In this document: positions 1-2,363 of the stretch, piece by piece | Layout: each line of letters begins with the position of its first letter | Numbering within the stretch: position 1 is the stretch's first letter | Sequence record: PZ049727.1 | Length of the DNA stretch: 2,363 nt | Source: a phage | Strand: one strand, 5' to 3' | The notes under the pieces: model-generated | Seen by the model: the letters and a program-made list of their open reading frames with translations, nothing else | Told to the model about the DNA's origin: nothing | The model's database searches: none | Made by a program: the position numbers and the translations under genes

Positions 1-2
1 CA

Positions 3-251
3 TGGGCGGACTACCAGCTGTTCGGCAAGACCTTCTTCGACACCCTGGACTACCTCACCACCAATTGGTTGATGCCGCTGGGCGGGCTGGGCACGGTGCT
101 GTTCACCGGCTGGGTGCTGCAGCGTCACGTGGTCAGCGAGGCCATCGGCATTCGCAACGCCGGGCTGTTCCAGGCCTGGTGGAAGCTGCTGCGCTACGGC
201 ACGCCGGTGGCTATCGTGCTGGTATTCCTCAACCTGCTCGGGCTGATCTAG
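3..251 (+). CDS. C-terminal fragment of an integral membrane protein, probably a secondary transporter (sodium-dependent/NSS-like family is a best guess); 5' end lies outside the window
   Basis: Frame 3 is open from the window edge to TAG at 249-251. Translation ...WADYQLFGKTFFDTLDYLTTNWLMPLGGLGTVLFTGWVLQRHVVSEAIGIRNAGLFQAWWKLLRYGTPVAIVLVFLNLLGLI* is hydrophobic and TM-like with strong G/C third-position bias. The listed ORF 69..251 is the Met-initiated tail of this frame. The overlapping frame-2 ORF 2..439 is Arg/Ala/Gly-rich and reads through the terminators, so it is taken as spurious. Family assignment is from memory of sequence character only. Confidence 0.6.
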   Translation, partial: WADYQLFGKTFFDTLDYLTTNWLMPLGGLGTVLFTGWVLQRHVVSEAIGIRNAGLFQAWWKLLRYGTPVAIVLVFLNLLGLI

Positions 252-282
252 CGCGACCTGCGGTCGTCCGTGCAGAACGCGC

Positions 283-300
283 CGGTGGGCTGAAGCCCAC
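283..300 (+). repeat. GC-rich hairpin without T-tract (GGTGGGC-tgaa-GCCCAC), a near copy of the terminator hairpin at 383-400
   Basis: Stem 284-289 (GTGGGC) is the reverse complement of 294-299 (GCCCAC), with loop tgaa 290-293. It is followed by ggtacaagg, not a T run. It shares the GGTGGGCT / AGCCCAC core with 383-400. Confidence 0.4.
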
Positions 301-316
301 GGTACAAGGACGCTGC

Positions 317-338
317 GGGCTTCTCAGGAAGCCCTTTT
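317..338 (+). terminator. Rho-independent terminator-like hairpin plus T4, probable terminator of the upstream transporter gene
   Basis: Perfect 7-bp stem GGGCTTC (317-323) / GAAGCCC (328-334), loop tcag (324-327), then TTTT (335-338). It lies 66 nt downstream of the stop codon at 249-251, on the same strand. Confidence 0.55.
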
Positions 339-382
339 GGTGGGCTCAGGTCCATCCATCGAGGCCGACGCCGGCCTTGGTG

Positions 383-406
383 GGTGGGCTTCAGCCCACC
401 TTTTTT
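383..406 (+). terminator. Rho-independent terminator-like hairpin plus T6; probable DNA target structure of the group IIC intron inserted 3 nt downstream
   Basis: Perfect 7-bp stem GGTGGGC (383-389) / GCCCACC (394-400), loop ttca (390-393), then TTTTTT (401-406). The intron 5' end GTGCG starts at 410. Class C group II introns are known to home downstream of intrinsic terminator stem-loops. Confidence 0.7.
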
Positions 407-409
407 ATG

Positions 410-740
410 GTGCGCCAGGCATGGCGCGTAGCGCCGTGACTGGCGCTGTCGGGTTCACTGTGGTGGTGAGCCTGGCGACTTGGAGGTGAAAGTCCTCTAC
501 ACACCCGGCAAGGGGAAGTGTTAGCTGAAGGCAAGGGTGTCGCGGGCGACTGCGAATCTGAAGGAAGCCCGAGGCAAAATGCTGGCCTGACGAACAGGAA
601 GCGGATGAGGCGGCGCAGCGGGGTGAGGTGGCCATAATCGCCAAAGCCCGATACTTGCACGGAACGCTGCGACGTAGATCCGACAGGCATAAGCAGGAAG
701 GTCGCGCGAATTACCCTGGGAGATCTGTACGCTTGCCATT
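410..740 (+). ncRNA. Group II intron ribozyme 5' portion (domains I-III), non-coding
   Basis: About 330 nt between the 5' splice site and the RT ORF. It contains GC-rich helical segments and the motif GGCAAGGGTGTCGCGGGCGACTGCGAATCTGAAGGAAGCCCGAGGCAAAA (about 529-578). From memory, this closely resembles conserved domain I sequence of known class C introns such as the Oceanobacillus iheyensis intron. The domain limits were not folded and the 3' limit here is arbitrary (ORF start). Confidence 0.6.
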
Positions 741-2261
741 GTGCTACCGATTGTCGAGAGGCGACGGGATGGGCGTGCAGAAGTCAGCCGAGGCCGTAGT
801 AAGTGGCGGTCAACCACGCCATCAAGGGCCGAACAGGTCATGCCGCCAGTAGGCGTCAGCGTCTCGTCGATAACCGAAATGCAGAAATTTCTCCAAGAGA
901 AGACTGTCACCCCGAGTCCCGGCCAGAGGCCGAGGATGACGCCTGACAGCGCAGAGGTATCGACGGCGTCGGTGACGTGGACGAACGCGGAGCCGGACAC
1001 GCTGATGGAGCGGGTGCTTGCACCGGCGAATCTCAAGCGTGCGTATCAGCGCGTGGTCAGCAACAAGGGGGCGCCGGGTGCCGATGGCATGACGGTCGCC
1101 GACTTGGCAGGCTACGTGAAACAGTATTGGCCCATCCTGAAGGTCAGGCTGCTGGCAGGTGAATACCATCCCCAGGCAGTGCGGGCGGTCGAAATTCCCA
1201 AACCGCAGGGCGGTATGCGGCAACTGGGCATTCCCAGTGTCGTGGATCGCCTGATCCAGCAAGCCCTGCTGCAACAGCTCACGCCGATCTTCGATCCGCT
1301 GTTCTCGGACTATAGCTACGGCTTCCGTCCGGGCAGAAGCGCTCACCAGGCTGTCGAGATGGCCCGCACCCATGTGGCGGCGGGTCATAGGTGTTGCGTG
1401 GAACTCGATCTGGAGAAGTTCTTTGATCGGGTCAACCACGACATCCTGATGTTCTGTGTTGAGCGCCATGTCGAAGACAAACAGGTGCTCAGACTCATCC
1501 GCCGTTACCTCGAAGCGGGCGTCATGTCGGGCGGGGTTGTCAGCCATCGGCAGGAGGGGGCGCCGCAAGGCGGCCCGCTTTCGCCGCTGCTATCGAACAT
1601 CCTGCTCGATGAACTCGACCGTGAGTTGGAGCGGCGAGGCCATCGCTTCGTGCGCTATGCCGATGACGCGAACATTTATGTCCGTAGTCCGCGTGCTGGC
1701 GAACGAGTGCTGGCCAGTGTCGAGCGGTTCCTGAATCACCGTCTGAAACTGAGACTGAATCGGGACAAGAGTCGCGTGGCTGGGTCGTGGAAATGCGACT
1801 ACCTGGGGTATGGGATGAGTTGGCACTCGCAGCCTAGACTGCGAGTGGCAACCATGAGCCTGCGCCGTGTGCGCGACCGTCTCAGGGAACTGCTGCGAGG
1901 GGTGCGGGGCCACAAGATGGCGAATGTCATCGAGCGGGTAAACCCGGTGCTGCGAGGCTGGGCAGGCTACTTCAAGCTCAGCCAGAGCAAGCGTCCACTG
2001 GAAGAGCTGGATGGCTGGGTCAGGCACAAACTTCGCTGTGTCATCTGGCGGCAATGGAAGCAGCCCTCTACGAGGGCGCGCAACCTGATGCGCCTGGGAT
2101 TGAGCGAGGAGCGTGCCTGCAAGTCGGCCTTCAATGGCCGAGGCCCGTGGTGGAACTCAGGAGCGCCGCATGTGAATCAGGCGCTGCCGAAGAAGCTATG
2201 GGACAGACTTGGACTGGTCTCGATACTGGATACGATCAATCGGCTTAACCGCATGGCCTGA
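741..2261 (+). CDS. Group II intron-encoded reverse transcriptase/maturase (RT domain plus domain X, no DNA endonuclease domain); true start codon probably internal to this maximal ORF
   Basis: 506-aa maximal ORF from GTG 741 to TGA 2259-2261. Recognisable motifs are RT0 LMERVLAPANLKRAYQRVVSNKGAPGADGMT (from 1002), RT1-2 VEIPKPQGGMRQLGIPSVVDRLIQQA...YGFRPGRSAHQAV, RT3-4 LDLEKFFDRVNHDIL, RT5 GAPQGGPLSPLLSNILLDELD...FVRYADDANIYV (YADD at 1656-1667), RT6-7 LKLRLNRDKSRV, and domain X/maturase RGWAGYFK (1953-1976) followed by RHKLRCVIWRQWK. No Cys-rich or HNH motifs occur C-terminal to domain X. The N-terminal ~65 codons are Arg-rich and low-complexity and probably overlap ribozyme RNA. Candidate real starts are ATG 840, ATG 879, ATG 936 (preceded by AGAGG at 925-929, 6-nt spacer) and ATG 1005. 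Confidence 0.93.
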   Translation: MLPIVERRRDGRAEVSRGRSKWRSTTPSRAEQVMPPVGVSVSSITEMQKFLQEKTVTPSPGQRPRMTPDSAEVSTASVTWTNAEPDTLMERVLAPANLKRAYQRVVSNKGAPGADGMTVADLAGYVKQYWPILKVRLLAGEYHPQAVRAVEIPKPQGGMRQLGIPSVVDRLIQQALLQQLTPIFDPLFSDYSYGFRPGRSAHQAVEMARTHVAAGHRCCVELDLEKFFDRVNHDILMFCVERHVEDKQVLRLIRRYLEAGVMSGGVVSHRQEGAPQGGPLSPLLSNILLDELDRELERRGHRFVRYADDANIYVRSPRAGERVLASVERFLNHRLKLRLNRDKSRVAGSWKCDYLGYGMSWHSQPRLRVATMSLRRVRDRLRELLRGVRGHKMANVIERVNPVLRGWAGYFKLSQSKRPLEELDGWVRHKLRCVIWRQWKQPSTRARNLMRLGLSEERACKSAFNGRGPWWNSGAPHVNQALPKKLWDRLGLVSILDTINRLNRMA

Positions 2262-2262
2262 A

Positions 2263-2292
2263 CCGCCGTGTACGGAACCGTACGCACGGTGG
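2263..2292 (+). ncRNA. Group II intron domain V (catalytic hairpin)
   Basis: The lower stem pairs CCGCC (2263-2267) with GGTGG (2288-2292), including one G-U pair, and contains a CGC triad at 2264-2266. A 2-nt AC bulge sits at 2286-2287 on the 3' strand. The upper stem pairs GTGTACG (2268-2274) with CGTACGC (2279-2285), with loop GAAC (2275-2278). This is the canonical domain V architecture: about 14 bp, a 2-nt bulge and a triad near the base. It starts 2 nt after the RT stop codon. Confidence 0.8.
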
Positions 2293-2294
2293 TG

Positions 2295-2332
2295 TGGGAG
2301 GACGGCGGCCGTGAGGCCGCCTCCTACCCGAT
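2295..2332 (+). ncRNA. Group II intron domain VI with bulged branch-point adenosine, and 3' end of intron
   Basis: Distal stem GGCGGCC (2304-2310) / GGCCGCC (2315-2321) with GNRA-type loop GTGA (2311-2314). Proximal stem GGGAGGA (2296-2302) pairs with TCCT (2322-2325) and CCC (2327-2329), leaving A2326 bulged, which is the expected branch-point geometry. The intron is inferred to end 6-7 nt later, at ...GAT (2332). Confidence 0.65.
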
Positions 2333-2363
2333 CGCGACGCCATTGCGCCAGACGACATGTGCG

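Follow-up and report, generated by a model that had tools for sequence, protein, structure and literature searches.

The sequence record PZ049727.1, from a phage, holds a stretch of 2,363 nucleotides (hereafter the window) in which the gap between a stop codon and a group II intron is crowded with look-alike hairpins. This locus raises the question of what these hairpins are and whether they had a part in the choice of the site by the intron. A first-pass annotation, made from the letters alone, had offered tandem terminators, a family of repeated extragenic palindromes, or scars of duplicated intron target sites as explanations. We consider it very probable that the related hairpins represent a decayed cluster of repeated extragenic palindromes (REPs), the last copy of which is terminator-like, and that a group II intron of class C (IIC) inserted there by the shape of the hairpin, the REP identity of the site being incidental.

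The spacer and its hairpins

The window is G+C-rich and opens within the 3' end of a gene, the homologues of which share 79-99% identity with the upstream fragment and are annotated as sodium-dependent transporters or NSS symporters. The 82-amino acid fragment alone gave no Pfam or NCBIfam match; the SNF domain (PF00209) is carried by neighbouring gene fragments in orthologous loci. In all assemblies seen, gene calling splits the transporter gene into two or three fragments that overlap (L007 5069-6312, with 321 and 103 amino acids; L009 5085-6288; L010 4910-6312). The explanation is either decay to a pseudogene in this lineage or frameshift errors in all of these MAG and long-read assemblies. 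[quoted passage not shown] With Rfam (E <= 1), only the intron domains were matched, and no RNA family was seen in 252-409. The features of the locus are collected in Table 1.

Table 1 Features of the window, with positions counted from its first letter
Feature	Positions	Strand	Remarks
NSS/SNF sodium-dependent transporter gene, 3' end	3..251	+	TAG stop at 249-251; identified by named homologues
REP copy a, inverted (iREP), GGTGGGCTGAAGCCCACGGTAC	284..305	-	2 mismatches to the 22-nt consensus; tag GTAC for GTAG
Hairpin GGGCTTC-TCAG-GAAGCCC (7 bp), then TTTT	317..338	+	Terminator-like; not a clear REP copy
REP copy b, inverted (iREP), decayed, GGTGGGCTCAGGTCCATCCATC	339..360	-	6/22 mismatches; 5' arm of the long hairpin
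Long hairpin of the inverted REP pair b + c (REPIN/BIME-like)	339..400	+	Shares its last base with the short stem
Linker inside the inverted REP pair, 18 nt	361..378	.	Small GC palindrome; top of the long hairpin
REP copy c, direct, GGTGGGTGGGCTTCAGCCCACC	379..400	+	Tag GGTG for GTAG, which accounts for both of the 2 mismatches
TTTTTTATG, T-run of the terminator-like motif	401..409	+	Last 5 nt, UUAUG (405-409), are IBS1
Group II intron with class C (IIC) features	410..2332	+	Rfam domains I-IV and V-VI; ends from L007
EBS1 CAUAA, hairpin loop of domain I	633..637	+	Pairs with IBS1 UUAUG or UUGUG
Intron-encoded protein (IEP), 473 aa, RT + maturase (X)	840..2261	+	Start codon as annotated for ltrA in NZ_ON248939.1
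3' exon, host intergenic spacer resumed	2333..2363 (31 nt)	+	Aligns with L007 6470-6500, right after the 5' exon

The octamer GGTGGGCT occurs at 284-291, 339-346 and 383-390 on the plus strand and at 393-400 on the minus strand. The repeats noticed in the first-pass annotation are therefore real, and its site at 283-290 has to be moved by one base. Three local stems can be drawn: GTGGGCT/AGCCCAC (285-291/294-300), GGGCTTC/GAAGCCC (317-323/328-334) and GGTGGGCT/AGCCCACC (383-390/393-400). Their predicted RNA energies are -14.4 kcal/mol for copy a, -13.1 kcal/mol for the hairpin at 317-334 and -15.1 kcal/mol for the 8-bp stem of copy c. The second and third stems are followed by a T4 (335-338) and a T6 (401-406), and the three stems and both T-tracts are as had been described. 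An alternative pairing of 339-346 with 393-400, also foreseen from the letters, lies inside the predicted optimum, in which 339-367 pairs with 372-400 in a hairpin of 28 pairs (-55.4 kcal/mol, z = -9.3). The arms of this long hairpin are 29 nt each and 79% complementary as DNA.

Repetition of this kind might be expected by chance where DNA is rich in G+C, as the window is, and we assign next to no probability to this explanation. GGTGGGCT was observed four times in the window versus 0.14 expected, a count that was not attained in any of 200 shuffles. A published REP of 22 nt, GTAGGGTGGGCTTCAGCCCACC, is matched twice in the window with at most 2 mismatches versus 0.00 expected, and the spacer folds far better than its shuffled versions (z = -7.7).

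Alleles without the intron reveal the order of events. The MAG contig L007 represents the empty site exactly, in that 6064-6469 corresponds to window positions 3-409 and 6470-6500 corresponds to 2333-2363, so that both intron ends are fixed exactly at 410 and 2332. Two further intron-less loci, L008 and L010, are more diverged; the gene is kept there at 96-98% identity and the spacer differs. All hairpins of the window are present in L007, and the hairpins are thus older than the insertion of the intron. The idea that past insertions and losses of the intron left them behind as scars or duplications is suggested by the position of the repeats directly upstream of the intron, and fails on this evidence: intron-less L007 has every hairpin, and the intron-less L008 and L010 have perfect REPs. 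Moreover, the hairpins at 16 other insertion sites of this intron, described below, are single. Group II retrohoming is not known to leave a target-site duplication, which also counts against scars, and we give this explanation scarcely any credence.

REP copies and their relatives

REPs are defined as palindromes preceded by GTAG that occur in clusters and in alternating orientation, as in BIMEs; the tetranucleotide 5' of the palindrome is conserved and is usually GTAG (PMC8266576, PMC3733652). Such elements measure 20-50 nt, are imperfect palindromes that can fold into a stem-loop, and are scattered in many copies, for the most part between genes. GTAGGGTGGGCTTCAGCCCACC is printed in Table 1 of Nunvar et al. 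2010 as the RAYT-flanking REP of Haemophilus influenzae Rd (PMC2817692), and does not occur as text in the supplementary files of Di Nocera et al. (2013). Hairpin copies a, b and c of the window are, to judge by their sequences, worn copies of this GTAG-tagged REP. Stems of 7-8 bp with loops of 2-4 nt are found at 285-300 and 383-400, and the iREP at 339-360 is joined to the REP at 379-400 by a linker of 18 nt in one predicted RNA hairpin of 28 pairs, which is the arrangement of a BIME or REPIN. The tag of copy b reads GATG, and the L007 version of this copy has 5 mismatches.

Since none of the three copies in the window has an intact GTAG, their membership in the family rests on similarity and on intact orthologues in the sister lineage. 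L008 has a perfect iREP at the position of copy a, and both L008 and L010 have a perfect GTAGGGTGGGCTTCAGCCCACC at the position of copy c. Overall, the spacer of L008 and L010 contains GGTGGGCTGAAGCCCACCCTAC, GGTGGGCCGAAGCCCACTCTAA and GTAGGGTGGGCTTCAGCCCACC. Two perfect 22-mers and one copy with 3 mismatches were counted there; in L008, GTAGGGTGGGCTTCAGCCCACC is followed by a T8. In the approximately 12 kb of flanks of each orthologous locus, the REP motif was found only in this spacer. The GTAG tag has been described as essential or important for the activity of TnpA-REP (PMC8266576), and with all of their tags mutated the copies in the window are probably inert relics.

The family is widespread. 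An exact scan for the 18-nt core GGTGGGCTTCAGCCCACC in one reference genome per species (596 Gb, both strands) found at least 120 stretches versus approximately 17 expected by chance (596 Gb on both strands divided by 4^18). Among the matches listed, GTAG stands directly 5' of the core in 141 of 173 usable copies, and GCAG or ATAG in another 14; at least 35 close inverted pairs of exact core copies lie less than 150 nt apart. Among these matches, core copies are many in Pseudomonas, Stutzerimonas and Ectopseudomonas, and genomes such as those of P. lopnurensis, P. kuykendallii and S. stutzeri contain several stretches each. Further carriers, by record title, are Frateuria, Luteimonas, Rhodanobacteraceae, Lysobacteraceae, Acetobacteraceae, Betaproteobacteria, Tepidisphaerales and Haemophilus. 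In distant genomes (L011-L130) the REP is mostly present as the full 22-mer GTAGGGTGGGCTTCAGCCCACC. Lone, untagged matches to the 18-mer core, for example in Thermoanaerobaculia, Vulcanococcus and a cyanobacterial MAG, may be due to chance. A MAG of 'Candidatus Sulfomarinibacteraceae' (L019 5733-6242) contains five exact core copies with a regular period of 123 nt and nearly identical flanks; this array is a tandemly amplified unit that contains the REP.

S. stutzeri TS44 (L067 3060-3584) and a Pseudomonas MAG (L078 433-957) have genes of 174 amino acids that lie between copies of this REP. Both proteins score 192-200 bits on NF047646, the model of the REP-associated tyrosine transposase (cutoff 80), and the S. 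stutzeri protein matches the TnpA-REP structure PDB 4ER8 at 1e-52. Relaxed REP matches are found on both sides of both RAYT genes, and in S. stutzeri the exact 22-mer is present on both sides. This association holds for the REP family and not for the host of the window, and the window has no RAYT gene. The suggestion of a repeated extragenic palindrome family is thereby borne out, as the core of the hairpins extends to a published GTAG REP that many genomes contain in abundance and that is found at the flanks of RAYT genes. REPs are usually held to be species- or genus-specific. The breadth of this 22-nt REP, which crosses phyla, therefore suggests either horizontal spread of the REP together with its transposase, or a strong recognition or convergent constraint.

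The hairpin at 317-334 stands apart, and is a separate terminator-like stem that is not accounted for by the REP family. It is identical in L007, and its equivalent in L008, which keeps the position and most of the stem sequence, reads GGCTTC-GTTC-GAAGTC followed by CCTTT. The 18-mer of this hairpin, GGGCTTCTCAGGAAGCCC, was sought in all fetched loci and was found only in the orthologue L007. It might be a REP core with an insertion of 6 nt, or belong to a second class of REP. The L008 counterpart (1040-1062) has GTAG 5' of it (GTAGGCTTCGTTCGAAGTCC), and may represent a GTAG-tagged palindrome of a second kind and not a simple terminator.

Terminator prediction had been proposed as a check on the hairpins, and a consensus scan flagged 317-334 and 382-401 as terminator-like. 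Both have the anatomy of terminators, with a T4 after 317-334 and a T6 after 382-401, on the coding strand and 3' of the stop at 249-251. L008 keeps the long hairpin and its T8 (about 1050-1145) despite a different interior sequence. The RNA of the plus strand folds more stably than its complement in the window (-55.4 vs -37.8 kcal/mol) and in L008 (-60.0 vs -44.8 kcal/mol). Every non-Watson-Crick position of the long REP-pair hairpin is a G.U on the plus strand and would be an A.C on the complement. This asymmetry would be in keeping with selection at the level of the RNA and not of the DNA hairpin, or could be the outcome of a mutation bias instead. REP and BIME elements are reported to attenuate transcription or to stabilise the 3' ends of mRNAs. 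We infer that the REP stems, and above all the terminal stem and its U6, may act as a Rho-independent terminator and as a 3'-end protector of the transporter mRNA.

The hairpins could be plain tandem intrinsic terminators that evolved or were duplicated locally, with no dispersed repeat family involved. This would explain why two structures are flagged as terminator-like and why the copies lie within 120 nt of each other, but copy a lacks a T-run, two of the copies are inverted with their tags on the opposite strand, and the same 18-22 nt recur in a great number of genomes, together with a conserved GTAG and at the flanks of RAYT genes. As an account of origin this reading is contradicted by the genome-wide distribution and we regard it as improbable; as an account of function it still holds. 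The earlier proposal of tandem terminators accordingly stands in part: there are two motifs of hairpin and T-run, and the last one is the terminator-type target of the intron, but its origin is a REP.

The intron and its target

The intron has the features of class C. Its IEP matches only RVT_1 and GIIM in Pfam (408 bits on TIGR04416) and has no endonuclease (En) domain. In domain V, the window has CCGC opposite the GAGC of the Rfam consensus at 2263-2266, that is, CGC in place of the AGC triad, which is a hallmark of IIC introns (PMC1702495). The ribozyme is small, with 501 nt outside the ORF (410-839 and 2262-2332). The EBS1 loop and the end of the 5' exon covary in six variants: CAUAA/UUAUG, CCAAA/UUUGG (twice), CAAAA/UUUUG, GCAA/UUGC and AAC/GUU. 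This covariation across intron variants confirms the assignment of EBS1 and IBS1, the pairing of which is short (3-5 bp). The hairpin sits at the usual position of IBS2. A paper on a groEL intron (PMC12584367) treats a IIB1 intron and is not relevant here.

Introns of class IIC insert after intrinsic terminators, and structure counts more than sequence; the target consists of the terminator stem-loop and an IBS1 of 3-4 bp, with relaxed sequence specificity (PMC4424553, PMC7306698, PMC1702495). The presence of three hairpins ahead of an intron, which had been called unusual, is thus no surprise, since REPs as a rule occur in clusters and class C introns as a rule lie behind terminator hairpins. 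We compared the window with 10 further loci that encode an identical IEP (7 of them in CP025149.2) and with six plasmid relatives (DNA identity of 85.6-99.8% within the matched stretch). Each of the 17 copies, including that of the window, lies directly after a G+C-rich hairpin and a T-run. At the 16 other sites, the hairpin sequences are all different and lie downstream of unrelated genes, the products of which include, by Pfam, S1-domain, cold-shock-domain and FUR-family proteins and malate synthase. The 5' exon ends in T6-7 and (A/G)TG in each of the 12 close copies (window, L131-L140 and L001, the last with 99.8% DNA identity). Since the 16 other copies follow unrelated terminators, the target of this intron is the shape of a terminator with UU(A/G)UG, and not the REP sequence.

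The opposite view, in which the intron family targets this REP, so that REP copies would be dispersed homing sites and the cluster a preferred landing zone, draws on the distance of 9 nt between the intron and a REP copy, and on P. putida KT2440, where 2 of 9 group II intron copies are REP-associated (PMC1525189). We consider it very improbable, because no REP with up to 5 mismatches was found in the flanks of the 16 other intron copies, which follow unrelated hairpins. Among the matches listed, a T-rich stretch follows the core in only 3 of 173 REP copies, and no intron start was found in the 40-nt flanks of the REP copies. In the sister lineage, the REP of L008 has a T8 but TCG in place of (A/G)TG, and no intron is present. 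As the REP rarely has a T-run and the L008 copy is free of the intron, the REP in the window would have been used for its terminator look and its fitting IBS1, and not for its identity as a REP. A search of genomes for the motif and for intron copies beside it had also been proposed: the motif is indeed repeated elsewhere, but the other intron copies adjoin hairpins of the same shape with unrelated sequence.

The mechanism we favour, in which a terminator-seeking intron met a worn REP, can be pictured as follows. REPs of the type GTAGGGTGGGCTTCAGCCCACC are spread by RAYT/TnpA-REP acting on a single-stranded hairpin and its GTAG tag, and the spacer 3' of the transporter gene contains a small BIME-like cluster of two inverted REPs and one direct REP, all decayed, with the presumably unrelated terminator-like hairpin at 317-334 and its T4 among them. 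In the plus-strand transcript, copy c could fold as a stem of 8 bp, or with copy b as a stem of 28 pairs; either predicted stem ends at base 400 and would be followed by U6. A IIC intron picks its DNA target by a terminator stem-loop and a short pairing of IBS1 with EBS1. Because the last REP copy and its T-run look like a terminator, the site would have been chosen by such an intron, which would have entered 9 nt past the stem, after UUAUG (405-409) paired to EBS1 CAUAA (633-637). The needs of the intron would then be a stem-loop, a T-run and (A/G)TG, with the REP identity incidental.

Several observations concern the spread of the intron itself. The chromosome CP025149.2 has at least 7 copies that encode the identical 473-amino acid IEP (L132-L138), and an intron with 99.8% identity is carried by the P. 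aeruginosa KPC plasmid p30Pae2-KPC (L001, NZ_ON248939.1 12829-14761). The chromosomal and plasmid copies point to recent proliferation and to movement between the chromosome and resistance plasmids. In pHD6515-VIM (L005 3074-3134, NZ_CP079828.1), the RT gene of a second group II intron starts approximately 540 nt past the end of the first intron, so that the two introns are near neighbours.

Meaning and comparison with known systems

At this site two unrelated systems of mobile DNA meet, as a REP-derived hairpin can apparently be taken for a terminator by a IIC intron. For annotation, the value lies in the explanation of look-alike hairpins as REPs, in fixed intron boundaries and in the identification of EBS1 and IBS1; beyond annotation, the importance is little. 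A more general idea is that REPs or REPINs that gain a T-run and (A/G)TG become functional terminators and landing pads for IIC introns. We hold this to be rather unlikely, although it deserves mention: if true, REPs spread by RAYTs would steadily make targets for IIC retroelements, and REP-derived terminators would enlarge the pool of IIC targets. The REP family, its link with RAYTs, the clustering as BIMEs or REPINs and the targeting of terminators by IIC introns have all been published already. Both behaviours being known, the finding is an ordinary one. Target sites of bacterial class C introns were reportedly treated by Robart, Seo and Zimmerly in 2007.

Compared to the GTAG REPs, BIMEs and REPINs and their RAYTs (Nunvar et al. 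2010, PMC2817692), the window has an identical palindromic core of 18 nt and two copies with at most 2 mismatches. Its copies are intergenic, clustered and alternating in orientation, with perfect tagged orthologues in a sister lineage. Unlike in that system, the tags in the window are mutated (GTAC, GATG and GGTG), one stem is decayed and no RAYT is present in the window. Rho-independent terminators share with the last hairpin a G+C-rich stem, a loop of 4 nt, a T6 directly after the stem (T4 in the case of 317-334), and a position 3' of the stop on the coding strand; structure and T-run are kept in a diverged lineage. However, the stem in the window, here predicted from sequence, can reach 28 pairs, five of them G.U, and is then far longer than in typical terminators.

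Mobile elements associated with REPs in Pseudomonas (Tobes and Pareja 2006, PMC1525189) offer another parallel, since here too a mobile element adjoins a REP. The insertion sequences of that study target REPs specifically, with an association of up to 100% (PMC1525189), whereas the association of the intron with the REP looks incidental, at one of the 17 sites examined. The locus also resembles the targets of IIC introns (Toor et al. 2006, PMC1702495). The stem-loop in the window differs from these in being a REP copy rather than a gene-specific terminator, and the IBS1-EBS1 pairing reaches 5 bp versus the 3-4 bp described. In the other respects compared, the locus is alike: the intron lies a few nucleotides past a terminator stem-loop, has no En domain, carries CGC in domain V and a short IBS1-EBS1 pairing, and is present in many copies after different terminators.

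Follow-up and report, generated by a model that had tools for sequence, protein, structure and literature searches.

An apparently mobile group IIC intron beside a terminator-like stem-loop: boundaries, class and target choice across its family

The introns closest to the element described here are those of group IIC, for which Toor et al. (2006, PMC1702495) give several hallmarks: a domain V whose distal stem is 2 bp shorter than in the IIA and IIB classes, a CGC that replaces the AGC triad, and an 11-nt bulge containing AGGAA. In the same account their IBS1-EBS1 pairing extends over 3-4 bp, there is no EBS2, and the stem-loop of a terminator takes up the position of IBS2 (PMC1702495). Recognition of the stem-loop together with short IBS1 and IBS3 sequences, and reverse splicing at the recognized site, are ascribed to the IIC ribonucleoprotein (PMC1702495; PMC3898094). 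The locus also touches on the GTAG-tagged class of REP repeats (Di Nocera et al. 2013, PMC3733652), a role in termination having been suggested for REPs (PMC3733652), and on the observation that 2 of the 9 group II intron copies of Pseudomonas putida KT2440 are associated with REPs (Tobes and Pareja 2006, PMC1525189).

The window analysed here is the whole 2,363-nt stretch of sequence record PZ049727.1; all coordinates are those of the window unless another sequence is named, and its features lie on the plus strand except where stated. From sequence comparisons we put at roughly 0.93 the probability that positions 410-2332 are an intact, recently inserted mobile group IIC intron of a kind common in Pseudomonas and Stutzerimonas. 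The element would then resemble B.h.I1 of Bacillus halodurans and other terminator-targeting IIC introns in its short domain V, CGC triad and AGGAA bulge (PMC1702495), in an IBS1-EBS1 pairing of 3-4 bp, in a reverse transcriptase (RT) that has no endonuclease domain, in the multiple near-identical copies behind unrelated terminators, and in an insertion point only a few bases beyond an inverted repeat and Ts, as the work of Robart et al. (2007) is relayed in PMC3898094. It departs from B.h.I1 in its Pseudomonas/Stutzerimonas host, in its other EBS1 sequences, and in the target found in the window, which is a REP copy with a possible 62-nt hairpin.

Boundaries, ribozyme and reverse transcriptase

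The window opens with the 3' end of a gene for a sodium-dependent (NSS/SNF family) transporter (3-251, stop codon 249-251). Scans of this 82-aa upstream fragment against Pfam and NCBIfam returned no match, and its identity is taken from the names of its homologues; the neighbouring gene fragments in L004, one of the more distant relatives, carry PF00209 (SNF). The next gene downstream of the empty sites is hppD, at a distance of approximately 250-270 nt. The intron occupies the intergenic region between the transporter gene, with which it is co-oriented, and hppD, and disrupts neither of the two. On the hppD side, ACATGTGCGGCAGCTTGTCGCAC (window 2354-2363, continuing into 4491-4515 of the relative L002 and into L003) shows full conservation between L002 and L003 amid variable surroundings; it could be a regulatory site for hppD, and an inverted repeat, GTGCG-N9-CGCAC, lies within it.

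The intron (1923 nt, GTGCG...CCCGAT) is delimited at 410-2332 by empty sites, by Rfam and by ends that are common to more than 60 copies. The first-pass annotation had proposed that intron-less versions of the flanks be sought in related genomes, and these exist: positions 4064-4469 of L002 (GCA_002432145.1) correspond to window 3-409 and positions 4470-4500 to window 2333-2363 with no gap, the joined flanks being 96.8% identical to L002, and a second intron-less copy, on the metagenome contig L118, joins 409 directly to 2333 as well. Because both copies make this join, the intron is exactly 410-2332, and because the bases differ at the two junctions this boundary cannot be shifted. The more distant relatives L003 and L004 are also empty and retain the hairpin and the T-run. 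The empty-site genomes are only ~97% identical to the window in the flanks, which limits how closely the insertion can be dated. L005, the only other occupied copy of the locus, comes from a noisy long-read assembly, in which the hairpin has suffered deletions, and was excluded from the junction analysis. At two further insertion sites with identical flanks (L013 and L021) the 3' exon begins with CCCGAT, the same 6 bases with which the intron ends (intron end CCCGAT, exon start CCCGATCC).

The ribozyme parts were located with Rfam, which places RF02001 at 540-709 (139 bits), RF01998 at 745-829 (55 bits) and RF00029, comprising domains V and VI, at 2261-2332 (48 bits). Domain V (2263-2292) has 30 nt, a GAAC loop and an AC bulge in both the RF00029 alignment and the RNA fold. 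Its distal stem is 3 bp long (ACG/CGU), with 4 positions deleted relative to RF00029 and the RNA fold in agreement, and its CGC triad (2264-2266) is aligned with AGC in gaGAGCCG, the Rfam consensus. The 11-nt unpaired bulge ATCTGAAGGAA, which includes AGGAA, is found at 556-566 at the unpaired model positions 17-27 of the RF02001 alignment, and is invariant in 17 related introns. In domain VI (2295-2330, from the RNA fold and RF00029) A2326 is bulged, at 7 nt from the 3' splice site. On the exon side a stem-loop is present at the IBS2 position in 52-58 of 58 insertion sites of the family, and positions -5 to -12 belong to the T-run everywhere.

The intron encodes an RT/maturase of 473 aa with an intact YADD (840-2261; Pfam and TIGR04416), whose start agrees with that of the annotated ltrA gene in L001. 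It scores 408 bits against TIGR04416, the model for group II RT/maturases, and in Pfam it matches RVT_1 and GIIM only, the endonuclease domain being absent. Its best match in the PDB, and closest solved relative, is the GsI-IIC RT of Geobacillus stearothermophilus (6ar1; 460 bits, E 5.5e-137), at only moderate identity: residues 55-464 align to residues 3-412 of the 428-residue chain, and the window RT has ~54 extra N-terminal residues relative to it. As the match spans nearly the whole GsI-IIC chain, it leaves no room for an endonuclease domain. Other structures score 350 bits (7uim) and ~270 bits (5hhj and 5hhl), all three of which we take to be class C proteins, versus only ~134 bits for the IIB RT 6me0 and the IIA RT LtrA. 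Judged by similarity scores rather than by a tree, the RT would be of the class C lineage and devoid of an endonuclease domain. Thus the assignment of the element to group IIC (bacterial class C), which the first-pass annotation had made, is supported on both the RNA features and the RT similarity.

Copies of the intron are numerous. A megablast search against plasmids recovered 300 records in which similarity begins at 400, 401 or 410 and stops at 2332-2334. One of them, on the P. aeruginosa plasmid p30Pae2-KPC (NZ_ON248939.1, ltrA product WP_020309285.1), shares with the window 99.8% identity over 401-2333 as well as the geometry of hairpin, T-run, 3 nt and GTGCG, but its site is behind a gene of the Rmf/CrpP family, with AACCGGC-TGAT-GCCGGTT, T7 and GTG as the target, the stem of which is unrelated in sequence to that of the window. 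Compared with the consensus of 25 copies of the same length the window copy shows 6 differences in 1923 positions, all in the ORF region. S. chloritidismutans AW-1 contains at least 10 consensus-identical copies at distinct sites (L011-L021, L026, L027), P. nitroreducens TX1 several copies, and P. putida 31753 ~18 copies of a sister lineage (L052-L071), two of which (L068 and L069) are only 4 kb apart; altogether, copies are found on plasmids as well as in several genomes, downstream of dozens of different terminators. Close relatives of the intron, at 85-96% RT identity, also occur outside Pseudomonas, in an Acetobacteraceae MAG (L029), a Pantoea sp. (L040) and Paraburkholderia terricola (L051), and could reflect horizontal transfer or assembly contamination. 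In addition, 189 plasmid records from Escherichia and other enterobacteria match part of the window at 80-90% identity and presumably represent related group II introns.

Ten or more identical copies in a single genome, each at its own site, imply that the family is actively mobile and that its RT has not been domesticated. The opposite reading, a fixed RT gene, domesticated or decaying and no longer capable of movement, appears very improbable to us. The sole point in its favour is that mobility is read here from sequence, and it is at odds with the occupied/empty polymorphism among 97%-identical relatives, with a ribozyme whose domains and bulged branch A are all intact, as is the YADD of the RT, with the 99.7% identity to copies in other species and plasmids, and with the identical copies at many sites inside single genomes. 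We rejected it on the polymorphism, the intact parts and the multi-site copies. The preference of the first-pass annotation for a mobile intron over a domesticated RT therefore holds, given the intact ribozyme domains and ORF, the low divergence from the copy consensus and the spread of the copies behind many terminators.

Target choice across the intron family

The 5' junction reads GGTGGGC (383-389), TTCA (390-393) and GCCCACC (394-400), which form a 7-bp stem with a loop, and then TTTTTT (401-406), ATG (407-409) and the first bases of the intron, GTGCG (410-414); the first-pass annotation had all of these coordinates correct to the base. Six of the 7 pairs of the stem (383-400) are G-C, and the hairpin is also listed by a terminator scan. 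As single-stranded DNA it has a folding energy of -8.0 kcal/mol, matched by 0-1 of 200 shuffles. The same scan finds 3 terminator-like motifs in the window versus 1.4 +/- 1.1 expected, a number that is not beyond chance; with a single-window count so near to chance, significance must come from comparison with other sequences.

For this comparison a scan of species-representative genomes yielded 80 loci with RTs 83-100% identical to that of the window, and all junctions were extracted. A site was scored as terminator-like if it had a perfect Watson-Crick GC-rich hairpin followed by a T-run of at least 4 nt, at most 14 nt from the insertion point. This test was passed by 52 of the 58 distinct insertion sites versus 46 of 38,976 control positions (0.12%) in the same loci, the remaining 6 sites having an imperfect stem or a T-run shorter than 4. 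T-runs of 4-8 nt, the counterparts of the T6 of the window, occur at 54 of the 58 sites. The distance from the last G-C pair to the insertion point is 7-13 nt with a mode of 9-10 (9 in the window), and that from the end of the T-run is 2-4 nt (3 in the window), so that the 5' splice site 3 nt after T6, to which the first-pass annotation had drawn attention, exemplifies a geometry seen across the family.

These counts bear on the idea that the hairpin adjoins the intron by chance, or that hairpin and T-run are carried in the mobile unit. Chance finds some comfort in the window taken alone, with its insignificant enrichment in terminator-like motifs, but not in the family, where 90% of the 58 sites are terminator-like versus 0.12% of the controls. 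Carriage along with the intron is contradicted by the stems, the sequences of which differ at all sites, and by the empty sites: as these keep the hairpin, T6 and ATG, all three belong to the target and not to the cargo of the mobile unit. We accord this alternative practically no chance, and consider it refuted by the empty sites together with the 58-site comparison. A terminator-type stem-loop with a short IBS1, which had been claimed as the signature context of insertion, is thus borne out by the 52 of 58 sites and by the 4-bp pairing described below. The accompanying term "homing site" can be retained in the sense of a stem-loop target, but not in the sense of a single homing site, the position being one of many interchangeable stem-loops.

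Open frames ending within 300 nt upstream are seen at 52 of 56 sites, with a clustering at 43-61 nt, versus 40 of 56 in the control on the opposite side, a high value explained by the commonness of open frames in GC-rich DNA and by the many terminators that lie between convergent genes. Location of the sites behind the ends of co-oriented genes is, on this comparison, only weakly supported. The insertion point in the window is 158 nt after the stop codon versus a median of ~50 nt elsewhere, where the control is likewise weak.

To define the short pairing, the 5' parts of 17 related introns with different flanks were aligned (alignment A1). IBS1 (TATG) is formed by the last 4 nt of the 5' exon (406-409) and is complementary to EBS1 (CAUA) in a hairpin loop of domain I (633-636; columns 236-239 of alignment A1). 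The pairing spans 4 bp and shows compensatory changes in 16 of the 17 introns, the only poorly pairing one being L032 (CATA versus CTTG). The EBS1/IBS1 pairs in the alignment are CATA/TATG, ACAA/TTGT, AAGC/GCTT, CAAC/GTTG, AAAC/GTTT, CAAT/ATTG, CCAA/TTGG, GCAA/TTGC, CAAA/TTTG and AATG/CGTT. Ten EBS1 tetranucleotides among introns whose RTs are 83-100% identical imply that the targeting loop evolves much faster than the rest of the ribozyme. In the lineage of the window exon position -3 is A or G, either of which can pair with U635. The first base of the 3' exon, C2333, is the presumed IBS3; it is C at 20 and T at 2 of 22 sites of the lineage, a pattern consistent with EBS3 being a G. The position of EBS3 was not found from the alignment, since this exon base shows hardly any variation between lineages.

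Stem-loops are also the targets of the IIC-attC introns (PMC3001079), and an intron of that lineage in an integron attC site would share this trait with the element of the window. Around the locus there are neither cassettes nor an integrase, the neighbours being the transporter gene and hppD, and the stem-loop, which lies downstream of a co-oriented gene, consists of a short perfect palindrome with a T-run behind it. We give an attC-site insertion next to no credence, and it was rejected on the transporter/hppD flanks and the lack of a cassette array.

The hairpin as a REP copy and as a putative terminator

The hairpin at which the mobile intron is inserted has the form of an intrinsic terminator, a GC-rich stem-loop passing directly into T6 downstream of a co-oriented gene. 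"Terminator" describes here the form of 383-406, the function being putative. Comparison with metagenomes and orthologs points to a further identity, in that the palindrome of 383-400 forms part of a REP copy of the sequence GGTG-GGTGGGCTTCAGCCCACC (379-400). The same palindrome occurs inverted at 285-300, within a decayed GTAG-type REP on the minus strand (284-305) that has 2 mismatches to GTAGGGTGGGCTTCAGCCCACC. The copy at 379-400 has GGTG instead of GTAG (2 mismatches), and neither copy in the window retains the GTAG tag. The orthologous positions in L003 and L004 contain the perfect 22-nt GTAGGGTGGGCTTCAGCCCACC in inverted pairs (977-998 and 1124-1145 in L003). A metagenome scan for the 18-nt palindrome GGTGGGCTTCAGCCCACC recovered at least 159 instances on at least 120 contigs; among the matches listed (159 instances) 94-96% have GTAG in front, and inverted pairs of GTAGGGTGGGCTTCAGCCCACC, 25-45 nt apart, are frequent. 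One contig (L090), from the same metagenome as L118, carries 5 REP copies in 12 kb. The exact palindrome was not found elsewhere in the 8-kb loci around the transporter gene. These comparisons identify the hairpin as a probable, decayed member of a widespread REP repeat of the GTAG type.

This copy agrees with the GTAG-tagged REPs and REPINs (PMC3733652) in a palindrome derived from the consensus GTAG-GGTGGGCTTCAGCCCACC, often in inverted pairs. It is unlike the usual member of the class in that its tag has decayed to GGTG and in that a T-run follows, which among the matches listed is the case in only 3 of 159 instances, one of them being L118 at this same locus. As a separate observation, in P. 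putida 31753 TGTAGGAGCGGGC lies within 10 nt 3' of an intron copy (L070); it presumably resembles the start of the P. putida REP, in which case this would be another intron beside a REP.

The surroundings of the REP copy allow other folds. Positions 339-400 are predicted to form a long REPIN-like hairpin of 62 nt with 28 pairs, many of them G-T/G-U, at -23.7 (DNA) and -55.4 (RNA) versus -8.0 and -15.1 kcal/mol for the short hairpin, and no shuffle folds as stably. The predicted 62-nt and 7-bp folds are mutually exclusive, and both end at 400; the pairing of 339-400 is preserved in L003 using different bases. A second terminator-like hairpin, GGGCTTC-TCAG-GAAGCCC with TTTT, is located at 317-338 (terminator scan and folds) and has similar counterparts in L003 and L004. 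The hairpin at 383-400 lies 132 nt after the stop codon of the transporter gene, with this second hairpin and its T4 in between.

These features raise the alternative that the target is a REP or REPIN which merely mimics a terminator by virtue of its T-run, the real terminator of the transporter gene being the hairpin at 317-338. We judge this to have a little under an even chance. The abundance of the palindrome and, among the matches listed, its GTAG tags and frequent inverted pairing speak for it, as do the perfect inverted REP pairs at the orthologous sites, the predicted REPIN-like hairpin, the terminator-like hairpin upstream and the precedent of KT2440 (PMC1525189). Against it, a T-run is retained in the distant empty sites (T8 in L003) in spite of its rarity behind the REPs listed, which points to selective maintenance of a terminator-like role here. 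The two labels are compatible, since REPs have themselves been proposed to act in termination (PMC3733652), and the alternative changes only the name of the target: the insertion of the intron would proceed alike. Hence the "terminator hairpin" of the first-pass annotation stands as to form, with its GC-rich stem and T6, and is refined as to identity, to a REP copy followed by a T-run.

A proposed route of insertion and its meaning for the family

For the mobile IIC intron favoured here, the target would be the GC-rich stem-loop that ends at 400 together with the following T6, the intron entering 9 nt past the stem. By analogy with other members of the IIC class, the intron RNA would, once excised and bound to the RT, recognize the stem-loop in DNA in place of a presumably missing IBS2-EBS2 pairing, while EBS1 and EBS3 would pair with the few bases at the junction as the intron reverse-splices into the DNA strand. 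Group II introns that lack an endonuclease can prime their cDNA synthesis from the replication fork. As the RT has no endonuclease domain, the primer for the cDNA is probably the nascent DNA strand at a fork. Placed behind a terminator-like structure, the intron would interrupt no gene and be nearly harmless to the host, and it would itself be transcribed only by read-through.

A REP-type target is one case among the 58 sites. One may speculate that REPs and REPINs which gain a T-run become landing pads for IIC introns and, relatedly, that stem-loop recognition tolerates a REPIN hairpin of 28 pairs, but we hold this to be rather doubtful. If true, the places available to a second mobile element would be shaped by how one repeat family spreads and decays. 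With only 3 of the 159 REP copies listed preceding a T-run, such a link between REPs and the intron would be at most occasional.

Neither the intron nor the way it inserts is new, and in its REP-derived target the locus adds only a little to the association recorded for P. putida KT2440. Beyond annotation, that is the boundaries at 410-2332, the class and the target rules, the locus itself has little consequence. The 58 sites of the family, with ten EBS1/IBS1 pairs and a fixed spacing of 9-10 nt from the stem, provide a clear natural example of target choice by IIC introns, and these data could guide experiments on the poorly understood recognition of the stem-loop.

Follow-up and report, generated by a model that had tools for sequence, protein, structure and literature searches.

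Results

Gene context and boundaries

The window, that is, the whole stretch of 2,363 nt analysed here (sequence record PZ049727.1), begins on the plus strand with the 3' end of a host gene for an NSS-family sodium-dependent transporter (positions 1-251, frame 3, stop codon TAG at 249-251). When translated, 3-248 matches MhsT (4us3; chain of 455 residues) over residues 379-449 with E = 3e-5; Pfam and NCBIfam gave no match for the 82-residue upstream fragment. Downstream, on the same strand, the 5' exon carries a motif with the form of an intrinsic terminator (382-406), made of a GC-rich hairpin and a T-run at 401-406, and reported by the terminator scan as GGGTGGGCTTCAGCCCACCT plus TTTTTATGGT. 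The hairpin can be drawn either in a short form (383-400) or as a long imperfect hairpin (339-400), and the fold of 252-409 has a z of -7.7. A 16-mer palindrome of the target hairpin, examined as a candidate REP family, occurs at 285-300 and 384-399, with no further copy in the flanks of loci L001-L080.

Behind the transporter gene's terminator, 9 nt after the hairpin stem, lies a complete class C group II intron of 1923 nt (410-2332, plus strand), as shown by three Rfam matches and by its boundaries. It starts with GUGCG at 410-414 and finishes with AU at 2331-2332, in keeping with the group II ends GUGYG and AY. In a genome scan, the best 80 of 367 matches were kept as loci L001-L080; in nearly all of these 80, similarity to the window starts at 399-410 and stops at 2332-2338. 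Sibling copies are likewise 1923 nt long, and in the plasmid copies (45 plasmids) similarity ends at the same intron boundaries. Among the related copies at these loci, 56 unique insertion sites were compared.

Ribozyme RNA

The ribozyme has the abbreviated form of class IIC, with about 420-430 nt of RNA 5' of the ORF region (410 to ~839) and 71 nt after the stop codon (2262-2332). Three Rfam models match on the plus strand: RF02001 (group-II-D1D4-3) over the domain I core at 540-709 (139.1 bits, E = 3.9e-30, full-length model match), RF01998 (group-II-D1D4-1) over the ribozyme segment between domain I and the ORF at 745-829 (55 bits, E = 1.4e-08, full-length), and RF00029 over domains V and VI at 2261-2332 (48.4 bits vs. 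a gathering score of 40, E = 7.3e-08). Domain V (2263-2292, plus strand) is formed by a 9-bp basal helix, an AC bulge at 2282-2283, a 3-bp distal helix, and a GAAC loop. Its CGC triad, at 2264-2266, stands where the Rfam consensus has AGC, and its distal stem (2272-2274 with 2279-2281) shows a 4-nt deletion and has 3 bp instead of the 5 of the RF00029 consensus. In domain VI (2296-2329, plus strand), as aligned to RF00029, a 14-bp helix is capped by a GUGA loop, and the branch-point A bulges out at 2326, 7 nt from the 3' end. The conserved 5' end, the domain V with CGC triad and AC bulge, and the domain VI with bulged A that the first-pass annotation had described are thus all present, and the covariance-model search that it had proposed yields the RF00029 match downstream of the ORF, where it had considered that a missing domain V/VI match would speak against an intron.

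The pairing in these two domains is further supported by covariation. Over 11 variants, 99.7% of cells hold a standard pair and 4 pairs are changed on both sides: one of the 12 pairs of domain V (G-C to A-U, with 99.2% of cells paired) and three pairs of domain VI (with 100% paired). None of 500 shuffles reached the observed pairing or covariation score and 6 of 500 reached the observed count of pairs changed on both sides, while slid controls were just 34-54% paired.

Class IIC introns are distinguished by a CGC triad (AGC in IIA/IIB), by a domain V distal stem 2 bp shorter than in IIA/IIB, by a bulge of 11 nt in the epsilon-prime region that contains a conserved AGGAA, and by a short IBS1-EBS1 pairing (PMC1702495). 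Each of these hallmarks is found here. The bulge corresponds to an AGGAA-type segment of 11 nt, AUCUGAAGGAA, which is unpaired at 556-566 in the RF02001 consensus structure and which, following PMC1702495, is probably the epsilon-prime bulge.

Reverse transcriptase/maturase

Between the D1-D3 matches and the domain V match, i.e., in domain IV, the intron carries an RT/maturase ORF on the plus strand (840-2261, 473 aa, with the start that RefSeq annotates in a 99.9% identical copy, NZ_ON248939.1). The frame is open from 741 to the stop codon at 2259-2261 with no frameshift, which agrees with the earlier statement that the ORF has neither frameshifts nor internal stops. Pfam recognises RVT_1 (~1194-1811, 2e-43; YADD at 1656-1667) and GIIM (~1863-2096, 3.9e-23) and no other domain, and the NCBIfam model TIGR04416 scores 407.8 bits vs. 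a cutoff of 300; the profile search suggested in the first-pass annotation therefore recovers the expected domains. That annotation had also noted the absence of an endonuclease (En) domain as expected for class C. The absence itself stands, since no Pfam domain beyond GIIM appears even at E up to 10 and nothing is found in the 86-residue C-terminal end past the end of GIIM, which is followed by 54 residues. As a pointer to class C in particular it does not hold: the En domain is absent in classes A, C, D, and E (PMC3552965), so the En-less state, being common to several classes, is no evidence for one of them.

Compared with proteins in the PDB, the RT scores best against class C enzymes. The four solved class C RT sequences give 461, 350, 274, and 267 bits, the first two being the GsI-IIC RT and the Eubacterium rectale class C RT, whereas IIB and IIA maturases give ~134 bits and the retron, Drt, and G2L4 RTs at most 64 bits. 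With PDB scores taken as a proxy for phylogeny, the RT would belong to the class C clade, and a grouping with non-intron RTs, named beforehand as an outcome that would count against an intron, did not occur.

Whether translation starts at 840 or at 1005 is uncertain. The conserved coding core runs from the ATG at 1005 to the stop at 2259-2261 (plus strand, 418 aa). An excess of variation at third codon positions begins at 1005, which favours this start; variable sites in 840-1004 are distributed over the codon positions as 16/55, 19/55, and 20/55, without a third-position excess. Arguing for an upstream start, the relative on E. coli plasmids (see below) lacks a Met at the site that corresponds to 1005. 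In-frame ATGs are found at 840, 879, 936, and 1005. A weaker possibility is that the in-frame leader 840-1004 may be translated as an N-terminal extension that is absent from solved IIC RTs.

Target sites and exon-intron pairing

Among the related copies at the best 80 of 367 loci, a hairpin followed by a T-run precedes the intron at 56/56 unique sites, with a mean dG of -19.8 kcal/mol for the site hairpins vs. -9.9 kcal/mol in control windows. The 5' exon ends in the pentamer TTATG at 405-409 (IBS1, plus strand), which is complementary to CATAA at 633-637 (EBS1, plus strand; CAUAA in the RNA), located in a terminal loop of domain I, a hairpin loop in the RF02001 alignment. This complementarity is a property of the family and covaries. 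Over the same 56 sites (best 80 of 367 matches), all five pairs can form at 46, and the mean is 4.79 of 5 pairs vs. 3.14 +/- 0.17 when the partners are permuted. At least ten EBS1 variants occur among the relatives in this set, each behind a complementary or near-complementary exon end; examples, as EBS1/IBS1, are CATAA/TTATG, ACAAA/TTTGT, AAGCA/TGCTT, CAAAA/TTTTG, CCAAA/TTTGG, and GCAAA/TTTGC.

On the other side of the intron, the first 3'-exon base (IBS3, position 2333, plus strand) is C. This base is C or T at 52/56 unique sites from the best 80 of 367 matches, with a pyrimidine background of 49%, and a pyrimidine IBS3 fits pairing with a G at a putative EBS3. Copies that are at least 99% identical lie behind at least 19 different hairpin sequences; since near-identical copies follow so many different hairpins, no sequence-specific pairing is possible upstream of the T-run. 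This indirectly suggests that an EBS2-IBS2 pairing is absent and that a stem-loop takes the position of IBS2, an arrangement that leaves room for pairing to the T-run itself.

Copies and state of the window copy

Near-identical copies of the intron have spread recently. They are 99.3-99.8% identical at many different sites in several genomes and, within the best 80 of 367 loci, number 10 in Stutzerimonas chloritidismutans AW-1 and 7 in Pseudomonas nitroreducens TX1. Their presence at different sites is indirect evidence for self-splicing and for a putative retromobility of the RNP.

We considered that the window copy could be the same class C intron in a dormant or crippled form, a relic that neither splices nor moves. 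Decayed relatives do exist, one with a frameshifting 1-nt insertion (L030) and one reduced by internal deletion to a remnant of ~730 nt (L083). Six positions of the window copy itself deviate from the family consensus, all within 963-2172; two of them are private substitutions (1592 and 2172). At 981-983 the copy has ACG where 21/23 siblings have ATG. None of the six differences creates a stop or a frameshift, and they are synonymous, common to siblings, or a conservative replacement of Met by Val. The substitution at 1592 is silent (CTA/CTG, Leu, third position), and the Val for Met at 2172 falls in the C-terminal tail, where the GsI-IIC RT has Leu. In-frame ATGs at 840, 879, 936, and 1005 remain despite the ACG. 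Furthermore, in the ribozyme segments 410-839 and 2259-2332 the window copy agrees at every position with the consensus of 22 near-identical Pseudomonas/Stutzerimonas copies, and YADD and all the aligned RT blocks are intact. A relic is therefore improbable in our view, and we favour an intact intron, a term which here designates a copy that, judged by its sequence, appears free of visible lesions.

Discussion

We conclude with high confidence that 410-2332 is a structurally intact class C (IIC) intron of a Pseudomonas/Stutzerimonas lineage, inserted at the terminator of an NSS-family gene and on the same strand. The coordinates and the class proposed in the first-pass annotation are borne out by the RNA, the protein, the target, and the boundaries alike. 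Reports of class C group II introns behind terminators go back to the early 2000s, and members of the class insert outside ORFs, just 3' of an intrinsic terminator or another inverted repeat. The element is an ordinary mobile element of bacteria, of a type that is well known; it is annotated in RefSeq as a 99.9% identical copy, and it had rightly been presented as a known type and not as a novel system. A literature search retrieved no published name for this Pseudomonas intron. One article (PMC12584367) was considered as a source for it and rejected, as it concerns a IIB1 intron.

The assignment to class C is supported by the RT scores, the RNA hallmarks, the target sites, and the EBS1/IBS1 covariation. 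It is very unlikely that the element is instead an En-less intron of another bacterial class (A, D, E, or F). Such an origin would accommodate the missing En domain, which is also lacking outside class C (PMC3552965), and it draws on the fact that these four classes have no solved RT structure to compare with: the PDB lacks an RT of any of them, and their exclusion follows from RNA and target-site features rather than from the protein comparison by itself. The CGC triad, the shortened domain V, and the AGGAA bulge are specific to IIC (PMC1702495), the 5' end, GUGCGCCAGGCAUGGCGC, is close to the GUGUGCCAGGCAUGCGC of the class C intron B.h.I1 as known from primer sequences (PMC1702495), and all 56 unique copies from the best 80 of 367 matches follow terminator-like hairpins. 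In addition, the RT aligns with that of a bona fide class C intron at 52% identity and without gaps. Within class C, we regard as just as improbable a membership of the IIC-attC sub-lineage, which targets integron attC sites rather than terminators and is a class C lineage known in Proteobacteria (PMC3001079). Here and at all related sites among the best 80 of 367 matches, the intron follows a perfect GC-rich hairpin and a T-run, with ordinary genes upstream, and the sites examined showed neither a bulged attC-like stem nor a cassette context. Finally, the idea that the RT stems from a non-intron system (retron, DGR, Drt/Abi, or G2L) with coincidental RNA matches is already refuted, because the scores that could suggest it (NCBIfam retron St85, 78.6 bits vs. 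a cutoff of 235; Drt2, 47 vs. 390; Drt3a, 44 vs. 200) are far under their cutoffs whereas TIGR04416 exceeds its own, GIIM is present, the matches of three ribozyme models are arranged correctly around the ORF, and retron and Drt chains in the PDB do not surpass the 64 bits given above.

The class C intron described here resembles several known systems. The model class C intron B.h.I1 of Bacillus halodurans (Toor et al. 2006, PMC1702495), with which we compared it through the published description and primers, also resides after an intrinsic-terminator stem-loop and shares the short IBS1-EBS1 pairing without EBS2, the CGC triad, the domain V distal stem shortened by 2 bp, the AGGAA 11-nt bulge, and a nearly identical 5' end. 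The two differ in host phylum (Firmicutes for B.h.I1 vs. Pseudomonadota here) and in the potential IBS1 pairing, which extends up to 5 bp here vs. the 3-4 bp stated for IIC introns (PMC1702495); B.h.I1 has been tested biochemically, while the window copy is known as a sequence. For the protein alone, the best solved relative is the GsI-IIC RT of Geobacillus stearothermophilus (PDB 6ar1, the TGIRT enzyme; 461 bits, E = 4.9e-137, 52% identity over 410 residues, ungapped). Both proteins comprise RT, thumb/X, and a short C-terminal domain and lack an endonuclease domain; the window ORF is open up to 55 codons further upstream, the translation of which is uncertain.

Closer relatives are found in Pseudomonas and on plasmids. 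The copy on the P. aeruginosa plasmid p30Pae2-KPC (NZ_ON248939.1; RT WP_020309285.1, annotated ltrA) is 99.9% identical over 1923 nt and shares the boundaries and the TTATG target end of the window intron, but it occupies a different insertion site; in fact, the flanks of the window intron (transporter gene and hairpins) are present in none of the best 80 of 367 loci. A sub-family in P. putida 31753, with at least 17 copies, is ~85% identical to the window intron (87% at the protein level) and has EBS1 ACAAA and target TTTGT vs. CATAA and TTATG here. In P. putida KT2440, 9 group II intron copies were counted, of which 2 are associated with REP palindromes (PMC1525189); the likeness, by description, is that of a multi-copy intron in Pseudomonas. 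More distant is a IIC intron located between bcsB and bcsC on ~190 E. coli plasmids (e.g., NZ_CP029688.1). It has the same architecture and Rfam matches and also stands behind a hairpin and T-run, and the first ~400 nt of its ribozyme are 84% identical; its RT (421 aa), in contrast, is merely 52% identical to that of the window, with a 14-residue gap near RT0.

By analogy with the literature, we propose the following cycle for the intron. Read-through transcription of the host gene would produce the intron RNA, and the RT/maturase encoded in domain IV would bind it and aid its folding, so that the ribozyme could excise itself by means of domain V, with its CGC triad, and of the bulged A of domain VI. 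The RNP so formed would then find DNA targets by their hairpin and T-run, by a 3-5 bp IBS1-EBS1 pairing (TTATG/CAUAA), and by a single IBS3-EBS3 pair, and would reverse-splice into the target strand. Since no endonuclease is present, cDNA synthesis would need a primer supplied by the host, most likely the nascent strand at a replication fork. The splicing chemistry, the formation of the RNP, and the priming route are carried over from published work in this scheme; priming from replication intermediates is itself deduced in the literature (PMC3898094), where insertion of En-less introns into the lagging-strand template is also described. In line with this, the GC skew of the flanks, read on the intron sense strand, is positive at 41/54 sites from the best 80 of 367 matches. 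This bias fits insertion into the lagging-strand template, but genes, and so their terminators, favour the leading strand in any case, which confounds it. Flank GC skew was used here in place of replichore position; the same orthologous site (L017, L020) has opposite orientation and position in different assemblies, so that coordinate 1 cannot be taken as the origin.

As a discovery, the intron carries little weight. Its value for annotation is that it points to mobile DNA recently active in the host and accounts for the 1.9-kb insertion between the terminator of the transporter gene and the downstream sequence. The related copies constitute a clean natural data set on target choice by IIC introns, with 56 independent sites and ten EBS1 variants. 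We see an even chance that the lineage forms a natural retargeting series, in which point changes in EBS1 have given rise to at least ten sub-lineages established on terminators with the matching pentamer. If so, several hundred natural insertions, together with the skew bias, could reveal how IIC introns read a DNA hairpin.

Anatomy and class of the intron

Rfam covariance models detected three group II intron segments, all on the + strand, correctly ordered and full-length to their models: RF02001 (D1-D4-3) at 540-709 (139.1 bits, E=3.9e-30), RF01998 (D1-D4-1) at 745-829 (55 bits) and, downstream of the ORF, RF00029 (domains V and VI) at 2261-2332 (48.4 bits). The intron starts with GUGCG at 410 and ends with AU at 2332, and a frame without stops runs between the ribozyme matches from 741 to the stop codon at 2259-2261. 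The coordinates 410-2332 of the first-pass annotation are therefore exact, and the conserved 5' end and uninterrupted RT ORF that it described are indeed present, as are the CGC triad (2264-2266) and AC bulge (2282-2283) of domain V and the bulged A of domain VI (2326). When the written-out structure of domains V and VI was applied to 11 distinct variants from related loci, standard pairs occupied 99.7% of the cells and four pairs were altered on both sides. None of 500 shuffles attained the observed pairing or covariation score and 6 of 500 attained the number of pairs with two-sided changes, while sliding the partners by 1-3 columns left only 34-54% pairing.

The encoded protein matches only RVT_1 (2e-43) and the GIIM group II maturase domain (3.9e-23) in Pfam, its last 86 residues yielding the GIIM end alone and no further domain at E up to 10. 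The endonuclease domain is thus absent, as previously noted, but this is not specific to class C, since it is also missing in classes A, D and E (PMC3552965). TIGR04416, the NCBIfam group II RT/maturase equivalog, scored 407.8 bits (cutoff 300); a retron or Drt identity was rejected, the corresponding NCBIfam models remaining far under their own cutoffs. Among solved structures, the top match was the class C GsI-IIC RT (E=4.9e-137, 461 bits), followed by the class C Eubacterium rectale RT (E. rectale, 350 bits), RT fragments from R. intestinalis and E. rectale, also class C (274 and 267 bits), the IIB maturase (6me0) and LtrA (about 134 bits) and Cas6-RT-Cas1 (94 bits). Retron, Drt, G2L4 and LINE RTs reached at most 64 bits, which argues against a grouping with non-intron RTs. 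The GsI-IIC RT and the window RT share 52% identity over 410 residues with zero gaps, an alignment that includes YADD at 1656-1667.

Every IIC hallmark listed by Toor et al. 2006 (PMC1702495) was found in the window: CGC replacing the AGC triad (Rfam alignment); a domain V distal stem shorter by 2 bp, here 3 bp, with a 4-nt deletion relative to the Rfam consensus; an AGGAA-bearing 11-nt bulge, AUCUGAAGGAA, at 556-566; an IBS1-EBS1 pairing of a few bp only; and no EBS2, with the IBS2 position taken by a terminator stem-loop. Furthermore, the first 18 nt of the intron closely resemble the 5' end of B.h.I1, a model IIC intron, as read from primer sequences in PMC1702495. The class C assignment, proposed from the outset, is supported by the agreement of RT similarity, RNA hallmarks and target sites.

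Target sites and exon pairing

Flanks were taken from all copies with at least 60 nt upstream, and every one has a GC-rich hairpin and a T-run directly 5' of the intron. At 56 unique sites, folding of the 41 upstream nt gives a mean of -19.8 kcal/mol, versus -9.9 for random windows of the same loci, and the T-run averages 6 nt. In the window, TTTTTATG follows a hairpin that a terminator scan placed at 382-401. Near-identical introns lie behind quite different hairpin sequences; therefore, recognition upstream of the T-run cannot be base pairing, in line with the lack of EBS2.

The terminal loop CATAA (EBS1, 633-637) is complementary to the exon end TTATG (IBS1, 405-409). This loop has ten variants among relatives, and in most the exon end changes to match: ACAAA with TTTGT (18 sites), AAGCA with TGCTT, CAAAA with TTTTG, CCAAA with TTTGG and GCAAA with TTTGC. 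Full 5/5 pairing occurs at 46 of the 56 unique sites, and the mean of 4.79 pairs compares with 3.14 +/- 0.17 when introns and sites were permuted (maximum 3.80 in 5000 permutations). The first 3'-exon base (IBS3) is C or T at 52/56 sites, as expected for pairing with G at EBS3. One copy in Pseudomonas sp. NFX224 (L069) has the EBS1 CAAAA, yet its exon end, TGCTT, fits the AAGCA loop found in L043 and L067, the two remaining copies of that genome; the discrepancy could stem, for example, from recombination or gene conversion among intron copies once they were inserted.

Upstream, an ORF that stops at 251 encodes the C-terminus of a sodium-dependent transporter of the NSS family (match to MhsT, E=3e-5). 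The 158-nt spacer (252-409) between this gene and the intron adopts a three-hairpin fold (z=-7.7), with hairpins at 285-300, at 317-334 followed by TTTT and at 339-400 followed by T6. The 16-mers at 285-300 (GTGGGCTGAAGCCCAC) and 384-399 are mutually inverted copies and look REP-like; no further copies were found in the flanks of the best 80 loci.

Start of the RT/maturase

The RT/maturase may start at either 840 or 1005. The RefSeq CDS begins at the equivalent of 840. In a codon-position test on 30 distinct sequences, the third-position excess of variation starts only at 1005: after it, variable sites by codon position number 99, 69 and 297 of 418, versus 16, 19 and 20 of 55 in 840-1004. All 10 representative sequences translated at the N-terminus retain the Met at 1005, which aligns with the N-terminus of the GsI-IIC RT. 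A related E. coli intron lacks a Met at this position and must start ~45 residues upstream of RT0. The leader 840-1004 is in frame upstream of the conserved RT core, with no indels or stops in 30 relatives. An inverted repeat (851-863 and 932-944) points to RNA structure belonging to domain IV, and positions 981-983 read ACG in the window and ATG in 21/23 siblings.

On ~190 E. coli plasmids, this E. coli relative (L082, NZ_CP029688.1, 2501-4376) lies between bcsB and bcsC as a full-length IIC intron, at a site for which the PLSDB gene table has no entry. Compared with the window, it has 84% identity in the 5' ribozyme but only 52% in its 421-aa RT. Immediately downstream of it, at 4387-4510, lies a match to the Rfam STnc490 sRNA (124 bits).

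Copies, intactness and mobility

A genome scan with one genome per species returned 367 stretches encoding relatives, of which the best 80, chiefly from Pseudomonas and Stutzerimonas, were kept. In nearly all full-length loci among these, nucleotide similarity to the window starts at 399-410 and stops at 2332-2338, the same limits as in 45 plasmids with a full-length copy. Within the best 80 of 367 loci, 22 copies at many different sites share 99.3-99.8% identity with the window, and near-identical copies number at least 10 in S. chloritidismutans AW-1 and at least 7 in P. nitroreducens TX1. A P. aeruginosa plasmid copy with 99.9% identity already carries the annotation ltrA, group II intron RT/maturase, so the element is a known and annotated one, in keeping with its initial description as a known type rather than a novel system. 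In many draft assemblies (L004, L027, L036, L046 and other ~1.9 kb contigs), the intron forms a stand-alone contig of ~1920 nt with very high coverage (e.g., 432, 368 and 599), as is characteristic of a multi-copy repeat collapsed in assembly.

Compared with the majority of the 22 siblings, the window differs at six positions, all within 963-2172, and its ribozyme segments equal the family consensus. Of the six differences, two occur in the window alone: 1592 (CTA/CTG, synonymous) and 2172, where Val replaces Met in the C-terminal tail. Judged from its sequence, the copy thus appears free of lesions, and "apparently intact" describes it well. Decayed copies also occur: L030 carries a 1-nt insertion causing a frameshift. 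In the prophage-like record EU982300.1 (Pseudomonas phage DVM-2008 / P. fluorescens Q8r1-96; L083, 1501-2232), an internal deletion leaves ~730 nt in which the 5' ribozyme is fused to what is left of the RT C-terminus, which carries stops and a threefold GGTGGACCATG repeat. The upstream hairpin and T-run and domains V and VI are still present, and the remnant is partly annotated as a hypothetical protein.

In introns with endonuclease-less RTs, cDNA synthesis is primed by nascent strands at replication forks (PMC3898094). As a rough strand test, we computed the GC skew of the flanks of the best 80 loci on the sense strand of the intron: the skew exceeds zero at 41 of 54 unique sites (mean +0.025, p about 5e-5), as would be predicted if insertion were into the lagging-strand template. 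This result is only suggestive because genes and their terminators favour that strand too. These analyses show the intron's anatomy and class, its target pattern and its pairings; by analogy with its family, the intron would splice, form an RNP and reverse splice into its targets.

What the first reader, a model, noticed from the sequence alone, without database searches (positions are those of the whole stretch)
629..643. Candidate EBS1 loop (CATAATC) complementary to the 5' exon end (TATG)
A small stem, TGGC (629-632) paired with GCCA (640-643), presents the loop CATAATC (633-639). CATA (633-636) is the exact complement of TATG (406-409), which lies immediately upstream of the 5' splice site. 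Alternatively ATAA (634-637) pairs with TTAT (405-408). Short 3-4 nt IBS1-EBS1 pairings are typical of class C introns. If correct, this defines target specificity and confirms the 5' boundary.
Basis: inference. Interest (0 to 1): 0.35.

Follow-up and report, generated by a model that had tools for sequence, protein, structure and literature searches.

The report
EBS1 loop of a IIC intron
The flagged loop really is the short guide sequence (EBS1) that a bacterial class C group II intron uses to pair with the last four bases before its insertion point, which is a correct call of an ordinary, already well-described feature.

Summary
The window carries a complete class C (IIC) group II intron at 410-2332, inserted after a hairpin plus T-run. 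Five metagenome contigs hold the uninterrupted site ...TTTTTTATG|CGCGACGCC, which fixes both boundaries independently of EBS1.

CATA (633-636) is EBS1 and TATG (406-409) is IBS1. A single CATA is no more than chance (9 matches in the window, 8.0 expected). The evidence is comparative. Across 57 distinct insertion sites of this intron and its relatives, exon -1 to -4 pair with intron 633 to 636 in 56, 57, 55 and 49 sites. Ten different loop 4-mers are each matched by a complementary exon end (ACAA/TTGT, AAGC/GCTT, GCAA/TTGC and others). The loop aligns, without gaps, with the AUAA EBS1 of the crystallised O. iheyensis IIC intron.

Correction: the conserved, covarying stem is GGUG 627-630 with CGCC 639-642, giving an 8-nt loop at 631-638. 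C633-G409 covaries, so it belongs to the helix. A637-U405 is possible but cannot be tested.

This is known biology and of low interest.

The parts
339..400 (+). Upstream stem-loop of the 5' exon. It is a long imperfect hairpin (arms 339-367 and 372-400). Its distal part, 383-400 (GGUGGGC UUCA GCCCACC), looks like an intrinsic terminator stem. This is the structural part of the IIC target.
   Evidence: the repeat finder pair I2. Folds (z = -3.1 and -7.2). All 57 related insertion sites have a stable hairpin within the 40 nt upstream (dG -12.5 to -32.4).
401..406 (+). T-run (U6) between the hairpin and IBS1. Its last T (406) is also IBS1 position -4.
   Evidence: T-runs are present at nearly all related sites.
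406..409 (+). IBS1 (UAUG), the last four nucleotides of the 5' exon.
   Evidence: Covaries with 633-636 across 57 sites. The exon end is fixed by empty-site contigs.
410..2332 (+). Complete class C (IIC) group II intron, 1923 nt, running from 5' GUGCG to AU 3'.
   Evidence: Rfam RF02001, RF01998 and RF00029. Plasmid matches begin at window 400-401 or 409-410 and end at 2332-2334. Empty sites join 409 directly to 2333. Several contigs are exactly 1923 nt long.
621..649 (+). EBS1-bearing (ID3-type) hairpin. Outer helix is 621-624 with 646-649. Inner helix is 627-630 (GGUG) with 639-642 (CGCC). The terminal loop is 631-638 (GCCAUAAU).
   Evidence: Inner helix is 100% paired with 3 of 4 pairs compensatory; the outer helix is invariant. 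Rfam structure line. Minimum-free-energy fold.
633..636 (+). EBS1 (CAUA). It pairs C633:G409, A634:U408, U635:A407 and A636:U406. A637:U405 is a possible fifth pair.
   Evidence: Paired in 56, 57, 55 and 49 of 57 sites. All four pairs show changes on both sides, with 0 of 500 shuffles reaching the score. Other registers give 69-120 of 236 cells paired, against 225 of 236 here.
677..677 (+). Candidate EBS3 (G within GUAGAU 674-679). It is homologous to O. iheyensis A223.
   Evidence: Alignment to O.i. GUAAAU with A223 = EBS3. With G at this position, the 3' exon +1 is C or T in 48 of 49 sites. This is an inference; the covariation is weak.
840..2261 (+). Intron-encoded protein (reverse transcriptase plus maturase, no endonuclease domain), encoded in domain IV. 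The start is at ATG 840 (as annotated in the 99.8% identical plasmid copy) or ATG 879.
   Evidence: Pfam RVT_1 (1.7e-43) and GIIM (3.3e-23) only. The ltrA annotation in NZ_ON248939.1 maps to 840-2261. ORF 741-2261.
2261..2332 (+). Domains V and VI. Domain V has the IIC-type CGC triad (in ACCGCCGUGUAC).
   Evidence: Rfam RF00029, 48.4 bits. Sequence read.
2333..2333 (+). [quoted passage not shown]
   Evidence: Empty-site junction. C or T dominates at +1 across sites.

Best explanation
Positions 633-636 (CAUA) are the exon-binding site 1 (EBS1) of a complete, probably active, class C (IIC) group II intron at 410-2332. They lie in the 8-nt terminal loop of the ID3-type hairpin, whose stem is 627-630 with 639-642. 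EBS1 forms a 4-bp helix with IBS1 (UAUG, 406-409), the last nucleotides of the 5' exon; a fifth pair with A637 is possible.

In forward splicing this helix holds the 5' exon and sets the 5' splice site at 409|410. In retromobility the same pairing, now with DNA, selects the insertion point. It acts together with recognition of the upstream hairpin plus T-run, and with a single EBS3-IBS3 pair (probably G677:C2333).

Specificity is loose. U635 accepts A or G at -3. Position -4 can be mismatched. This fits an element that spreads to many different terminators.

Shown here: the boundaries, the covariation, and the homology of the loop to the O. iheyensis EBS1 loop. Inferred from work on other IIC introns: the roles in splicing and in reverse splicing.
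For: Intron identity: Rfam RF02001 540-709 (139 bits), RF01998 745-829 and RF00029 2261-2332. The intron-encoded protein has RVT_1 and GIIM only.

Boundaries: five metagenome contigs contain the exact joined exons. Four of them align at about 97% identity over about 438 nt of the joined flanks.

Covariation: 80 related loci were fetched, giving 57 distinct full-flank sites. Exon -1 to -4 pair with 633-636 in 56, 57, 55 and 49 of the 57. The loop 4-mer / exon-end combinations are CATA/TATG, TGTG or CATG; ACAA/TTGT (18 sites); AAAC/GTTT; CAAC/GTTG; CAAT/ATTG; CCAA/TTGG; AAGC/GCTT; CAAA/TTTG; GCAA/TTGC; and CACA/CGTG. Short contigs add AACA/TGTT and AATG/CGTT.

Formal count: all 4 IBS1-EBS1 pairs show double changes; 0 of 500 shuffles reach the covariation score; slid controls give 30-55% of cells paired, against 96.7% for the structure.

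Homology: O. iheyensis EBS1 AUAA with 5' exon UUAU (PMC3669008) falls on 633-636 in an ungapped alignment.

Literature: IIC introns have a 3-4 bp IBS1-EBS1 pairing, no EBS2, and a terminator stem-loop in place of IBS2. EBS1 and IBS1 mutations abolish correct splicing of B.h.I1 (PMC1702495).
Against: A single 4-nt complement is at chance level in this window, so everything rests on comparison.

Two sites do not fit. L026 has loop CATA and flank CTTG, giving only 2 bp. L069 has loop CAAA and flank GCTT. L069 is explained as a mosaic in which the hairpin segment was replaced after insertion. L026 is unexplained.

Position -4 is mismatched in 8 of 57 sites.

Most sites come from a few expanded lineages, so cell counts overstate the number of independent events. 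The independent evidence is the set of distinct EBS1 types (ten among the full-flank sites).

No splicing or mobility experiment exists for this particular intron.
Confidence: 0.93

Rival explanations
1. The match is chance complementarity. The loop has some other role, or none, and the 4-nt match to the exon end is coincidental.
For: CATA occurs 9 times in the window against 8.0 expected. A second CATA lies at 688 in domain I.
Against: The complementarity follows the loop sequence through ten different 4-mers at 57 sites. No other register and no shuffle comes close. The loop is homologous to the crystallographically defined EBS1 loop of O. iheyensis.
Confidence: 0.01
2. The invariant TG before GTGCG belongs to the intron, or is a target-site duplication. 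The true 5' end would then lie upstream of 410, and the 'IBS1' would be intron sequence.
For: Positions -1 and -2 (TG) are invariant among all copies that carry the CATA loop, including about 25 copies at least 99% identical to the window intron.
Against: Empty-site contigs retain ...TTTTTTATG directly joined to CGCGAC. So ATG is exon sequence, and nothing is duplicated. In related lineages -1 and -2 change together with 633 and 634, while GUGCG stays fixed.
Confidence: 0.01
3. Target choice is made essentially by the hairpin plus T-run, through the protein or the RNA tertiary structure. The 633-636 pairing would be a minor or dispensable contributor that merely reflects where reverse splicing happens to be tolerated.
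For: Every site has a hairpin and usually a T-run. Positions -4 and -5 are mostly T regardless of lineage, and the T-run alone could explain that. Mismatches at -3 and -4 are tolerated. IIC introns are reported to depend on the stem-loop as well (PMC1702495; PMC7161350).
Against: Positions -1 to -3 are not explained by terminator composition. They differ between lineages exactly as the loop does. In B.h.I1, IBS1 and EBS1 mutations are more damaging than deleting the stem-loop (PMC1702495). This rival describes an additional determinant rather than a replacement.
Confidence: 0.05

Closest known systems
Oceanobacillus iheyensis O.i.I1 group IIC intron (crystal structures, e.g. 3BWP and 4FAQ series)
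   Same: The domain I architecture is the same over the Rfam RF02001 region. The EBS1 hairpin aligns without gaps: GAG, 4-bp stem, GC-NNNN-NN loop, 4-bp stem, AAAG. EBS1 occupies loop positions 3-6 in both. EBS1-IBS1 is 4 bp. The EBS3 position (A223 in GUAAAU) corresponds to G677 in GUAGAU. Domain V has the CGC triad.
   Different: EBS1 is CAUA here rather than AUAA, so IBS1 is UAUG rather than UUAU. EBS3 is G rather than A. The stem sequences differ. This intron carries an intact protein-coding ORF, whereas the crystallised constructs lack it. The O.i. sequence used for the alignment was recalled from memory; only four residue numbers and the EBS1/IBS1 letters were checked against PMC3669008.
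Bacillus halodurans B.h.I1 (biochemically characterised IIC intron; Toor et al. 2006, PMC1702495; Robart et al. 2007)
   Same: It sits after a terminator stem-loop plus U-run. It has a 3-4 bp IBS1-EBS1 pairing, no IBS2/EBS2, and a single IBS3-EBS3 pair. There are multiple genomic copies with different 5' exons.
   Different: It is a different lineage and host (Pseudomonas/Stutzerimonas here).
The same intron in public records, annotated ltrA group II intron reverse transcriptase/maturase
   Same: It is 99.8% identical over 401-2333 to P. aeruginosa plasmid p30Pae2-KPC (NZ_ON248939.1). The protein is 99-100% identical in Pseudomonas sp. HS-2, S. chloritidismutans AW-1 (at least 12 sites), P. 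nitroreducens TX1 (at least 8 sites) and others.
   Different: Those copies lie at other terminators. Public annotation names only the protein, not the ribozyme, EBS1 or the boundaries.
IIC-attC introns (e.g. S.ma.I2)
   Same: They belong to the same ribozyme class.
   Different: They insert into integron attC sites. All sites seen here are hairpin plus T-run, so this intron belongs to the terminator-targeting group.

Membership tests
Group II intron, class C (IIC) | Ribozyme with conserved domain I core, domain V and domain VI, and 5' GUGYG ... AY 3' ends | tested here: met
   Rfam RF02001 (139 bits), RF01998 (55 bits) and RF00029 (48 bits), all above their gathering scores. GUGCG at 410-414 and AU at 2331-2332. 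Boundaries fixed by empty sites.
Group II intron, class C (IIC) | Domain V with a CGC catalytic triad in place of AGC, and the conserved AGGAA-containing bulge in domain I (PMC1702495) | tested here: met
   Read directly from the sequence: ACCGCCGUGUAC at 2262-2273, and AAUCUGAAGGAAGCC at 556-570 aligned to the model consensus. The helix length of domain V was not measured.
Group II intron, class C (IIC) | Short (3-4 bp) IBS1-EBS1 pairing from the ID3 terminal loop to the last nucleotides of the 5' exon | tested here: met
   633-636 with 406-409. All four pairs covary. Paired in 49 to 57 of 57 sites, depending on the position.
Group II intron, class C (IIC) | No IBS2-EBS2 pairing; a stem-loop occupies the IBS2 position in the 5' exon | tested here: met
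   Copies of the same intron at least 99% identical sit behind about 25 different hairpins. Their sequences at -7 to -30 share nothing except the T-run, so no sequence-specific IBS2 can exist. Every site folds into a hairpin. Absence of an EBS2 loop in the RNA was not examined separately.
Group II intron, class C (IIC) | Insertion after intrinsic terminator motifs, outside genes, in the orientation of transcription | tested here: met
   Hairpin 339-400 plus U6, downstream of an SNF-family transporter gene on the same strand and upstream of an HPPD gene. The same pattern is seen at the related sites.
Group II intron, class C (IIC) | Intron-encoded protein with RT and maturase (X) domains but no DNA endonuclease domain | tested here: met
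   Pfam finds RVT_1 and GIIM only. There is no HNH or other endonuclease hit at E <= 0.001.
Group II intron, class C (IIC) | Single IBS3-EBS3 pair for 3' exon recognition (as in IIB) | tested here: inconclusive
   G677 (homologous to O.i. A223) can pair with C2333. With G677 the +1 base is C (32), T (16) or G (1). With A or T at 677 the pattern is mixed: 2 of 4 and 3 of 5 sites are pairable.
Group II intron, class C (IIC) | Catalytic self-splicing and retromobility | not testable with these tools
   Indirect evidence only: dozens of near-identical copies at different sites within single genomes, and an intact ORF.

The most novel reading that the evidence does not exclude
The EBS1 hairpin may behave as an exchangeable cassette. 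In Pseudomonas sp. NFX224, copy L069 is 99-100% identical to a co-resident copy (L067) except for a patch of about 70 nt (intron nt 166-237). That patch carries the ID3/EBS1 hairpin and matches another lineage (L041-like). As a result its EBS1 (CAAA) no longer matches its own 5' exon (GCTT). If such patch exchange between co-resident introns is recurrent, it would be a natural way of retargeting IIC introns. It would also help explain why this one family shows at least a dozen EBS1 4-mers on otherwise similar ribozymes.
Probability: 0.3. Interest if true: 0.35.

Novelty: already known. Interest (0 to 1): 0.12.

Why it matters
It correctly annotates the ribozyme part of an intron that public records label only by its protein. 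The annotation covers exact boundaries (410-2332), EBS1 (633-636), IBS1 (406-409), a probable EBS3/IBS3 pair, and the target hairpin.

That is useful for genome annotation, and for understanding why this element breaks Pseudomonas assemblies and accumulates behind terminators.

The natural series of matched EBS1/IBS1 variants is a clean illustration of the 4-bp specificity rule for IIC introns, including the tolerance of G at -3 and mismatches at -4. It adds no new principle.

Tried and rejected
It is 78% paired, has no compensatory change, and three of its pairs break in relatives. The 627-630/639-642 register is 100% paired with 3 compensatory pairs.

They are the same register shifted by one pair. 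What can be said is that C633:G409 is part of the helix, and that A637:U405 cannot be tested because A637 is invariant and -5 lies in the T-run.

(3) Significance from the window alone: the count of CATA is at expectation.

(4) Robart et al. 2007 (PMC1871835) could not be read because it is not held.

(5) My first attempt to map 5' ends by local alignment failed for the diverged lineages. It was redone from BLAST coordinates.

(6) The distance from hairpin to splice site, taken from minimum-free-energy folds of 40 nt, was uninformative. Upstream A-runs pair with the T-run.

(7) Pfam on the 82-aa upstream fragment gave nothing. The gene was identified from the empty-site contig instead.

(8) A direct sequence comparison with B.h.I1, or an O.i. 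sequence fetched by a tool, was not possible.

Full report
**What is in the window.**
- Rfam covariance models identify a group II intron on the + strand. RF02001 (domain I segment) matches 540-709 at 139 bits. RF01998 matches 745-829. RF00029 (domains V and VI) matches 2261-2332.
- An ORF ending at 2261 encodes a reverse transcriptase plus maturase and has no endonuclease domain.
- A plasmid search found 300 records. Full-length matches begin at window 400-401 or 409-410 and end at 2332-2334. The best is a 99.8% identical copy in a P. aeruginosa plasmid, annotated only as ltrA.

**Boundaries.**
- I searched metagenome contigs for the exact sequence that would result from removing 410-2332: CAGCCCACCTTTTTTATG + CGCGACGCCATT. 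Five contigs contain it.
- Four of the five align at about 97% identity over about 438 nt of the joined window flanks.
- The element is therefore an insertion of exactly 410-2332 (1923 nt). No alternative placement is possible, because G409 differs from T2332 and G410 differs from C2333.
- Several assembly contigs of related genomes are exactly 1923 nt long.
- The 5' splice site at 409|410 is thus established without using EBS1.

**Checking the observation.**
- The 4-nt complement alone is not evidence. CATA occurs 9 times in the window, against 8.0 expected.
- The stem is misdrawn. The minimum-free-energy fold and the Rfam alignment pair GGUG 627-630 with CGCC 639-642, leaving an 8-nt loop, GCCAUAAU, at 631-638.
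- Over 23 distinct related sequences this stem is 100% paired, with compensatory changes in 3 of 4 pairs (G-C to A-U; U-G to A-U or C-G).

**The decisive test: other copies with other flanks.**
- The intron-encoded protein retrieved 80 loci from Pseudomonas, Stutzerimonas and a few other genera.
- I mapped the 5' end, the hairpin and the 3' end in each locus. This gave 57 distinct sites with full flanks.
- About 25 copies at least 99% identical to the window intron (loop GCCATAAT) sit behind about 25 different hairpins. Their flanks end in TTATG, TTGTG or TCATG.
- So -1 G and -2 T are fixed. Position -3 is A or G, and both pair with U635. Position -4 is T or sometimes C.
- Related lineages with other loops have the matching exon ends:

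| Loop 4-mer | Exon end |
|---|---|
| ACAA | TTGT (18 sites in P. putida 31753 and others) |
| AAAC | GTTT |
| CAAC | GTTG |
| CAAT | ATTG |
| CCAA | TTGG |
| AAGC | GCTT |
| CAAA | TTTG |
| GCAA | TTGC |
| CACA | CGTG |
| AACA (short contigs) | TGTT |
| AATG (short contigs) | CGTT |

- Exon -1, -2, -3 and -4 pair with 633, 634, 635 and 636 in 56, 57, 55 and 49 of 57 sites.
- In that register 225 of 236 cells pair. In nine other registers 69-120 of 236 pair.
- The formal count gives changes on both sides in all four pairs. No shuffle out of 500 reaches the covariation score. Slid controls give 30-55% of cells paired, against 96.7% for the structure.
- Many sites come from a few expanded lineages. 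The independent evidence is the number of distinct EBS1/IBS1 types, not the number of cells.

**Homology to a characterised IIC intron.**
- PMC3669008 states that the native 5' exon of O. iheyensis O.i.I1 is UUAU, its EBS1 is AUAA, and its EBS3 is A223.
- I wrote the O.i. sequence from memory. I checked that its numbering reproduces A223, A287, G359 and C377 as named in that paper.
- O.i. 169-198 aligns to window 621-650 without gaps. Its AUAA (181-184) falls on window 633-636.
- The Rfam consensus loop GCaaaacA agrees with this placement.
- By the same alignment, O.i. A223 in GUAAAU corresponds to G677 in GUAGAU. With G at that position, the first base of the 3' exon is C or T in 48 of 49 sites. 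G677:C2333 is therefore a reasonable EBS3-IBS3 pair, although the covariation is weak.

- ATAA 634-637 with TTAT 405-408 is the same helix shifted by one pair.
- C633:G409 clearly belongs to the helix, since it covaries.
- A637:U405 can form in 54 of 57 sites. However, A637 never varies and -5 lies in the T-run, so that pair is neither supported nor excluded.

**Mechanism.**
- Shown here: the boundaries, the EBS1-IBS1 covariation, the conserved hairpin, the hairpin plus T-run at every site, and the absence of any shared IBS2-like sequence among 5' exons of identical copies.
- Taken from work on other IIC introns: a 3-4 bp IBS1-EBS1 pairing, no EBS2, a terminator stem-loop taking the place of IBS2, loss of correct splicing when EBS1 or IBS1 is mutated, and insertion after terminators (PMC1702495; PMC4424553; PMC7161350).
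- In this window the stem-loop is unusually long, with 29-nt arms at 339-367 and 372-400. It is built from REP-like copies of GGTGGGCTGAAGCCCAC.
- The intron lies between an SNF-family transporter gene and an HPPD gene.

**Exceptions.**
- L069 (loop CAAA, flank GCTT) differs from a co-resident copy, L067, at 20 positions. Fifteen of these lie in intron nt 166-237, which is the EBS1 hairpin region. There it matches another lineage.
- Its exon end matches the EBS1 of L067. The likely explanation is that the hairpin segment was replaced after insertion.
- L026 (loop CATA, flank CTTG) has only two pairs and remains unexplained.

**Verdict.** This is a textbook feature of a known class of element. 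The element itself is widespread and already present in annotated public records.

Noticed in passing
L069 intron nt 166-237 (locus about 1197-1268), compared with L067, L043 and L041: This is a mosaic intron copy. It is 99-100% identical to co-resident copy L067 except for a patch of about 70 nt covering the EBS1 hairpin, and that patch matches the L041 lineage. Its EBS1 (CAAA) therefore mismatches its own 5' exon (GCTT). This suggests patch exchange (gene conversion) of the specificity hairpin between intron lineages.
   Followed up: partly
window 284-300, 339-355, 383-399; hairpin 339-400: There are three copies of a palindromic REP-like unit, GGTGGGCTGAAGCCCAC; 383-399 is the reverse complement of 284-300. 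A long imperfect hairpin (29-nt arms) ends directly at the T-run before the intron. The 'terminator' targeted here is built from repeat elements.
   Followed up: partly
window 677 and 2333: A probable EBS3 (G677 in GUAGAU, homologous to O. iheyensis A223) pairs with the first 3' exon base, C2333. Across related sites with G at this position, the +1 base is C (32), T (16) or G (1).
   Followed up: partly
L017, L018, L019, L020: Four assemblies labelled as different Pseudomonas species carry the intron at an identical site, with the same 40 nt upstream and 12 nt downstream. This suggests the occupied locus itself lies on horizontally shared DNA.
   Followed up: no
L004, L027, L046, L074 and other contigs of about 1920-1930 nt: Whole contigs equal the intron, some with high coverage in the record title (L004, L027, L046). 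Some keep only the 1-7 exon bases that all copies share, which is the IBS1. The intron is a multicopy repeat that breaks assemblies: at least 12 sites in S. chloritidismutans AW-1, at least 8 in P. nitroreducens TX1, and at least 19 in P. putida 31753.
   Followed up: no
L026 (MAG Pseudomonas sp. VLC_060), 5' junction: The loop is CATA but the exon end is CTTG, so only two IBS1-EBS1 pairs can form. This is an unexplained poorly matched insertion site.
   Followed up: no
window 2-251; empty-site contig L083 2373-5055: The upstream gene is an SNF-family sodium symporter; the window holds its last ~80 codons. The gene downstream of the insertion site is a 4-hydroxyphenylpyruvate dioxygenase. The intron is intergenic.
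   Followed up: yes
window 410-540 versus 560-700, compared across L027-L080: The first 130 nt of the intron are only 80-85% identical to the diverged lineages, while the 560-700 segment is 91-96% identical. This may be uneven conservation, or it may be further mosaicism within domain I.
   Followed up: no

Follow-up and report, generated by a model that had tools for sequence, protein, structure and literature searches.

Domains V and VI and the 3′ boundary of a Pseudomonas class C group II intron

Gene content and boundaries of the intron

The window, that is, the whole stretch of 2,363 nt from sequence record PZ049727.1 that was analysed, contains a group II intron with its encoded protein, located between the end of a transporter gene and intergenic sequence upstream of a dioxygenase-like gene. 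The features assigned are listed below by position, strand, and description, with the basis for each assignment in brackets.

1 to 251, + strand: 3′ end of the upstream NSS/SNF-family sodium-dependent transporter gene, with its stop codon at 249-251 (open reading frame list, homologues)
379 to 406, + strand: 5′ exon target, comprising the G+C-rich hairpin GGTGGGTGGGCTTCAGCCCACC at 379-400 and a T-run at 401-406 (terminator scan, fold)
405 to 409, + strand: IBS1, UUAUG, five bases that end the 5′ exon (complementarity to EBS1, register across intron types)
410 to 2332, + strand: complete class C (IIC) group II intron of 1923 nt, GUGCG...GAU (empty site, copies, Rfam)
540 to 709, + strand: part of domain I, Rfam group-II-D1D4-3, RF02001 (139.1 bits, E = 3.9e-30)
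633 to 637, + strand: EBS1, CAUAA, in the 8-nt loop 631-638 of the hairpin 627-642 (alignment of two intron types)
745 to 829, + strand: region of domains II-III, Rfam group-II-D1D4-1, RF01998 (55 bits, E = 1.4e-8)
840 to 2261, + strand: intron-encoded protein of 473 aa in domain IV, with reverse transcriptase (RT) and maturase (X) domains (open reading frame list, Pfam, PDB relatives)
2263 to 2292, + strand: domain V, 30 nt (folds, Rfam, covariation)
2295 to 2330, + strand: domain VI (folds, covariation, compensatory changes between close relatives)
2331 to 2332, + strand: last two intron bases, AU, with the 3′ splice site after U2332 (empty site, relatives, repeat-sized contig ends)
2333 to 2363, + strand: 3′ exon, intergenic sequence upstream of a 4-hydroxyphenylpyruvate-dioxygenase-like gene (continuous with 409 in contig L012, described below)

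The transporter gene, which has homologues annotated as sodium-dependent transporter or NSS family symporter, is oriented on the strand of the intron in the window and is also located upstream in three related loci (L012, L013, and L014), and a Glyoxalase_5 gene is present downstream in L013 and L014. The two Rfam group-II-D1D4 matches both lie upstream of domains V and VI. The frame of the intron-encoded protein is intact and includes YADD; Pfam identifies the RVT_1 (2e-43) and GIIM (4e-23) domains, and no HNH/endonuclease domain was found in the Pfam scan. The best solved relatives all belong to class C and include the GsI-IIC RT (E = 4.9e-137), the protein of the E. rectale IIC RNP (2.4e-103), and the R. 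intestinalis (2e-80) and E. rectale RT fragments at about 1e-80, whereas the IIB TeI4h and IIA LtrA proteins reach only about 1e-38. Relatives of the protein number in the thousands. Among them is P0002 (473 aa), identical over the aligned 418 aa, for which the NCBI name is group II intron reverse transcriptase/maturase [Pseudomonas aeruginosa]; translation of the corresponding gene in locus L001 gives exactly P0002.

Candidate start codons are located at 840, 879, 936, and 1005, of which gene callers variously choose 840, 936, and 1005. The region homologous to the GsI-IIC RT starts with the ATG at 1005, and the 55 N-terminal codons (840-1004) overlap ribozyme/domain IV sequence; because these codons are without a counterpart in the GsI-IIC RT, ATG 1005 may be the real start. 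A single base separates the stop codon TGA (2259-2261) from domain V, and in many relatives TGA is retained at the same position.

The limits of the intron are defined by contig DJFT01000056.1 (L012) from a related Pseudomonas, which carries the target site without the insert and was reached through a search with the truncated upstream transporter fragment that returned only short gene calls. Window positions 3-409 align with 4064-4469 of this contig and positions 2333-2363 with 4470-4500, at about 97% identity, and the empty site reads GGTGGGCTTCAGCCCACCTTTTTTATG/CGCGACGCCATTGCGCC (in short form ...TTTTTTATG/CGCGACGCC). Because L012 joins 409 directly to 2333, the inserted unit is exactly 410-2332; a target-site duplication is absent, and a register moved one base to the left or to the right fails to give the empty site. 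Precise insertion, the lack of a target-site duplication, and an empty allele are the features by which a mobile group II intron is recognized, and all three are observed here. A preliminary description of this DNA, made from the letters alone, had placed the 3′ splice site at about 2332, give or take 3 nt, and the empty site sets the end at the DNA level at exactly 2332. The ligated exons are predicted to read ...UUUUUUAUG/CGCGACGCC across the 409/2333 junction, i.e., ...CCCACCUUUUUUAUG/CGCGACGCCAUUGCG.

Other copies of the intron end at the same base. When the window was compared with L001, which encodes the identical protein, and with L002 to L011, which encode an 88%-identical protein, similarity stopped after ...CCCGAT or ...CTCGAT, equivalent to 2332, at nine distinct sites, the next base being C or T; loss of similarity after ...CGAT at at least nine independent insertion sites thus bears out the boundary first proposed. 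The 5′ junctions read ATG/GTGCG in the window type and TGT/GTGCG in the related type. Full-length copies (1-1923) with 99.6-99.7% identity are found in P. aeruginosa CP142450.1, Stutzerimonas chloritidismutans AW-1, and P. nitroreducens TX1, and the 1923-nt intron is 99.9% identical on the 55.7 kb P. aeruginosa plasmid NZ_ON248939.1, with each of these four copies (99.6-99.9%) located behind a different terminator. The occurrence of near-identical 1923-nt copies at different sites and in different hosts points to recent horizontal spread. In these public copies the protein is annotated as ltrA or as group II intron reverse transcriptase/maturase, and the feature table of NZ_ON248939.1, the only one checked, gives the protein gene ltrA alone, with no ribozyme boundaries or domains. 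Relatives with 86-87% identity are carried by many Pseudomonas megaplasmids.

Intron copies are also found at contig ends, and several repeat-sized contigs end exactly at 2332. Many draft contigs of about 1.9 kb (1,920-1,925 nt among those of protein relatives), including L019, L022, L028, L036, L037, and L043, have their ends at the intron termini and represent repeats collapsed by the assembler, providing an incidental and independent read-out of the boundaries.

Structure and conservation of domains V and VI

The 70 bases from 2263 to 2332 form domain V, the catalytic hairpin, and domain VI, the branch-site hairpin, at the 3′ end of the intron. The preliminary description had drawn both domains in this interval by eye and had recommended folding 2255-2340 and aligning the region with class C 3′ ends, and its drawing is upheld by Rfam, folding, and covariation. 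On the + strand, cmscan matches Rfam family RF00029 (Intron_gpII) at 2261-2332 with 48.4 bits (E = 7.3e-8), above the gathering threshold of 40 bits; the match is full-length (model 1-77), and the model ends at 2332 with its last consensus bases, ‘Au’, on A2331-U2332. Minimum free energy folds of 2255-2340 and of 2263-2332 both return the two domains as originally drawn, and the 70-mer has a folding z of -5.66, with 0 of 200 shuffles equally stable.

Domain V consists of a 9-bp lower helix that includes the triad pairs C2264-G2291, G2265.U2290, and C2266-G2289, a bulge formed by A2282-C2283, a distal stem of 3 bp (2272-2274 with 2279-2281), and a GAAC loop (2275-2278). Its 30 nt compare with a 34-nt Rfam consensus, the difference appearing as a 4-column gap in the alignment. 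The catalytic triad C2264-G2265-C2266 is CGC, as had been read by eye, where the Rfam consensus has AGC at the aligned positions. The description of CGC as the variant of crystallised class C ribozymes also proved sound, as this triad is stated for the O. iheyensis IIC ribozyme, in which C358, G359, U375, and C377 are the metal ligands (PMC6294511). In the alignment, C2264, G2265, and the A2282-C2283 bulge correspond to the metal-ligand positions of O. iheyensis.

[quoted passage not shown] Above the bulged A2326 are four pairs, a bulge at C2303 in the 5′ strand, which the preliminary description had left out, and a 7-bp distal helix closed by the tetraloop GUGA (2311-2314), which is the GNRA loop that had been claimed. 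A2326, described from the start as a single bulged A, is the sole unpaired base of the 3′ strand in the folds and is the predicted branch point; six bases, 2327-2332, lie beyond it.

Conservation was assessed from an exhaustive HMMER search that yielded 150 diverse representatives, of which 36 were aligned, the alignment leading to 80 loci drawn from one-genome-per-species contigs. These loci span Proteobacteria, Acidobacteriota, Firmicutes, Chlamydiia, Spirochaetia, Cyanobacteriota, and others, and nearly all of them carry the module AACCGCCG...CGGUGGUGUG...CUAC.CGAU 3′ of the protein gene. In the 17 gap-free sequences every pair cell of the structure is paired (100%), and 10 of the 27 pairs show compensatory changes. 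A covariance model built from these 17 sequences gave 88 matches, from which 73 distinct sequences were analysed; in this alignment, which was fitted to the model and is hence biased towards the structure, unlike the ungapped alignment of 17 sequences, 98.2% of pair cells are paired and double changes occur at 19 of 27 pairs (7 of 12 in domain V and 12 of 15 in domain VI). The covariation score of the 73 sequences is 0.423 versus 0.130 in shuffles, none of 500 shuffles reaching 0.423, and slid registers are only 33-52% paired. The triad pairs are near-invariant (C-G in 73/73, G.U in 72/73, and C-G in 73/73). Domain VI shows compensatory changes even between close relatives, from GGG/CCC to GAG/CUC and from GGCC/GGCC to GGGU/ACCC.

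Alignment with class C 3′ ends shows that, once two parse artefacts are corrected by eye (L046 and L076, which read 6 and 7 nt), 51 of the 70 distinct relatives have the bulged A at 6 nt from the end and the other 19 have it at 7 nt; the CGC triad is present in all 70, and the terminal AU in 69. These data bear on where the RNA is cut. Alternative or shifted use of a 3′ splice site a few bases away from the DNA boundary at 2332 is highly unlikely: surrogate sites are used in vitro by engineered IIC constructs (PMC4748821), but retrohoming inserts exactly the excised intron, the empty site in L012 has no register ambiguity, the Rfam model ends at 2332, and neither the AU ending (69/70) nor the 6- or 7-nt distance from the branch A (70/70) varies beyond these limits. 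From the DNA insertion boundaries and homology, we infer RNA splicing at 2332 with A2326 as the branch nucleophile.

A second alternative is that the hairpins are a terminator or a REP-like repeat that merely follows an RT gene. The intergenic DNA of the locus is rich in REP-like G+C hairpins, as such a reading would have it, but no T-run follows the domain V and VI hairpins, the RF00029 match is above threshold, covarying conservation is seen downstream of homologous proteins in distant phyla, and the hairpins lie within a 1923-nt unit that is absent from the empty site. With no T-run, with covariation, and with membership of a mobile unit, this explanation was rejected and its likelihood is considered negligible.

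Two structural variants were observed among the relatives. Those with the 7-nt spacer end in ...CUAU(C/G)CCGAU and have a 4-bp domain VI basal helix; they are mostly from Acidobacteriota, alpha-, and beta-proteobacteria, include L056, L058, L064, L068, L071, L073, L075, L081, L083, L084, L088, and L090, and match the ‘+1 bp’ clades that Monachello et al. linked to protein-independent branching. The Halomonas/Marinobacter-type introns (L022, L028, L030, L034, and L043) have a domain V of 31 nt rather than 30, with an extra base in the 5′ strand (CCGCCGUGGUACGG...) and UG in place of AC at the bulge position.

Class C assignment and exon recognition

Introns of class IIC are small, have a domain V distal stem 2 bp shorter than that of IIA/IIB introns and a CGC rather than an AGC triad, carry an AGGAA-containing bulge in the epsilon-prime region of domain I, recognize their exons by IBS1 and IBS3 only, and are located downstream of terminator motifs; they often self-splice by hydrolysis (PMC1702495, Toor et al. 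2006). They are also without an endonuclease domain and insert at terminator motifs (PMC4424553). In the window intron, GUGCG at 410-414 corresponds to the 5′ GUGYG of group II introns, AGGAA is found at 562-566 within AAUCUGAAGGAAGCC (555-569), identical to the RF02001 consensus (AAUCUGAAGGAAG, conserved in Rfam), and A2326, at 6 nt, agrees with the class C position of the bulged A 6 or 7 nt from the 3′ end. At the level of sequence, all class C hallmarks tested are present: the triad, the short domain V, AGGAA, the terminator site, the EBS1-IBS1 pairing, and the protein. The class C identity given in the preliminary description is therefore supported by RNA features, protein relatives, and the terminator insertion site, and the element, which had been catalogued before, is confirmed as a typical bacterial class C group II intron from Pseudomonas.

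The CGC triad, short domain V, and AGGAA are shared with B.h.I1 (Bacillus halodurans), O.i.I1 (Oceanobacillus iheyensis), Ta.it.I1, and GsI-IIC, as are the short EBS1-IBS1 pairing, the 5′-exon hairpin with T-run, the 3-bp/6-nt domain VI, and the endonuclease-less RT and X protein. These terminator-inserting IIC introns are from Firmicutes, whereas the host of the window intron is a gamma-proteobacterium (Pseudomonas/Stutzerimonas). In the Firmicute relatives L092 to L094 the protein has 46-49% best-segment identity to the window protein and domain V differs from that of the window intron at compensated positions only, whereas the domain VI distal helix and loop differ, with GUGA in the window versus loops in the Bacillaceae copies that are longer and not of the GNRA type.

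In most IIC introns the domain VI basal helix is 3 bp and the spacer 6 nt, while A.v.I2 and a small number of other clades combine 4 bp with 7 nt, and the 3-bp forms are poor at branching in the absence of protein (PMC4748821, Monachello et al. 2016). In O.i.I1, lengthening the basal helix by one base pair raised protein-free branching. A.v.I2 (Azotobacter vinelandii) is a terminator-associated, branching, self-splicing class C intron from the same family, Pseudomonadaceae. With its GGG/CCC helix and 6-nt spacer the window intron has the majority IIC form and is set apart from A.v.I2 by the published description of the latter; membership of an A.v.I2-like clade with a 4-bp basal helix was rejected on the 6-nt spacer. 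U2295.G2330 could be counted as a fourth pair, but O.i.I1-like sequences would then have a fourth pair too. The IIC-attC introns, which insert at integron attC sites, are of the same class and likewise recognize a DNA stem-loop (PMC4424553); the sites of the window intron, a hairpin and T-run downstream of a gene, are unlike attC. No specific account of a named Pseudomonas IIC intron emerged from the literature search.

The insertion site resembles an intrinsic terminator, with the T-run at 401-406 ending 3 nt before the intron, and the hairpin at 379-400 doubles as the 3′ arm of the longer 339-400 palindrome. At 9 of 9 distinct sites of the intron and its 86-88% relatives, a G+C hairpin and T-run particular to the site are found upstream at equal distance, and at the compared sites the upstream gene is on the strand of the intron. 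REP-like hairpins crowd the intergenic region 252-409: those with the pattern GGTGGGC-N4-GCCCAC(C) lie at 284-301 and 379-400, and positions 339-400 make up a near-perfect palindrome of 62 nt. Four REP-like hairpins are present at L013, a related empty site; the one used by the intron is the last, and only this one has a T-run.

EBS1 and IBS1 were assigned from two intron types. The loop at 631-638 reads GCCAUAAU in the window type versus GCACAAAU in the related type, in which EBS1, ACAAA, is complementary to the exon end UUUGU in the same register as in the window type. The predicted 5-bp EBS1-IBS1 pairing thus covaries between the two types, which independently fixes the 5′ splice site at 409/410. 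Among relatives the loop of EBS1 is highly variable and its stem is kept.

C2333 is presumed to be IBS3. All 4 sites of the window intron type have C as the first 3′ exon base; over 76 distinct sites, this base is T at 33, C at 30, G at 12, and A at 1 (C or U at 63/76). No EBS3 was found when covariation of this base with the domain I internal loop was examined in an nhmmer alignment of 60 loci; the candidate G625 (A in some relatives) and the invariant A626 showed no consistent Watson-Crick pairing with the exon base. Introns with A at position 625 often have G as the first base of the 3′ exon.

Because G625 does not covary with the exon base and G occurs at 12 of the 76 sites, including those at which the ‘exon’ is another intron copy, it is conceivable, though doubtful, that a canonical EBS3 of the domain I loop does not read the first base of the 3′ exon in introns of the Pseudomonas lineage and of its relatives. 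Were this so, occupied terminators would stay available as targets, leading to head-to-tail intron arrays, and 3′ exon recognition would be largely dispensable for class C retrotransposition in nature. Tandem class C copies in head-to-tail arrangement, in which ...CGAT is directly followed by GTG(C/T)GCC of the next copy, were observed in L027 (1000-2930 and 2931 onward), in L068 (683-755 and 2855-2927), and at the 3′ junctions of L057 and L048, although L048, a contig of 1983 nt whose ends overlap, could be an artefact of assembly. Tandem copies likely arise from re-insertion at the same terminator and IBS1, which are intact after the first insertion.

Splicing, mobility, and significance

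Taken with its context, the 2263-2332 segment almost certainly forms the 3′ end of a class C retroelement (410-2332) that is complete and apparently active and lies after the terminator-like hairpin of the transporter gene. By analogy with studied IIC introns, read-through transcripts would fold into the ribozyme, in which domain V would dock into domain I and the CGC triad and AC bulge would form a triple helix binding two catalytic metal ions; triad and bulge bind the catalytic metals in the O. iheyensis ribozyme (PMC6294511). Domain VI would then present the 2′-OH of the bulged A2326 for attack on the 5′ splice site 409/410, which would be positioned by the EBS1 (633-637)-IBS1 (405-409) pairing and the upstream hairpin, and the freed 5′ exon would attack the 3′ splice site after U2332, six bases beyond the branch A.

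As with other IIC introns that have a 3-bp basal helix, branching here probably depends on the bound intron-encoded protein, with hydrolysis expected to predominate in the naked RNA. An intron excised by hydrolysis only, as linear RNA, in which A2326 is conserved but unused and lariat mobility has been lost, is improbable. Most 3-bp/6-nt IIC ribozymes do self-splice by hydrolysis in vitro (PMC1702495, PMC4748821), and the window intron has this geometry, but the protein switches studied IIC introns from hydrolysis to lariat formation (PMC7161350, Smathers and Robart 2020) and its frame is intact in the window intron. The bulged A and its flanking pairs are also kept, with covariation, in all relatives, and the near-identical copies at five sites on different replicons speak for recent mobility, which requires complete reverse splicing.

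In the preferred reading, splicing through a branch at A2326, the lariat-protein particle would reverse-splice into DNA after other terminator hairpins and the RT would copy it into DNA; reverse splicing and reverse transcription would explain the precise 1923-nt insertions at many sites. As the intron is intergenic and follows a terminator, its splicing would not be needed for host gene expression. Domains V and VI would matter mainly for making the mobile lariat particle.

There is nothing new in the element itself, which is of an already known kind with already deposited copies, and the result has no bearing on open questions of group II intron mechanism. It places the ribozyme of a Pseudomonas class C intron at exactly 410-2332, with otherwise little import beyond annotation, and the pair of occupied and empty sites could serve as a control for automated calling of intron boundaries.
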